A stretch of DNA of 64,000 nucleotides, from the NCBI GenBank assembly GCA_035402765.1, contig DAONDX010000003.1, positions 50,682 through 114,681 on the forward strand, written 5' to 3'. This stretch comes from Candidatus Omnitrophota bacterium. GTDB taxonomy: Bacteria > Omnitrophota > Gorgyraeia > Gygaellales > Profunditerraquicolaceae. The translations under genes and the position numbers were made by a program. Below, in pieces: positions 1 through 64,000 of this stretch; within the stretch, counting starts at the first letter, position 1, and each line of letters begins with the position of its first letter. The notes below the pieces were generated by a model that saw only the letters and a program-made list of their open reading frames with translations, had not been told where the DNA came from and did not search any database.

Positions 1-850
1 TAGCGTTAAAAACTCCGTCTACCGAGGATAATAAGTGTTCACTGGGCAAAAGAGTGGGGTGCACCCGAACCTCCAATTCATCAATTTCTTTTTTGGCGAT
101 CGCCAGCAGTTTTATGGTATAGCCTAATTCATTAGCATAAGCAATATCGGCAGCCGATACTTGCGCTATGCCTTCAATAAAAATATCCTTAAGGCTAACA
201 ATTTTTCCAAAAGCCAGGTAAGTAAGCAACACCAGCTTATGCGCTGAATCAAAACCTTGAATATCAAAAGTCGGATCTTTCTCGGCGAACCCCTTAAGCT
301 GAGCCCGCTCCAGGGCATTAGCAAAAGAACAGTTTTCTTTAGACATCTGAGTAAGCACATAATTTGATGTCCCGTTAACAATCCCGATAATGCTATTAAA
401 TTTATTCGCCACCAGCCCTTCTTTGATGGATTTTATAATCGGGATACCCGCGCCGACCGAAGCTTCGAAATAAATATTTTTTCCGCGATCCATCGCTTCT
501 CTGAATAATTCATTGCCATGTTCAGCCAAAAGAGCTTTATTCGCAGTAACCACGTGCTTACCCTTTTTTAAGGCCGCTAAAATAAACTCACGGGCAGGAT
601 TGATCCCTCCCATCAGTTCAACGACAATATCAATTCCGGGGTCATTAATAATTGCGTAGGCATCGCTGGTGAGTAATGATTTATCCAGGGAAACATCTCT
701 TTTTCTGGTCAAATCCTTATCGCAAATCCTTTTAATCACAATTTCAGTTTCTATCTTTTGTGCCAATAAAGATTTTCTGGAGCCTAAGATCTTGACTACT
801 CCACATCCAATATTACCCAGACCAATAATACCAATACTAATCTTTCTCAT
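1..850 (-). CDS. hom: homoserine dehydrogenase, partial (N-terminal ~283 aa; the C-terminal part runs off the left edge of the window). It is absent from the ORF track because no stop codon falls inside the window.
   Basis: Manual minus-strand translation from the ATG at 848-850 gives MRKISIGIIGLGNIGCGVVKIL...VVELMGG...HVVTANKALLAEHGNELF...GAGIPIIKSIKEG...NGTSNYVLTQM..., a Rossmann GxGxxG fold with homoserine dehydrogenase core motifs. Confidence 0.8.
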   Translation of the reverse strand, partial: MRKISIGIIGLGNIGCGVVKILGSRKSLLAQKIETEIVIKRICDKDLTRKRDVSLDKSLLTSDAYAIINDPGIDIVVELMGGINPAREFILAALKKGKHVVTANKALLAEHGNELFREAMDRGKNIYFEASVGAGIPIIKSIKEGLVANKFNSIIGIVNGTSNYVLTQMSKENCSFANALERAQLKGFAEKDPTFDIQGFDSAHKLVLLTYLAFGKIVSLKDIFIEGIAQVSAADIAYANELGYTIKLLAIAKKEIDELEVRVHPTLLPSEHLLSSVDGVFNA

Positions 851-853
851 AAA

Positions 854-1213
854 TTAACCTTTCTTAAGATAATAACCGATTGTTTCACTGATTACTTTGC
901 GATGCTTTTCATCGATGGCTAAGAAAATAAGACGGGTATCATAAATTACCCCCTTAGTGATTTCTCTTGACTCCAGGACTTTAGCAATTGTCATTATGGG
1001 GTCCGGATCGAAAGGCAGGCGGATCTCAAGGGCTAAATTAGTCCCGACCGGAAATTGGCAATTGGTAGTCAAAAGCATTCCGCCCAGGCTTAAATTTTTC
1101 GTTTGCGAGATATCCGCATTACTATTATTCGGAATGACCCTGTAGGAAACAATAAACCTTCCATTAGCACGAGGATCTTTTCTTCTCTCTGCCCCTGCGT
1201 ATTCCTTAGACAT
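854..1213 (-). CDS. PilZ-domain c-di-GMP binding protein
   Basis: 119 aa with the RxxxR motif (RRKDPRANGRF) followed by D/NxSxGG (NLSLGGML), the PilZ signature. Confidence 0.65.
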   Translation of the reverse strand: MSKEYAGAERRKDPRANGRFIVSYRVIPNNSNADISQTKNLSLGGMLLTTNCQFPVGTNLALEIRLPFDPDPIMTIAKVLESREITKGVIYDTRLIFLAIDEKHRKVISETIGYYLKKG

Positions 1214-1448
1214 ATTGCCTCCTTTTATCCGCTTATGCTTAGCTATTTGCCTGTCTTTAAAGAACTTAACTGGATTAATAATTTTACCACAAATCTAAAT
1301 AAAGGAAAACAGAATATATTCTTTTGCAGTCCGGTTGCCTGCCCTGAAAAATTGTTTACCGTTTATATTAATTAAATTAAACTTTGGGGGTTTTCCAGGA
1401 AATAGGCTCCGCGCCCATTTCCATTTAGAAAACCCCCAAAGCCCGATA

Positions 1449-1524
1449 TGGTCGGGGCGACAGGACTTGAACCTGTGACCTCTTGAACCCCATTCAAGCG
1501 CTCTACCAAGCTGAGCCACGCCCC
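1449..1524 (-). tRNA. tRNA-Pro (anticodon GGG)
   Basis: The reverse complement reads GGGGCGTGGCTCAGCTTGGTAGAGCGCTTGAATGGGGTTCAAGAGGTCACAGGTTCAAGTCCTGTCGCCCCG. It forms a cloverleaf with anticodon stem CTTGA/TCAAG and loop ATGGGGT. Ends are approximate. Confidence 0.75.
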
Positions 1525-1599
1525 GTTTTGCCGAAACTTTTAAGTCTTGCAAAACGCTCCGAGCCATCTTTACATGTGGCGAGGAGCCTTTGCCAACAA

Positions 1600-2595
1600 C
1601 TATTCTTCCTTACTCTTCCTGGTCATCAAATCATTGACTGCCTGCCGAGGAGACTTATCTTTATAAAGCAAATGGTATACTTCTTTAATAATAGGCATAT
1701 CTATTTTATATTTCCGGCTTAAGGCATAGGCAGATTTTGCCGTAGGAACGCCTTCTGCCACCATCTGCATATGACGGCAAATTTCTTTTAGGCTTTTTCC
1801 TTTTCCGATCAACTCTCCAACATTGCGGTTACGGCTTTGCTGGCTAATACAGGTGGTCACCAAATCGCCTAGTCCGCTAATCCCGCTGAAAGTTTCCGGT
1901 TTTGCCCCCATAGCCTTGCCTAATCTGGAGATCTCAGCCAGCCCCCGGGTAAGAATAGCAGCTTTAGTATTAGTCCCGAAACCTAAACCGTCGGATACGC
2001 CGCAGGCAATCGCGATGACATTCTTTAAGCTCCCCCCCAGTTCAACACCGGTTACATCCGGGTTAGTATAAACCCGGAATCTATTTGTGCTAAATACCGC
2101 CTGGATAGTTTTACGTATTTGCTTATTATTAGAGGCCGCCACGGCGGTTGTGGGAATCTCTTTAGCTACTTCTGAAGCAATCGTCGGACCGGATAAAACA
2201 GCCAGTTTAACCGGCCCAAGCTCTGCCTGAATTACTTCCGATATCCTTTTAGAAGATTTTACTTCAATGCCTTTGGTTACGCTTAAAAATATAGTTTTTT
2301 TAGCAAAAAGGCCTGTCATCTTTTTCAGCGTCAGACGGGTATACTGCGAGGGAATTGCCAATACGATAATTTCTTTATCCGCCACCGCTTTTTTAATATC
2401 ATTGGTGATGGTGATATTTTGCGGAATTTTTATTCCCGGCAGGAACCTGGGGTTTTGGCGGGTCTTAATCATGACTTTGCTATAGTCGGCGAAAGCCCCC
2501 CAAAGCGTAACCGGATAGCCTTTTTTAGAAAGCAATACCGCAAGAGTTGTTCCCCAGCCACCGTCTCCAATCACTGCAATGCGTAATTTAGACAT
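1600..2595 (-). CDS. gpsA: NAD(P)H-dependent glycerol-3-phosphate dehydrogenase
   Basis: 331 aa with an N-terminal GxGxxG motif (IAVIGDGGWGTTLA) and end-to-end GpsA-family similarity. Confidence 0.9.
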   Translation of the reverse strand: MSKLRIAVIGDGGWGTTLAVLLSKKGYPVTLWGAFADYSKVMIKTRQNPRFLPGIKIPQNITITNDIKKAVADKEIIVLAIPSQYTRLTLKKMTGLFAKKTIFLSVTKGIEVKSSKRISEVIQAELGPVKLAVLSGPTIASEVAKEIPTTAVAASNNKQIRKTIQAVFSTNRFRVYTNPDVTGVELGGSLKNVIAIACGVSDGLGFGTNTKAAILTRGLAEISRLGKAMGAKPETFSGISGLGDLVTTCISQQSRNRNVGELIGKGKSLKEICRHMQMVAEGVPTAKSAYALSRKYKIDMPIIKEVYHLLYKDKSPRQAVNDLMTRKSKEE

Positions 2596-2598
2596 AGC

Positions 2599-3345
2599 TT
2601 ATTTCAAGTCCCTCTTTTTATTTGTTCTTAACATGGCTAATTCCCAGGCATAATCGTAAAGGTGCAAACCCTTGCTCACGGCAATAATTTCTCCGTCCTC
2701 AACTCCGATTTCTTCAGCCATATATTGTTTTACCAGCTGCAAACCTCCCAAATTCGAAGGGAAACCGCCCCAAAGATCCCAGGAACGAAAGTAAAGTATA
2801 AAATGTAATTTACCATAACGCAGCCGCGTATCAATTAACCTTAGGCAAGGTGGATCAACCAGTTTAATATCCGAAGGCATGCCGATTTCCATGACTGCCT
2901 GATTAGTGCCGGGGCCTTTCTCCTTGTACATTTTAATTACTTCTTCCACCTGGTTGACATTTAAAGGCATATCCGAAATCAATTCCCGGCCGTTTAAATT
3001 CTGTTTGATCCTGACTTTAGGATCAACTAATCTTTCTCCGTAAGTATAATCTTCAGTTTCGGTTTTGGCTCCGGTTAAAAGGTAACTTAAATACCCCTGG
3101 ATATAGTCCATATCGGTAGGAGCGGGAATATTCATTCCTTCCGGGATAATCGGAATGATTTGATGGCCGGGCCTCTTCACCCGGACAGAAACAAAATCAA
3201 ACTCCAATCTTTTTTGCCCGGTATAGCTGCCTCGGGTGATAGTATACAAATGCCCTTGGTCTAAGATCGCGGATAAACATTGGAACCAGGCGTCATCAAG
3301 ATCAAAAGCATCGATAAAAACCGGTTTTAAGAATTCTTCGGCCAT
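2599..3345 (-). CDS. thymidylate synthase family protein (ThyA-like; divergent, possibly archaeal/methanogen type)
   Basis: The ThyA core is recognisable: DPPCL...LYFRSWDLWGGFPSNLGGLQLV...GLHLYDYAWE, compared with ThyA PPCH...LYQRSxDxxLGxPFNIASYALL...GDxHIY. The residue after the catalytic Cys is Leu rather than His. Confidence 0.55.
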   Translation of the reverse strand: MAEEFLKPVFIDAFDLDDAWFQCLSAILDQGHLYTITRGSYTGQKRLEFDFVSVRVKRPGHQIIPIIPEGMNIPAPTDMDYIQGYLSYLLTGAKTETEDYTYGERLVDPKVRIKQNLNGRELISDMPLNVNQVEEVIKMYKEKGPGTNQAVMEIGMPSDIKLVDPPCLRLIDTRLRYGKLHFILYFRSWDLWGGFPSNLGGLQLVKQYMAEEIGVEDGEIIAVSKGLHLYDYAWELAMLRTNKKRDLK

Positions 3346-3731
3346 TAAACGCGGGTTCTTTCTTTAGCTTCCTTTACAAATTTTTTAAAGGTAACTATAA
3401 TTTCAGCTACCGGCATATTTTTACCGATGTAGCCGCAACAACCAAACTGCTTACTTTTGCCGATCAATTCCTCGTCGAATCCAAATCCCGTGATCATCAC
3501 CACCGGTAAATCCGAGTATTTTTCCCGGATATCTTTAAGCACATCTAAACCGCTGATTCCGGAAAGCTTAATATCTAACAACACAACATCAAAAGTTTCT
3601 TTTTTCAGTAAAGCCAGGGCTTCTTCGCCGCTGCCGCAGGTCACCGGGACACAATCTTCTTTTTTGAACAAATCTTCCAGCAAATCCCTGACCGGCGGTT
3701 CGTCATCAACAACCAAAATTTTATAGAGCAC
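3345..3731 (-). CDS. single-domain response regulator (CheY-like receiver)
   Basis: 128 aa with DD...D...T...K receiver residues (VVDDEPPVRDLL, VLLDIKLSGISG, MITGFG...K). Its start overlaps the stop of the upstream gene. Confidence 0.8.
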   Translation of the reverse strand: MLYKILVVDDEPPVRDLLEDLFKKEDCVPVTCGSGEEALALLKKETFDVVLLDIKLSGISGLDVLKDIREKYSDLPVVMITGFGFDEELIGKSKQFGCCGYIGKNMPVAEIIVTFKKFVKEAKERTRV

Positions 3732-3743
3732 AGTTACCTCCTT

Positions 3744-5180
3744 TTAAGCAAAAGGTAATTTGACGGTAAAAGTTGTTCCTTGGTTGATCCGGCTCTCTAG
3801 TTCAATGGAGCCGTTATGATTCTTAATAATATTATGACAAATTGACAAGCCTAATCCGGTACCCTGCCCTTTAGTTGAGAAAAAAGGCATAAAAATATTT
3901 TTAAGGTTGGTTTCCGGAATGCCCATGCCGGTATCGGTGATTTGAATTAGAGCATAACGATTCTGAAAATTACTCGTGGTAATTTTAATTACTCCGCCTT
4001 CAGGCATAGACTGATAGGCGTTAATGATGATATTCAGAAAAACTTCTTGCAATTGGTCCAGATCGCCCGAAATTTTAGGTATATTTTTTTCAAAGATCTT
4101 TTCAATTTTAACTTCAACCGATGGTAAATTATTATAGAGCGCTAAAGGCAAAGCCAGTTCAATAATTTCATTAATATCCACAGGCTCAAGGGTAAGGGCG
4201 GATTTACGGGCGAATTTTAAAACCCGGTCAACCAACTTACGTATACGATTTACTTGGGAATCAATCAAATCAATTGTCTCTGCGAATTTAGAAGCGAGTT
4301 TTTCCCCTTTGAGCATTACCAATCTTCCGGAAATGACAAAAAGCGGGTTATTTATCTCATGCGCAATCCCGGCAGAAAGCTGCCCCAGAGCGGCTAATTT
4401 CTCAGCCTGAAAGATCTGGTATTCCAGCTTTTTTGTTCGGGTAATATCTTTAGCAATAAATACATAGCCGGTCAATTTACCCTGGGCATCCAAAAAATTA
4501 TTTACCGTCAACCTGACCGGGATAGTGGAACCGGCATTAGTCAGCAGGTTAATCTCTGATTCATATTTGCCGAATTGATGCACGTGTTTAAGAATAGCTT
4601 CAAGTTCCAAAACAGCTTTATTGCTGCTATGCAGGATACTTGCGTGCTTAAAGATGATCTCCGGTTTACTATAACCGAACATCTTTTCGCAACCCATCCC
4701 GAAATAGGTAATTAAACTATCCAGGTTGATTACATAGAGAGCATATTCGTCAATACTGGAAATAATATTCTTCAGGGAATCATCAATATTCTTGAGCGAA
4801 TTTTTACCTTCCTGGCTTTCAGTGATATCATGGCCCAACAATAAGCTGCCCTGTATCCGCTCATGCTTATCAAGAATAGGAGTGACATTCCAGGATATTA
4901 ATCTGGAATCACCTTGGCTGCTTTTAAGGTGACATTCAAAATCCTTGGTTCTTCGATAAGTTAAAGCGTCATCTAAAACCGCCTTAAACATCTCTCTTTT
5001 AATCGTGTTATCGTCGTTTTTAAAGAGTATGCTAAGCCAGTTTTTGCCTACAATTTCAGCGGAGTTTAGCCCAACCGTACCCTGAGTTTTTTTATTACAA
5101 AGAACGATGTTTCCATTCTGATCTAAATAAAGCACTAATACCGCGGCATCCTCTATCAGTTTAGAAAAAATATCTTTCAT
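3744..5180 (-). CDS. PAS-domain sensor histidine kinase
   Basis: 478 aa with two PAS-like regions, an H-box AHEINNPLFVISG, and N/G1/G2 ATPase boxes (IIINAYQSM, DTGMGIP, GTGLGLSICHNIIKNHNG). Confidence 0.85.
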   Translation of the reverse strand: MKDIFSKLIEDAAVLVLYLDQNGNIVLCNKKTQGTVGLNSAEIVGKNWLSILFKNDDNTIKREMFKAVLDDALTYRRTKDFECHLKSSQGDSRLISWNVTPILDKHERIQGSLLLGHDITESQEGKNSLKNIDDSLKNIISSIDEYALYVINLDSLITYFGMGCEKMFGYSKPEIIFKHASILHSSNKAVLELEAILKHVHQFGKYESEINLLTNAGSTIPVRLTVNNFLDAQGKLTGYVFIAKDITRTKKLEYQIFQAEKLAALGQLSAGIAHEINNPLFVISGRLVMLKGEKLASKFAETIDLIDSQVNRIRKLVDRVLKFARKSALTLEPVDINEIIELALPLALYNNLPSVEVKIEKIFEKNIPKISGDLDQLQEVFLNIIINAYQSMPEGGVIKITTSNFQNRYALIQITDTGMGIPETNLKNIFMPFFSTKGQGTGLGLSICHNIIKNHNGSIELESRINQGTTFTVKLPFA

Positions 5181-5200
5181 ATCGGCGCCCGTAGTAAATA

Positions 5201-5225
5201 AGCGGGTGATCGGAATCGAACCGAC
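5201..5225 (-). pseudogene. orphan 3' fragment of a Gly-like tRNA (T-arm and acceptor 3' strand, no 5' partner adjacent)
   Basis: The reverse complement GTCGGTTCGATTCCGATCACCCGCT shows a canonical T-loop TTCGATT and acceptor 3' strand CACCCGC. That strand matches the 5' acceptor GCGGGTG of the fragment at 5395-5429. Confidence 0.4.
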
Positions 5226-5299
5226 ATAATTGTTGCTTGTCCCGCCACCTCAGATTTTTCATGTACAGCGGGATACCGCCGCTATCTATTATAGTTCTA

Positions 5300-5370
5300 A
5301 GCGGGAGAGGGGAATCGAACCCCCATTCATAGCTTGGAAGGCTATTGTTCTACCACTGAACTACTCCCGC
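5300..5370 (-). tRNA. tRNA-Gly (anticodon TCC)
   Basis: The reverse complement reads GCGGGAGTAGTTCAGTGGTAGAACAATAGCCTTCCAAGCTATGAATGGGGGTTCGATTCCCCTCTCCCGCT. The acceptor is perfect, the anticodon loop is CTTCCAA, and the discriminator is U. Confidence 0.85.
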
Positions 5371-5394
5371 ATTAAACTTTAAGATAGCGGCGGG

Positions 5395-5429
5395 AGAAGG
5401 CTATTATTCTACCATTGAACTACACCCGC
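5395..5429 (-). pseudogene. 5' fragment (positions ~1-35) of a Gly-like tRNA immediately upstream of tRNA-Gly
   Basis: The reverse complement GCGGGTGTAGTTCAATGGTAGAATAATAGCCTTCT is near-identical to positions 1-35 of the adjacent tRNA-Gly, with 3-4 mismatches. It then diverges into CCCGCCGCTATC, which is inverted-repeated (GATAGCGGCGG) on the far side of tRNA-Gly. Confidence 0.5.
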
Positions 5430-5438
5430 AAAAAAAAA

Positions 5439-5524
5439 TGGTGGGCAGGAAAGGATTCGAACCTTTGAAGCACAGGTGCAACAGATTTACAGTCTGTCCC
5501 CTTTGGCCACTTGGGTACCTGCCC
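5439..5524 (-). tRNA. tRNA-Tyr (anticodon GTA), CCA encoded
   Basis: The reverse complement reads GGGCAGGTACCCAAGTGGCCAAAGGGGACAGACTGTAAATCTGTTGCACCTGTGCTTCAAAGGTTCGAATCCTTTCCTGCCCACCA. It has a long variable arm and anticodon loop CTGTAAA. Confidence 0.85.
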
Positions 5525-5647
5525 TAGAATTTTTTGTTTTCTAAAAAATTTTACTTCGAGCGTTTCCTTTGGAGAATATCCAGGCTTAACGAGAAGTAAA
5601 TTAATTCGATCTTAAAGAACAAAAGAGAATTCAAATGCGCGTAATAT

Positions 5648-5936
5648 TTAAGCCGACGAGAGGATTTGAACCCCCGACCCGCTACCAGAGGGGCTCTGCC
5701 CCTATGGCGCTCCTCACTAACGTTCGTCGCTGTTACCCCGAATCCGCGGGGGAAGTTTTCCCCCGCACCCCTTTCGGGTCGGACGTATATTTAAGCCGAC
5801 GAGAGGATTTGAACCCCCGACCCGCTACCAGAGGGGCTCTGCCCCTATGGCGCTCCTCACTAACGTTCGTCGCTGTTACCCCGAATCCGCGGGGGAAGTT
5901 TTCCCCCGCACCCCTTTCGGGTCGGACGTATATTTA
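5648..5936 (-). repeat. two perfect tandem 143-bp units directly 3' of tRNA-Thr; each unit is a ~75-nt conserved module fused to a copy of tRNA-Thr positions 41-73
   Basis: An exact period of 143 bp is seen by eye (TTAAGCCGACGAGAGG at 5648, 5791 and 5934). Each unit contains ...TTCGGGGTAACAGC...GCGCCATAGGGGCAGAGCCCCTCTGGTA followed by GCGGGTCGGGGGTTCAAATCCTCTCGTCGGCTTA on the minus strand. Confidence 0.8.
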
Positions 5937-6009
5937 AGCCGACGAGAGGATTTGAACCCCCGACCCGCTGTTTACAAAACAGCCGCTCTACCAACTGAGC
6001 TACGTCGGC
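5937..6009 (-). tRNA. tRNA-Thr (anticodon TGT)
   Basis: The reverse complement reads GCCGACGTAGCTCAGTTGGTAGAGCGGCTGTTTTGTAAACAGCGGGTCGGGGGTTCAAATCCTCTCGTCGGCT, with anticodon loop TTTGTAA. Confidence 0.85.
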
Positions 6010-6010
6010 A

Positions 6011-6877
6011 CTAGCTACAAATCTTTAGCGCATCCGGAATCCGGCTGATAATATCCGATGCGATTAATCCCATTTGTGTTTTATCGCAAGCGCCGATATC
6101 GCCGGCTAAACCGTGAACATAAGTCGCATACTTTGCCGCGTCAAAAACTTCCAGGCCTTGCGCCAGAAAAGCACCGACCATGCCGCTGAGCACATCGCCG
6201 CTTCCAGCAGTAGCCATTCCGGGGTTGCCGGTATTATTGATATAAAATTTAGAACCGCCATCAGTTACAATGCTGCGATGGCCTTTAAGGATAATTATAG
6301 TATTATAATATTTAGCGTACTTTTTAGCAATCAATTTCCTGTTTTTATTTATAAAATCAAGATCTATCCCAAAAAGCCCGGACATCTCTTTGGCGTGAGG
6401 AGTTAAAACAACTCCTCCTTGATGCTGTTGAATTATTTTCAAATGGTGCGTCAATGCATTTAGGCCATCAGCATCAATTACAGTAGGCAAGCTTGACTGC
6501 TTGATTATTTTTCTTACCAAAGCATCAGTTGACTTATGCTTACCTAACCCCGGCCCGATAATTAAAACGTCAGCAGTTTTAAGAAACAGCTTGATCCTGG
6601 AAAATGCCGCTAAACTTAATGTCCCATCTTTAGTTTGCGGCAGAGGCAAGGTCATTACCTCTTTAATCTTGTTCTTAATGACTGCCGAATTAATACCCTC
6701 CGGTACGCCCACGGTTACCAGACCCGCTCCAGAGCGTAAAGCTGCTTCAGCACAAAGTAAAGCCGCCCCCGAAAACCGTCGACAACCGGCCAAAATCAAG
6801 ATGCTGCCATAATCGCCTTTATGAGAATCAGCTTTTCTTCGTAACAACTGCGTTGGCAACCGCATAAGTTTTGACAT
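6011..6877 (-). CDS. nnrD: ADP-dependent NAD(P)H-hydrate dehydratase (YjeF C-terminal carbohydrate-kinase family)
   Basis: 288 aa showing similarity to YjeF_C / NnrD-type kinase-fold proteins (LIGPGLG, GSGDVLSG motifs). Confidence 0.8.
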   Translation of the reverse strand: MSKLMRLPTQLLRRKADSHKGDYGSILILAGCRRFSGAALLCAEAALRSGAGLVTVGVPEGINSAVIKNKIKEVMTLPLPQTKDGTLSLAAFSRIKLFLKTADVLIIGPGLGKHKSTDALVRKIIKQSSLPTVIDADGLNALTHHLKIIQQHQGGVVLTPHAKEMSGLFGIDLDFINKNRKLIAKKYAKYYNTIIILKGHRSIVTDGGSKFYINNTGNPGMATAGSGDVLSGMVGAFLAQGLEVFDAAKYATYVHGLAGDIGACDKTQMGLIASDIISRIPDALKICS

Positions 6878-7184
6878 GTGATATTGAAATATGTACGTTG
6901 ATATCTTTGCCTTTACCGTTTAAGAATAAACAAACCGGCTTGCCATCTGAATCATTATGTATTTGAATATCCTGCCAGGAAAGCTGGTTATCCCCGACTG
7001 CTTTAAAAATCGCCTCTTTGGCAGCGAATCTTCCGGCTAAATGCTGATAAAAAGAAGTTTTAGTCCGGGCATTCTTTATTTCGGCCGGAGTAAAAACGCG
7101 CTCTAAAAAATCCTGGCCCCACTTTTCGACTGCTTGGCGAATACGCCTTACTTCAGTGATATCTACCCCGGTTCCGATCAGCAT
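6828..7184 (-). CDS. acpS: holo-[acyl-carrier-protein] synthase
   Basis: 118 aa beginning MLIGTGVDITEVRRI, the 4'-phosphopantetheinyl transferase AcpS family. Confidence 0.85.
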   Translation of the reverse strand: MLIGTGVDITEVRRIRQAVEKWGQDFLERVFTPAEIKNARTKTSFYQHLAGRFAAKEAIFKAVGDNQLSWQDIQIHNDSDGKPVCLFLNGKGKDINVHISISHVKTYAVANAVVTKKS

Positions 7185-7897
7185 TATTTAATTAGCTCCC
7201 GCATTTCTTTAACCGCCGAAATTAACCCCGCGTATAAAGCTTTACAAATAATTGAATATCCGATATTAAGTTCCTGAATACCTTTAATTTCAGCGATCGG
7301 TTTTACGTTTGAATAATCCAAACCATGTCCGGCACAAACCAGTAAACCTTGCGCCTGAGCATAATCTACGGCTAGTTTTAACTGATTAAGAAATTGATTT
7401 CTTTGCCGGAAAGTTTTTGCCAAAGCGTATCTGCCGGTATGCAGCTCGACAATCGAGGCGCCGGATTTTCCGGCGGCAATAATTTGTTTCTTATCCGGGT
7501 CGACAAATATACTTACCTGAATATCAGCGCGTTTCAATTTATTTACGGCCGCAGCAATAACTTTAAGGTTGCCAGCGACATTTAAGCCGCCTTCAGTAGT
7601 CAATTCATTTCTTTTTTCGGGCACCAAAGTAGCCTGATCCGGCCTGACCCGGGATGCAATTTTTAAAATCCCCGGGTTAATGGACATTTCAAGATTAAAC
7701 TTAACGGTTATCTTTTTACCTAACAGTTTAACATCTTGATCCTGGATGTGCCGGCGGTCTTCTCTTAAATGCGCCACGATACTTTCAGCTCCGGCCTGTT
7801 CAGCTAAAAAAGCGGCATCCACAGGATCAACAAGATGCCCGCCGCGCGCTTGACGCAAAGTTGCTACATGATCGATATTTACTCCTAAACTAGGCAT
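7184..7897 (-). CDS. pdxJ: pyridoxine 5'-phosphate synthase
   Basis: 237 aa beginning MPSLGVNIDHVATLRQARGG, with PdxJ similarity throughout. Confidence 0.9.
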   Translation of the reverse strand: MPSLGVNIDHVATLRQARGGHLVDPVDAAFLAEQAGAESIVAHLREDRRHIQDQDVKLLGKKITVKFNLEMSINPGILKIASRVRPDQATLVPEKRNELTTEGGLNVAGNLKVIAAAVNKLKRADIQVSIFVDPDKKQIIAAGKSGASIVELHTGRYALAKTFRQRNQFLNQLKLAVDYAQAQGLLVCAGHGLDYSNVKPIAEIKGIQELNIGYSIICKALYAGLISAVKEMRELIK

Positions 7898-8027
7898 ATT
7901 TTGATTTTAAATTCTTTCCCCTTTTGCGTAAAACCAAACGATGATCGCCAGGAGCAAAGAAATCAGTTTCAACCACGGGTGGGTAGAAATCAAACGGATA
8001 ATTGCCGAAAAAATATCATTCTGTTTT

Positions 8028-8792
8028 TTATTCATTTTCTGTTTTAAGTAATTCTTTGATTTTTGTTTCCAGCTGTGCGATTCCCAGATCTTTATAAAAT
8101 TTACCCCGGAAAATAATGGAGATATCATGCCTTTCTTCGGAGACTACGATCAGTACGGCATCCGTCTCTTCGCTTAAACCTAAAGCCGCCCGATGTCGTG
8201 TACCGAAAACCCGGCTTAATTCTTGATTAACCGCCAGAGGGAAAATACATCCGGCCGCAGCCATTCTCCCCCGGCAAATAATCAATCCGCCGTCATGCAA
8301 AGGATTATTGGGGGTAAAAATCGCTTCAATTAAATCCGCCGAAACCAGCGCGTCGATCGGCTCTCCGCTTTGAATATAAGCCACCAGAGAGTCGTTTTTT
8401 TCGATAGCGATCAAAGCTCCCAGTTTATTCTTGACTAAATTTTCACAACCCATCGAAATTTGCCGGCTGAGCAGTATAATATCCTCATCTTTAAGATTAT
8501 TTTTAAAGATTTGCCGTTTACCGATTTGGGTCAGCCCCATTCTTATTTCCGGATGGAAAATAATCAAAATTGCGATAACGGATATCCCGAAGAGTTTTTC
8601 GAATAACCAGCTGAGTACTCCAAAATCAAATTTTTTAAAAACTAGAAAAGCAAGCAAAAGCACAATTATACCGCGCAAAGCCTGCAGCGCCCGCGTGCCT
8701 TCAAAAAATAGCGCAATTTGATAAATAAGAAACCACAAAATCGCAATCTCCGTTGCCGGTTTCCAATATAGAACTAAATTATGAATTAACAT
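8028..8792 (-). CDS. cdaA: diadenylate cyclase (membrane-anchored CdaA/DacA)
   Basis: 254 aa with N-terminal transmembrane helices and a DAC domain (DGGLIICRGR...GTRHRAALGLSEETDAVLIVVSEE). Confidence 0.8.
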   Translation of the reverse strand: MLIHNLVLYWKPATEIAILWFLIYQIALFFEGTRALQALRGIIVLLLAFLVFKKFDFGVLSWLFEKLFGISVIAILIIFHPEIRMGLTQIGKRQIFKNNLKDEDIILLSRQISMGCENLVKNKLGALIAIEKNDSLVAYIQSGEPIDALVSADLIEAIFTPNNPLHDGGLIICRGRMAAAGCIFPLAVNQELSRVFGTRHRAALGLSEETDAVLIVVSEERHDISIIFRGKFYKDLGIAQLETKIKELLKTENE

Positions 8793-9990
8793 TCTTCAGC
8801 ACGCTTTCGGTTATTTTTAAAGCCTGGCTTACTTCTTTTACGTCATGCACCCGCACAATGTTGGCGCCGCGCTCAACCGCCATTACACATGCAGCGATAG
8901 AACCGCTGGAGCGGTTTTCCGAATCAGACTTTAAAACTTTAGCAATAAAAGATTTTCGGGAAGGACCGATAAGTATCGGCTTGCCCAAGGGCTTAAATTC
9001 TTCCAAGTGTTTAATTATTTCCAGATTTTGCCCCGGATTCTTTCCAAAACCTAGACCCGGATCAACCATGATTTTTTCAGGCAAAATCCCTCCCGCTTGC
9101 GCAGCATCAATGGAGTTTCTTAAAAACCCGGTAATATCGTCGATTAATGATTCGTAAACAATATTTTTTTGCATATTTACGGGTTTTCCCAGCATATGCA
9201 TAATTACCACCGCCGCTTTAAAACGGGCAACCACTTTTATCATCCGGCTGTCTCTTAGCCCGGAAATATCGTTAATGATTTGCGCCCCGGCGTCTAAAAC
9301 GGCTTTAGCTACTTCAGGTTTATTCGTATCAACAGAAATAGGTACTTTAATTTTTTTTACTAAAAACTTTACTACCGGTTCAGTGCGTCGCAACTCTTCT
9401 TTAATACTCACGGATTTTGCGCCCGGGCGGCTGGACTGACCGCCTAAATCAATGAGATCGGCTCCATCTTTTACCAGGGCCTGAGCTTTTTTAAGAGCCA
9501 GATCTAAATAGTCGCGGTTAAACCGCTGATAAATACCATCGTGGCTGAATGAATCAGGGGTTAAATTTATAATCCCCATGATCTTGGCTCTTTGTCCGAG
9601 ATCTAAGCGGCCTTTTCTTAAAGCAAGGACAAAATCAGTTTGGGTAAATTTTTTGATACTTCCATCTAAATCCTCTGCCAATTTTTGCAGGCCGAACGGC
9701 TGGATTTTCAATTTACTAATCAGGGCATTAAACTGGGCCAGCTGTCCGATTAAAAGAATATCGGTTTTTTTAATACTACCGGTAAGCGATCCCCGGGCAA
9801 CCGCCGCATCTGCCCCCAAAGCCAGCATTTCCTGCTTAAGGATATTGGCCACTACATTATTCACAGCCTTTAACCGGATCAAAAAAGCCGAGGCCTTAGG
9901 CAGCATGATCTTGATCCCATAAGGATCAGCACCAATCTCGGACATGATTCTGCTTACGTCTTCAGAGCTGCTAAAACGGAAAATGCGCAT
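8779..9990 (-). CDS. folP: dihydropteroate synthase with a ~120-aa N-terminal extension of unknown function
   Basis: The C-terminal ~280 aa form the DHPS pterin-binding domain (MGIINLTPDSFSHDG...). It sits in the conserved ftsH-folP arrangement. Confidence 0.8.
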   Translation of the reverse strand: MRIFRFSSSEDVSRIMSEIGADPYGIKIMLPKASAFLIRLKAVNNVVANILKQEMLALGADAAVARGSLTGSIKKTDILLIGQLAQFNALISKLKIQPFGLQKLAEDLDGSIKKFTQTDFVLALRKGRLDLGQRAKIMGIINLTPDSFSHDGIYQRFNRDYLDLALKKAQALVKDGADLIDLGGQSSRPGAKSVSIKEELRRTEPVVKFLVKKIKVPISVDTNKPEVAKAVLDAGAQIINDISGLRDSRMIKVVARFKAAVVIMHMLGKPVNMQKNIVYESLIDDITGFLRNSIDAAQAGGILPEKIMVDPGLGFGKNPGQNLEIIKHLEEFKPLGKPILIGPSRKSFIAKVLKSDSENRSSGSIAACVMAVERGANIVRVHDVKEVSQALKITESVLKNVNS

Positions 9991-9994
9991 TGAT

Positions 9995-11851
9995 CTAGAC
10001 TAAATCGGTTTTTTCAATTCCCAGTATTTTTTTTACCTCTTCACCGCTTAAAACTTCTTTTTCCAGCAGAGAATCCGAAAGTAATTTAAGTTTACTTTGG
10101 TTAGCTTTTAACAGCTCAAGCGCTTTATTATAAGCATCATCAGTTATTTGTTTTACCTCTTCATCAATGATATGCGCAGTCTGTTCGCTATAGTTTTTTT
10201 CTTCCATGATATCGCGGCCTAAAAATACTAATCCTTCCCTTCTGCCCAAAGTTAAGTTACCTAGCCGTTCAGACATGCCAAATTGAGTAACCATCCGCCT
10301 GGCCATGCCGGTGGCTACTTCCAAATCATTTTGCGCGCCCGTGGTCACTTCGCTTAAATTCAACTGTTCCGAAGCCCGGCCGCCCAGAATCATGGTAATC
10401 TCAGCTAATAATTCTTTTTTCGTCCAATAATGGCGATCTTCCAGAGGAGGGGTAAAAGTATAGCCGCCAGCCAAACCGCGGGGGATGATCGAAACCTTTT
10501 TCAAAGGATTAACTTCGGGTAACAGCAGCGAAAGCAAAGCGTGCCCGGATTCATGTAAAGAAGTAATTTCCTTTTCTTTCTTGGACATGATGTGGCTTTT
10601 CTTTTCCGGCCCCATTAAAACTCTTTCCACGGATTTATCTAAATCCACTTCTTCTACTGATTCCTTATTGTTACGGGCCGCCATTAACGCCGCCTCATTA
10701 CAAAGATTAGCCAGGTCTGCCCCGGAAAAGCCCGGAGTTTGGCTGGCTACAGATTTTAAGTTAACTGATGCGGATAGTTTTATCTTACGGGTATGCACCT
10801 TAAGTATCTCTTCACGTCCCTTAATATCCGGTAAGTTGATAATAATGGTGCGGTCAAATCTGCCCGGACGTAACAGCGCCGGGTCAAGCGTATCCGGACG
10901 ATTGGTAGCGGCGATCAAGATCAAGCCTTGCTGGCCGTCAAAACCATCCATTTCTACTAACAGCTGATTAAGGGTTTGTTCCCGCTCATCATTACCTCCG
11001 CCAATCCCGGAAAAACGTAAGCGTCCAACAGCATCAATTTCATCGATAAAAATTATTGCGCCTTTTCCCGAAACTATTCCGGCTTTACGCCCCTGATCAA
11101 ATAGATCTCTGACCCGGCTGGCCCCCACTCCCACAAACATCTCCACAAAGTTTGAGCCGGAGATGCTAAAAAAAGGCACATTTGCTTCCCCGGCAACTGC
11201 CCGGGCAATCAGGGTTTTACCGCATCCGGGCGGGCCGACTAAAAGCACGCCTTTAGGAATTTTACCTCCTAATTTCTGAAATTTTTTAGGATCTTTAAGA
11301 AATTCAATTACTTCCTTGAGTTCTTCTTTTGCTTCATCCACGCCGGCAACATCGTCAAAGGTAGCCTTTTCATTATTACTTTGAATTTTAGATTTAACTT
11401 TCCCAAAAGACATGATCCGGCTGCCTAATTGTTCTCCGCGGGCAGCCATCATCCACCAAAAAAAGATCAGCAGCAATATCGGACCGAGGTTAAAAAGCAG
11501 GGTCAGCCAAAAGGTGCGCGCCGGTTGGATCTCGAAATTCTTGAGATTTTGGCGCATCAGCGTCAACATTTCCGGGTCATTATCCGGAATATTCACGAAA
11601 AATTTGGAATTATCCGAAAAGTCCCCTTCCAATTTGTTTTCAACCTTGGTAACTTTGCTTATTTTTTCAGGGTTATTTTTTAAAGTTTGATAGAATTGAC
11701 TGTAAGTAATTTCTTTAGGCACTGCGCTCCCCGGCAGATTATTAAAAGAATTAGTTAATATGATCAGTAGAAAAAAAACCAACAACCAACCAAAAGGGAA
11801 ACGCTTCGTAATATTGGTTTTGTCGGATTTAGGTTTCTTTTGTGCGGCCAT
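9995..11851 (-). CDS. ftsH: ATP-dependent zinc metalloprotease FtsH
   Basis: 618 aa with Walker A GPPGCGKT, the AAA second region of homology, and the HEXXH zinc site (HESGHAL). Confidence 0.95.
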
Positions 11852-11958
11852 TTAATTTCTCCGTGGTTTTTAAGAAAATCGCTTCAACAATTTTCATAAG
11901 TGAATTAAGATTAATTATTATATTCTGGAAAACATGTAAAATCAAGTATTTTATGGAT

Positions 11959-12921
11959 TTAGTGCTTTAAAAAACGCAATATATTGCGGGTTTTTTGCAC
12001 GTAGATTCCCTTGGGTAAGTCTACTATTGCCCCTTCGGGACGAAGGTAAATTAAATCTTCCAATTCCTTGATATGCTGAAAAGTTATCCTGCGCGTATCC
12101 CCCTGGAGGCAAGCTATGCTTTGACGCAATTTAAGACGCAGGATCGCCGGATGTAATTTTGAGATTTTTTTAAGCTGGAGCCGTAAAGGATTGCCTTTTA
12201 CGCAGCGCCTGGCAACTTGATCTAAGTATTCATAATCGTAAGAGACACTTTCCGCCAGATTAGCCAGTACCTTTAACATATTAACATTATACTTGCTCGA
12301 AAGCAAAGGAATCAGGTGGTGGCGGATTTTATTACGTAAAAAAATATCTTCTTGATTAGTAGAATCATTGCGGGCTTTTACTGCGCGTTTCTTTAAGTAT
12401 GCGTTTATTTCCCGGCGAGTTGTTTCAAGAAATGGCCGGATAAAAACCACGCCCCGGATAGTTCTTTTAGGAGAAATTCCGGATAAGCCGGACAAACCCG
12501 TTCCCCGCAATAAACGCATGAGCACCGTTTCGGCCTGGTCATTAAGATTATGCCCCAAAGCGACTTTATGGGCCCGGACTGTTTTTGCGGTTTTAATGAA
12601 AAATTTCAATCTTTCTTCCCGGAAGAATTCTTCTAAAGAACCCTTGGCTTTAATCTGCTGGACCGGCAGCTGTTTTATGGTTACGGGAAGCTTAAGTTTG
12701 CGTCCCCATTTTTTTACAAAAAGCGCATCCAATTTTGAATCTTTGCGTAAACCATGATCTACATGCACGATATGCAAAGTTAAACCCAGCTTAAACTTCA
12801 GGCTGTAAATCTTCAAAAGTAACGCCAATGAGTCCGGGCCGCCGGAAACCGCCACCAGGATTCTGTCGCCTTTTTTGATCAAAGAATAACTATTAATTGT
12901 CTTAATAAAATTATCGGGCAT
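11959..12921 (-). CDS. tilS: tRNA(Ile)-lysidine synthetase
   Basis: 320 aa with the PP-loop SGGPDS, positioned upstream of ftsH as in many bacteria. Confidence 0.85.
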   Translation of the reverse strand: MPDNFIKTINSYSLIKKGDRILVAVSGGPDSLALLLKIYSLKFKLGLTLHIVHVDHGLRKDSKLDALFVKKWGRKLKLPVTIKQLPVQQIKAKGSLEEFFREERLKFFIKTAKTVRAHKVALGHNLNDQAETVLMRLLRGTGLSGLSGISPKRTIRGVVFIRPFLETTRREINAYLKKRAVKARNDSTNQEDIFLRNKIRHHLIPLLSSKYNVNMLKVLANLAESVSYDYEYLDQVARRCVKGNPLRLQLKKISKLHPAILRLKLRQSIACLQGDTRRITFQHIKELEDLIYLRPEGAIVDLPKGIYVQKTRNILRFLKH

Positions 12922-13005
12922 GGCTTATCTTACCATAAAATTACAGAATTTATAGTCCGAATTCTGCCGCAGGCTTAGGCTTATTTTTCTTAAACCACAT
13001 TCTCT

Positions 13006-14346
13006 TTGATTAAAATCATTGGTTTAGGCAATTTCGGGTTGACTTTATCCGTTGAAAAGTGTAAATTAGTAAAAATGACTGCTAAAATCATCACCCACAA
13101 AGAAAGAAGAATCGTTCTAGGCAATTTCATTTCTCTTACCACCCTCCAGGGCATCAGCTATATACTGCCGATAATCGTTCTGCCCTATCTTATCCGGGTA
13201 ATTGGAATGGAGAAATTCGGCTTGATCGCTTTTGCGCAAAGCTTAGTTCAATACTTTTTGATCCTCACTGACTACGGATTCAGCCTCTCAGCCACCCGAA
13301 GCATGTCTCTGATCGGAGAGCATAAGAAAAAAACCAGCGCCTTATTCTCATCGGTAATGACCGTAAAACTAATTTTTGCAGCGCTAAGCTTCCTGATTCT
13401 ATGCGCTCTCCTCTATTTCATCCCTAAATTCAGGGAAGAATGGCTGATTTATATCTTAAGTTTCGGTTCGGTGATCGGCAGCACTTTGTTTCCGGTGTGG
13501 TTTTTCCAAGGCAAAGAAAAAATGAGCTACATCGCCGTAGTTAATGTTGTAAGCGGCATAACTTACACCATACTTATCTTTTTCTATGTTACCGGTCCGG
13601 AGGATTACCTGCGCGTGCCGATGTTAGGCTCAATTTTATCTATTACCGGCGGCATACTCGGGCTATATATAGCTTTTAAAAAATTTAAACTGGAATTTAT
13701 CCTGCAAAAATATACCGACCTAAAAAGAGAACTTCGAACAGGCTGGGATATCTTTATTTCTATTTTAGCGGTTAACGCCTATACGACCAGCCGGATTTTT
13801 GCCGTAGGCTTGTTAACCAATAATATAATTACCGGATATTATTCGCTGGCTGAACAGATTGCTAACGTTATTCAAACTTTCCCCATGGATTCATTCACCC
13901 GGGCAGTCTTCCCCAGGTTAAGCAATGTTTTTGCCAGAAACCGGCAACGCGCCATAGCCATCATGTATCGTATCCAAGATGGCATCACTTTAGGGTTTGT
14001 GGTCTGCCTACCTATCGCCTACTTTCTAGCCCCCTGGGTCATCCGCATGCTTGCCGGAACAGCTTATCCAGAAGTTGTATTTACTTTGAGGCTCCTATTG
14101 GCCGCGGTATTTTTTGTAGGAGCCAATAATTTCAAAATCCAATTCCTGCTGGTCTGCGGCAAACAGGATCTTTATGCTAAAATTCATATTATCGCCGCGC
14201 TTATCGGGCTACCGCTTATATTTATATTAATACACCAATTTTCCTACATGGGGGCAGCACTGGCAACGGTACTGACTGAGGCAGGGGTATTTATTCTTAC
14301 TTCGCTTATCGTAGAAAAACTCGCCAAGAAAATTTCAAGGATTTAA
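13006..14346 (+). CDS. Wzx-like oligosaccharide/polysaccharide flippase (MOP superfamily); the true start may be the ATG at 13075
   Basis: About 12 predicted transmembrane helices and family resemblance. A TTGACT-17-TAAATT promoter-like sequence at 13038-13066 would place the start at MTAKIITHK (13075) and give a near-leaderless mRNA. Confidence 0.65.
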   Translation: MIKIIGLGNFGLTLSVEKCKLVKMTAKIITHKERRIVLGNFISLTTLQGISYILPIIVLPYLIRVIGMEKFGLIAFAQSLVQYFLILTDYGFSLSATRSMSLIGEHKKKTSALFSSVMTVKLIFAALSFLILCALLYFIPKFREEWLIYILSFGSVIGSTLFPVWFFQGKEKMSYIAVVNVVSGITYTILIFFYVTGPEDYLRVPMLGSILSITGGILGLYIAFKKFKLEFILQKYTDLKRELRTGWDIFISILAVNAYTTSRIFAVGLLTNNIITGYYSLAEQIANVIQTFPMDSFTRAVFPRLSNVFARNRQRAIAIMYRIQDGITLGFVVCLPIAYFLAPWVIRMLAGTAYPEVVFTLRLLLAAVFFVGANNFKIQFLLVCGKQDLYAKIHIIAALIGLPLIFILIHQFSYMGAALATVLTEAGVFILTSLIVEKLAKKISRI

Positions 14347-14715
14347 TTATTTTTTAATTTGATTTCCGATACAAAGGATTTCCTGGATACTCGCGTCATA
14401 ACCGATTATCGCTTTATTTGTCCATAAAACATGCACCCGCTCGCCATTACTGCGCATATTCTCGTTCTCATTTATGGAATACTCCTGAGGATTGCCGAGA
14501 ATTTTTTTGATCATCTTATCTAAATCTTCACCGGCGGAATTTGACTGAGGCACGATTGTACCGATTACGTTTTCCCCCAATATATCAGTATCCCGGTAGC
14601 CGAAGAATCTCTGGCCGAATTGGTTAAGAAAAATGATCCCTCCCCGGTTATTCATCAATAGGATAATACTATTGGCATTCTCGACTATTTCCTTGTATTT
14701 GCTATCGCTAATCAT
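14347..14715 (-). CDS. stand-alone PAS-domain protein
   Basis: 122 aa with a PAS S-box-like fold (NSIILLMNNRGGIIFLNQ...). Confidence 0.55.
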   Translation of the reverse strand: MISDSKYKEIVENANSIILLMNNRGGIIFLNQFGQRFFGYRDTDILGENVIGTIVPQSNSAGEDLDKMIKKILGNPQEYSINENENMRSNGERVHVLWTNKAIIGYDASIQEILCIGNQIKK

Positions 14716-14735
14716 TTTTCCTCAACAGTTGAAGG

Positions 14736-14768
14736 TTAAAAAAATAACCTCATTTTAAAATGAGGCGG
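14736..14768 (-). terminator. Rho-independent terminator downstream of dgkA
   Basis: On the minus strand the 7-bp perfect stem CCTCATT/AATGAGG with loop TTAA is followed by a U-run (UUAUUUUUUUAA). Confidence 0.6.
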
Positions 14769-14794
14769 TTTCCTAAAATAAGCGTCGGCGCAAG

Positions 14795-15175
14795 TCATAT
14801 TTTTTTCAACAAAAGCACGTATCCCACTCCCAAAGCGTTTAAACAAGCCAGCAAAACTACGCCGGCGGCAATATCTTTAATCAGTTTAATCTTAACCTGA
14901 TACTCCTGGCTGAGCGCATCCATCATTAATTCGATCGCGGTATTGAATATCTCCGCCATAAAAACCAACGTAATCGTAATGCAGACGGCTACCAGCTCAA
15001 TACCTTTTAACTTCAGATAAATACCTGACAAAAATACCAGTACCCCTGAAATAAAAATCAGGCGCATGTTGCGGTGATAAAGGAATAAATAGATTATCCC
15101 CTTAACCGCTAAATTTAAGCTATTCATAAAGCCCCGGGTTTTAAAAATGTTCCTGAATGTATTATTTTTTACCAT
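14795..15175 (-). CDS. dgkA: diacylglycerol kinase / undecaprenol kinase family
   Basis: 126 aa with three transmembrane helices and the conserved motif AEIFNTAIE. Confidence 0.75.
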   Translation of the reverse strand: MVKNNTFRNIFKTRGFMNSLNLAVKGIIYLFLYHRNMRLIFISGVLVFLSGIYLKLKGIELVAVCITITLVFMAEIFNTAIELMMDALSQEYQVKIKLIKDIAAGVVLLACLNALGVGYVLLLKKI

Positions 15176-15226
15176 AGTATTTTATTAAAACATCGGAGGC
15201 CAAAGCAGCAAATATTCTAAAAAACT

Positions 15227-15302
15227 GGTGGCGGAGAGTGGATTTAAACCACCGACCAAGCGGGTATGAGCCGCGTGCTCTATCAGGCTGAGCTACTCCG
15301 CC
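15227..15302 (-). tRNA. tRNA-Met or tRNA-Ile2 (anticodon CAT), CCA encoded
   Basis: The reverse complement reads GGCGGAGTAGCTCAGCCTGATAGAGCACGCGGCTCATACCCGCTTGGTCGGTGGTTTAAATCCACTCTCCGCCACCA. G1 pairs with C72, so it is not a bacterial initiator. Confidence 0.8.
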
Positions 15303-15414
15303 AAATTTAAGTTTTCAAAGCTTCAATTTTTACTACACGCGGCTTGATTTTGGTATCAAGCCGCCAGATCGTTATCTTCTGCGGCGCAGTCCCTGAAGCC
15401 GCAGGCTTCAGGGG

Positions 15415-15449
15415 GAGCCGCGTGCTCTATCAGGCTGAGCTACTCCGCC
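15415..15449 (-). pseudogene. duplicated 5' fragment (positions 1-35) of the adjacent CAT tRNA, ~110 bp upstream of the intact gene
   Basis: GGCGGAGTAGCTCAGCCTGATAGAGCACGCGGCTC on the minus strand is identical to positions 1-35 of the tRNA at 15227-15302, then diverges into a perfect 10-bp hairpin CCCTGAAGCC-GCA-GGCTTCAGGG. Confidence 0.6.
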
Positions 15450-15479
15450 AAAATCGTTTTTAGATGACCAAGGATATGG

Positions 15480-16268
15480 CTATTTCTTGCGATAAGCGTT
15501 TAAATAAGAATCGCAATAAATATTCTTATTTAAAAGCAATTCTGCGGTAATTAACGTATCCATTAACTCTTTATCTTTAGGATCAAGTATAGCAGAATCT
15601 AAGCCGGATGCAACTGCCATTGTTAAAAATGTGCGGTTGAGCAGATTACGCTCCTGAGCCCCTTGAGAAACATTGCTTAAGCCAATAATGGTTTGCGGCC
15701 CGGGAAGCGACATAAGCTTAAATTCATGAATTGATTCCAGGATATCCCGGATTTGGCCTTGGGCCACATTGACCGGCATCAGGATCGGATCAAGATATAG
15801 GTCTTGCGCAGGAAATCCTTTTTCGCTGGCATGCATAAGAATCGTGGCCGCCAATTCCAGGCGTTGATCCTTATTTTGCGGAATACCTTTGGCGCTAATC
15901 GTTATCCCGATCAACTTGCATTTATATTTTTTAGCTAACGGGACAAGTATCTCCAGTTTTTCCGGGTCAGCCGTAGTAGAATTAATGATCGTTCTATTTT
16001 TAGCAGCTTTTAATCCTTCGGCGATCGCTTCAGGCTTGCTGGAATCCAGGCAAAGCGGTTTGTCGGTAACCTCCTGGACTGTTTCGACCAACCAAGGCAT
16101 ATCAACTAAAGAATTTCGGGAAGCCGGCCCGCAGCAAAGGTCTAAAGCATCCGCGCCCCCTTTGATCTGCTCCAGCGCACAAATCTGAATGGTTTTTTTA
16201 TCACGCTCTTTTAACGCTTGAGCGATATTTGAATACATTCCGTTAATTAATTCACCGATCACAAACAT
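15480..16268 (-). CDS. acsE: methyltetrahydrofolate:corrinoid/iron-sulfur protein methyltransferase (pterin-binding domain)
   Basis: 262 aa with a DHPS-like pterin-binding barrel, lying within a cluster of CFeSP genes. Confidence 0.7.
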   Translation of the reverse strand: MFVIGELINGMYSNIAQALKERDKKTIQICALEQIKGGADALDLCCGPASRNSLVDMPWLVETVQEVTDKPLCLDSSKPEAIAEGLKAAKNRTIINSTTADPEKLEILVPLAKKYKCKLIGITISAKGIPQNKDQRLELAATILMHASEKGFPAQDLYLDPILMPVNVAQGQIRDILESIHEFKLMSLPGPQTIIGLSNVSQGAQERNLLNRTFLTMAVASGLDSAILDPKDKELMDTLITAELLLNKNIYCDSYLNAYRKK

Positions 16269-16270
16269 TT

Positions 16271-17206
16271 TTACCTCTTAAATAGCGCCTCTATGTAATT
16301 AGCCACATTTAAAGCGGCTTGCGGATGGCGCATAACTAAAAGATCAGCTCCGGATTGAATAAGACTGGTAGCCGTAAGCGTTTCCCAAATCACTCCTTGC
16401 TGCAAATCAGCTTTTGCCTCTTTGGCCCTCCAGGCCTCCTGGCCCACAAGACAAATAAACGGGGAAGATAGAGTTTTATCCCCGGATAAAGCCGCCAGCC
16501 TGGCTCTTTCCATAATTGAGTAAGCATATTCTAAACCATACCCCAATGCGCCGATCGTGGGATTAATTACAATTCGCTCCAGAGGCAACCCCATATCAGA
16601 AATTAAAATATTGAGTTGTTTAGCGATATTTATATCAATCGGGCTTTCGGCAATCAGACTATGTCCGTCAGCTAGAACGCTGGCGACTAAAGTTTTATAA
16701 TTATCCTGGACTGCGGAACCGATAAGACAGCGTTCTCCGCGGGCAGCTTCCGAGCAAGCCGGCAGAATCAAGTTATCCTTGTCATCCTCACCGCTGCCCA
16801 TAATTATCAAAGGCACGCTGATCTTGCTTAAAAATTTAGAAATAAACTTCGCGGCATCCTGGGGGCTCTTATTCCCGAAATCAGGATGCGTTCCCTGCAT
16901 TTTTAAACAAAGCATCCCAGCTTTAAATTGGTTAATACAGATATCCGCCCAGGTAAAGGGATCATTTATAGCTTTGCCATATGCCTTTATCAATCCCTCG
17001 TCGAAATCTAGCGGCGCAATATCCCAAATTTCAAAAGCAATTTTAGGCTTATAGGGAATGGTGCCTTCCCGGAATAATAACGGCATGACATTTTGCCCGC
17101 CGATTTTAACGGTCGAACTGCGCGAACCACCCTCTGCTTGTTTAGCTCCGATAGTTACGGTTGAAACTTCTTGAGGCCATTTCTCCAATACTAATGGTGC
17201 ATCCAT
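16271..17206 (-). CDS. acsD: corrinoid/iron-sulfur protein small subunit (CODH/ACS delta)
   Basis: 311 aa with family resemblance and operon context alongside acsC. Confidence 0.65.
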   Translation of the reverse strand: MDAPLVLEKWPQEVSTVTIGAKQAEGGSRSSTVKIGGQNVMPLLFREGTIPYKPKIAFEIWDIAPLDFDEGLIKAYGKAINDPFTWADICINQFKAGMLCLKMQGTHPDFGNKSPQDAAKFISKFLSKISVPLIIMGSGEDDKDNLILPACSEAARGERCLIGSAVQDNYKTLVASVLADGHSLIAESPIDINIAKQLNILISDMGLPLERIVINPTIGALGYGLEYAYSIMERARLAALSGDKTLSSPFICLVGQEAWRAKEAKADLQQGVIWETLTATSLIQSGADLLVMRHPQAALNVANYIEALFKR

Positions 17207-17943
17207 ATACGTTCTCCCAATGAATTAAGCGCGGTTAAAACTTGCGCATCTGTTTTTAGGTCAAAAATTGAACCACCCTGTAAACTTAAACGTTCAAGTT
17301 CCGGAGAAACCGGTAACTTACCTAAAAGTTCCAACCCGGCTTCTTTAATCATTTCATCCGGAATACTGTTATTAAAACGATTAATCAAAAGCAGGCTTTT
17401 CTTAATCTCTATTTTCAAGTTAGCCACTAGCTGGACAATTCTTTTAGCGGATCTTAAGCTGACCGCGGTAGCATCCGATACTACAATCATCATATCCGCC
17501 TGAGGCGTAGTGCGTCTGGACAAATGCTCTAATCCGGCTTCATTATCCACAATAATATAATCATAATCTTTGGTCAACTTAACAATTAGCCCGCGTAAAA
17601 TGTTATTGACATAACAATAACAACCCGGACCCTCGGGTTTACCCATATTTAACAGGTCAAAACCATCCTCTTCCTGAATGGCTGCCTGCACCTGGTGTTG
17701 AATAAAACGCTCCTTAGTCATCCCCGCCGGGATCTTGTCCGGGTTAACCGATAGATTATCGAGAATATCACCTACCGCCCGGCCCGGTTTTACTCCGAGC
17801 GTTTCACCTAAATTACTATTAGGATCCGCATCAATGGCTAACACCGAACCTGATTTCCGTTCTTTTAAAACACGCACAATTAAAGCCGCGATCGTAGTTT
17901 TACCAGTGCCACCCTTACCGGCTAAAGCAATAACATATCCCAT
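17191..17943 (-). CDS. cooC: CODH/ACS nickel-insertion ATPase (CooC/AcsF, MinD-like)
   Basis: 250 aa with a deviant Walker A GKGGTGKTT. Confidence 0.8.
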   Translation of the reverse strand: MGYVIALAGKGGTGKTTIAALIVRVLKERKSGSVLAIDADPNSNLGETLGVKPGRAVGDILDNLSVNPDKIPAGMTKERFIQHQVQAAIQEEDGFDLLNMGKPEGPGCYCYVNNILRGLIVKLTKDYDYIIVDNEAGLEHLSRRTTPQADMMIVVSDATAVSLRSAKRIVQLVANLKIEIKKSLLLINRFNNSIPDEMIKEAGLELLGKLPVSPELERLSLQGGSIFDLKTDAQVLTALNSLGERIWMHH

Positions 17944-19869
17944 TTAAAATCCCACCGAAGGAAATTTGGTTAAATCCGTATGCGGAAAAAATAAGGCCTG
18001 GCCATATTCTTCCATGTACCCCGGATCAACAGATAATTCGAAATATGTAATCTTGGAAGCCAAAGCATCGGCCAATTCCATCGCCTGACTGGATAAAAGT
18101 GTTTCCCGGGCACCGGCCAAAGAGCTATTTCCGATAAAAACAAATTTAGTCAGCGGTAAATCCGGCAATAACCCGATATTAATAGCGTGCTCAATATCCA
18201 AATACGTGCCAAAGCCTCCGGCGATAAAAATCTTGGAAATTTCTAAAAATCCCAGGCCCAAATGCTCAACTAAAATCGAGGTTGCTGAATAGATCGCCGC
18301 TTTAGAACGTTTAAGATTTTCAATGTCTGCCTCGTTGATCACAATATCAGCTTGAGCCTGGATATCTTCTTTAAAACAAACTACAAATTCACGGCCGTTA
18401 TCGGTTGAACGGATCCGCTTACCGGTAGCTTTAATTTTTCCGCCTTTATCAATTATCCCGGAGCTTAGCATTTCACTTAATAAATCGATGTAACCTGAAC
18501 CGCAGATCCCCCGCGGCGGTTTATCCTGGATGGTAGAATATTTAACGCTAAAATCATTTTTATCAATACTGACTCTTTGGATCGCTCCGCTAGAGGCACG
18601 CATACCGCTAGTTACGCCACTGCCTTCAAAAGCCGGGCCCGCGGATGCCGCGCAAGCTACCAAAAAATCACGGTTGCCTAAGACGATCTCCCCGTTGGTT
18701 CCGATATCGATCAAAATGCAAGATTGTTCTTTTTGATAGATACCGCTGGATAAAATACCGGCAGTAGTATCGCCTCCCACATAGCTGGAAACTCCGGGGA
18801 CACAACTTAACAGCCCCCGGGGATTAATATTTATTCCGGCCTCGGCAGCCCGGAATACCGGAATAAAATTTGCCGTCGGGACATAAGGCTGGCGCCGGAT
18901 ATGCGCCGGATCCATACTTAAGAGCAGATGGATCATCGTAGTATTGCCTGAGCAAACAACACAATTAACATCATTAAGATCAACCTGATGTTCGCCGGTT
19001 AATTCTTTAATAATCTGGTTCATGGTATCCGAAACAGCGTTGTGCAATTTTTCTAAACCGTCAGTTTTAGCAGCATAAACGATGCGGGTAATTACATCGC
19101 TGCCAAAAGCCGCCTGTTGATTATAGGTAGCCTTGGTCCCGAGAATCTTTTTTGAATTCAAGTTTACCAATTGCCCGGAAATAGTTGTCGTACCGATATC
19201 AAAACAAAACCCGAAATTATTATCCGTCGTGTCGCCCGGCTCAATTAAAACAATTTCCACGGCATCATCGCGCCGGGCCAAAGTTACCGTGACTTTCCAG
19301 GAATAATCCCGCAATAATTCACCGAGCTGGCGGATATTAAACAGACCCGTAGTGATTCTCGGAAATTCTCCTAAAACCCGCAGGGCCCGGTATAATCTCT
19401 CCAGATCGCTGATACTGTCATTAAGCGTAGGCTCGGGTAATTCCAGATATATTTTTGTGGCAAACGGGGAATGTTTAAAAAGTTCTTCTTCCGGACTTGT
19501 TTTTAGCGGATGCACATCCTCTGCTTTAGAGTACAGGCCGCTTAACCGTTCTTCCAGTTCATCCGGAGTAAGTTTGTCAAAATTAATCCGGGAACTATCC
19601 GGAATCAAAACCTCCAAATCACTGTGTACCGTAGTTAGACAAGCCAGGTAAACATTATTCTTTTTCTCTTGCGCGGTAATTATACCGTTTGGCTGGCTAT
19701 TAACTTTGCCCTGTTTAACAATCACTTTACAGCGGCCGCAAATCCCATCTCCCCCGCAATTAGAATTAAGGCTTACCCCGGCAGATATAGCCGCGCCAAG
19801 TATCGTCTTATCCTGTTCCACGGTAACTGACAAATTATCCGGAATAAATGTAACTTTAAACTTTTGCAT
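17944..19869 (-). CDS. corrinoid activation/regeneration protein (RACo-like: 2Fe-2S ferredoxin domain plus ASKHA ATPase)
   Basis: 641 aa with an N-terminal plant-type ferredoxin Cys cluster (CGGDGICGRCKV) and a large ASKHA-fold body, adjacent to the CFeSP subunits. Confidence 0.7.
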   Translation of the reverse strand: MQKFKVTFIPDNLSVTVEQDKTILGAAISAGVSLNSNCGGDGICGRCKVIVKQGKVNSQPNGIITAQEKKNNVYLACLTTVHSDLEVLIPDSSRINFDKLTPDELEERLSGLYSKAEDVHPLKTSPEEELFKHSPFATKIYLELPEPTLNDSISDLERLYRALRVLGEFPRITTGLFNIRQLGELLRDYSWKVTVTLARRDDAVEIVLIEPGDTTDNNFGFCFDIGTTTISGQLVNLNSKKILGTKATYNQQAAFGSDVITRIVYAAKTDGLEKLHNAVSDTMNQIIKELTGEHQVDLNDVNCVVCSGNTTMIHLLLSMDPAHIRRQPYVPTANFIPVFRAAEAGININPRGLLSCVPGVSSYVGGDTTAGILSSGIYQKEQSCILIDIGTNGEIVLGNRDFLVACAASAGPAFEGSGVTSGMRASSGAIQRVSIDKNDFSVKYSTIQDKPPRGICGSGYIDLLSEMLSSGIIDKGGKIKATGKRIRSTDNGREFVVCFKEDIQAQADIVINEADIENLKRSKAAIYSATSILVEHLGLGFLEISKIFIAGGFGTYLDIEHAINIGLLPDLPLTKFVFIGNSSLAGARETLLSSQAMELADALASKITYFELSVDPGYMEEYGQALFFPHTDLTKFPSVGF

Positions 19870-19882
19870 AGGTAAAATAAAT

Positions 19883-21214
19883 TTAATTAAGATTCTTCAA
19901 AAATGCGGGGATACCGGCCGCTTCTTTAGGACCGACGATAATTTTGAAACCGGACTGGTCTTCCAGGTCGCCGCTAATCATCGCCACATAACCCGGAATG
20001 ACTAAATTCTTATGCTTAATTATTTCTTTAACCCCGCAGGCGGATAATGATTTAGTAATCGCTTCCGCGTTAAATTTCTCCGCGGCCCAAGCGGTAAGTA
20101 CTGACATCCCTTGCGTATCTACGCTTAAGATATAGGCGGGTATTTTGCTTGTCTCCACCTCTCCTAAAACAGTATAATAGGTTAAAGAAAAATTTGTCGT
20201 AACCAAGAGCGGGGAATCCTGGCTGACCTTACCGATAGAATAAAGTTTAGGATCGATTTGCAGAGGTTTTTGCGGATCAGTATAAATATTTTGCCTTAAA
20301 GTTAAAATCGCCAGAACCTCCCAGGCAGAAAAACCTCTGATCAGAACGATCCCGGCATATTTAGCGATATAAGCGCTTGCTTCCATAGCCTCTTCATAAG
20401 GATCAGTTTTTTCTACAATCGCCAGGCTGGGATAGCCTAATGCGCGATTGGATTTTTTAAGCGCCTGGCGGCGTAACTGGGTTAAATCCCAAATTTTATC
20501 CGTGATGGGTTTTACCCCTGAATCTAAAATCAGATCCTTGACCCCCAAGTTGTTCAATTCTTTGGCCAGCTGGCCTAATTGAACAATATCCTGCGCAACT
20601 ACCACCAGAGGCAGCTGGAATTCTTTAGCGATGGAGGCGATTTGAGTAAAATTATCCTGATTTGCCCCGTAAAGCAAAGGCTTGCGCTTTTGACTGATTA
20701 TTACCGCTTCTTTTAAAGTGGGCAAATCGCTGCTGATCAACATCAGCGGTAAAACGGTATTATCCATAACCAATTTGGTGGCTTGCAAAAACCTTCCGGC
20801 ATCCTTGCTCTGTTCTAATGCCACCAAATTCACGTTAAGCTCCTGGCCGACCCGCTCAAATTTTAATTGATTAATTTTAGAAAGCCGGTCTTTTATTTCA
20901 TTATCACTAAGATCGGCATTAATAATAAATCCCAACCCCGCAGGATTACGGAATTTTTCTTCATGCCTATACATAACCGTTTCGTTACCAATATCAAATT
21001 TTGATTCATTACTGCCTAAAGTAATCAATTTAATTGCCGGCATGGCCTGCTCTTCCAGGGTATTTTTAGCTTCCGGGGAGATAAAGGGACATTTATCGAT
21101 GGGCAGTGTCTTTTTCGCCAGCTGCATGGCAAAAGCCAAACAAGTAGCCAACCCGCATTGACGGCAATTTGTCTTAGGTAATAACTTGTAGATATCCAAA
21201 CCTGAAAGTGCCAT
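19883..21214 (-). CDS. acsC: corrinoid/iron-sulfur protein large subunit (CODH/ACS gamma)
   Basis: 443 aa with an N-terminal 4Fe-4S motif CRQCGLATCLAF...C and an AcsC-like TIM barrel. Confidence 0.75.
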   Translation of the reverse strand: MALSGLDIYKLLPKTNCRQCGLATCLAFAMQLAKKTLPIDKCPFISPEAKNTLEEQAMPAIKLITLGSNESKFDIGNETVMYRHEEKFRNPAGLGFIINADLSDNEIKDRLSKINQLKFERVGQELNVNLVALEQSKDAGRFLQATKLVMDNTVLPLMLISSDLPTLKEAVIISQKRKPLLYGANQDNFTQIASIAKEFQLPLVVVAQDIVQLGQLAKELNNLGVKDLILDSGVKPITDKIWDLTQLRRQALKKSNRALGYPSLAIVEKTDPYEEAMEASAYIAKYAGIVLIRGFSAWEVLAILTLRQNIYTDPQKPLQIDPKLYSIGKVSQDSPLLVTTNFSLTYYTVLGEVETSKIPAYILSVDTQGMSVLTAWAAEKFNAEAITKSLSACGVKEIIKHKNLVIPGYVAMISGDLEDQSGFKIIVGPKEAAGIPAFLKNLN

Positions 21215-21269
21215 AATTCCTTTCTTTTCCGCAAAGCGCCCGCGGTACTACTCTAATATGAGCAAACAC

Positions 21270-21953
21270 TTACTTCTGTCGCCGGGTATTATTGATCAAA
21301 CTTGCAAAGTATCCGGCTCCAAATCCATTATCAATGTTAACTACGCTGACTCCCGGAGAACAACCGTTGAGCATCGTCAGCAAAGCCGCCAGGCCGGAAA
21401 AACTTGATCCATACCCGCAGCTGGTCGGTACCGCCACAATCGGCGCTTTGACTAATCCGCTGACTAAACTAGCCAACGCCCCTTCCATACCGGCTACTAC
21501 TACGATCACTTGAGCTTTTTTTAATTTATCAAGGTTTTTCATCAAACGGTGTACGCCGGCCACACCTACGTCATAAAGCTTATCCACCCGATTACCCATA
21601 ATCTTCAAGGTTTGTACCGCTTCTTCAGCCACCGGAATATCAGCAGTTCCGGCAGAAACTACCAGCACTAAACCTTGCGCTAAAGATTTTGGCTTATTTA
21701 AATAGTAACCGATTTTTGCCAAGGAGTTATATTTTAAGGCAGGGATGCTCTTTTTTAAATAAGAAAACGCGCTTTTATCCAGTTTGGTTAAAAGTAAATC
21801 TTGTTTAGCAGCAACTATTCTTTTAGCAATCCCTTTTAGATGCGGGCGTTCTTTACCCGGGCAATAAATGACTTCGGCAAATCCTTTGCGGTTTTCTCTG
21901 TCGGTATCAATTTTCGCAAACCCTAAATCACAGAATCCTTTGCCGGATGTCAT
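21270..21953 (-). CDS. larB: nickel-pincer cofactor biosynthesis protein LarB (PurE-like AIR carboxylase domain)
   Basis: 227 aa with a PurE/AIRC fold (VVAGMEGALASLVSGL...). Confidence 0.7.
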   Translation of the reverse strand: MTSGKGFCDLGFAKIDTDRENRKGFAEVIYCPGKERPHLKGIAKRIVAAKQDLLLTKLDKSAFSYLKKSIPALKYNSLAKIGYYLNKPKSLAQGLVLVVSAGTADIPVAEEAVQTLKIMGNRVDKLYDVGVAGVHRLMKNLDKLKKAQVIVVVAGMEGALASLVSGLVKAPIVAVPTSCGYGSSFSGLAALLTMLNGCSPGVSVVNIDNGFGAGYFASLINNTRRQK

Positions 21954-21957
21954 CGCT

Positions 21958-22269
21958 TTATAAACCCCGGTAAACCAAATATCCCAAAAGGATAATAAAA
22001 ATCAGGGCAAAGATATAAAAATCGTTAAAATAAAAAAAATCGCCGATACTGCTGCCTAAACTTTCAGATTCTCCTTTAGCCGGTCCGGGTTTTAAATGAC
22101 CTTGTTTCTTTTTATATTGTTCGACTTGTTCCTTTTTGAATCTCAAATATACTCCGCCTACCTTATAACCCGGGATGACCCCGCTTTCGGTCAAATCCAA
22201 AACATCTTTTTCCGACACCCCCAGCATAATTGAAACATCCCTGACAGTAAGCATTTTTTCTTCAGTCAT
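21958..22269 (-). CDS. small DNA-binding protein: excisionase-type HTH (HTH_17-like) with a C-terminal transmembrane anchor
   Basis: 103 aa with an N-terminal HTH (MLTVRDVSIMLGVSEKDVLDLTESGVIPGYKVGGVYLRFKKEQVEQY) and a C-terminal hydrophobic helix (FIFALIFIILLGYLVY). Confidence 0.55.
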   Translation of the reverse strand: MTEEKMLTVRDVSIMLGVSEKDVLDLTESGVIPGYKVGGVYLRFKKEQVEQYKKKQGHLKPGPAKGESESLGSSIGDFFYFNDFYIFALIFIILLGYLVYRGL

Positions 22270-22373
22270 TTTAAACTCAAGCGGCCTTGGCTTCCGGTAT
22301 TTTTTTTAACCAGATGCGGTATCCACTAATACGAATTCAGTTTTTATAATTAAATCCCGAAGTTTTTTCCGGC

Positions 22374-22877
22374 TTATTTTGCGATTTTGCCAGAAGCCAC
22401 CCAGGAATCTATCGCTTTACGCTCGAATTTCCAATCATTATTTTCTTTACTGGCCGGAACTTTTCCTGAATTGGCCCATTCCATAATCGAACTTAATTCT
22501 ACTTCCAGATATTTAGCCAATTGTTCGGAATTAAGAAAATCATGCAACATAGTACATTGTCCCTCAAAAACTGCCCCTTCGGCAATATTAAGCTTAGCCG
22601 GATAAATATGCCCCTCCACTATCGCCTGAGGAAGCAGGGTAAGCCTTTCTTTAGCCGTAATTTTCCCTTTGACCCGGCCGCCAATAATAATATTATCTCC
22701 GACGATATCGGCGTTAATTGCCGCAGTAGTCCCGATCGTCAAATTACCCCGGGTATCCAGGTTCCCCTCAAATTTACCGTTGATCCGCAGATTAACCGGA
22801 TCTTTAAAGGTTAAGGTCCCCTGCATAGCAGCATCGACATCCAATGTTTTTTCTTCTAAATTCTTTTTAAATGCCAT
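22374..22877 (-). CDS. bactofilin-domain protein fused to a C-terminal excisionase-type HTH
   Basis: 167 aa. Residues ~20-115 form beta-helical bactofilin repeats (GKFEGNLDTRGNLTIGTTAAINADIVGDNIIIGGRVKGKITAKERLTLLPQAIVEGHIYPAKLNIAEGAVFEGQ). The C-terminus reads SEQLAKYLEVELSSIMEWANSGKVPASK..WKFERKAIDSWV, an HTH_17-like fold. Confidence 0.65.
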   Translation of the reverse strand: MAFKKNLEEKTLDVDAAMQGTLTFKDPVNLRINGKFEGNLDTRGNLTIGTTAAINADIVGDNIIIGGRVKGKITAKERLTLLPQAIVEGHIYPAKLNIAEGAVFEGQCTMLHDFLNSEQLAKYLEVELSSIMEWANSGKVPASKENNDWKFERKAIDSWVASGKIAK

Positions 22878-23313
22878 GTTTACCCTCCTTTGAAAGTGGT
22901 GTTTCTACATAGCGTAAAAGGTATAAAACGAACCAAACGAGTAACGTGGCAAAAGCGGCGATTTTAATAAAACCCACACCAACTGCTAAACCAATCCCTG
23001 CCGCCACCCAAAGGCTCGCCGCAGTAGTCAGGCCCCGGATTCCGTCAGATTCACGCATAATCGCACCGGCACCCAAAAAACCAATACCGGTAACTACTCC
23101 GGCAGCAATCCGCGCCGGATCTAAAGCCACCTGATCTTTATATATATCAAAAACATACAAAGATGTCAACATGATAAGGCAACTGCCTAAAGCGACTAAT
23201 ATATGTGTGCGCAAACCGGCATCTCTGCGATGCACCTGCCTCTCCAAACCGATAAATCCGCTTAAAATTAAAGTTACCAATAAACGCATAACCATTTGTA
23301 AATCTGTAGGCAT
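22867..23313 (-). CDS. mgtC: MgtC/SapB family membrane protein
   Basis: 148 aa matching the MgtC N-terminal domain (LIRLVLAGLLGGLIGLERE-like). The gene overlaps the next gene by 11 nt, so the two form an operon. Confidence 0.8.
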   Translation of the reverse strand: MPTDLQMVMRLLVTLILSGFIGLERQVHRRDAGLRTHILVALGSCLIMLTSLYVFDIYKDQVALDPARIAAGVVTGIGFLGAGAIMRESDGIRGLTTAASLWVAAGIGLAVGVGFIKIAAFATLLVWFVLYLLRYVETPLSKEGKHGI

Positions 23314-23422
23314 CTTCTCCTCCTGGTCTACCTAGACGGCACCGACCTAATTCGCCAAACGGCCGAATGACAGTCCATCTTGTTATGCCGGTGCAATTCC
23401 CTTTAGCTCCGGATGATAGTAA

Positions 23423-24397
23423 TTAAACATTAAGATAAAGATCACTTCGAACGCCACGCTGATAAAGATACCCGCCTAATCCGGCAACCATCGCAGCATT
23501 ATCCATGCATAAATTAAACTCCGGAAAAAAACAGTTCACTCCTTCGGCCTTAGCACAAGCATAGAATTTCTTACGTAATTCCTGATTAGCGGACACCCCT
23601 CCGCCGATTAAAAGCTGTTTAACTGAGTTTTGTTTACAAGCCAGCAAGGATTTCTTAATTAAAACGTTGAAGGCGCTCTCTTGAAAAGAGGCAGCCAGGT
23701 CATTTTTCATTTTGATCCCGGATTTTTTGCCTTTTAGATAATATAAAACCGCGGTCTTTATGCCGCTAAAACTAAAATCCAACTCCCTGTTCATCCCGGA
23801 ACAAGCAAATTTAATTTTATGCCGGTTGCCGGATTTAGCCATTTTTTCAATTAATGGACCTCCGGGATAACCCAATCCCATAATTTTAGCCACCTTATCA
23901 AAAGCCTCCCCGCAAGCATCATCTAAAGTTTGCCCCAAAACCTTAAATTTAGAAAAATCTTTTACATAAAAAAGTGAGGTATGCCCTCCGGAAACAACTA
24001 AAGCTACCGCCGGTAATTTTATTTTCTCATGGCAAAGGTAATTAGCATAAACATGCCCGAAGATATGATTGACCCCCAAAATAGGCCTATTTAAAGACAG
24101 GGCCAACGCTTTGGCAAAAGCCACCCCCACGATCAATGAACCCGGCAACCCCGGATGCGTGGTGACCGAGATTAAATCAATCTGCTCAGGTTTTATTTTG
24201 GCAATTTTAAGCGCTTCAGCGAATACCCCGGCTATGCTTTCCAGCTGCATCCGCGAAGCGATCTCAGGAATTACCCCGCCGTGGCAGCTATGCAATTTCA
24301 GGCTGGTGGCCACGACATCCGCTAAAACTTTTTTTCCATCTTTAACAATCGCCACCCCGGTTTCATCGCAGGAGCTTTCCACTCCCAAAACCATCAT
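23423..24397 (-). CDS. tsaD: tRNA N6-adenosine threonylcarbamoyltransferase
   Basis: 324 aa of the Kae1/TsaD family (VLGVESSCDETGVAIV...HSCHGG). Confidence 0.9.
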   Translation of the reverse strand: MMVLGVESSCDETGVAIVKDGKKVLADVVATSLKLHSCHGGVIPEIASRMQLESIAGVFAEALKIAKIKPEQIDLISVTTHPGLPGSLIVGVAFAKALALSLNRPILGVNHIFGHVYANYLCHEKIKLPAVALVVSGGHTSLFYVKDFSKFKVLGQTLDDACGEAFDKVAKIMGLGYPGGPLIEKMAKSGNRHKIKFACSGMNRELDFSFSGIKTAVLYYLKGKKSGIKMKNDLAASFQESAFNVLIKKSLLACKQNSVKQLLIGGGVSANQELRKKFYACAKAEGVNCFFPEFNLCMDNAAMVAGLGGYLYQRGVRSDLYLNV

Positions 24398-25194
24398 TCT
24401 AGCACCTGCGAAAGTAAAACAAATTTATAACCTTCTTTTTCCATCTGAGGAAGCATAGTTTTTAATACCAGCAGGGTATTCTTACGGTCATGACCGATCC
24501 CCACGGCAGTACCCTGCCTCCTGGCTAAATTCTTCAGCTTTAACAGCTGACCTTTAATATATTCAAAATCATTTTGATTATCCAAAAAAACATCCCGTTT
24601 GGCAAATGGAATTTTCATTTTTTCAGCCAAAATCTGACCCAAGGATGCATTAGTCACAAAACTATCAAAAAAATAAAGTTTCCGTCTTTTTACTTCCGCC
24701 AGCACCAAAGCGCAAGCTTTTTGATCTTCGGTAATCCGCGATCCCATGTGGTTAGATACCCCTTTGGCTAAATTAATATCGCCTAAATCTCGGTCAAAAA
24801 TATCCCGGATCTGACCGGCATTCATCTTGGCAGTAATCGTATCTTTTTCCAGATTATACTTTTCTTTCGGCTCCATCGGCAAATGTAAGATTATTTCGAA
24901 ACCTAAATCGTTTAATTTTTGCATGACCGTATTGGAATTTTTTAATCCCGGTAAAATCGCGCAGGTCAAAGGCTGCCGGATTTGCCCGGCGGCAGGCAGA
25001 TTATTCAAACTATACCCCCAATCATCAATTACAATCGCAATCCGTCCGCGGGTTAATTGCGCCTTTTTAACCAAAGCTTTTTTTACCGGCGGTTTTTTTA
25101 CCGGAGGTTTTCTATGCACCGGCGGCAAAATAAGAGCAATAAATACCAATAAAACAAAAATAATCCCCACCACTTCAAAACTTTTATTTTTCAT
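24394..25194 (-). CDS. divergent polysaccharide deacetylase family protein (YibQ-like)
   Basis: 266 aa with a signal/TM segment and a Pro/Lys-rich linker followed by a deacetylase-like domain (IAIVIDDWGY...). Confidence 0.55.
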   Translation of the reverse strand: MKNKSFEVVGIIFVLLVFIALILPPVHRKPPVKKPPVKKALVKKAQLTRGRIAIVIDDWGYSLNNLPAAGQIRQPLTCAILPGLKNSNTVMQKLNDLGFEIILHLPMEPKEKYNLEKDTITAKMNAGQIRDIFDRDLGDINLAKGVSNHMGSRITEDQKACALVLAEVKRRKLYFFDSFVTNASLGQILAEKMKIPFAKRDVFLDNQNDFEYIKGQLLKLKNLARRQGTAVGIGHDRKNTLLVLKTMLPQMEKEGYKFVLLSQVLE

Positions 25195-25219
25195 CGATCA
25201 AAATATTATTAAATTTAAA

Positions 25220-26497
25220 TTATTTAACCTGCTTATAAATTTCAATCGCTTTCAAAGCTTCCACGGCGCGCATAAGTTGCGTATCGGTTTTATAATTGAA
25301 GTCATTTTTGGCGGGCTTATCGTTCTGTTGCATATTCTGAACTTGATCAAATATTTCATCAGAATTTTTAAGTCCTGTTTCACTAACTTTATTATCCGGG
25401 ATCTTCTTGTCTTCCACCGTAATATCCGGAGTGATCCCTTTACCCTGAATAATTTTACCGGAGGGAGTAAAATAATGGCTCGTAGTTAAGCGCAAAGCGG
25501 AACCGTCGTTTAAAGGTATAACTGTCTGTACTGACCCTTTACCAAATGATTTTTTCCCGATAATAATGGCGCGTTTGTAATCCTGTAAAGCACCGGCGAC
25601 GATTTCGCTTCCGGAAGCAGAACCCTCATTAATCAGAATTACCAAAGGCAAGTTCAGATTAGTATTCTGGTCTTCGGAGAAAAATTCAAGGTCCTGATCC
25701 TTCTGCCTGCTCTTAGTATAAGCCACCAGCTTATTGGGAGGCAGGAATTTCCCAGTCACCTTAACCGCCACATCCAGCAGGCCGCCGGGATTATTACGCA
25801 AATCGATAATCAATGACTGCATCCCCTCCTTGGAAAGAATGCTGAGAGCGTTATTTAACTCCGCCAGGGTATTTTCTCGAAACTCGCTTAAACGAATATA
25901 ACCTACTCCGGACTCCAGAATACGCACATATTTTATATCCGTAATCTTGATAATATCTCTGGTGATTTTAAACTCCAAAAGCTTTTTTTCGCTATCTCTT
26001 AATATCGTAAGATCAACCAATGTGCCGGGCTTGCCGCGCATTTTTTTTACCGCTTCCGTAAGGGACATCTCCCTGGTCAGGGCATCATTAATCTTTACGA
26101 TCCGGTCGCCGGCTTTTACCCCCGCCTTCCAAGCCGGGGTATCTTCGATCGGCGTAATCACGGTGAGTAATCCGTCTTTGATCGTGATCTCAATTCCCAA
26201 GCCGCCGAATTTACCCTGAGTATCTACTCTTAATTCCTCATAGGCTTCCGGATCCATAAACTGGCTATGCGGATCAAGCGACTCCAGCATGCCTTTTAAC
26301 GCCCCATAGATCAAATCCCTGGTTTTGGTCTCATCGACATATTCTTTTTGAACGATGGCCAGGGTATCCGAAAATATCTCTACCTGCTTATACAATTTAT
26401 CGTTATTTTTCTTTTTACTTTCAGAAAAACCTAAACGAACACCCGCCAGTACTAATACAGCAAGTAAAAAAATGAGCACGATATTTTTACGCATCAA
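25220..26497 (-). CDS. ctpA: carboxy-terminal processing (tail-specific) protease, S41 family
   Basis: 425 aa with a PDZ domain and an S41 catalytic region (GSASGSEIVAGAL...KSFGKGSVQ). Confidence 0.85.
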   Translation of the reverse strand: MMRKNIVLIFLLAVLVLAGVRLGFSESKKKNNDKLYKQVEIFSDTLAIVQKEYVDETKTRDLIYGALKGMLESLDPHSQFMDPEAYEELRVDTQGKFGGLGIEITIKDGLLTVITPIEDTPAWKAGVKAGDRIVKINDALTREMSLTEAVKKMRGKPGTLVDLTILRDSEKKLLEFKITRDIIKITDIKYVRILESGVGYIRLSEFRENTLAELNNALSILSKEGMQSLIIDLRNNPGGLLDVAVKVTGKFLPPNKLVAYTKSRQKDQDLEFFSEDQNTNLNLPLVILINEGSASGSEIVAGALQDYKRAIIIGKKSFGKGSVQTVIPLNDGSALRLTTSHYFTPSGKIIQGKGITPDITVEDKKIPDNKVSETGLKNSDEIFDQVQNMQQNDKPAKNDFNYKTDTQLMRAVEALKAIEIYKQVK

Positions 26498-27921
26498 CTA
26501 AGCCTCCGTCTGATTATTTCACCGACTACTTTGGGATTAGCTTTACCTGCGCTTTTTTTCATAACCTGGCCGACTAAATACATCAGCGCATTAGTTTTTC
26601 CTGCTTTAAAATCATCTACGGATTTTACATTTTCCCGGATTACCGTTTCAATCACTGCAGCCAGCTCCTCGGTATTGGATATCTGTTGTAAGTTACCCTC
26701 CTTGATTAAAGCTTGAGCGGTTTTTCCGTTATCAATCATTTGGCTTAATACGTTCTTGGCTGAAAGATGGGAAATATCCTGCCTCTGAACAAAACCGATC
26801 AGGCTGATTAATTCTTTTTTATCAAGCTTAAGCTCATGCAATTTTACTTTTCTTAAATTAGCTTCGGATAATAACGGGCCAATGATCCAATTTGCCATTT
26901 CCTTTTTATCTTTACCCGGGTATTCCCGGATGCACTGTTCCGCAAAATCCGCATCATTTTTCGTGCTTACCAGGATCTTGGCATCAGCTTCAGTTAAACC
27001 GTATTCCTTAATGAAACGCTGCATTTTTTCCTGGGGCAATTCCGGCAGTTGCGTTTTTATCCCAGCGATCATCGCCTGGTCAATAATAAAAACTGTCAGA
27101 TCCGGATCCGGAAAATATCTATAGTCTTTTGCCCCTTCTTTGGTACGCATTGACACCGTAATTCCTTGTTCAACGTCCCAAAGCCGGGTTTCCTGAAGCA
27201 TGACTTCCTGCGTTTCCAGTAATTTAGTCTGACGCTGGACCTCAAAAGTTAAAGCATCCTTAACTCCTTTAAAAGAATTCATATTTTTTAATTCAGTTTT
27301 AACTCCCAGCTCTTTTGCTCCTTGAATCCTCAGAGAAATATTTGCGTCACAACGCAGGGAACCTTTTTCCATATCGCAATCCGAAACATCCAGATATTCG
27401 ATTATACTTTTTAAGCTTGTAAGATAATCAAAAGCCTCCTGAGGGCTGTTTAAATCCGGCTCGCTGACAATTTCTAATAAAGGAATGCCGGTGCGGTTAA
27501 AATCCACTAGGCTGGCTTGCGCTTCATGAATAAGCTTCCCGGCATCTTCTTCTAAATGCACCCGGGTAATCCCGATGCGCTTAGGAGTATCATTAGTGAA
27601 AATGTCTAAATAACCATTGCGCGATAAAGGCAGGTCATATTGCGAAATCTGGTAGTTCTTGGGCAGGTCCGGGTAAAAATAATTTTTTCGGTCAAATTTA
27701 GTATGCTCTTGGATCTGGCAATTAAACGCCAAAGCCAATTTAATCGCGGAATTTAAAGCTTCACGGTTATAAACCGGTAAAGATCCGGGAAAACCCAGGC
27801 ATACCGGGCAAACGTTAGAATTAGGCGCTTTTCCAAAATCCGTAGAGCAGCCGCAAAAAGCCTTAGTTTTGGTGTTAAGCTGCACATGAACCTCTAATCC
27901 AATGACGGTCTGATACTTCAA
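26494..27921 (-). CDS. gatB: Asp-tRNA(Asn)/Glu-tRNA(Gln) amidotransferase subunit B
   Basis: 475 aa beginning MKYQTVIGLEVHVQLNTKTKAFCGC. Confidence 0.95.
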   Translation of the reverse strand: MKYQTVIGLEVHVQLNTKTKAFCGCSTDFGKAPNSNVCPVCLGFPGSLPVYNREALNSAIKLALAFNCQIQEHTKFDRKNYFYPDLPKNYQISQYDLPLSRNGYLDIFTNDTPKRIGITRVHLEEDAGKLIHEAQASLVDFNRTGIPLLEIVSEPDLNSPQEAFDYLTSLKSIIEYLDVSDCDMEKGSLRCDANISLRIQGAKELGVKTELKNMNSFKGVKDALTFEVQRQTKLLETQEVMLQETRLWDVEQGITVSMRTKEGAKDYRYFPDPDLTVFIIDQAMIAGIKTQLPELPQEKMQRFIKEYGLTEADAKILVSTKNDADFAEQCIREYPGKDKKEMANWIIGPLLSEANLRKVKLHELKLDKKELISLIGFVQRQDISHLSAKNVLSQMIDNGKTAQALIKEGNLQQISNTEELAAVIETVIRENVKSVDDFKAGKTNALMYLVGQVMKKSAGKANPKVVGEIIRRRLS

Positions 27922-27961
27922 TTCCGCTCCTTTATTATATTGATTATTTAATCTTACAATC

Positions 27962-29422
27962 TTACAGTTTAGGTTTAATTTTATGCCAATCCGTATTCTG
28001 CTCGAAAGTATGCGCTACCCTAAAAAGCATTTCTTCATTAAAGGGTTTGGCCATGATCTGCAACCCCACGGGCAGGCCTTTCTTTGTAAATCCGCAGGGG
28101 ATAGAAATCGCCGGTATTCCTGCCAAGTTTACGGATATCGTATAAATATCCGAAAGATACATTTTTAAAGGATCCTGCGCCCGCTCGCCGATCTTAAAAG
28201 CAGGAGTAGGAGAAGTTGGGGCGACAATACAATCAAAATCCTGAAAAACTTTGTCAAAATCCTGTTTGATCAGAGTGCGCACCTTTAAAGCCCGTAGATA
28301 ATATGCATCGTAGTATCCGTGTGACAAAGCAAAAGTACCCAATAAAATCCTGCGTTTAGCCTCCGGGCCGAAACCTTGCGCGCGGGTCATTTTATACATC
28401 TGGATTAGGTTATCAGATGCTACCCGGTATCCGTATTGCACGCCATCAAATCTGGCTAAATTTGAGCTGGCTTCGGCGGTAGCAATAATATAGTAAACCG
28501 GCACAGCATATTCAGTATGCGGCAAAGACACCGGATCGGTAAAGGCGCCCAGAGTTTTAAGCTTATCAATCGCCTCTTCAATGATCGATTTAACTTCCGT
28601 ATCCAATCCGGCAACAAAATATTCTTTAGGAATACCGATTTTAAGGCCCTTGATATCTCCGGTCAGACTTTTAGTATAATCCGGAACTTCCTGATTTACT
28701 GAAGTGGAATCCCGGGGGTCATGCCCGCAGATAATTCCGGATAAAATTGCCGCATCTTGAACATCTTTAGTGATTGGCCCGATCTGATCAAGGCTGGAAG
28801 CAAAAGCAATTAAACCAAAGCGCGAAACCCGGCCATAAGTTGGTTTTAATCCGACTACCCCGCAAAAAGATGCCGGCTGACGGATCGAACCGCCGGTATC
28901 GCTCCCTAAAGCCCAAATCGCTTCATCGCTTGCTACAGCCGCGGCGCTTCCTCCGGAAGAGCCTCCGGGCACACATTCCAGATCCCAGGGATTATGCGTC
29001 GGGCCGAAATAAGAATTTTCACAAGAGGAACCAAAAGCAAACTCATCCATATTCGCTTTTAACGCAAAGATCGTGGCTCCGTTTTCTTTTAATTTGCTAA
29101 TTACCGTAGCATCATAAGGCGGACGAAAACCGCGCAGGATCTTAGAACAACATTCAGTAGTTAATCCTGCGGTACAAATATTATCTTTAATGGTAATGGG
29201 TAAGCCTTTAAGCAGACTTAACGCAGAAGGATTTGCGGCAGAATTTTCAACCTCCCCTACTCTGGCATAAGCCTTAACTTTAGGCTCAGTCTTATGAATC
29301 CGCTCTTGCAGCGAGAGCAAGATCTTTTCAGCAGACACTTCCTTATTTTTCAGCTTAGCCAATAATTCGTGAGCAGTAAATTGGTTTAATTCCATAATTA
29401 TTCTAATATTTTGGGAACACAA
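27962..29422 (-). CDS. gatA: Asp-tRNA(Asn)/Glu-tRNA(Gln) amidotransferase subunit A
   Basis: 486 aa with the amidase signature [12 protein letters not shown]. Confidence 0.95.
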
Positions 29423-29685
29423 AAGAAGTTGCCCTTTTTATCGGGGGCATTATCTAAAGCCATTTCCGGGGTCAGAGAAACCTGGGGCTTATCCTCCCGC
29501 AGCACATTACTAATGGGTAAAATATGGCTGGCAGGCTTAACTTGATCGACATCCAAAGCGCTGAGTTTATCTATAAAATCCAAAATCTTTTGCAATTCTT
29601 CCGACAGTTTCTCTAACTCACTTGGCTGCAGATCGATACGCGCTAAATGCGCGACATGTTTAATTGTTTCTTTATCTAACGACAT
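29398..29685 (-). CDS. gatC: Asp-tRNA(Asn)/Glu-tRNA(Gln) amidotransferase subunit C
   Basis: 95 aa, GatC family, first gene of a gatCAB operon. Confidence 0.85.
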
Positions 29686-29756
29686 TTTCCCTCCAGAATT
29701 TATTTATTCTAACATTTTTCTTTTTAAAAGTCAACATTACTGCCCATCCATATGAG

Positions 29757-29784
29757 TTGACAAATTCTTAAAAATGTGTAAAAT
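29757..29784 (+). promoter_or_regulatory. strong sigma70-type promoter for the 1065-aa plus-strand gene
   Basis: TTGACA (29757-29762), a 16-nt spacer ending in TG, then TAAAAT (29779-29784), about 25 nt upstream of the ATG at 29810. Confidence 0.6.
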
Positions 29785-29809
29785 ACTTTTAATTAACTTT
29801 AAATAAAAA

Positions 29810-32800
29810 ATGAGCGCCACGCCGACTAAAGCTAAGTATTATTTAAACAAGCAAGGTGAATTTGTAATTCAAAATTACAATTACGCCAAGCCATTCGCTA
29901 ATTTCTTCCCGGGAATCGCCGGAAAATTCGGCATCCCGATGTGGGTTTTCTATGTTAACCGCGGGCAGTGTGTCTGCAGCTTCGGTACCAAAGATAAAGA
30001 CCGCGCCATCCTGGAGTTTTTCCCGGCGAATAAAGCCTGGGAATTAACTTCTTCCCTGGGTTTCCGCACTTTCTACAAAATTAAAAACGCCAAGTCCAAA
30101 CCAATCTATTATGAACCATTCCATAACGGCTACAGCAATCTAAAATATCAAATTACCAATTCCATGCGGATCGGTTCTGCCGAGTTGATCCTGGAAGAAG
30201 AAAATCGCTCCCTAGGCATTAAAACCCTGGTTAAATATTTTAATATTCCTAACGATACCTTTGCCGGCCTAAGCCGGATTGTCTGCGTAGAAAATACCGG
30301 ACATAAACTTAAATCCCTCCAGATGATTGACGGATTACCCCAAATCATCCCTTTCGGCACAAATAATTTTTTCCTTAAAAAACTCGGACGCACCATTGAA
30401 GCCTGGATGAAAATAGTTAACCTGGAGAATTCTGTCCCTTTTTATAAACTTGAAGTTGACCCGGCTGACCGGCCGGAAGTCGTCCATATTAACGATGGCA
30501 ATTTTTATCTGGGTTTCCATTTCAAAAACCAAAAGCTTCAACTACTTAAACCCATTGTCGATCCGCAAGCTGTTTTTGGAGCGGTAACCGATTTTTCTTA
30601 TCCGGCCGAGTTTTTAGCTAAACCAAAATTTTCATATCCGGCCGAACAGCTAATCCAGGGTAAAACCCCCAGCGCCCTGCTTTTGATGGATCTGGAGCTC
30701 AAGCCCGCTGAACAAAAAATCTTTTATTCAGTTATTGGCCAGGCCCGCGACAGTAAAACCCTGAATAATTCGGTTAAAAGAATCATCGTACCCGGCTATC
30801 TAGATGATAAAATGCGCCAAAACCGGGAATTGATCGAAAAATTAAAAGCTGATATAGCAACTAAAAGCAGCTCTGCCGAATTTGATTTATACGCCGGGCA
30901 AACCTACTTGGATAATATTATGCGCGGCGGATACCCGGAAGTTTTTAAATCCGGATCGGTAGTCTATCTTTATTCTCGTAAACACGGCGATTTAGAACGT
31001 GACTACAATAAGTTTCAGCTACAACCTACCTACCTTTCTCAAGGCAATGGCAACTACCGGGACGCTAACCAAAACCGGCGTAGCGATATCTGGTTCAACC
31101 CGGATATACAAGATGAAAATATTATTTCTTTCATGAATTTAATCCAAGCTGACGGCTTTAATCCTCTGGTAGTAAAACCGGAAAGTTTCCTTATTAAAGA
31201 AAGCGCGGATTTACAAAAACTACTGGAAAACGTAGCTAAACAAGAGGATCTTGACCGGTTGGGCCATTTTTTAAAAAAACCTTTTACTCCCGGAGAACTT
31301 ATCTTTTTCATTGAGGAAAATAAAATTTTGCTCAACACCTCCTATGATATTTTTCTGGATCTGATCCTCTCGGCTTCCTTAAAAACCCAGGAAGCCGAGC
31401 ACGGTGAAGGTTTCTGGACGGATCATTGGGCTTATAATTTAGATTTAATCGACAGCTACCTGGGTGTGTATCCGGAAAAAGCTAACACGCTGTTTTTCGG
31501 AAGAAAAATTTTCTCATTCTTTGATAACGCCGAAATTGTCAGGCCCCGGAGTGAAAAATATGTTCTTTATAACGGGCAACCGCGCCAGCTGCATTCCCTT
31601 ATGCTGGATAATAACAAAAAGGAAATGCTGCGTAAGCGGCTGGCTGACCCGCATTCTTTAAGGACGCTTCACGGAGAAGGCCCGGTCCATTACACGACGC
31701 TAACCGCTAAACTTTTGTGCCTGGCGGCAAATAAACTCGCCTCTCTGGATGCATCCGGAGTTGGCATTGAGATGGAAGCCAATAAACCTAACTGGTTCGA
31801 TTCGCTTAACGGCCTGCCTGCCCTCTTTGGCTCATCAATCTGCGAAACCTTTGAATTAAAACGCCTGCTTATAACGATAAAACAGGCGCTAGAAAAATCC
31901 CCGGTAAAAGAAATTGAGATGGCCGAAGAAATAGCTAAATTTATTGAACAACTTAGCGGCCTGTTTGCGGAAGAAACTTTTTCTTATTGGGACAAAAGCA
32001 ACACCGTCAAAGAAAATTACCGCTATAATATCCGCCTGGGGTTTTCCGGGACCCTGACCAATGTCCCGGTGAATAAACTGCTTGATTTCCTGAAATGCGG
32101 CCTGGAAAAAGTGGAGACCGGCTTAACTAAAGCATTTGATAAAACTAAACACGTTTATAATTCGTATTTTATCAATGAGGTTTCCGATTATAGTATTGTA
32201 AAAGATCACTACATAAAACCGCTTAAATTTACCCAAAAACCTGCTCCGTTATTCCTGGAAGGTCAAATGCATGCTTTAAGGCTTACTTCCGGAGGCCAAC
32301 AAAGTTTAGATCTATACCAAGCGACTAAACAAAGCGCGCTTTTTGATAAAAAACTAAAAATGTATAAAGTAACCGCCCCGCTTGGCGCCATGCCGGAAGA
32401 GATCGGCAGATGCAGGGCATTTAGCCCCGGATGGTTAGAAAATGAATCAATTTGGCTGCATATGGAATACAAGTATATTCTGGAGATGCTTAAAACCGGT
32501 CTCCATGAGGAATTTTACGCCGAATTTAAAAATGTGCTCATTCCTTTTCTAGACCCGAAAATTTACGGCCGTAGCATATTAGAAAACTCTTCTTTTCTGG
32601 TCAGCAGCGCATTCCCTGACAAAAGATTGCATGGAAACGGATACGTAGCCAGGTTATCCGGGTCAACCGCAGAATTTATACATATCTGGTTGATCATGAA
32701 CTGCGGGGCTTCTCCTTTTTCATTGGATGAATCCGGCCGGCTGAATTTAACTTTTAAACCATGCTTAGCGGGATGGCTATTCAATAAAAATGGCGAATAT

Positions 32801-33007
32801 GTTTTTAATTTCTTAAGTCAAATTCAAATAACCTACCATAACCCTAAAAGAAAGAATACCTACGGCAAGAATTCCGCCAAAATCCGTAAAATCATCCTCC
32901 AAAATAAAAACCAATCCCAAGAGATAAATTCCACGGTCATACCTGCGCCTTATGCTGAAGCAATCAGGTCGCGTCAAATCAATAAGATTGACATCTATCT
33001 GGATTAA
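29810..33007 (+). CDS. large hypothetical protein (1065 aa). It has weak, unconfirmed resemblance to six-hairpin glycoside hydrolase/phosphorylase-type proteins.
   Basis: A long uninterrupted ORF on the opposite strand from all its neighbours, with its own promoter and terminator. Motifs such as GNGNYRDANQN and EGFWTDHWAYNLD are reminiscent of (alpha/alpha)6 glycosidase families, but I cannot place it. Confidence 0.5.
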   Translation: MSATPTKAKYYLNKQGEFVIQNYNYAKPFANFFPGIAGKFGIPMWVFYVNRGQCVCSFGTKDKDRAILEFFPANKAWELTSSLGFRTFYKIKNAKSKPIYYEPFHNGYSNLKYQITNSMRIGSAELILEEENRSLGIKTLVKYFNIPNDTFAGLSRIVCVENTGHKLKSLQMIDGLPQIIPFGTNNFFLKKLGRTIEAWMKIVNLENSVPFYKLEVDPADRPEVVHINDGNFYLGFHFKNQKLQLLKPIVDPQAVFGAVTDFSYPAEFLAKPKFSYPAEQLIQGKTPSALLLMDLELKPAEQKIFYSVIGQARDSKTLNNSVKRIIVPGYLDDKMRQNRELIEKLKADIATKSSSAEFDLYAGQTYLDNIMRGGYPEVFKSGSVVYLYSRKHGDLERDYNKFQLQPTYLSQGNGNYRDANQNRRSDIWFNPDIQDENIISFMNLIQADGFNPLVVKPESFLIKESADLQKLLENVAKQEDLDRLGHFLKKPFTPGELIFFIEENKILLNTSYDIFLDLILSASLKTQEAEHGEGFWTDHWAYNLDLIDSYLGVYPEKANTLFFGRKIFSFFDNAEIVRPRSEKYVLYNGQPRQLHSLMLDNNKKEMLRKRLADPHSLRTLHGEGPVHYTTLTAKLLCLAANKLASLDASGVGIEMEANKPNWFDSLNGLPALFGSSICETFELKRLLITIKQALEKSPVKEIEMAEEIAKFIEQLSGLFAEETFSYWDKSNTVKENYRYNIRLGFSGTLTNVPVNKLLDFLKCGLEKVETGLTKAFDKTKHVYNSYFINEVSDYSIVKDHYIKPLKFTQKPAPLFLEGQMHALRLTSGGQQSLDLYQATKQSALFDKKLKMYKVTAPLGAMPEEIGRCRAFSPGWLENESIWLHMEYKYILEMLKTGLHEEFYAEFKNVLIPFLDPKIYGRSILENSSFLVSSAFPDKRLHGNGYVARLSGSTAEFIHIWLIMNCGASPFSLDESGRLNLTFKPCLAGWLFNKNGEYVFNFLSQIQITYHNPKRKNTYGKNSAKIRKIILQNKNQSQEINSTVIPAPYAEAIRSRQINKIDIYLD

Positions 33008-33026
33008 ATACCAGCCTTTGGATCAA

Positions 33027-33058
33027 CTAAAAAAGCCAGGCTAAAAAATTGCCTGGCT
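33027..33058. terminator. probable bidirectional Rho-independent terminator between convergent genes
   Basis: A perfect 8-bp stem AGCCAGGC/GCCTGGCT with a 9-nt A/T loop is flanked by an A-tract on one side. It reads as hairpin plus U-run on the minus strand and has an A/T-rich loop on the plus strand. Confidence 0.55.
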
Positions 33059-33086
33059 GGCCTTAACTAAGCTTAAATAACTACCG

Positions 33087-33425
33087 CTAACCGATTTGTT
33101 CGCTTATCTTTATAGTCGAGGTAAGGTTAACGTTTAAAGTATGCACAAATAAAATCTGAAAAAAGTTTCCCTGATTAACCGCTAGAATACTCCCCTTAAC
33201 TTTGCAAAAGAAATGCTCCCGTTTTTCCTTGGTATTCTTTTCCTTAATAACATATAAATACGGCTGCGGGTTAACCAACTGATCGGCTTTAATAGGCCTG
33301 ATGATATAAGCAAAATGCCGGCGCACTACGCTATGCACTCCTTCTTTATCAGCAATCTCGGAAGTGGCGATAATCTTACGTCCCCGGTCAGAAAAAGTCA
33401 AATTTTTATAAAGTAGATCTCTCAT
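33087..33425 (-). CDS. hypothetical protein (112 aa)
   Basis: An ORF with no family I recognise, preceded by the 4x tandem repeat array. Confidence 0.45.
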   Translation of the reverse strand: MRDLLYKNLTFSDRGRKIIATSEIADKEGVHSVVRRHFAYIIRPIKADQLVNPQPYLYVIKEKNTKEKREHFFCKVKGSILAVNQGNFFQILFVHTLNVNLTSTIKISEQIG

Positions 33426-33537
33426 CTGGCTCCTGCTTTTACCAAACCTTTAATAAAATAACCGATTTCTAATAAAGTATGCAAGCCAGCTGAGGTTAAA
33501 TCAATACAATTTCACCTTAAAAAGAAAGCGCTTCCTC

Positions 33538-33725
33538 GTCCACCTGGACGACACCAACGCAATACCACTTAGCGTTGGGTGTATTGTCTACCTAGACGAC
33601 ACCAACGCAATACCCCTTAGCGTTGGGTGTATTGTCTACCTAGACGACACCAACGCAATACCGCTTAGCGTTGGGTGTATTGTCTACCTAGACGACACCA
33701 ACGCAATACCGCTTAGCGTTGGGTA
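33538..33725 (-). repeat. tandem array of four 48-bp units; each unit is a bulged ~10-bp hairpin followed by the near-palindromic 12-mer GTCTAGGTAGAC (the gene-proximal copy varies to GTCCAGGTGGAC)
   Basis: The period is 48 bp (palindromes at 33586, 33634 and 33682; variant at 33538). Each hairpin is CCAACGC-N11-GCGTTGG. The units differ only at one loop position (A/C/G). Confidence 0.8.
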
Positions 33726-33820
33726 TGCCCCTACCCTTGGCAGATAACGCCGATTTAAAATTCACTAGCGAAAGCGGCAGCCTTGCCATTAAACGGGTCT
33801 AATTAGATTTAAAGGAGAAA

Positions 33821-34462
33821 TTATTTTTCTGACTTTTTAAAATAAAGGCGAGATTCTTTACCTTGGAATATTCTAACCAGATTGGATTTATGACGAAACA
33901 CAACAAAAATAGAAAGCAATAAGCTTAGATAAACAAACATCGGGGATTGTTTCAGAAAAAACGAAGCCGCCGGGAAAGCGATTGCGCTGCAGATGGAAGC
34001 CAAAGAAACCATTCTAAAAGCAAAAAAAACAATAAACCAAACTAAGATTAATATTCCGATCACAAAATTTAGACCGGCAACTTTCAGGGATAATCCGATT
34101 AAAACACCAAAAGTAGTAGCAATCCCCTTACCGCCTTTAAACTGCAGAAATATCGTCCAGTTATGGCCGCAAATACAAAACAGGCCCATAAGTATACATA
34201 AATTCTGGTTTGATAACAATGTTACCTTATCCGCAAAATAACTGCCCAAAACAACCACTGTCACGAATCCTTTAATTATATCCAAAAGTAGAACGGTGAT
34301 CCCTGCTTTACGGCCCAAAACCCGCAAAGCATTAGTCGCCCCCACATTGCCGGAACCGACTTTACGGATATCCACTCCCTTAAGGGCTTTGCCGAAAAGA
34401 TAGGCCGTGGGAATAGAACCGATAAGATAACTAATTATTAACGCGATAAATATCAGAACCAT
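33821..34462 (-). CDS. plsY: glycerol-3-phosphate acyltransferase PlsY
   Basis: 213 aa with the GSGNVGATN motif. Confidence 0.9.
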   Translation of the reverse strand: MVLIFIALIISYLIGSIPTAYLFGKALKGVDIRKVGSGNVGATNALRVLGRKAGITVLLLDIIKGFVTVVVLGSYFADKVTLLSNQNLCILMGLFCICGHNWTIFLQFKGGKGIATTFGVLIGLSLKVAGLNFVIGILILVWFIVFFAFRMVSLASICSAIAFPAASFFLKQSPMFVYLSLLLSIFVVFRHKSNLVRIFQGKESRLYFKKSEK

Positions 34463-34994
34463 ATAAAATCTTAAATCCTTTCCTCACATAATCTGCACCG
34501 GAAATAACCGTAAAGATCACCGCTGGCCACCAAATTAAAAGCGACAGCTTCCATTGTAACAAAACGCTGATTACTGAAAGCATTTGAAAAGTAGTAGTCA
34601 ATTTACCCCAGCGGGTAGGATAGACTTCCAAATTCTGCTTAACCATATAAATAACCACGGCGCCGATGATAATAATCAAATCTCTGGAAATCACAATAAA
34701 ACTTACCCACAGCGGGAAAGTTAATTCCAAACGGCAAGCCGGAGATAAAAATATAAAAGCGCTCATCAATAAAAGCTTATCCCCTAAAGGATCTAAAATT
34801 AATCCGGCTTGTGACTGCATCTTGGCTTTTCTGGCGACATAACCATCTAAACCGTCGGAAATAACACCGAAAATAAATATCGCTAAAGCTACATTCTTTA
34901 AGTACGCACTTTCCGGAGTGCAATATAATAAAGCGGCAATAAAAAAAGGAACGCTTAAAATACGTAGGGTTGAAATTTTATTAGCGATATTCAT
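34431..34994 (-). CDS. CDP-alcohol phosphatidyltransferase (PgsA-like)
   Basis: 187 aa with the DGxxAR...G...D motif (DGLDGYVARK...DPLGDKLL). Confidence 0.75.
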   Translation of the reverse strand: MNIANKISTLRILSVPFFIAALLYCTPESAYLKNVALAIFIFGVISDGLDGYVARKAKMQSQAGLILDPLGDKLLLMSAFIFLSPACRLELTFPLWVSFIVISRDLIIIIGAVVIYMVKQNLEVYPTRWGKLTTTFQMLSVISVLLQWKLSLLIWWPAVIFTVISGADYVRKGFKILYGSDIYRVNN

Positions 34995-35070
34995 TAAGCG
35001 GCTGCTCCTGATTACTTAACTTGTAAAACACACCTGTCTTTAGTAATAAAATACTTAGCCGGTGCGAAAT

Positions 35071-35646
35071 TTATTTGATGATCCTGATACGCTGCGGCGG
35101 CCAATAGATGATCATCGCCTGGCCCAATAAATTATTTTTGGGTACAAACCCCCAATACCGGCTATCTTTAGAAGTAGCGGAATTATCGCCTAGAACAAAA
35201 TAGCTATCCGGTGGTACCACCAATTTTTCACCCGATGCAGCCAACTGTCCTTGATTATAATAATAGATCTGGTTAAAGATTGCCTCCGGAGCAGGCTTGT
35301 TATTAATATAGATTGAACCGCCTTTGATCTGGATTACATCTCCGGGAAGGCCGACCAGCCTTTTAATGAAATCTTTACTTTTATCTTCCGGGTAAATAAA
35401 AACAATCACATCCCCTCTTTTAGGCTCATGCAGCGCCGGCAACCTGAAACCGGTAAAAGGAACTTTAGCCCCATAAACAAATTTATTCACTAAAATCAGG
35501 TCGCCTTCGATCAAAGTCATACGCATTGACCCGGTAGGGATCTTAAAAGCCTGGACCAGAAACGCCCGGATCACTAAAGCCAGAAAAAAAGCGATGATAA
35601 TTGATTCGACCCAATCTCGAATTACGGATTTATTTTTCGAACTCAT
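35071..35646 (-). CDS. lepB: signal peptidase I
   Basis: 191 aa with GSMRMTL (Ser box), KRLVGLPGD, and GDNSATSKDSRYWGFVP. Confidence 0.9.
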   Translation of the reverse strand: MSSKNKSVIRDWVESIIIAFFLALVIRAFLVQAFKIPTGSMRMTLIEGDLILVNKFVYGAKVPFTGFRLPALHEPKRGDVIVFIYPEDKSKDFIKRLVGLPGDVIQIKGGSIYINNKPAPEAIFNQIYYYNQGQLAASGEKLVVPPDSYFVLGDNSATSKDSRYWGFVPKNNLLGQAMIIYWPPQRIRIIK

Positions 35647-37442
35647 ATTTTTAATATCTCCAGAAAAGCTTCTTGCGGTATTTCAACTTTACCGAACTGC
35701 TTTAACCTTTTCTTACCCTTTTTTTGAGTTTCCCAGAGTTTACGTTTGCGGGTGATATCTCCGCCGGAACATTTACTCGTGGCATTCTTGCCCACCGAAC
35801 GCACTCTTTCAGAAGCCAAAATCTGGCTGCCCACTGCCGCTTGAATGGTTACTTCAAAAAGCTGACGCGGAATTAGATCTTTAAGCTTAGAAACTAAAAG
35901 ATGCGCCCGGCTGGTCGCTTTTTCCTTAAACATTAACGATGAAAAAGCATCACAAATCTGCCCGTTTAACAATATATCCAGCTTGACTAGCCTGGTCGGA
36001 AGGTACTCTTTCACCTCATAATCCATTGAGCCATAACCCCGGGTGATCGATTTCATACGATCATAAAAATCAACTATAATTTCAGAGAGCGGAATAGAAA
36101 AAACTACTTTTACCCGGTCCTCACCTAAATATTCGTTAGAAACAAAAACACCCCGCCGGGATTTTGTAAAATCACAAACGGCTTCTATAGAATCAACCGG
36201 AACAATCATTAAGAGGCTGGCAAACGGCTCCTGGGCTTCCTGGATATCTCCCGAAGCGCTCAATTTCATTGGCGTGTCTATCTCCAAGAGTTCACCGGAC
36301 TTTGTTTTTATACGGTAAACAACGTTGGGCACGGTAAGGATAAGGTTTAGGTTATACTCACGCTCCAGCCTTTCCTGCACGATTTCCATGTGTAAAAGTC
36401 CCAAGAAACCGCAGCGAAAACCGGTCCCGAATGATTGGGAATTTTCGGGCTCAAACACAAAAGAAGCATCAGAAAGTTTAAGCTTATCCATCGCATCGCG
36501 CAACTCCGGAAAATCCGCCGGGTTGACCGGATAGATCCCGCAAAATACCAAAGGTTTTACATTACGGTATCCGGGTAAAGCTTGAGCGCAGGGGTTTTTC
36601 GGGTCGGTAATCGTATCACCGATAACTACTTCCCGCGGATCGCGCAGATTGGCGGTGAAATAGCCGACTTCACCGCAAGTTAAAGTATCAACCGCGGAAT
36701 ATTTCAGATCTTTAAAAACACCCAGCTCTTCAATTTTATAAACCTTACCGGTATGGAACATTTTTAATTGGGTCTTGGGCGTTATCTGACCGTCAATAAC
36801 CTTGACAAAAACTACCACTCCTTTGAAAGCGTCAAACCGGCAATCAAAAATTAAAGCTTTTAACGGATGTTCTACCTGCCCGCCGGGGCTGGGAATCGTT
36901 TCAATAATCCGGTCTAAAATCTCGATCACCCCCCGGCCTTCTTTAGCGGAAGCCAAAATAATTTCTTCTTCCTTGAAGCCTAAGACCGTCTGGACCTGAG
37001 ATTGGACTTTAGGGACATCCGCAGATATCAAATCTATTTTATTAATTACCGGGATCACGTGCAGGTTATTCTCCAGAGCCAGATAATAATTAGCTACGGT
37101 TTGGGCTTCAATTCCTTGGCCGGCATCAACCACCAGCACCGCGCCTTCACAGGCAGCTAAAGACTTAGAGACTTCATAAGTGAAATCCACATGGCCGGGA
37201 GTATCGATAAGGTTTAGAATATATGCCCGGTTAAATTTTTTAGAAAAATAGCTTAACCTGACCATGGAAGCCTTTATCGTAATACCCCGCTCTTTTTCCA
37301 AATCCATATCATCTAACAGCTGATCGCCTTTATGCCGTTTATCCACCGCTCCGGTTACTTCCAATATCCGGTCAGCCAAAGTGGATTTACCGTGATCAAT
37401 ATGCGCAATAATCGAAAAATTCCTAATTAACGTTTTATCCAT
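35643..37442 (-). CDS. lepA: elongation factor 4
   Basis: 599 aa with the GTPase motifs AHIDHGKST and DTPGHVDF, and the LepA C-terminal domain. Confidence 0.95.
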   Translation of the reverse strand: MDKTLIRNFSIIAHIDHGKSTLADRILEVTGAVDKRHKGDQLLDDMDLEKERGITIKASMVRLSYFSKKFNRAYILNLIDTPGHVDFTYEVSKSLAACEGAVLVVDAGQGIEAQTVANYYLALENNLHVIPVINKIDLISADVPKVQSQVQTVLGFKEEEIILASAKEGRGVIEILDRIIETIPSPGGQVEHPLKALIFDCRFDAFKGVVVFVKVIDGQITPKTQLKMFHTGKVYKIEELGVFKDLKYSAVDTLTCGEVGYFTANLRDPREVVIGDTITDPKNPCAQALPGYRNVKPLVFCGIYPVNPADFPELRDAMDKLKLSDASFVFEPENSQSFGTGFRCGFLGLLHMEIVQERLEREYNLNLILTVPNVVYRIKTKSGELLEIDTPMKLSASGDIQEAQEPFASLLMIVPVDSIEAVCDFTKSRRGVFVSNEYLGEDRVKVVFSIPLSEIIVDFYDRMKSITRGYGSMDYEVKEYLPTRLVKLDILLNGQICDAFSSLMFKEKATSRAHLLVSKLKDLIPRQLFEVTIQAAVGSQILASERVRSVGKNATSKCSGGDITRKRKLWETQKKGKKRLKQFGKVEIPQEAFLEILKI

Positions 37443-38097
37443 CTAGTTTACAAAAATTAAGCATCTTTTCTACCACTTGCTCTATAGAAAGATCCGAGGT
37501 ATCAATATAGATCGCATCCGGAGCTTGGCGTAAAGGCGAAGCTTGCCGGGTAGAATCAATTCTATCGCGATTGGCCAAATCATTAGCAACATCATTCTCG
37601 GCAACTTCCTGGCCTAAACCTTTTAATTCCTTGAAACGGCGACTTACCCGCACCTGCGCGGAAGCATCGATAAAAAATTTTTTCTCTGCCTGAGGGAAAA
37701 CCACCGTGCCGATATCTCTGCCGTCTAAAACACAGTTTCCTTTTTGGCCAAACTCTCTTTGGATCTTCACCAGTATCTGGCGCACCTCTTTAATCTTGGC
37801 CACCTCTGAAACAAACTGCGTAATTCTGGGCTGCCGGATAGCCAAAGAAACATCCCGGCCATCAAGGATAACGGTCAACGGCCCTTCCGGATTATTCTTC
37901 AGATCAATCTTAATTCCATTAGCCAGCCGGATAATCGCCGGTTCATCGTCCATCGAAACATGATTATCCAAAGCTTTCAAAGTCAAAGCCCGATACATCG
38001 CCCCGGTGTCAATATAAAGATACCCCAGGCGTTTAGCTAGAATTTTAGCCACCGTACTTTTTCCCGCACCCGCTGGACCGTCAACAGCAATAATCAT
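37435..38097 (-). CDS. cmk: cytidylate kinase
   Basis: 220 aa beginning IAVDGPAGAGKSTVAK. Confidence 0.9.
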   Translation of the reverse strand: MIIAVDGPAGAGKSTVAKILAKRLGYLYIDTGAMYRALTLKALDNHVSMDDEPAIIRLANGIKIDLKNNPEGPLTVILDGRDVSLAIRQPRITQFVSEVAKIKEVRQILVKIQREFGQKGNCVLDGRDIGTVVFPQAEKKFFIDASAQVRVSRRFKELKGLGQEVAENDVANDLANRDRIDSTRQASPLRQAPDAIYIDTSDLSIEQVVEKMLNFCKLDG

Positions 38098-38924
38098 CCT
38101 AATTTTTCTCGTTTTTGTTTGGCCTGCCGAAGGATTTTTGTTAGGCGTTCTTTATCTTTATTTTTTAGAGCAAATTTTAAAGCGGCGAGCTTTATCTGAA
38201 AAACCGATAAAGCCTTCAATAAATTACCGCGATTACTTAAAAATATCTCACCCCACAGATCGGCATCGGAACCGGCGATTCGCGTGGCGTCCCTTAACCC
38301 GTTGGAGCTCAAACCCAAAAATTGTTCCGGAATTGCGCTGATCAAAGAAAAAGCGATAGCGTGCGGAAGATGGCTGGTCAAGGCCAAAATCTGATCATGT
38401 TTTTTTGCAGGAAGAACCGTTATTCTTGCCCCGAGCTTCTGCCAAAGCCGTTTAATCTTATCCAAAGTAATTTTACTGGTCTTTTTTGTGGGGGTAATCA
38501 CGCAAATCGAACCCTTAAAAATACTATCCTGTAGATTAACAATCCCTTTCTTCTCTGAACCGGCTAACGGATGACAACCCACAAAGTTAGGAATTAAAGC
38601 GCTAAATTCGGAAACAATACGCTCTTTAGTACTGCCGACATCGATTACCAAGCACTCTTTTTTTATTTTTTCCGCAATTTCAGGAGCAATCCGGATAATG
38701 GCATCCACCGGCATAGCTAAAATAACTAGATCTGCATCAGCTAATACCTTTAAAGACGCACCAACAACATCAATCGCACCGATTCTTTTAGCAAACCTGG
38801 CATTCTTCTGATGCCGGCTTAAACCGATAATTTGACCGGCTAAATGCTGTTTCCTTAAAGCCAAACCCAGAGATCCCCCGATCAGACCGGTACCGATAAT
38901 CACGACTTTATTAAACATTTTCAT
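38094..38924 (-). CDS. tyrA: prephenate dehydrogenase
   Basis: 276 aa with a Rossmann N-terminus ([14 protein letters not shown]) and the TyrA family fold. Confidence 0.8.
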
Positions 38925-39967
38925 AAAATTTTTCTTCCTACAGCCCCAGCCATAACCTTAAGTTCGTCCATCAGATTAGAAAATCTATCCGGAAGAAGCG
39001 ACTGCGCTCCGTCAGAAACTGCTTCTTCGGGATGATTATGCACTTCAACAATTAAACCATCAGCTCCGGCAGCGATCGCCGCTCTGGATAAAGCCGGGAC
39101 CCAGCTCCATTTTCCGGCGGCATGCGAGGGATCAACGATAATCGGCAGATGCGAAAGCCGCTTAGTTACCGGCACTGCGCTAATATCTAAAGTATTACGC
39201 GTAGAATCTTCAAAAGTACGGATACCTCTCTCGCAAAGAATTACCGAAAAATTACCGCCGCTTAATATGTATTCTGCAGACATCAGCAGATCCTTAACCG
39301 TAGAAGCCATCCCGCGTTTTAAAACTACAGGTTTTTTAGTGGCGCCAACTTCTTTTAAAAGATTAAAGTTCTGCATATTCCGGCAGCCGATCTGCAAGAT
39401 ATCCACGTAATCAGCTACCAACCCCACATCACGGCTATCCATAACTTCACTGACCGTGACTAAACCCAGTTCATCCCCTACTTTCTTGAGCATTTTCAAA
39501 CCCGCCTCGCCTAATCCCTGAAAGCTATACGGAGAAGTACGCGGCTTAAAAGCTCCGCCCCGCAGGACAGTCGCACCGGCAGCTTTAACTGCTCTGGCGA
39601 TTTCATATAAACTATCGATATTTTCGATGGTACAAGGCCCGGCCATAATCACTACCTCATTACCGCCGATTTTAACACCTTTGCCCAGATCAATTACCGA
39701 ATCCTCTGATTTAAATTCCCGGGAGACCAGCTTAAATGGCGCAAGCACCGGGATTACGTTTTCTACTCCCGGAAAAACCTCCAGAGGCGTAACCCGCAGT
39801 ACATCCTCAGGGCCGATCACCCCGATAATTGTCCTTTCGGCGCCTTTAGAAACATGAGTAGTTAAACCAAGAGCTTTTACTTTTTCAATAATATGTTCAA
39901 CTTGTTCATTGCTAGCACCAGGTTTTAAAACGATAATCATTATTTTCTCCTCATTGGCCAGGGACAA
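38921..39967 (-). CDS. aroF: 3-deoxy-7-phosphoheptulonate (DAHP) synthase, type I-beta, with an N-terminal regulatory domain
   Basis: 348 aa with the KDO8P/DAHP-synthase barrel (AGPCTIEN...[19 protein letters not shown]). Confidence 0.85.
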
Positions 39968-40003
39968 CCGCGCAAATCCGCATCAATGCAAAACGGTTTT
40001 TTT

Positions 40004-41095
40004 CTATTTAAACAACACTTTTTTTAAAACTTGTATAAACCTTTGGTTTTCCTCGGCGGTGCCAATCGTCACGCGGATAAAATTAGCCAGCCCGCTTTGG
40101 CGCATTTCCCGGACAATTACCCCGTACTTAAGACAAGACTTAAATACCTGGCGGCTATCCCGACCCACATCCACAAGTATAAAATTTGCCGTCGAAAGCA
40201 CATAACCCAGACCCATCTTTGACAACTCCCGGTAAATAAAATCTTTACCCTCTAAAGTCAAACGGCGGATTTTCGTTAAGAAAACTTTATCTTCTAAAGC
40301 CGCCACCCCGGCAACCTGCGCCAGAAGATTAACATTAAACGGCTGCCTGATGCGTTCCATAAAATTGACCAATTCCGGTTGAGCGATGGCGTATCCCAGG
40401 CGCAAACCGGCTAAACCATAGGCTTTAGAAAACGTCCTTAAAATAATCACTTTCTTTCTCTTGTTCAAATAGCTTAAGGAATCCGGATAATCATCCACAT
40501 CAATAAAAGTACCATAAGCCTCGTCAAAAACAACGATTACCGATTCCGGCAACGCGTTTAGAAATTCTTCAACCTCATTTTTGGCAACATAGGTTCCGGT
40601 AGGATTATTGGGATTAGCGATAAAAACCAACTTGGTCTTTTTGTCTACTAACTTCAACATACCTTTTAAATCATATTTAAAATAACGTAAAGGCGCCTTT
40701 TTCACCTTACGGTCATTAACCTGGGCAATAATTTCATACTCGGCGAAAGTACCTTCGGAAGTCAGGATATTTTCATCCGCTTCCATAAAAGTCTTAATCA
40801 CCACATCGATTAATTCATCAGAACCGTTCCCTAAAACTAAGTTGCCAGGTTTCAACCCCAAAGATTTAGCCAGGCGCTGCTTTAAATAAAATCCCTGCGC
40901 ATCCGGATAACGATTAATCCCCGGTAGCGCCCTTTTGATTGCCGCGATTGCTTTCGGCGACGGGCCCCAGGAATTTTCATTAGAAGCCAGCTTGATCACG
41001 CTTTTTAACCCAAACTGCCGCTTAGTTTCCTCAATCGGCTTACCGGGCACATAAGGATTGACCGACAAAACACTTTTACGAATTAATTTTTTCAT
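40004..41095 (-). CDS. hisC: histidinol-phosphate aminotransferase
   Basis: 363 aa, a class-II aminotransferase with a PLP Lys region (FSKAYGLAGLRLGY). Confidence 0.85.
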   Translation of the reverse strand: MKKLIRKSVLSVNPYVPGKPIEETKRQFGLKSVIKLASNENSWGPSPKAIAAIKRALPGINRYPDAQGFYLKQRLAKSLGLKPGNLVLGNGSDELIDVVIKTFMEADENILTSEGTFAEYEIIAQVNDRKVKKAPLRYFKYDLKGMLKLVDKKTKLVFIANPNNPTGTYVAKNEVEEFLNALPESVIVVFDEAYGTFIDVDDYPDSLSYLNKRKKVIILRTFSKAYGLAGLRLGYAIAQPELVNFMERIRQPFNVNLLAQVAGVAALEDKVFLTKIRRLTLEGKDFIYRELSKMGLGYVLSTANFILVDVGRDSRQVFKSCLKYGVIVREMRQSGLANFIRVTIGTAEENQRFIQVLKKVLFK

Positions 41096-41103
41096 TTTAC
41101 AGT

Positions 41104-42201
41104 TTATTCTCCAATCGGATAAGAACCTAATATTTTAAGATAGCTGCATTTGTGTTCTAACTCCTTGAGCGCTTTCTTAATCAAAGTATCATCCTGATGA
41201 CCCAAAATATCCACAAAAAAATAATATTCCCAAGCCTTCTTTTTCGAAGGGCGGGATTCAATCTTAGTCAGGTTAACCCCGTATTTACGAAAAGGCAGAA
41301 GCATCTCATATAAAGCCCCGACCCGGTCTTTAATCGAAAAAAGCAAGCTGGTCTTATCTTTGCCGGTGCGGGAAGCAACATTTTTGCCCACCACCAGAAA
41401 ACGGGTAATGTTATGCGATAGATCCTGGATACCCGACGATAGCACTTTCAAGCCGTAAACCTTAGAAGCCAAAAGTGAAGCGATCGCCGCGGTATTTTTT
41501 TCTTTTTTAGCCATCTCCGCTGCCCGGGTAGTGCTGGAAACATCTACTAAACGCGCATTGGGTAAATTTTTCTGTAACCAGATCCGGCACTGTCCAAAAA
41601 CATAAGGGTTAGAATAAACCACCCGGATCTTGTTCTTGGAGCAATTGGCCAGTAAATTATGGGTTATTTCTAAAATAACCTGCGAACAAATTTTTAAATC
41701 CGAATCCACCAAAACATCCAGGGTATGGCTAACCGCCCCTTCAATTGAATTTTCAATAGGCACTACCCCATAATCGGCACTTCCTAATTCCACCTCTTGA
41801 AAAATATCGGCGATACTGTTACAAGCAACATAGTTGACCTGTGAGCCGAATTTTTTTATGGCTGCCAAATTAGTAAAACTTGCTTGAGGCCCCAAATAAG
41901 CAATTTTAAGCGGCTTCTCTAAAGCCAAACTGGCTGACATTACCTCCCGATAAATCGCCTCCAAAGCGCCCTTTTTTAAAGGCCCTTTATTTAAGCTGGC
42001 GATCTTTTTTAAGACCTCCATCTCTCTTTCCGGCACATAAATACTTTTGCCGGCATTAATCTTTATTTTACCGATATTTTTAGTTGCTGCGGCACGCTGA
42101 TTCAGTAAGTTAATCAGTCTCCGGTCAAGCAGATCGATTTTTTTACGCAATTTGTCCAGACTCATTTTTAACCTCCAGGTCATCTTGGGCAATCGGCTCA
42201 A
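41104..42201 (-). CDS. pheA: bifunctional chorismate mutase / prephenate dehydratase (ACT domain at the C-terminus)
   Basis: An AroQ chorismate mutase N-terminus, a PDT domain (TRF/ESRP motifs) and an ACT domain. The annotated start overlaps scpB by ~59 nt, so an internal ATG (MSLDKL...) is the more likely start. Confidence 0.85.
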   Translation of the reverse strand: MSRLPKMTWRLKMSLDKLRKKIDLLDRRLINLLNQRAAATKNIGKIKINAGKSIYVPEREMEVLKKIASLNKGPLKKGALEAIYREVMSASLALEKPLKIAYLGPQASFTNLAAIKKFGSQVNYVACNSIADIFQEVELGSADYGVVPIENSIEGAVSHTLDVLVDSDLKICSQVILEITHNLLANCSKNKIRVVYSNPYVFGQCRIWLQKNLPNARLVDVSSTTRAAEMAKKEKNTAAIASLLASKVYGLKVLSSGIQDLSHNITRFLVVGKNVASRTGKDKTSLLFSIKDRVGALYEMLLPFRKYGVNLTKIESRPSKKKAWEYYFFVDILGHQDDTLIKKALKELEHKCSYLKILGSYPIGE

Positions 42202-42757
42202 TATCAGCTTGGGCTTCCTTCTCTTCAGCTAAAACCTTAAAATCTTCCATTTTAGGCAGATCCTGCAAACTTTTTAACCCAAAATGCTCGAGAAATTCCC
42301 GGGTAGTACCAAAAACGAATGGGCGGCCGGGAACCTTTTTTCTACCGCAAATCCGGATTAAATTCTTTTCCACCAGGCTTTTCATCACGCCATCGACATT
42401 TACATTTCTTAAAGATTCAATTTCAGCTTTCGTTAACGGTTGTTTATAAGCGATAATCGCCAAAGATTCAAGGGCGGGCTTGGATAATTTATCGCTATAG
42501 CGGTTTTTAAAAAGCTTTTTTAGAAAAGGGGCAAAATTACTATTGGTGATCATCTGAAAACCACCGGCGATCTCAATGATTTTAATCCCCCTATTCTGCA
42601 GATCAAATTCGTTTTTTAATTCCTCAACGATCTTATTAATGCTAGCCGCATCCAGATCCCCTAAAACCTTTTTAATCTGTTCCGTAGTGATCGGTTTCTC
42701 AGACGCAAAAATTAAAGCTTCCACCGCTGACTTTATATTATTCTCTTCCATTTTCAC
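42143..42757 (-). CDS. scpB: segregation and condensation protein B
   Basis: 204 aa of the ScpB winged-helix family. Confidence 0.85.
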   Translation of the reverse strand: MKMEENNIKSAVEALIFASEKPITTEQIKKVLGDLDAASINKIVEELKNEFDLQNRGIKIIEIAGGFQMITNSNFAPFLKKLFKNRYSDKLSKPALESLAIIAYKQPLTKAEIESLRNVNVDGVMKSLVEKNLIRICGRKKVPGRPFVFGTTREFLEHFGLKSLQDLPKMEDFKVLAEEKEAQADIEPIAQDDLEVKNESGQIA

Positions 42758-43378
42758 CTATCTCTTTTTTTGTTTATAAACCAGGTTTAATAATTCTTCG
42801 GTCGTGTTTACCTGCGGCTTGGCTTCTAAAACCTTTTTGATCATGCCCAGGGCCTCACTCCTTTTATATTCCAATTGCAGCAAAACTTCCAATGCTTCTT
42901 CAGCTATATTTTTAGCTTCGAGTTTTATTCCGCCGGCGCGTTCCTGAATCAACCCGAATTTGCCTACCTTATTCTGCAGTTTAGCCACAATCTCTTTAGC
43001 TCTTTGTTCGCCGATACCCGGAAGCGACTTTAAAAAAACCAAATCGCCTTCATCAATAGCCTTAGCAATCAAAGAAATAGGTTTATTCAAAGCCTTCAAA
43101 GCCGCCCGCGGGCCGATACCGGAAACCGTAATAAATATCTCGAAAAAATCCTTTTCTACCTGGCTCAGGAATCCGATCAAGATCGGAATACTCTTGGCCT
43201 GGTCAACCTGATAATAATGATAAGTCAGAAGAGAGATTTTTTCCTCTTGCCCTAAGACATTATCCAGTCCCTGCATAACACAAGCCGGGATAAAAACCTC
43301 ATAACTTAAACCGCCTAAATCCAGGATTAAAAAGTTGGGGCCTTTCTCTGTAACGCGCCCGGTAATTTTAGAGATCAT
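42758..43378 (-). CDS. ruvA: Holliday junction branch migration complex subunit RuvA
   Basis: 206 aa of the RuvA family (HhH motifs). Confidence 0.9.
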   Translation of the reverse strand: MISKITGRVTEKGPNFLILDLGGLSYEVFIPACVMQGLDNVLGQEEKISLLTYHYYQVDQAKSIPILIGFLSQVEKDFFEIFITVSGIGPRAALKALNKPISLIAKAIDEGDLVFLKSLPGIGEQRAKEIVAKLQNKVGKFGLIQERAGGIKLEAKNIAEEALEVLLQLEYKRSEALGMIKKVLEAKPQVNTTEELLNLVYKQKKR

Positions 43379-43857
43379 AATTTTGCTTTCGAAATATAGC
43401 TATGTCCGATAGCCAAGGCCAAAGCGTCAGTAACATCCATGTACGGGGTTAAAGTTTTCAAACCTAAAGTATGGGTAACCATTCTTTGCACTTGCGCTTT
43501 AGAAGCCAGCCCCTTACCGACAATCGCCTTCTTAATCCGGGTCGCTGAATACTCAAAAAAAGGAACTTTAGCTGTATAAGCCGCCAGGCAGATAACCCCT
43601 CTAGCCTGACCTAGGATACAAGCCGTTGCCGGATGTTTGTAATGTGAATATATTTTTTCCAGAACCAAACAGTCTGCTTTTGTATCACTGACCAGTTTAA
43701 TTACCCCGCGGTATATTTTATCTAGCCGGCAGCAAACAGATTCTTTGGCGTTAGTTTTGATTATCCCGGCTTCAATCAAACTGAGCGATGTTTTATTAAC
43801 CTGAATCACACCGTAACCGCTAACCGCTAAAGCCGGATCAACCCCTACAATAATCAT
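43375..43857 (-). CDS. ruvC: crossover junction endodeoxyribonuclease RuvC
   Basis: 160 aa beginning MIIVGVDPALAVSGYGVI. Confidence 0.9.
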   Translation of the reverse strand: MIIVGVDPALAVSGYGVIQVNKTSLSLIEAGIIKTNAKESVCCRLDKIYRGVIKLVSDTKADCLVLEKIYSHYKHPATACILGQARGVICLAAYTAKVPFFEYSATRIKKAIVGKGLASKAQVQRMVTHTLGLKTLTPYMDVTDALALAIGHSYISKAKL

Positions 43858-44609
43858 TCCTCAGAAGCAACCTCATCTAGGATCTCATCCGGAATATCGA
43901 AATTGGCATAAACCTGCTGGACATCATCATGCTCTTCCAAAGTTTCAATTAAACCTAAAACTTGTTTTGCTTCATGACCGGTGACCTTAATCGTTGAGGA
44001 CGGAATCATGGTTAATTCCGCATCAACCCACTTAATGCCTTTCTCGGTAAGGGCCTGCTTAACCTTCTCCAAATCCGCTATTGCTGTGTAAATTTCATAA
44101 ACCTCGTCTTCATGTTTCATATCTTCAGCCCCGGCATCCAGGACAATATTCATCAACTCATCTTCTTTGACATTTTCTTTAGCTACTGAGATATAGCCTT
44201 TTTGGGTAAACATCCAGCTCACTGAACCGGCACCGGCCATATTACCGCCTTTTTTTGACATGATATTACGTATTTCAGCGGTAGTCCGGTTCTTGTTATC
44301 GGTAAGAGAATCAATTAGAATCGCCACCCCGCCCGGTCCGTAAGCTTCATACATTACAGCCTCATAAACTACTCCGGGAAGCTCCCCGGTTCCTCTCTTA
44401 ATCGCCATCTTTACGTTATCCGAAGGCATATTGGCTCTTTTGGCCTTTTCCATTATGGCACGCAGACGGGGGTTAGAGTCCGGGTTTCCGCCGCCATCTC
44501 TGGCTACCACCACCAACTCTTTAATAATTTTAGTAAAGGTCGCCCCGCGCTTAGCATCCGCAATACCTTTTTTACCCTTATTTGTTTTCCATTTCGAATG
44601 ACCTGACAT
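43854..44609 (-). CDS. yebC: YebC/PmpR family DNA-binding transcriptional regulator
   Basis: 251 aa beginning MSGHSKWKTNKGKK, the conserved yebC-ruvC-ruvA arrangement. Confidence 0.9.
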   Translation of the reverse strand: MSGHSKWKTNKGKKGIADAKRGATFTKIIKELVVVARDGGGNPDSNPRLRAIMEKAKRANMPSDNVKMAIKRGTGELPGVVYEAVMYEAYGPGGVAILIDSLTDNKNRTTAEIRNIMSKKGGNMAGAGSVSWMFTQKGYISVAKENVKEDELMNIVLDAGAEDMKHEDEVYEIYTAIADLEKVKQALTEKGIKWVDAELTMIPSSTIKVTGHEAKQVLGLIETLEEHDDVQQVYANFDIPDEILDEVASEE

Positions 44610-44751
44610 AACTCCTCCTCATCTACCTAGACGACACCCGCGTAGAGTGCCCACTACTGTTTATAATATCTCCTCGATACTGCGTTAATCAACACACATT
44701 AAGTGCAATTTCAATTCACCCGGAGTGTCTTGAATTAATTTTTAATAAATA

Positions 44752-45154
44752 AAGCAGGCAGAATAAGCCGGGTTCTGTCTTGATGCCTGCCTGCCGGCAG
44801 GCAGGCGAATGCTACATCGCAGTGGCTATTCCTCTCAATTCCCGCGTTACCACGGGAACTTTAGCAGTTTACCCGAGATTGTTTTCCGTTGAAACGGAAA
44901 GCGCGCCGAATCAGCACTCATCTCCTATTCTACTTTGCTCCACGTAGAGATTGCCCGTTTCACCTCTCCGCTTGGAAGCGGATACTCGTCTCTGTGGCTC
45001 TCTTGCGCTTTTGGCGCAAGATCCCAAGGGATTATCCTCTTAGCGGTTTTCTCAAACCGCTAAGGACGGGAATTACCCGTTACGTTATTCTCCGGAGCCC
45101 GGACTTTCCTCCCGCCATTGAAACAATGACGGGCAGCCACATCCTGCCTGCTTA
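44752..45154 (-). ncRNA. rnpB: RNase P RNA (bacterial type A)
   Basis: The minus strand contains GGAGGAAAGTCCGGGCTCC (the universal P4 5' strand), ACAGAACCCGGCTTA (P4 3' strand), GGTAACGCGGG (the P10/11 region), and a terminal P1 helix AAGCAGGCAGG/CCTGCCTGCTT. Total length is ~403 nt. Confidence 0.8.
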
Positions 45155-45568
45155 TATCAAAGATTTACCCAGAGTAGAATTAACGGCTTGTGTTGCCAAT
45201 TTATCCGCCAAACTGTTCTCTTCCCGGGGTATATGGTTAATTAAAACTTTTTCAAAACCCGTTAAAAGATGCACCGCCCGGTTATACAAATTTATTATTC
45301 CGGCATTTTTAACTTTATAAATTTTATTCAACTGCCGGGCTAAAAGCTGACTGTCAGTATTTATTTTTACGCTTTTAGCTTTTAACAGCAGGGCTTCTTC
45401 AAGCGCATAAATAAGGGCCGTATATTCAGCGATGTTATTAGTAGCCAGACCGATATAGCTTGAGATGTTCTTAATCCGCAAACCATCCCGGTAAATTACA
45501 ACCCCTACCCCGCTATGCCCCGGGTTACCCTGGGAGGCCCCATCTATATAAATCTCTAAATGGTTCAT
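45152..45568 (-). CDS. rnhA: ribonuclease HI
   Basis: 138 aa beginning IYIDGASQGNPG...TNNIAEYTALI. Confidence 0.9.
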   Translation of the reverse strand: MNHLEIYIDGASQGNPGHSGVGVVIYRDGLRIKNISSYIGLATNNIAEYTALIYALEEALLLKAKSVKINTDSQLLARQLNKIYKVKNAGIINLYNRAVHLLTGFEKVLINHIPREENSLADKLATQAVNSTLGKSLI

Positions 45569-46284
45569 TCCTGAATATAAAGAATCCGGTTACAAACTTC
45601 GCAGGTAACAATACGTTCATACATCTTAATCAAATTAATTACCTGAGGCGGGACTAACATATGGCATCCCCCGCAAGAATTATCTTTGACCGGAACGATT
45701 GCTAAACCATCCCGGCTGTGCAAGATTCTTTCATATTCCTGCAGCATCTTAGGATCAATACCGGGAATAACCTGCTTCCTTTGAGCATCCAGCTGGCTTA
45801 TCCGTCCGGCTATTTCTTCGATCCGCGTTTCAACAGACTTTTTTTTCTGCAAAAAAATCTTTTCTTCATCTTTTAGTTTTAAATTTTCAGCATCAATCTG
45901 AGCTTTAATTTTATCCGACTCTTCGAAAGAAATAAGAATTTTTTCTTCGATTACCGACCCATCAGCTTTAGCATCCGCGATCTGCTGTTGCATAGTCTGA
46001 AATTCTTTATTCGTCTTAAGTGAAAAAAGCTGGCCGCTAAGTTTTTTAATTCCTTCGGCATTGGCAGCAAGCTCCAGCTCTTTTTCTTTGCGTTGTTTTT
46101 GCAGGTCTAAAGACTTTTTTTCCAGAGCTAACAAATCCTGTTTTTTAAGCTCAAAAGCTGCCTCCAGGATTTTAATTTCCTGAGGTTTATTGTTTTTTTC
46201 ATTTCCTAAAGCGTAAATCTCGCTATCTAGTTCCTGTAGCTTCACTAAACCGGTAATCTGAGCTTTTAAGTCTACGTTGGGCAA
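45565..46284 (-). CDS. coiled-coil protein with a C-terminal C4 zinc ribbon (COG1579-like)
   Basis: 239 aa with a long coiled coil and CGGCHMLVPP...CEVCNRIL at the C-terminus. Confidence 0.6.
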   Translation of the reverse strand: MPNVDLKAQITGLVKLQELDSEIYALGNEKNNKPQEIKILEAAFELKKQDLLALEKKSLDLQKQRKEKELELAANAEGIKKLSGQLFSLKTNKEFQTMQQQIADAKADGSVIEEKILISFEESDKIKAQIDAENLKLKDEEKIFLQKKKSVETRIEEIAGRISQLDAQRKQVIPGIDPKMLQEYERILHSRDGLAIVPVKDNSCGGCHMLVPPQVINLIKMYERIVTCEVCNRILYIQE

Positions 46285-46364
46285 TTTTTCTCCTCTTCTA
46301 GCTATTGTTAGGCGTAATTGTACTGGAACCTATAAAACCTCTACAATCCTCACCAATATAATAA

Positions 46365-46438
46365 TGGGCGATAGAGGACTCGAACCTCTGACATCTACAA
46401 TGTGAATGTAGCGCTCTAACCAACTGAGCCAATCGCCC
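46365..46438 (-). tRNA. tRNA-Val (anticodon CAC)
   Basis: The reverse complement reads GGGCGATTGGCTCAGTTGGTTAGAGCGCTACATTCACATTGTAGATGTCAGAGGTTCGAGTCCTCTATCGCCCA, with anticodon loop TTCACAT. Confidence 0.85.
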
Positions 46439-46606
46439 TCAAATTTTCGAGTGAAACGAGAAAATTTTACTCCGCGCTTTACCTTAATCTGGAAATCTAG
46501 GTCAAGCGATGAGAAATCGTATAATAACCTGTTAAACTTTATCCCTCGTCAGACCGATATTTATTTAATAAGGTATCCTCGGAGTGATTTTGTGAAGCAA
46601 AAATCA

Positions 46607-46700
46607 TGGGCCCACAGGGACTCGAACCCCGGACCAATTACCAAAGGGGCTCTGCCCCTATGGCGCTTTGCTGTTACCCCGAAATCGTGGGGAAAAGTTT
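46607..46700 (-). repeat. single copy of the conserved ~75-nt module fused to a duplicate of positions 41-73 of the adjacent CAT tRNA (homologous to the units at 5648-5936)
   Basis: The minus strand reads ...CGATTTCGGGGTAACAGCAAAGCGCCATAGGGGCAGAGCCCCTTTGGTA followed by ATTGGTCCGGGGTTCGAGTCCCTGTGGGCCCA. The tRNA-derived part is identical to tRNA 46787-46860 positions 41-73. Confidence 0.6.
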
Positions 46701-46786
46701 AATTACCTTTATAGCTCCTTCGAGCTTGAACCTGGATAAATTCTTTAGGTATCGCTCGAAGTGAATTTTTACTTCGTAAAAATTCA

Positions 46787-46860
46787 TGGGCCCACAGGGA
46801 CTCGAACCCCGGACCAATTGATTATGAGTCAACTGCTCTAACCGACTGAGCTATGGGCCC
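46787..46860 (-). tRNA. tRNA-Met or tRNA-Ile2 (anticodon CAT), elongator type
   Basis: The reverse complement reads GGGCCCATAGCTCAGTCGGTTAGAGCAGTTGACTCATAATCAATTGGTCCGGGGTTCGAGTCCCTGTGGGCCCA. Confidence 0.85.
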
Positions 46861-47025
46861 CATAAAATTAGCTTTATTTCACCTAAAGCCAAATCTTTGC
46901 TAGATTTACAGCTGCCATTCTAAGCTAATTTAGTTGACTAGATTAGCCATAAAATAATACTATATATTACTATTTTTAGGGAATTTTGGCAAGTTAAAAC
47001 TTATTTAATTCAGGGGCAGGAAAAT

Positions 47026-50000
47026 CTACTTTATCTTACCCACTACTCTAAGAAAAGCACTGACAATGCGGGGATCAAACTGAGTCCCGGAAGATTTCTT
47101 AATTATATCTATGGCCGCGGTTTTAGTAAACGCTTTATGATATGGCCGGTCACTGATCAAAGCCTGGTAAACATCGGCAATCGCGATCACCCTGGCCCCC
47201 AGCGGGATATCTTCACCTCTTATTCCGCTGGGATACCCTTTACCGTCCCAACGCTCATGATGGTAAAAAATAAACGGGATAAGATCGTGCAAAAACTGAA
47301 TCGGCCGGATGATATCAGCTCCGATTTGAGGGTGCTTTTTTATCTCTTCAAACTCTTTTTTATTAAGTTTACCTTTTTTAAGTAAAATGTTCTCGCTAAT
47401 TCCGATTTTACCTAGATCATGCAGCATAGAGGCCTGCTTAATCAATTCCACATCCTCTTTTGGCAAATTCAATTCTTTAGCTATTCCAACGGCAAAATGC
47501 ACCGTATTTTCAACATGCTCGCCGGTATAATGATCCTTCAATTCTAATGTTTTAGCAAAAGCAAAGATTGATTCGCTTAAACCCTGTTTAGATTGCTTGT
47601 TCAATTTATCAATAGTATTCTTTAATGATTTTATACCTACGGATTTAGTAATCTTCTCGATTCCTTTTTTTATTGGATTTTTTACATCCAATGAAGAATA
47701 AACCCGGTTACCGCCGCCTTCTTTAACTTTATTCAACAACATATCCGCCAAATTCACTAAATCCATCCCGTTTTTTGCCCGATCTTCGGGAAATGAAACC
47801 ACCGAAAGACTGATTTTTAGCTTAACACTGTGCTTTCTATTCCCGAAATTGATAAAATTCAAGGAATCCAGCAATCTTTGCGCCATATTAAAAGCCACGT
47901 TACGGCTTAGACGCGGAGAAATAACAATAAACTCCTCGCCGCTATAACGCACCAAGACATCATAGCGCCTAACCATACGCTTAAGCTGCTTGGCTAATTG
48001 TTTCAGAACTAAATCCCCAAAAGCGATTCCATACACATCATTGATCGATTTAAAATAGTCAACATCCAGCATGATAATGGCTAAGTTTTGGGCATACCTT
48101 CTGGCTTGATGGAACTCAACCTCGATTGCCTCTTGCAGATAGCGATAATTATATAAACCGGTATGCGCATCAATTAATGAAATACTTTTTAATTTTTCAT
48201 TAATTTTGATCAATTCACGGTTGAGCTTGCTTTTTTCCAATTCCGCGGCTTTATAGCGATTAGTTTCCTGTAGAAGATCGCGGGTACGTTCCCCTACCAG
48301 CTCTTCCAGATCATTACGGTAACGCTTAAGCTCTTCGTCAATCTTCTTTTTTTGCGTTATATCCACATTCACTTCAGCGACATACCACTTGCCGTCTTTA
48401 CCCTGGTAAGGTATAGAAGTAATCTGAATGGGACGATTGCCTTCTTTCTCTAAAATTTCTTCACTTACCACAATCTTCTTAGTTCTCAAAGCCTCTTCAA
48501 TAGCGCAAGTAGGACAGCGTTCCTTGCGCCCCATAAAATACTCAAAACATTTCTTCCCTTTCCACTCGCCATACACGCTAGACCAAGCAGGATCTATGTA
48601 GATAACATTGTATTCCTGATCGATGATATCTAAACCGGTTTTAGTTACTCCTAAAGTATACTCTAACCGCTGATGCACAAGATTTGCTTTTTCTTCGATC
48701 TCCTTTCTCGAGGCGATTTCCAATTCCAGAGATTTTGTCCGCTGCTCAACCAAGATTTCCAGCTTTTCATGATAAACCTTTAATTCATTTTCATATTCTT
48801 TTCTTTTACTAACATCTTCCATACATCCCAGCATCCGGAAAGGTTTACCATTTTTATCTTTAAGGAACATCCCCCTGTCTTTCATATAAGCATAACTGCC
48901 GTTTTTTTGTAAAAAACGGTATTCTACTTCATATACTCCGCCCGATTTGATTGTCTGATTCAATAAATCACTGGCCATTTTTCGGTCATCAGGATGGATC
49001 ATCTCTTCCCAGCGCCTAAGATCTACTTTGGAAAACTCTTCATGAGTAAATCCGGTAATTTTCTCAATCAAACCACTCCAGATTATCTCCTGTGTTGATA
49101 AATTCAAATCGTAAATAAGCTGGCCGGTTTGCTCGGTAACCAAGCGGTAACGTTCTTCAGCAATAGTTAGTTTCTCACTATTTTCTTTTTGCAAAGAGAT
49201 ATCTTCGAAACTTCCCAAAACAGACAGCCGCCCATCTAAAGTTAACATTGAGGCGGTAATATTAGCAAAGAAAATACTGTTGTCTTTCCTTTTAACCGGT
49301 ATATTTATAACGTTAATCAGTTCACCCTTTATCAGCCGTTCAAATTGTTCAGCGGCAAAAGACCAATCTTTTTTGGCATGAATATCCCTGACGCCTAAAT
49401 GAGACAATTCATCTTTGCTATAACCCAGCATCTTTTGGACCGCTTTATTGCTTAAAACAAAGTCGCGGGTTTGTATATCAACAATCAGCATCCCAATGTT
49501 AGAATTCTCAAAAATAGTCTTAAATTTTTCTTCGCTATAGCGTAAAGCCTCTTCGGCAGTTTTACGCTGGGTTATATCACGCACATATTCAATCACTCCG
49601 CTAATTTTTTTAGTTTTTTCATCAAACATCGGGAAGCTGTAAAGATCAAAATAACCGACAATTTTTCCTTCTTTGTCATGCTTCGGAGAAACATTAACGG
49701 CGGGCTTTAAAGTTTTAAAGGTCTCTTTCACCGGGCAATTTTGGCAAGGCTCATTTTTTCCATGAAAAGCCGCGTAACATTTTTTTCCAACCAGAGGCAA
49801 ATTATGTTCATGCCATTTTTCTTTAGTCAGATTGCACCAGACAACGTTCATTTCCGGATCTAAAACGCTTAATCCATCCTGGATGCTGTTAAACACATTG
49901 GTTGAAAAAGCAGTCAACTTACCCAGCTCTTTTTGGGTTTCTTGTGCCAGGCGCATCTCTTTACGCAAAGCCTCGTTGGAGCTGGCCAACTCCGCCGTCC

Positions 50001-50466
50001 TGACTTTAACCCTAAGCTCAAGCTCCGCGCGGACATCTTCCAACCTATCTGTCTGGCTCTTATAAAGGGTAATATTTCTGGCAATTCCGGTTGTGCCGAT
50101 TACGTTGCCATGATCATCAAAAAAAGGAGTTTTTATCGTCTCGATCCACTGTTCACCTGTTTCTTGATACATTAATCTTTCCTGAACACATTTACGTTTC
50201 TTGCTCTTAATTACTTCTTGATCATCAGCCTGGTAACTTAAAGCTAATTCTTTAGGCCAGATATCCAAATCAGTTTTTCCGATAATTTCCTCGACCTTAA
50301 AACCGCAAGCTTTAACAAAAGGCCCGTTAACAGCAATAAACCTGCCCTGGAGATCTTTAAGCCAGGCGATATCCGGGATATTATCCAAAATAGCCTTCTG
50401 CTGGAATTCTACCTTGCGCAGCTTAGCAAGCGTAATTTCAAAATTTTCGTTTTTAGAATCTTCCAT
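47026..50466 (-). CDS. multi-PAS signalling protein with GGDEF (diguanylate cyclase) and HD-GYP (c-di-GMP phosphodiesterase) domains
   Basis: 1146 aa with at least four PAS/PAC regions, a GGDEF core RYSGEEFIV, and an HD-GYP motif HHERWDGKGYP. Confidence 0.85.
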   Translation of the reverse strand: MEDSKNENFEITLAKLRKVEFQQKAILDNIPDIAWLKDLQGRFIAVNGPFVKACGFKVEEIIGKTDLDIWPKELALSYQADDQEVIKSKKRKCVQERLMYQETGEQWIETIKTPFFDDHGNVIGTTGIARNITLYKSQTDRLEDVRAELELRVKVRTAELASSNEALRKEMRLAQETQKELGKLTAFSTNVFNSIQDGLSVLDPEMNVVWCNLTKEKWHEHNLPLVGKKCYAAFHGKNEPCQNCPVKETFKTLKPAVNVSPKHDKEGKIVGYFDLYSFPMFDEKTKKISGVIEYVRDITQRKTAEEALRYSEEKFKTIFENSNIGMLIVDIQTRDFVLSNKAVQKMLGYSKDELSHLGVRDIHAKKDWSFAAEQFERLIKGELINVINIPVKRKDNSIFFANITASMLTLDGRLSVLGSFEDISLQKENSEKLTIAEERYRLVTEQTGQLIYDLNLSTQEIIWSGLIEKITGFTHEEFSKVDLRRWEEMIHPDDRKMASDLLNQTIKSGGVYEVEYRFLQKNGSYAYMKDRGMFLKDKNGKPFRMLGCMEDVSKRKEYENELKVYHEKLEILVEQRTKSLELEIASRKEIEEKANLVHQRLEYTLGVTKTGLDIIDQEYNVIYIDPAWSSVYGEWKGKKCFEYFMGRKERCPTCAIEEALRTKKIVVSEEILEKEGNRPIQITSIPYQGKDGKWYVAEVNVDITQKKKIDEELKRYRNDLEELVGERTRDLLQETNRYKAAELEKSKLNRELIKINEKLKSISLIDAHTGLYNYRYLQEAIEVEFHQARRYAQNLAIIMLDVDYFKSINDVYGIAFGDLVLKQLAKQLKRMVRRYDVLVRYSGEEFIVISPRLSRNVAFNMAQRLLDSLNFINFGNRKHSVKLKISLSVVSFPEDRAKNGMDLVNLADMLLNKVKEGGGNRVYSSLDVKNPIKKGIEKITKSVGIKSLKNTIDKLNKQSKQGLSESIFAFAKTLELKDHYTGEHVENTVHFAVGIAKELNLPKEDVELIKQASMLHDLGKIGISENILLKKGKLNKKEFEEIKKHPQIGADIIRPIQFLHDLIPFIFYHHERWDGKGYPSGIRGEDIPLGARVIAIADVYQALISDRPYHKAFTKTAAIDIIKKSSGTQFDPRIVSAFLRVVGKIK

Positions 50467-50590
50467 TTTAGCCTTAGGGTTGTTTATTTACCGGTTAAGA
50501 AAAAAAAACAGCTCCTTTTTTAATTAAGAAGCTGCTTTTTTAATCTTATCTTTTGAGTAAATCATCTAATATCCCCGGTCAGATTATCTT

Positions 50591-52150
50591 TTAATATTCC
50601 CTCTGATGCGCCAAAGTCATATCCATAAAAGTACGTAAACGCCGCGAACGTGACGGATGCCTGAGTTTCTTTAAGGCCTTAGCTTCGATTTGCCTGACCC
50701 TTTCGCGCGTAACTTTAAACACATTGCCCACCTCTTCCAAAGTACGGGCGGAACCATCATGAATGCCGAAACGCAAAACCAGGATCTTTTTCTCCCTTTC
50801 GGTTAAAGTACTTAAAGCCGAATTCATTTCATCCTTTAACATTGAACGCACCGTTTCATTAGCCGGAGAGACGGCTTTTTTATCCTGGATAAAATCTCCG
50901 AAGTGCGTATCACCTTCATCGCCAATCGGCATCTGCAGTGAAATCGGCTCCTGGGCAATCTTGAGTATTGATTTTATTTTGCCTTGCGGAAAACGCATTT
51001 TATGAGCGATCTCCTCCGGTGTAGGCTCCCGGCCGTTTTTTTGCACAAAAACCCTGGAAAAACGGATTATCTTGTTAATCGTTTCAGTCATATGTACGGG
51101 AATCCTGATGGTACGGGCCTGATCCGCGATTGAGCGAGTGATCGCCTGGCGTATCCACCAAGTAGCATAAGTGGAAAATTTATAACCACGTTTATATTCA
51201 AATTTTTCTACCGCCCGCATCAAACCAATATTACCCTCCTGGATCAAATCCAGAAAAGAAAGACCGCGGTTGGTATATTTTTTAGCGATACTTACCACCA
51301 GTCGTAAGTTTGCTTCTACTAATTTCTTTTTTGTACGGCTGAATTTAAGATGCGCGGATTTAATCAGCTTCATCTGCTCTTTGATTTTACCGTAAGGCTG
51401 GGCCAATTCTTTGAGAATTTGGCGGCTGCGCAGATTATCCCGTTTATTTAACCGCTTAATATGCTCTAGCTCACGCAATAAAAGGCTCAACTTGCGTACT
51501 GCCGCTTCGATCACCGAAGTAGTAAAATTCAACTGCAAAATTAAATTTATCGCGTTACTATCGCTGCGGGTTTGCTTAATTTTAGCTAAAATACGCTTAA
51601 ACCTGCCGATCACGCTGTTCTTCTTTATATGGATATCTTCTTTAACTACCTCCTCCATATTGATCTTATCATCTAAAATATTGGCCGCCACGATTAAGAC
51701 TTCATTCCTGGCAAACTTAGTCACTAAAACTGCCCGCTTGAATTTATCTTCGGCATCTTCGATCTTTTTAGCCAGTTCAATTTCATTTTCACGGCTGAGC
51801 AAAGAGATCGAACCCATTTGCTTCAAATACATTTTTACCGGATCATCCAAAGGCATAAAACGCTCTTCGCTTTTAAGCTGCTCGGTGAGCAGCTCCTCAC
51901 GCTGCTGCACTAAATTTTGCTTATCCTGCTGGGTAGCGCGGTTTGCCGATAAACCTGCGTCAGTTTCACCCTCGACCACTTGAATATCTTCATTCCCCAG
52001 TAATTCAAAAAGGTGATCAATCGCCACGGTACTAGAAAGGTCCTCAGGCAACAAATCATTAACTTCATCATAAGTTAAAAAGCCCTTCTGTTTACCCAGG
52101 GCAATTAGTTTTTCCATATCTTTGGTGGGCTGCTGCTGATTCTTTTTCAT
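50591..52150 (-). CDS. rpoD: RNA polymerase primary sigma factor (sigma-70)
   Basis: 519 aa with conserved regions 1.1 through 4.2 ([28 protein letters not shown]). Confidence 0.95.
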
Positions 52151-52152
52151 AC

Positions 52153-53919
52153 TTAGTCGCCTTTCTTTATAAGATTATCAAATTCCTGAATAAGACTGTT
52201 TAACTTTTCCTGATCGCCTTGAGATTCAGCGCTCTTAATCTGTTTATTTAAATTCTCACGCCGGGATCTTAATTTTTGGGTTTTAATCCGCGCGATGCAA
52301 TCATTAACCGCTTTCTCCCTGCCTTGATCCGTAAGCGCCGGCATAAACATAGTTTCACAAACCAACTGGCTGGCATCATCTTCGCTAAAATAATTCATCA
52401 GTACGCTTGGCTGAATACTTTTTCCCTGAAGAACTAAATCATGCATTACAGAAACAATTTTAGCCGTGCGCGCATCCGCAAAATCGGCAGGCGCCAACTC
52501 ATGCATAATTCTTTCAATCAGATCTTTTTCCTCGAGCATAAATTTGATCAAAAGTTTCTCCGCCGGATTGATCGGCATAGAGTTTTTCACCGAAACAACA
52601 ACAGGATCCGCAGGAATAGAAACAACCGGTTTGAATTTACGCAACTCTTCAAGAATATCTGCCTGCGGTATCCGCATTTCTTCAGACAATTTTTTTGTAT
52701 ATTCACCTCTTAAAATAGCATTATCGAACTTGTTAATCGTAAAAAGCATTTCCGCGGCAATTTTAGCTTTACCATGCGCATCTTTTATATCATGCCGGCT
52801 TTTTAAAATCTCCAGTTTATAATCAAAGAAACTGGCCGCTTTTTCTACTTTATCTTTTAAGGTATTGACACCCTGCTTGCGCACCAAAGTATCCGGATCC
52901 ATCCCGGCAGGCAAAGTAACAACTTTTACCTGCAAACCTTCATCGATCAGAATATCCAGGCTTCTTAAAGTAGCCAGCTCTCCGGCGGCATCTCCGTCAT
53001 AAACCATTACAACATTATGCGTATAACGTTTAATTAGTTTAATCTGCTCCAAAGTAAGCGCCGTGCCCTGTGAAGCAACGATATTTTTCAACCCCTCCTG
53101 AAAAGGAATAATGAAATCCAAATAACCTTCCACGATCACTACCCGGTCGCCATCCCGGATAAAATCCTTGGATAAATTCAACCCGAAGAGATTTTTGCCT
53201 TTAGTGTAAACCGGCGTCTCCGGAGAATTAATATATTTAGGCAGAGTCTCATCCAACACCCGCGCACCGAATCCGATCGAACGCGCCCGCACATCAAAAA
53301 TCGGGAATATAATACGCTGGCGAAAACGATCATAATAACCACCGGAATCTTTAGGTAAAATCAAGCCCGCCTGCTCCATCAAAGCCAGACTGATATTCTT
53401 GCTTCTTAAAAAATTAATTAAACCATCCCAGCCCAAAGTAGCTAAACCTAAATGAAACTCTTTAGCGGTAGCAAGCTTAATCCCTCTGTTTTGTAAATAA
53501 TTTACCGCGGCTTCCGCTCCCGGAACATGCAGGTTATTTTCATAAAAACTTACCGCGAGTTCATTAATTTTGTATAATTGGCTGCTTAAACTGGCAGCCT
53601 GAGCTAATTCCGGACGATTCTGATCAGGCAGAATAATTCCGCATCTTTTAGCCAGCATTTCAACCGCTTCGGGAAATTCCATCCGCTCATGACGCATCAG
53701 GAACTTAAAAGCATTGCCGGATTCACCGCAGCCAAAACAATGGTAAATCTGGCGTTCCGGAGAGACCATAAAAGAGGCTGTCTTTTCATGATGAAAAGGA
53801 CAATTGGTTTTAAAGTTCGAACCGGCTTTCTTAAGCGGGATATAGCTAGAAATAATCTCCACGATATCTACCCGCCCAAGGATATCCTCTAATATATTTT
53901 CTGGTATACGCCCAAACAT
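52153..53919 (-). CDS. dnaG: DNA primase
   Basis: 588 aa with the zinc ribbon [11 protein letters not shown]...CFGCG, a TOPRIM domain, and the conserved dnaG-rpoD order. Confidence 0.95.
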
Positions 53920-53923
53920 TTCT

Positions 53924-54808
53924 CTACTTTCTTTTTATTCTAGTAAAACCGGAGCAGGCAATAATTTCAAAACGTTCTCTGGCGGCTTGTTCAATATTAT
54001 CTAAAAGTAAATTCAGGCCCAGAGTATCCGACGAAATATGGCCGGCAATCACTACATTTAAATTAGCATCTTTAACTTTTTTAAAATGCCCTTCACTCAA
54101 ATGCATGGAAACTAAAGTCCTTACCCCGGCTTTATATAATTTGTCAAAAACGTCTTTTGAGCCCTCAGTACCTCCGGTCATCTCAAATAAAATTTTGCCG
54201 GCCGGACGCTTAGGATTACCCAAAATTATACGCGGCCCGGTATTAAATTTACCGGCGATCTGATACTCCGGTATAGTGTTTAATACTTTTACCACATCTT
54301 CGACTAAACGCGGGATACGGGATTTCTGCTTAAAAATCGCTTCCAGGTACCTGTGCACATGATTATCAGCCGGAGTATGCAAATTCATAAAAGGAATCTT
54401 TAACAATCTGGCAGCATCTACCGGCCGGGTATGATTCTGCGGCAATACCCCGCGCTGGACCTGTGCCATTCTTTCCTCAACTAATCTGGTTGCGGCGGGC
54501 TTAGCCAGACCGGCTTGCGTCAATAGATCAACCTGCAATCTCATCACTTCATATAAACCGGCATAAGCTTTTCCTTCGGGATGATGCGCAAGCACTAAAT
54601 CCAACCCTTCCTTTTGCCGGATACGGTCAGCCAGCAAAAGCTCCGGGGTTTCAATATCTATTCCAACCAGAATTTTTTTAACCTCTAAATCCGGCTGGCC
54701 GAAAAGTATCGCTGAATCGGGAAAAGATTTTATTTTTGATTTAGCTTTACGCACATCCGCTAAACGGCCAAAACGCACGGCCTGATTATAAAAGTTTATC
54801 AGCTTCAT
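53924..54808 (-). CDS. possible Nif3-like (DUF34) dinuclear-metal protein (weak assignment)
   Basis: 294 aa with two His-containing segments (LAHHP..., IAGHISSDTLG) loosely matching the Nif3 metal-ligand motifs. It neighbours dnaG/rpoD as yqfO does in Firmicutes. Confidence 0.4.
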   Translation of the reverse strand: MKLINFYNQAVRFGRLADVRKAKSKIKSFPDSAILFGQPDLEVKKILVGIDIETPELLLADRIRQKEGLDLVLAHHPEGKAYAGLYEVMRLQVDLLTQAGLAKPAATRLVEERMAQVQRGVLPQNHTRPVDAARLLKIPFMNLHTPADNHVHRYLEAIFKQKSRIPRLVEDVVKVLNTIPEYQIAGKFNTGPRIILGNPKRPAGKILFEMTGGTEGSKDVFDKLYKAGVRTLVSMHLSEGHFKKVKDANLNVVIAGHISSDTLGLNLLLDNIEQAARERFEIIACSGFTRIKRK

Positions 54809-55389
54809 CAGCGATAGAATTTATCCATGGTTTCGGCAACGGTAGAATTAAATTTTTCATGAGCGGAGAACTTAGAAAAGATATTGCTCCAAAGCCAATC
54901 GTAAGTCCGGGGAGAAATAGCAAAAGCCCGGCTGCCTAAATAAGAATGCCGTACGGAATTACTAATATAAGTAACCGTGGAAATACTCAAAGTAAAAGAA
55001 ATTAAACCGACTATCAAAAAACTCCGGAAAATGCCTAAAATCAACCCGGCGACCTGGTTGATCCTGGGAACAGCGTTTAATTGAACAAAACGGAAAAGCA
55101 AGCTGCGTAAAAGTATAAAACAGGAGTATCCCACAATAACCAGCAAAATAAAAACTATAAAATCCATGAATGCTAAAGGCATAATTTGGGAGAAAAAACG
55201 CCTCTGGATAAGATCTGAAACAGCGACATAATAATGCAGCGATATATAAGTTGAAAAAATTACACCTGCAAGCTTGAAAAGTTCGATGGATAAACCCATT
55301 TTAGCAGCAATGTAACATATTCTAAATAAAACAATTAGGATAATGAAATCTAAAAAATTAAACTTTGCTAACGTCTCGGCTATCATCAC
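54808..55389 (-). CDS. cvpA: CvpA family membrane protein
   Basis: 193 aa with four transmembrane helices and family resemblance. Confidence 0.7.
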   Translation of the reverse strand: MMIAETLAKFNFLDFIILIVLFRICYIAAKMGLSIELFKLAGVIFSTYISLHYYVAVSDLIQRRFFSQIMPLAFMDFIVFILLVIVGYSCFILLRSLLFRFVQLNAVPRINQVAGLILGIFRSFLIVGLISFTLSISTVTYISNSVRHSYLGSRAFAISPRTYDWLWSNIFSKFSAHEKFNSTVAETMDKFYR

Positions 55390-55457
55390 TCTCTCCTATT
55401 TTTTTGGGAATTAATGCTTGTTCTTGGTATAGTAGGATTAGCTGCAATTTATCAAAA

Positions 55458-55487
55458 AGTATAACATATATCCGACCGGATTGTCAA
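55458..55487 (-). promoter_or_regulatory. sigma70-type promoter upstream of cvpA (the cvpA-nif3-dnaG-rpoD unit)
   Basis: On the minus strand: TTGACA, an 18-nt spacer, then TATACT, about 70 nt upstream of the cvpA ATG. Confidence 0.5.
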
Positions 55488-55501
55488 GGAAACGGGCAGA
55501 T

Positions 55502-56434
55502 TTATATCCTAAACCAGGCTATGGTGCGCTCTAACCCGTTTTCCAGGGAAACCTTGGGTTTCCAGCCAAGAAGCTTCTTGGCTCTAGTAATATCCGGCCG
55601 GCGTTGCTGCGGATCATCTTGAGGCAATTCTTTAAAAACAATCTTACTTTTAGAACCGGTCAATTTTAAAACAAGCTTTACCAGCTGCATAATAGTGAAT
55701 TCGGCAGGATTACCCAGATTAACCGGTAGATTCTGGTGAGCAACCATTAAACGCAATAAACCATCCACCAAATCATCAATATAACAAAAACTTCTGCTCT
55801 GCTTGCCCCTCCCGTAAACCGTAATCGCCCGGCCGGCTAAAGCCTGACTGATAAAATTAGGGACTACCCGGCCGTCATTATGACGCATTTTCGGACCATA
55901 AGTGTTAAAAATACGGACAATCTTAGTGTTTACCTTATGTTCACGGCAATAAGCCATCGTTATGGCTTCCGCAAACCGCTTGGATTCATCATAACAGCTA
56001 CGCACACCAATAGGATTCACATGTCCCCAATAATTTTCGGTTTGCGGATGAACCAGAGGGTCGCCATAAACCTCCGAAGTAGAAAAAAGCATAAATGCGG
56101 CTTTTTTCTTTTTAGCCAGGCCTAAAGCATTATGCGTACCTAACGCACCGACTTTTAGAGTTTGGATGGGAAAATCTAAATAATCCTTCGGAGAAGCTAA
56201 AGAAGCGCAATGCAGGACATAATCTAATTTACCGGAAATATTAATATGGTCGGAAACGTCACAAACCTCTAATCTGAAATTTTTATCTTTAGAAAATCCA
56301 TCCAGATTGCTGGGAGTACCGGTAATAAAGTTATCCAAACAAATAACCCGGTAATTTTCGGCCAGCAGCCTCTGGCACAAATGCGAACCGATAAAACCCG
56401 CTCCCCCGGTAATCAACACTGTCTGTTTAGGCAT
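55502..56434 (-). CDS. UDP-glucuronate decarboxylase (UDP-xylose synthase), SDR family
   Basis: 310 aa beginning [11 protein letters not shown], with the YDESKRFAE catalytic region typical of UXS. Confidence 0.8.
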
Positions 56435-57362
56435 TTTGTTTCCAAAAATCCACAGTAATTTTTAAACCATCGATAAAACTGACTTTCGGCTTAAAATTCA
56501 AAAATTTTCCGGCTTGTCTTATATCAGCCAAAGTCCTAAATACATCACCCGCCCGCACAGGAAGTAATCTAGGTTTAATATTTTTGCCTAAAATCTGATT
56601 AAGGATTTTAACTAAATCCAGAACCGAAGTGTCTTTACCGCTGGCGACATTAAAAACTCCATGCTTAACTTTACAAGCAGAAGCGGCCAACAAATTGGCA
56701 GCTACCACATTTTGCACAAAGGTGAAATCCCGGGACTGGCGACCATTACCAAAAATCGGCGGAGATTGATTATTCAAAAGACAATTAATAAACTTGGGAA
56801 TTACTACCGCATAATCATCATCTAATGCCTGGCGCGGCCCGAAAACATTGAAATATCGCAAGGCAACCGTAGGTAAAGCAAAATATAGACTGAATATCTT
56901 ACAGTAATATTCTCCGGTTATCTTACTTAAAGCATACGGGGAAATCGGACCGGGGAGGAAACTTTCTTTTTCCGGATAATCTTTTACCTCACCGTATACC
57001 GAACTCGATGAAGCAAAAACAAAACGTTTTATCTTATTTTCCCGGGAAGCCTCCAGCATATTAAGCGTTCCGTCGATATTAACGCGATTATAGGCATGCG
57101 GTTCAACCATGCTCTTAGGCACGCTCCTTAAAGCCGCTTGATGTAAAACGAAATCCACCCCTTTGGTCGCTTTAACACAAGCAGCATAAGAACAAATATC
57201 CCCTCTGATTAAATCAATCTTTTTTTCCAGCCCCTTAAGGTTACTTAATTTGCCGCTAGAAAAATTATCCAGGACCCGCACATTCTTGCCCTGTTTAACC
57301 AAAGCTTCGACAATATGTGAACCGATAAAACCTGCCCCGCCGGTAACCAAAAACCTGCTCAT
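56427..57362 (-). CDS. NAD-dependent nucleotide-sugar 4-epimerase (WbpP/TviC-like)
   Basis: 311 aa beginning [10 protein letters not shown], with a YxxxK region, paired with the upstream WbpO-like dehydrogenase. Confidence 0.7.
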
Positions 57363-58669
57363 AATCTCTCCACCTTATCCTGGTATTTTCCTTTATAAAC
57401 GTTTCTTGAATCAAAAATAAATTTCGCGTTTTTTAATAAAGCTGCGTAATCTACCTGAGTATGGTCGGTAGCGATAAGACAGCAATCAAATTTCTTAATT
57501 ATTCTAGGGGTCAGCGGCACTGACTCTAAATTTAATCCTCCCCATTTTAAAAAGGGTATCAATGGATCGGAATAGCAAACTTCAACCCCTTGCCTTTTTA
57601 AACTGTTGATTACATCGATACTTGGGGATTTACGCAGATCTTTGATATCTTTTTTATAAGTAACCCCCACCACTAATATTTTCGCATTTGCCAGTTTGCA
57701 GCCAACCCGCTGCAAACCATTTTCTATTCTTTTTACAATATATTCAGGCATGTATTCGATCACATCGGAAGCCAGCTTAATAAAACGTGAATGAAAACCG
57801 AAACTTTTAGCTTTCCAATGCAAATACAAAGGATCCTTCGGGATACAATGGCCTCCTACACCCGGCCCGGGATAAAAAGGCATAAAGCCAAACGGCTTGG
57901 TGCTGGCAGCGCCGACTACTTCCCAAATATCAATTTTCATTTTATGCGCCATCATCGACAGCTCATCAATCAATCCGATATTAATCAGGCGAAAAGTATT
58001 CTCCAGCAATTTTACCGTTTCCGCAGCCCGGCAGCTGCTGACCGGAACCACCTGCTTAAGAATAATCCGGTAAACTGCCATGGCCAGGCGGGTAGCTTGA
58101 GGATTGAGTCCGCCAATAACCTTAGGGATCTTGTGCACGGGGAATTTCTTATTACCCGGATCAATACGTTCAGGTGAAAAACATAAGTAAAAATCTTTAC
58201 CATGCCGGCACCCCTGCCGGTTAAAAATCGGCAGGATTTCTTCTTCAGTTGTCCCGGGATAAGTAGTACTCTCCAAAACTACCAAAGCTCCTTTTTTTAA
58301 ATGCAAAACCACCTGGCCCACCGCGTTCTTAATAAAAGAGATATCCGGCAGATACTTTCTCTTCAAAGGAGTAGGAACGCAGATTAAAACAGCATCCTGC
58401 ATCCGGATATCCTCAAAACTGCCGCTGGCCTTAAAATATCCGCTCTTTAACGCCCTTTTTAATTCCAAGCTGCTTATATCGCTGATATATGATTTACCGC
58501 CGGCAATGGATTTCAGGCGGTCAGCATCAATCTCAATCCCGGTGACTTTTACCTTTTTTTTAGCAAATTCCAAAGCCAAAGGAAAACCCACGTAGCCTAA
58601 GCCGACTACCGCGACTCTAATTTGTCTATTTTTTATTTTTTTGTTTAAATCCGCTAAAATTTTATCCAT
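57359..58669 (-). CDS. UDP-N-acetyl-D-glucosamine/mannosamine 6-dehydrogenase family (WbpO/TviB/WecC-like)
   Basis: 436 aa of the nucleotide-sugar dehydrogenase family, with an N-terminal Rossmann fold VAVVGLGYVGFPLA. Confidence 0.75.
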   Translation of the reverse strand: MDKILADLNKKIKNRQIRVAVVGLGYVGFPLALEFAKKKVKVTGIEIDADRLKSIAGGKSYISDISSLELKRALKSGYFKASGSFEDIRMQDAVLICVPTPLKRKYLPDISFIKNAVGQVVLHLKKGALVVLESTTYPGTTEEEILPIFNRQGCRHGKDFYLCFSPERIDPGNKKFPVHKIPKVIGGLNPQATRLAMAVYRIILKQVVPVSSCRAAETVKLLENTFRLINIGLIDELSMMAHKMKIDIWEVVGAASTKPFGFMPFYPGPGVGGHCIPKDPLYLHWKAKSFGFHSRFIKLASDVIEYMPEYIVKRIENGLQRVGCKLANAKILVVGVTYKKDIKDLRKSPSIDVINSLKRQGVEVCYSDPLIPFLKWGGLNLESVPLTPRIIKKFDCCLIATDHTQVDYAALLKNAKFIFDSRNVYKGKYQDKVERL

Positions 58670-59960
58670 TTCCCGATCCCACTCCGATATAAGTAAAACC
58701 TTGTTTAGTAAGCAGCTTAGAATCGTAGATATTCCTGCCGTCCACGATGAGAGCGCGTTTTAACTTCTTTTTCAATTTCATGAAATCCAACTCTTTAAAT
58801 TCGTTCCATTCAGTAGCCACAATCAGGCAATCGGCTTGGCTAGCTGCCTGATAAGCATCTTTACAAAAAACAACTTTTTTTAAAATCTTCCTGGCTTTCT
58901 CCATAGCTTGCGGGTCATAAACCTTGATTTTGGCTCCCTCTTGGATTAATAGCTCGATCAAATCCAAACTCGGTGAGTTTCTTAAATCATCCGTATCCGG
59001 TTTGAAAGCCAGCCCCAGGACCGCAATCGTTTTACCCCGAATGATCCAGAGAGCATCTTTAATCTTTTTCAAAACAAATACCTTCTGCTCTCGGTTAGTA
59101 TCTCTAACCGCTTTAAGGATCTGAAAATCATAACCTAATTTTTCGGCAATCCCGATAAAAGCATCTAAATCTTTAGGAAAACAAGAACCCCCGTAACCAA
59201 TACCGGCATGCAGGAAATGCCGGCCGATACGATTATCCAGCCCCATACCGCCAGCCACTTCTTTTACATCCGCCCCCACCAAATCACAAATACAAGCCAA
59301 AGCATTAACAAAAGAGATTTTAGCCGCTAAAAAAGCGTTGGAGGCATGTTTGATCAATTCCGCGGATTTTATATTGGTAACCAGGACCGGACGATTCAAA
59401 GGCTGGTATAAATTAGTCATGGTCTGGGTAGCCCTGGTAGTTTCCACCCCCAAGACCACTCGATCAGGATGATTAAAATCATTAATCGCTGAACCTTCCC
59501 GCAAAAATTCCGGATTTGAAACTATATCAAATTTATATTTCTTTTTATTATAAGTTAAAATTGTTTTTTTGATCCAAGCGCAAGTCTCTACCGGTACGGT
59601 TGATTTCTCGACAATCAGCCGGTAGCCATCCATATTCTGGGCAATTTCACGGGCAACATTCTCGATTCCGGTTAAATCCACCTCTCCGTTTTTAAGCGTC
59701 GGAGTTCCGACCGCAATAAAAATTATCTCGCTCTGTCTTACTGCCTCAGGAATACTGGAAGTAAATTTAATTCTTTTATTTTTAAGGTTGTTAGTGATTA
59801 ATTCTTCCAAACCCGGTTCATAAATGGGAAGCACCCCTTTTTTAAGGCCGGCGATCTTTTTTACATCATTATCAGCGCAGATCACCTGATTACCTAGTTC
59901 GGCAAAACAGGCGCCGCTAACCAATCCCACATGACCGGAACCAATAATTGAAATATTCAT
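58662..59960 (-). CDS. ugd: UDP-glucose 6-dehydrogenase
   Basis: 432 aa beginning ISIIGSGHVGLVSG, with a catalytic Cys region GGSCFPKD. Confidence 0.85.
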   Translation of the reverse strand: MNISIIGSGHVGLVSGACFAELGNQVICADNDVKKIAGLKKGVLPIYEPGLEELITNNLKNKRIKFTSSIPEAVRQSEIIFIAVGTPTLKNGEVDLTGIENVAREIAQNMDGYRLIVEKSTVPVETCAWIKKTILTYNKKKYKFDIVSNPEFLREGSAINDFNHPDRVVLGVETTRATQTMTNLYQPLNRPVLVTNIKSAELIKHASNAFLAAKISFVNALACICDLVGADVKEVAGGMGLDNRIGRHFLHAGIGYGGSCFPKDLDAFIGIAEKLGYDFQILKAVRDTNREQKVFVLKKIKDALWIIRGKTIAVLGLAFKPDTDDLRNSPSLDLIELLIQEGAKIKVYDPQAMEKARKILKKVVFCKDAYQAASQADCLIVATEWNEFKELDFMKLKKKLKRALIVDGRNIYDSKLLTKQGFTYIGVGSGNG

Positions 59961-60013
59961 TTAGATTGTACTTTTAGATCTTCCTGTTGATATTACGCAA
60001 GAGAACGTGAATT

Positions 60014-62248
60014 TTATTGCGAACCGGATTTCCCTTCACTCATCTTCTGATCAAAACCGAATTCATTTTCAGGAAAAGCCTTAAGCCGGAAGGTAAAAAA
60101 CACCGTTGTCCCGGAGTCTTCTTTCCTATTCAGAGTAATGTCCAAATCCCAGCAATGCAAATCCCGGGTTAGAGTATATTCTTGTTCCTGAGAGCCCTTA
60201 TCCAAATTGGGAGTTTGTTTAAGATTATACCGCTGGTAAACGCTAAACTTCCATTTCGGACTTAGGCGCCAGTTGAAACCGGCGGTAATTTCATTATAAC
60301 CTTTTCTTTCATAACGCTGTCCGATGGAAAATGAGCGTTCTGGCCCCAAATCGAAGTTTAAACTATAGTTGGCTACTGAAAACTTGTTGTAGTTAGCCAA
60401 GTCATGATTCGAATGCTGGAAAGTTGCTTCCGATTCCAATCTTAACCAAGAATACGGCAACACTTTTAGCCTGAACAAAATATCCGAAAGCTGGCTTTCT
60501 AATTTATTACCGGTATTGGTAAGAATGCTATTCTGATTGATACCGCTTTTAGGATCAAACACGTATTCCGAGGTAATTAAAAAATCTACAAAATCTACGC
60601 TTTGACCGTTACGTTTAGTTTGTAATTTATTCGATAAACTTAAAGCCGCGGTGTTGCCGCGGGTAATTGTATCTACCGCATCAATTTGCCTTAAATTACC
60701 CATCGGAATAGTTGGAGCATGCGTATACAAATACCCCACGCTAGGAGTGATAATATGACGCAGGCCATTGATATCTAATCCCATAAAATTTGTTTTGGCG
60801 TTATAAATACGGTAGAACTTAGTACTCAGATCAACTCCGCCATAAAAAATTGTGCGCACTATCCCGCTTTGACCGTTTGCGCCTTGATCGTAATAAGTCT
60901 GGCGGCTTGCCAGGAAAGGTTTAAACTGTAAAAAAGCTAATTTCATCGGCAAAGAAACCTTATTAGTAGTATCCAAGCGGGTTACCGTAACGTCATCAGC
61001 CGTAACCGGCGCGGTAGCTGCTTTTTTATTATAAACCCCCAGTTGGCTGGAATTTTCAAAATAAAGCGGAGTTTGCCCCACCTGCAGACTGGGTAAACTA
61101 TAATTTATTTCCGGCATTTTATCCAGCTGGTCAAACCAATGGTTAGTCCTTTTCTGAAGAAATATATCCAAACTGGAATAATCAAAACTGTGATGAAATA
61201 ATGCATAGGTCAGCGGCTCAGAATCCTTTTCGTATTCACGGAAAAAATAATCCTGAAAAAGATTGTGGGCTTCAGAATTAGGAGCCGGATAATTTTCATA
61301 CTTTCGGCGGTGATCTGAAATTTTATAAAATTCGGTGATAAAGTTAGTCCGCGGGTCAATATCCCATTTATGACGCCAGCGCAAGAAATAACGCTGAAAC
61401 TCTGTCGGGTCTCCGGGTATGCCGGTAGGTAAATTTTTGGCTTTTTCATCCGTATAGTAAAATTTAAAATCACCCCGGCCCAGCGCAGGCTGCTTATAGT
61501 TTAAATCAAAACCTTCGGCCAGGCCCAGTTTGGTACGGTAATCCAAAAATAATCTCAGATTGGAATTCTCCGTAAGATTATAGCGCCAGGTGCTCAAAAG
61601 GTACGGGCCCCAATCCTTACGCTTACCCGGTTCCACCTGGACATGCATAATCGGATCCTTCATTGAATAATTAAACCGTGGCAGGTAAATTAAAGGTATG
61701 CTCCACAAATAAAGCGTAGTACCTTTAGCCTGAATTTTATCCTGCGGGAACATATTGATCTTTTTGGTAGCAAAACGGTAATGCGGATGATCCAGGCTGC
61801 AGGTGGTAAAATAGCCGTTCTTAGATACAAATTCACTGTCGCTTAATTTTTCGACTTTTTTGGCTTTTCCAAAATAAGGATTGGCGCGAAAATCCGCGTC
61901 GTAAATAACCCCGACTTTATTTGCAAAATCATAAGCGATTTTATCGCCGGTAACAACACCCTTGGCATCTTCAATTTTAGCATTTCCTTCGGCCAGGCCT
62001 TCCTTAGTTTGCATATTAACTTTTAATCTATTGCAGGTAAGTTTAGCGCCTTTATAGATAACTTCAATATTGCCGGTTGCCACAACTTCTTTGCTATCGG
62101 CAGAATATTCTACGTTATCACCGTTTATAATCATCGGCGATTCTTTGGCTGTTTCAGCAAAAACTAAGTTTACCCCAAAGATAAAACCCAAGATGATACC
62201 CAGAGCCAATCTTTTAAACGGTTGGATTTTTTCTGATTTATTTGACAT
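60014..62248 (-). CDS. lptD: LPS-assembly protein LptD (OstA family)
   Basis: 744 aa with a signal peptide, an N-terminal OstA/LptA-like beta-jellyroll, and a large C-terminal beta-barrel rich in aromatic residues. Confidence 0.7.
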
Positions 62249-62897
62249 TATTTCCTTGGGGGATCTTTTTAGAATCTTCCAGAAACTTGTTTATCCCGAT
62301 TTCGGTCAAAGGATGCTTAATTAACTGTTCAATCACCAAATATGGAATAGTGGCAATATCCGCTCCGATCAAAGCAGCATCAACTACATGCATCGGATTA
62401 CGCACGGAAGCAACAATAATTTGAGTGCTAAAATTATAATTAACGTAAATCTTCTTTATATCTCTGATTAAATTCATGCCCTCCTGAGCTATATCATCAA
62501 GCCGGCCGATAAAAGGCGATACATAGGTAGCACCGGCCTTAGCCACCAGTAAAGCCTGGGCAGCGGAAAAACAAAGCGTAACATTGGTTTTAATCCCTTC
62601 TTGCGCCAAAACCTTCACCGCTTTTAACCCTTCTTTGGTAAGCGGGATTTTAACCACAATGTTCTTAGCTATTTTTACCAATTGACGCGCTTCGCCGATC
62701 ATACCCATCGATTCCAGACTGATTACCTCCGCGCTGACCGGACCGGCCACCAATTGGCATATCTCTTCTAGTACCTGTTGAGGACTACGCCCCTCGCGAG
62801 CCATAAGCGAAGGATTAGTAGTCACGCCGTCAATTAACCCTAAACTAGCAGCTTCTTTTATTTCTTTAACATTCGCAGTATCAATGAAAATCTTCAA
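62238..62897 (-). CDS. tal: transaldolase / fructose-6-phosphate aldolase (short-type Tal)
   Basis: 219 aa beginning [16 protein letters not shown]...GVTTNPSL. Confidence 0.85.
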
Positions 62898-62970
62898 TCC
62901 GCACCTTCTTTCTTCTTAGATTCATTAAATCATTTACTTTTAACAGTTAAATTTACGGAAGGCGCGGATT

Positions 62971-63897
62971 TTATCCTTCAACCGCCCCTTTAATTAAAAT
63001 TCCGGCTCCGATAATCCCGGCATCGACCCCTAATTTGGCGTTAATCACTTTTACTCTTTTTGCCTGCACCCGCATCGCCCGCAAAAGGATTGTCCGCCTG
63101 ATATTTTCCAATAACACCATTCCGGCGCAAGCTACCCCTCCGCCGATTACAACCGCATCAAGGTTAAGCAAATTAACTATACCGCTTAAAGCCAAACCCA
63201 GTTTTTCACCAACCTGCTTCCAAAACTTAATTGCCCTGAGATCATTTTTCCGGGCCAAAGCGCTTACTTCTTCCAGAGTAATCTGCGGCCCAAATATTTT
63301 TCTCGCCTCTTTGATAATTTTATGATTGCCGACATACGCCTCTAAACACCCCTGCGCTCCGCAGCCGCACAAGGGGCCTTTTTCATTAAGCGGAAAATGA
63401 CCGGCTTCGCCGGCGGCGTTATCTAACCCCCGGTAGAGGGAATTATTAATAATTAAACCTCCGCCTACCCCCGTACCCAAAGTCAGACATAGCACATTTT
63501 TTAATTTTTTCGCCGCTCCGAATTCATGCTCGGCTAAAGTCATTAATTTAGCATCATTATCGATCGCCACCGGTAACCCGGTACTTTGCTCTAGAATTTT
63601 TTTAAGTTTTACTTCTTTCCATCCCGGAATATTCGGCAGGAAATGCACAATCCCGGCTAAATTATCCACCGGCCCGGGAAGACCGATACCAACTCCCAAG
63701 ATCGCAGAGGTTTTAAGTTTCTGGCTTAAAATGAAACTCTCAACCGCTTCGATAATTCCCCGGATAAGCTTTTGCTGATTATCAAAACTCTTTGTGCTAA
63801 AAGAGCTTCTGGCTTTAATTTTTAAATTATTATCCAGTAAAGCGCATTTTAAATTAGTCCCGCCTAAATCTATGGCAATGATAAATTTTTTAACCAT
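62971..63897 (-). CDS. glk: ROK family glucokinase
   Basis: 308 aa beginning IAIDLGGTNLKCAL, with the ROK Cys motif CGCGAQGCLE. Confidence 0.8.
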   Translation of the reverse strand: MVKKFIIAIDLGGTNLKCALLDNNLKIKARSSFSTKSFDNQQKLIRGIIEAVESFILSQKLKTSAILGVGIGLPGPVDNLAGIVHFLPNIPGWKEVKLKKILEQSTGLPVAIDNDAKLMTLAEHEFGAAKKLKNVLCLTLGTGVGGGLIINNSLYRGLDNAAGEAGHFPLNEKGPLCGCGAQGCLEAYVGNHKIIKEARKIFGPQITLEEVSALARKNDLRAIKFWKQVGEKLGLALSGIVNLLNLDAVVIGGGVACAGMVLLENIRRTILLRAMRVQAKRVKVINAKLGVDAGIIGAGILIKGAVEG

Positions 63898-64000
63898 GGG
63901 TGGTATTTTATATTAAAATGAATGGATTTTCAAGGAATAATCTTTAAATTTAGGTGGGAGAAAAACACACCTTATTCTTTCCGGTTTCTTTAGCCAGATA

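What the first reader, a model, noticed from the sequence alone, without database searches (positions are those of the whole stretch)
46607..46776. Second locus with the same module fused to positions 41-73 of tRNA-Met(CAT), plus a shared long-hairpin module
The 3' flank of the CAT tRNA at 46787-46860 carries GCGCCATAGGGGCAGAGCCCCTTTGGTA joined to the tRNA's own positions 41-73. Between this and the tRNA is a long hairpin (CTTCGAGC-N28-GCTCGAAG at 46718-46761) whose stem and loop are homologous, in inverted orientation, to a hairpin at 5559-5612 in the tRNA-Thr/Tyr locus. So two independent tRNA genes carry a composite of a 75-nt module, a tRNA 3' copy and a hairpin module. The junction is again at tRNA position ~41. 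That matches what related attP arms carrying different core (tRNA) specificities would look like. Alternatively it is a conserved tRNA-trailer RNA element.
Basis: seen in the sequence. Interest (0 to 1): 0.7.

Follow-up and report, generated by a model that had tools for sequence, protein, structure and literature searches.

The report
New tRNA-linked structured RNA family
The repeat beside tRNA-Met is a decayed copy of a strongly conserved, apparently undescribed structured RNA that in Omnitrophota bacteria sits next to tRNA and 5S rRNA genes and closes its fold with a duplicated piece of the neighbouring gene; it is not a phage-integration scar.

Summary
The same module lies 3' of tRNA-Met(CAU) and, twice in tandem, 3' of tRNA-Thr(UGU). 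Each copy is fused to an exact 33-nt copy of that tRNA's 3' part. A related hairpin lies in both loci, in opposite orientation.

The module is not an att arm. A 19-mer from it hits 79 loci, about 74 of them true module copies in many Omnitrophota species. It sits at orthologous tRNA loci (Met-Val, Lys-Leu, Thr-Tyr) among housekeeping genes, with no recurrent recombinase.

It folds as an RNA multi-helix junction on the tRNA-sense strand. Covariation and a conserved U.G wobble support this. The closing helix P1 pairs a 5' strand with the start of the duplicated tRNA piece. Other copies lie directly in front of whole tRNAs, in front of ribosome-binding sites, or on both sides of 5S rRNA. No Rfam 15 family or paper matches.

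The Met copy (46640-46714) has lost the 5' strand of P1, the 5' strand of H1 and hairpin B. It is probably a relic; the two Thr copies are intact.

Function is unknown. My best model is a stable non-coding RNA cut out by tRNA processing. Rivals are a self-propagating element, a cis-regulator or a ribozyme.

The parts
46787..46860 (-). tRNA-Met(CAU) gene, by sequence possibly a tRNA-Ile2 type. It is the upstream partner of the element.
   Evidence: ARAGORN and Rfam tRNA at 73.5 bits. A promoter-like site lies upstream at 46992-46964 on the minus strand.
46762..46786 (-). A+T-rich hairpin directly after tRNA-Met (UGAAUUUUUAC GAAG UAAAAAUUCA). It is part of the trailer that is also partly repeated after the tRNA fragment.
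   Evidence: Fold. The similarity of trailer A to trailer B is seen.
46718..46761 (.). Long hairpin CTTCGAGC-N28-GCTCGAAG. It is a lineage-specific insertion that occupies the place where the 5' strand of P1 and the 5' half of H1 should be. It is related, in inverted orientation, to 5559-5612.
   Evidence: It is absent from the orthologous Met-Val loci L011, L176 and L111.
46640..46714 (-). Degenerate module core. It keeps the H1 3' strand CCCCACG (46686-46692), GGGGUAACAGC (46670-46680) and hairpin C CCAUAGGGGCAGAGCCCCUUUGG (46641-46663). It lacks the 5' strand of P1, the G-run, the 5' strand of H1 and hairpin B, which is reduced to AAA at 46667-46669.
   Evidence: Model R1 scores it 45.3 bits, against 87.4 bits for the Thr copies.
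46607..46639 (-). Exact 33-nt copy of tRNA-Met positions about 41-73 (variable loop, T arm, acceptor 3' strand, discriminator). In intact orthologues its start is the 3' strand of P1.
   Evidence: The direct repeat 46599-46639 / 46779-46819 is 98% identical.
46365..46438 (-). tRNA-Val(CAC), the next gene of the operon. The Met-element-Val order is conserved in other Omnitrophota.
5937..6009 (-). tRNA-Thr(UGU), the upstream partner of the two intact elements.
5794..5936 (-). Intact element, unit 1. It comprises a spacer, the 5' strand of P1 CCGACCCG (5918-5925), the module core (5827-5920) and a 33-nt tRNA-Thr copy (5794-5826) whose CGGGUCGG (5817-5824) pairs with the 5' strand.
   Evidence: R1 at 87.4 bits, sequence and fold, tandem repeat.
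5651..5793 (-). Intact element, unit 2, 100% identical to unit 1. Core at 5684-5777, tRNA-Thr copy at 5651-5683.
   Evidence: Only one unit is present in an independent assembly.
5559..5612 (.). Hairpin related to 46718-46761 but inverted relative to the tRNAs. On the tRNA-sense strand it is followed by AAAAUUUUUU, so it may be a terminator after the element array.
   Evidence: It is absent from the orthologous Thr-Tyr loci L005 and L046. The terminator scan did not call it.

Best explanation
WHAT IT IS (shown). The module is the core of a conserved structured non-coding RNA, transcribed in the same sense as the tRNAs. It belongs to a family that is widespread in Candidatus Omnitrophota and abundant in metagenomes.

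From 5' to 3' the fold is a multi-helix junction:
- P1
- AAAGGG
- hairpin H1
- YUUUC-GGGGUAACAG
- hairpin B
- hairpin C (CCAUAGGGGC-loop-GCCCCUUUGG, with a U.U mismatch)
- optional hairpin D (AGCGA...GAGCGAC)

In the commonest form the element lies 70-140 nt after a tRNA gene. P1 is then made by a 5' strand that is antisense to the tRNA's variable-loop and T-arm region, paired with a duplicated copy of that tRNA's 3' part. The copied acceptor 3' strand is left as a tail. In other forms P1 is a local hairpin, and the module ends 0-3 nt before position +1 of a complete tRNA, or 1-4 nt before a ribosome-binding site.

The two Thr-linked copies in the window are intact. The Met-linked copy of this finding has lost the 5' strand of P1, the 5' strand of H1 and hairpin B, where a lineage-specific hairpin is inserted. 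It is most likely a non-functional relic.

HOW IT WORKS (inferred). The RNA is co-transcribed with the tRNAs, or made from a promoter in the A+T-rich spacer. Its ends are set by the tRNA-processing machinery. RNase Z or RNase E cuts after the upstream tRNA. RNase P cuts at the downstream tRNA, and 3' exonucleases then trim back to P1. P1 locks and protects the junction. The invariant junction strands (GGGGUAACAG, CGCCAUAGGGG) form the site that binds a protein, ligand or RNA partner.

The tRNA-derived arms of P1 are best explained by local duplication and template-switch events next to the tRNA. Recombination with the tRNA gene then keeps them identical to it.
For: Distribution. A 19-mer found 79 genome loci, about 74 of them true copies, almost all in different Omnitrophota species including the complete genome of Velamenicoccus archaeovorus.

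RNA-level structure. On 52 sequences, 10 of 26 pairs change on both sides. U.G is kept at one H1 pair in 46 of 52. The covariation score is 0.205 against 0.091 in shuffles (0 of 500 reach it) and at most 0.087 when partners are slid. On 84 metagenome matches, 21 of 26 pairs change on both sides and the score is 0.368 against 0.103. A divergent copy has a fully compensated hairpin C, UUAGGAGGGG/CCCCUCCUAA.

P1. The 5' strand pairs with its own 3' flank at a mean of -16.0 kcal/mol, against -11.4 with the flanks of other copies; 67 of 107 are at least 3 kcal better. All seven proximal bases pair in 30% of copies in cis, against 7% in trans. In some lineages a hairpin is inserted in the copied T loop and the 5' strand has co-changed, AGAACC/GGUUCU.

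Context. Of 162 distinct copies, 80 follow a same-strand tRNA and carry an exact copy of at least 12 nt of its 3' end. Ten more follow a tRNA without such a copy. Eleven were classed as preceding a tRNA, although a few of these lie at contig ends and are probably trailer copies. Four face a convergent tRNA. The loci Met-Val, Lys-Leu and Thr-Tyr are orthologous across species and lie in housekeeping synteny. In the leader form the module ends 0-3 nt before tRNA +1.

Decay of the Met copy.

No Rfam family matches.
Against: There is no expression or end-mapping data. RNase P/Z/E processing and the stability of the RNA are inferred from position only.

A purely 'useful RNA' model does not explain why the 3' strand of P1 is always a copy of the neighbouring gene's end. 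This holds for more than 10 tRNA species and for both ends of 5S rRNA.

One 5S-linked copy points antisense to the rRNA operon. It needs its own promoter, and it looks more like a property of the DNA element.

Paralogues within one genome share peripheral features. L077 has identical D hairpins at Met and Val. Hairpin D is lost from both the Thr and the Met copies in the window's lineage. That suggests copying between loci.

Tandem arrays and one island with a serine recombinase flanked by two copies fit a mobile reading.

Hairpin C's 5' strand was fixed by both search patterns, so its covariation is under-sampled. The A5 alignment is fitted to the model.
Confidence: 0.55

Rival explanations
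1. Self-propagating ('homing') RNA gene. The element spreads next to stable-RNA genes. One route is homologous recombination: the full tRNA and the duplicated tRNA piece act as portable homology arms, so DNA carrying tRNA-element-fragment can insert into any genome with the same tRNA. The other route is a guided mechanism, in which the 5' antisense strand selects the target and the duplication is a long target-site duplication.
For: - The 3' strand of P1 is always a copy of the adjacent gene's end, for many tRNAs and for both ends of 5S rRNA. The two 5S-linked modules point away from the gene.
- Some 5' strands are long perfect antisense copies. L035 has 20 nt that match the tRNA better than its own degenerate fragment.
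- Tandem arrays occur, and copy number differs between two assemblies.
- Paralogues in one genome share peripheral hairpins.
- Occupancy of tRNAs is patchy: 2 of 7 in the window.
Against: - No associated protein of any kind recurs.
- The element is conserved at orthologous loci across many species, as expected for vertical inheritance.
- The duplicated stretch varies from about 21 to more than 70 bp and can include terminators, unlike a fixed target-site duplication.
- Leader and UTR copies have no duplication at all.
- Nothing was found in phages, plasmids or viral contigs.
Confidence: 0.17
2. Cis-acting regulatory or processing domain, riboswitch-like or T-box-like. A ligand- or tRNA-binding junction with a variable P1 controls what happens to the RNA that starts right after it: a tRNA, a tRNA-like piece or an mRNA.
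For: - The architecture is that of an aptamer: invariant junction strands, a variable closing helix, and optional peripheral hairpins with GNRA-type loops.
- It lies in 5' UTRs 1-4 nt before G-rich ribosome-binding sites, and 0-3 nt before tRNA +1.
- The 3' strand of P1 can alternatively form the T-arm hairpin.
Against: - Downstream genes are unrelated: efflux pump, CorC-like protein, peptidase, oxidoreductase, small membrane proteins, tRNAs.
- No terminator or anti-terminator, and no clear anti-SD pairing, follows the common tRNA-trailer form.
- One 5S copy is antisense to the operon.
Confidence: 0.13
3. New catalytic RNA. The core cleaves or ligates at its 3' boundary, GCGAC followed by the next residue. 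The 5' strand acts as an internal guide that aligns the downstream sequence. This would free downstream RNAs with a defined 5' end, or swap tRNA 3' parts.
For: - The layout is guide, then core, then a '3' exon', as in engineered trans-splicing ribozymes.
- The closed form and the open (local-hairpin) form differ only by a break in the backbone exactly at GCGAC|P1.
- The module boundary coincides with tRNA +1.
- Diverse genomic contexts and tandem copies are typical of small ribozymes.
Against: - No similarity to any ribozyme class in Rfam.
- No biochemical data.
- The genome has a normal RNase P RNA, which already explains tRNA 5' ends.
- In three leader copies 3 nt (UUU or UCU) separate the module from tRNA +1.
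Confidence: 0.08
4. Remnant att site. The module is the arm of an integrative element, and the tRNA copy is the att core left after integration into the tRNA gene.
For: - A partial 3' tRNA copy downstream of an intact tRNA is the classical signature of integration.
- In L072 a 2.6-kb island with a large serine recombinase lies between two module copies.
Against: See the membership test. There is no recombinase in 190 of 191 contexts. The element is conserved at orthologous loci. Covariation is RNA-specific with G.U pairs. The same module stands in front of whole tRNAs and ribosome-binding sites without any duplication. In some lineages the copied T loop carries an inserted hairpin with compensating changes in the antisense strand.
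Confidence: 0.03

Closest known systems
attL/attR duplications made by integrases that target the 3' part of tRNA genes (from my own knowledge: Reiter et al. 1989; Williams 2002)
   Same: An intact tRNA is followed, after inserted DNA, by an exact copy of its 3' part.
   Different: The insert is only 100-150 nt and has no integrase or cargo. It is itself a conserved structured RNA and contains a strand antisense to the copy. It is conserved at orthologous loci across species.
Functional RNAs carved from tRNA-operon spacers, such as the 3'ETS-leuZ sponge in E. coli, and ncRNAs whose ends are set by a flanking tRNA-like unit (MALAT1-mascRNA, cut by RNase P). This is from my own knowledge.
   Same: A non-tRNA RNA is embedded in a tRNA transcript, with boundaries that coincide with tRNA processing sites. 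The module ends 0-3 nt before tRNA +1 in the leader form.
   Different: Those RNAs are short or unstructured, or belong to other lineages. None contains a duplicated piece of the neighbouring tRNA paired to an antisense strand. Processing here is inferred, not shown.
Riboswitch aptamers and tRNA-binding leaders (the five-way-junction lysine riboswitch, the T-box)
   Same: A multi-helix junction with invariant joining strands, a variable P1, tandem G.A motifs and GNRA loops. It occurs in a 5' leader position.
   Different: No Rfam hit. No common downstream gene class and no expression platform. Most copies lie after a tRNA rather than before a gene.
Guide RNAs embedded beside their own target, such as the box C/D guide in the archaeal pre-tRNA-Trp intron, and engineered trans-splicing ribozymes or RNase P external guide sequences
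   Same: A variable antisense segment to a tRNA is joined to a constant scaffold and encoded next to that tRNA.
   Different: There are no C/D boxes and no known partner protein. The antisense segment is paired in cis to a copy of its target.
Rfam RF02937 Clostridiales-2 RNA (function unknown)
   Same: It shows weak local similarity, AAAGGGGUG followed by a GGGG/CCCC hairpin, at 22-28 bits.
   Different: The score is far below the gathering score of 58.6. The rest of the model does not align.

Membership tests
Integrase att-site remnant at a tRNA gene | A direct repeat identical to the tRNA 3' part bounds the inserted DNA. | tested here: met
   33-nt exact copies at both loci.
Integrase att-site remnant at a tRNA gene | An integrase or recombinase, or other mobile-element genes, lie between or beside the repeats, at least in some relatives. 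| tested here: not met
   No such gene in the window loci. ORF clustering over 74 + 119 loci finds only housekeeping synteny. L072 is the single exception.
Integrase att-site remnant at a tRNA gene | The insertion is recent and patchy, rather than conserved at orthologous loci. | tested here: not met
   The same element sits at Met-Val, Lys-Leu and Thr-Tyr in many species.
Integrase att-site remnant at a tRNA gene | Conservation is at the DNA level (protein-binding arms), with no RNA-type pairing constraints. | tested here: not met
   Compensatory changes and a strand-specific U.G wobble.
Any family in Rfam 15, including hammerhead, HDV-like, twister, pistol, hatchet, T-box, riboswitches, HEARO/omega RNA, YrlA, tmRNA and the RNase P RNAs | The score reaches the family's gathering threshold. 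| tested here: not met
   Only tRNA and RNase P hits appear in the loci. The best hit on the module is Clostridiales-2 at 27.6 bits, against a threshold of 58.6.
Riboswitch | A conserved junction aptamer with a variable P1. | tested here: met
Riboswitch | A coherent set of regulated genes and an expression platform (terminator or SD sequestration). | tested here: not met
   Downstream genes are unrelated. No terminator follows the tRNA-trailer form.
tRNA-punctuated ncRNA (ends set by RNase P/Z at flanking tRNAs) | The ncRNA boundaries coincide with tRNA ends. | tested here: met
   The leader form ends 0-3 nt before tRNA +1 in L054, L069, L076, L024, L102, L113 and L036, and also abuts a tRNA in L085. 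The trailer form starts 10-40 nt after a tRNA.
tRNA-punctuated ncRNA (ends set by RNase P/Z at flanking tRNAs) | The processed, stable RNA species is observed. | not testable with these tools
   No transcriptome data are available here.
CRISPR-, TIGR- or omega-type guide RNA locus | A constant scaffold plus a variable guide, with an associated nuclease or transposase gene. | tested here: not met
   The scaffold-plus-antisense layout is present, but there is no associated protein gene. The antisense segment is paired in cis.
Intrinsic terminator (for the long hairpin 46718-46761 / 5559-5612) | A stable stem directly followed by a U run on the transcribed strand. | tested here: inconclusive
   The Thr-locus copy is followed by AAAAUUUUUU on the tRNA strand. 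The Met-locus copy is inverted. The scan tool calls neither.

The most novel reading that the evidence does not exclude
The family is a new kind of guide-bearing functional RNA. Its 5' antisense strand aligns the end of a stable RNA (a tRNA T-arm region, or a 5S terminus) next to an invariant, possibly catalytic core. That would let the element copy itself beside stable-RNA genes without any dedicated protein, or act in trans on tRNAs by cleaving, ligating or exchanging their 3' parts. Either way it would be a protein-independent, RNA-guided system hidden in tRNA operons.
Probability: 0.12. Interest if true: 0.95.

Novelty: categorically new. Interest (0 to 1): 0.78.

Why it matters
If this stands, it adds a widespread, highly conserved RNA class to a little-studied, mostly uncultured phylum of ultra-small and partly predatory bacteria.

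The design has not, to my knowledge, been described before. The RNA borrows a copy of its neighbour's gene end, together with its antisense, to close its own fold.

It would matter in three ways:
- It gives a concrete, testable object for how new structured RNAs arise and spread next to tRNA genes. Candidate routes are duplication, template switching and recombination.
- It warns annotators that partial tRNA copies are not always integration scars.
- It offers a compact candidate, about 120-190 nt with a sharply defined invariant core, for ribozyme, riboswitch or RNA-protein discovery.

For this window specifically, it turns an apparent 'second att locus' into one decayed copy and two intact copies of that RNA gene.

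Tried and rejected
- Rfam at gathering and at permissive E-values, on the window and on 30 related loci. Only tRNA and RNase P were found in the loci. Clostridiales-2 was sub-threshold, and a mascRNA hit at 19 bits merely reflects the T arm.
- Viral contigs, the phage collection and the plasmid collection: no copy.
- Search for a linked protein by all-against-all ORF clustering around the copies. Only spurious frames across the module and syntenic housekeeping genes came out.
- Literature searches (Omnitrophota/tRNA/ribozyme, structured RNA, partial tRNA, Clostridiales-2, Velamenicoccus). Nothing describes the element. The Velamenicoccus intron paper (PMC13153191) and the Omnitrophota complete-genomes preprint (10.64898/2026.06.07.730766) are unrelated.
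- Pairing of the A-run/G-run (AAAGGGG) with CCCCUUU. Rejected: the middle U varies without compensation and instead faces U96 inside hairpin C.
- The idea that the module is part of RNase P RNA, or homologous to its S-domain. An RNase P gene in L190 is merely a neighbour, and the window's own RNase P RNA lacks the motif.
- The idea that the duplicated tRNA piece plus the 5' strand forms a complete acceptor/T minihelix for RNase P or RNase Z. This holds only in L035. Usually the 7-8 nt of the acceptor 3' strand stay unpaired.
- A possible fourth copy at 15390-15463. It is not a module but lies in a duplicated tRNA-Met 5' half with a GC hairpin.
- blastn-short could not see the hairpin-to-hairpin similarity. 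A Smith-Waterman test with shuffles did.

Full report
**1. The observation**

All seven tRNA genes of the window are on the minus strand, so I read everything in minus-strand (RNA) sense.

The 21-mer GCGCCATAGGGGCAGAGCCCC occurs three times and nowhere else: once after tRNA-Met(CAU) and twice after tRNA-Thr(UGU). Shuffles give zero matches.

Each copy is followed by an exact 33-nt copy of the last 33 nt of the upstream tRNA. The Thr locus is a 143-nt unit repeated 2.3 times at 100% identity. The window comes from MAG GCA_964598445.1. An independent assembly with the identical neighbouring protein has only one unit.

The hairpin at 46718-46761 is exact. Its inverted-orientation similarity to 5559-5612 is significant against shuffles, though modest.

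**2. The module is not private to this genome**

A 19-mer from it (GCCATAGGGGCAGAGCCCC) found 79 loci in one-genome-per-species bacterial and archaeal genomes. Five are chance hits inside coding sequence. The other 74 loci are nearly all from different Candidatus Omnitrophota species, among them the complete genome of Velamenicoccus archaeovorus.

Nothing was found in viral contigs, phages or plasmids.

**3. Anatomy**

Lining up the copies gives, from 5' to 3':
- a variable strand
- an A run and GGG
- hairpin H1 (G-U-G-Y-GGGG ... CCCC-R-C-G-C)
- YUUUC-GGGGUAACAG
- hairpin B, either a plain stem or a CGA...GAG stem with tandem G.A
- CG, then hairpin C (CCAUAGGGGC-loop-GCCCCUUUGG, with a U.U mismatch)
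- GG, then an optional hairpin D (AGCGA...GAGCGAC)
- a second variable strand

The two variable strands are complementary and form a closing helix, P1.

Pair counts on 52 sequences support H1 and B by two-sided changes. They also show a U.G wobble conserved in 46 of 52 sequences. That is evidence for an RNA read on this strand, because the other strand would carry C.A there.

With 84 metagenome matches, 21 of 26 pairs show two-sided changes. The covariation score is 0.368, against 0.103 for shuffles and at most 0.096 for slid partners. That alignment is fitted to the model.

Hairpin C's 5' strand was fixed by my search patterns. Divergent copies found only by the covariance model show it fully compensated, for example UUAGGAGGGG/CCCCUCCUAA in L050. 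Its closing pair also varies: CG 68, GC 4, UA 4, AU 3.

P1 is supported in three ways:
- Cis pairing energy beats trans pairing energy.
- Complementarity is enriched about four-fold in cis.
- In some lineages the copied T loop carries an inserted hairpin (GGUUCUAG-hairpin-GGAG) and the 5' strand has changed to match, AGAACC.

**4. Contexts**

I classified 162 distinct copies.

| Context | Copies |
|---|---|
| After a same-strand tRNA, with at least 12 nt exact copy of its 3' end | 80 |
| After a tRNA, without an exact copy | 10 |
| In front of a tRNA (a few are contig-edge cases, probably trailer copies) | 11 |
| Facing a convergent tRNA | 4 |
| At a contig edge | 16 |
| No tRNA within range | 41 |

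The tRNAs involved include Arg, Lys, Thr, Met, Trp, Gln, Ser, Phe, Gly and Asp.

The arrangements Met(CAU)-element-Val(CAC), Lys(UUU)-element-Leu(UAG) and Thr(UGU)-element-Tyr(GUA) recur in many species. They are flanked by the same housekeeping genes: frr/pyrH/tsf/rpsB, NAD(P)H-hydrate dehydratase, and a PAS-GGDEF-HD protein. That indicates vertical inheritance.

In the leader form, P1 is a local hairpin just 5' of the A run. The module then ends 0-3 nt before position +1 of a whole tRNA:
- L054 Cys, L069 Val, L076, L024 Arg, L102 Gly, L113 Ser
- a cluster of divergent modules before three tRNA-Ser genes in L036

In the UTR form the module ends 1-4 nt before a ribosome-binding site. The genes behind it have no common theme.

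Two species have a module next to the 5' end of 5S rRNA, pointing away from it. It carries the reverse complement of 5S nt 1-37 as its 3' strand. One of them also has a sense module after 5S and its terminator, carrying the last 21 nt of 5S.

No protein family recurs near the copies. One locus, L072, has a 2.6-kb island with a large serine recombinase between two 190-bp module copies.

**5. The copy in this finding**

Model R1 gives 87.4 bits to each Thr unit but 45.3 bits to the Met copy at 46640-46714. I aligned it with intact orthologues whose tRNA-Met and tRNA-Val are identical or nearly so (L011, L176, L111). The alignment shows three things:
- The window has lost the 5' strand of P1, the G run and the 5' half of H1.
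- Hairpin B is reduced to AAA.
- The lost 5' part is replaced by about 70 nt that include the long hairpin, and the spacer to tRNA-Val is about 170 nt instead of about 12.

The long hairpin is also absent from the orthologous Thr-Tyr loci. It is therefore a lineage-specific small palindromic insertion, or possibly a terminator, present in two copies in opposite orientation. It is not part of the conserved family.

About 50 nt of trailer is shared after tRNA-Met and after its copy. So the duplicated block is longer than the tRNA part and has diverged outside it. Within the tRNA part identity is 33 of 33.

**6. What it is not**

No Rfam 15 family reaches its threshold on any subfamily. The best is Clostridiales-2, at 22-28 bits against 58.6. 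Five literature searches and two papers read found no description.

The att-arm reading fails three of its four defining tests (see the membership table).

**7. How it most likely works**

Shown:
- It is an RNA-level structured element of a large family.
- It is physically tied to the ends of stable-RNA genes.
- P1 is built from a copy of the neighbour's end plus its antisense.

Inferred:
- It is released from tRNA transcripts, or from its own promoter in the A+T-rich spacer, by the tRNA-processing enzymes.
- P1 locks and protects it.
- The invariant junction strands form the working site for an unknown partner.

I give this 0.55.

The main model does not explain why P1 is always made of the neighbour's end. 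That feature, the 5S cases, the tandem arrays and the sharing of peripheral hairpins between paralogues keep three other readings alive:
- a self-propagating element (0.17)
- a riboswitch-like or processing-control role (0.13)
- a catalytic role at the GCGAC| boundary (0.08)

The att remnant gets 0.03.

Template-switch mutation at quasi-palindromes is a known way to create perfect stem arms in one step. I cite this from my own knowledge as a plausible origin of the long antisense strands; it was not tested here.

**8. Novelty and verdict**

I rate the family as categorically new, in the sense that no curated RNA family, mobile-element type or published system I could search covers it. The caveat is that its function is unknown.

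The specific feature at 46607-46776 is a decayed member of the family. The intact members in the window are at 5651-5936.

I score interest at 0.78. The score reflects strong conservation across many species, an unusual self-closing design that uses the neighbouring gene, and clear experiments.

Noticed in passing
window 15380-15452 (minus strand): An exact copy of the 5' half (positions 1-35) of tRNA-Met(CAU) 15226-15302 lies about 115 nt upstream of that tRNA. It is followed by a GC hairpin, CCCCTGAAGCCTGCGGCTTCAGGG. It is not a module copy (11.8 bits).
   Followed up: partly
window 5380-5430 (minus strand): A degenerate mini-copy of tRNA-Gly(UCC), with the T arm missing, lies just upstream of tRNA-Gly 5300-5370. 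The genome therefore has several partial tRNA duplications that are not linked to the module.
   Followed up: no
L072 1340-4260: A 2.6-kb island with a 488-aa large serine recombinase (1586-3052, minus) lies between two ~190-bp module copies after tRNA-Arg. The recombinase stop codon lies inside the tRNA-fragment tail, and an inverted copy of its C-terminal coding part lies at 3095-3364.
   Followed up: partly
L050 2990-3530; L064 4200-4545: 5S rRNA genes are flanked by modules that point away from the gene. The upstream one is antisense to the rRNA operon and carries the reverse complement of 5S nt 1-37. In L050 a downstream sense copy follows the 5S terminator and carries the last 21 nt of 5S plus a second terminator.
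   Followed up: partly
L036 300-1300 (minus strand): This is a cluster of five divergent modules that lack the G-rich H1. Three lie directly in front of tRNA-Ser genes (UGA, CGA, GGA). The module's 3' end, TTTGGCGAGCGA, is repeated on both sides of one tRNA.
   Followed up: partly
L171 143-560 and 3613-4000; L180 5706-6100; L190 350-390: A subfamily has an extra 3' domain (...CCUUGGACAAAUUUGG-GCGCAAGCCC...CCAAAUUUGUUAGUGG). It ends exactly at the 3' end of a convergent tRNA gene.
   Followed up: no
L199 versus L200 (the same Thr locus in two assemblies): The 143-nt unit is present twice in the window's source MAG (GCA_964598445.1) and once in an ENA assembly with the identical neighbouring protein. 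This is either copy-number polymorphism or collapse of the repeat during assembly.
   Followed up: partly
window 44748-45153 (minus strand): A bacterial class A RNase P RNA (158 bits) lies 1.5 kb from the Met locus, next to an RNase H-like gene (45152-45568).
   Followed up: no
window, whole: Almost all genes lie on the minus strand, and GC skew is uniformly negative across 64 kb. This is consistent with a single replichore arm.
   Followed up: no
L084 1431-1535: A c-di-GMP-I-GGC riboswitch (66.7 bits) lies on a metagenome contig that also carries a module of another subfamily.
   Followed up: no
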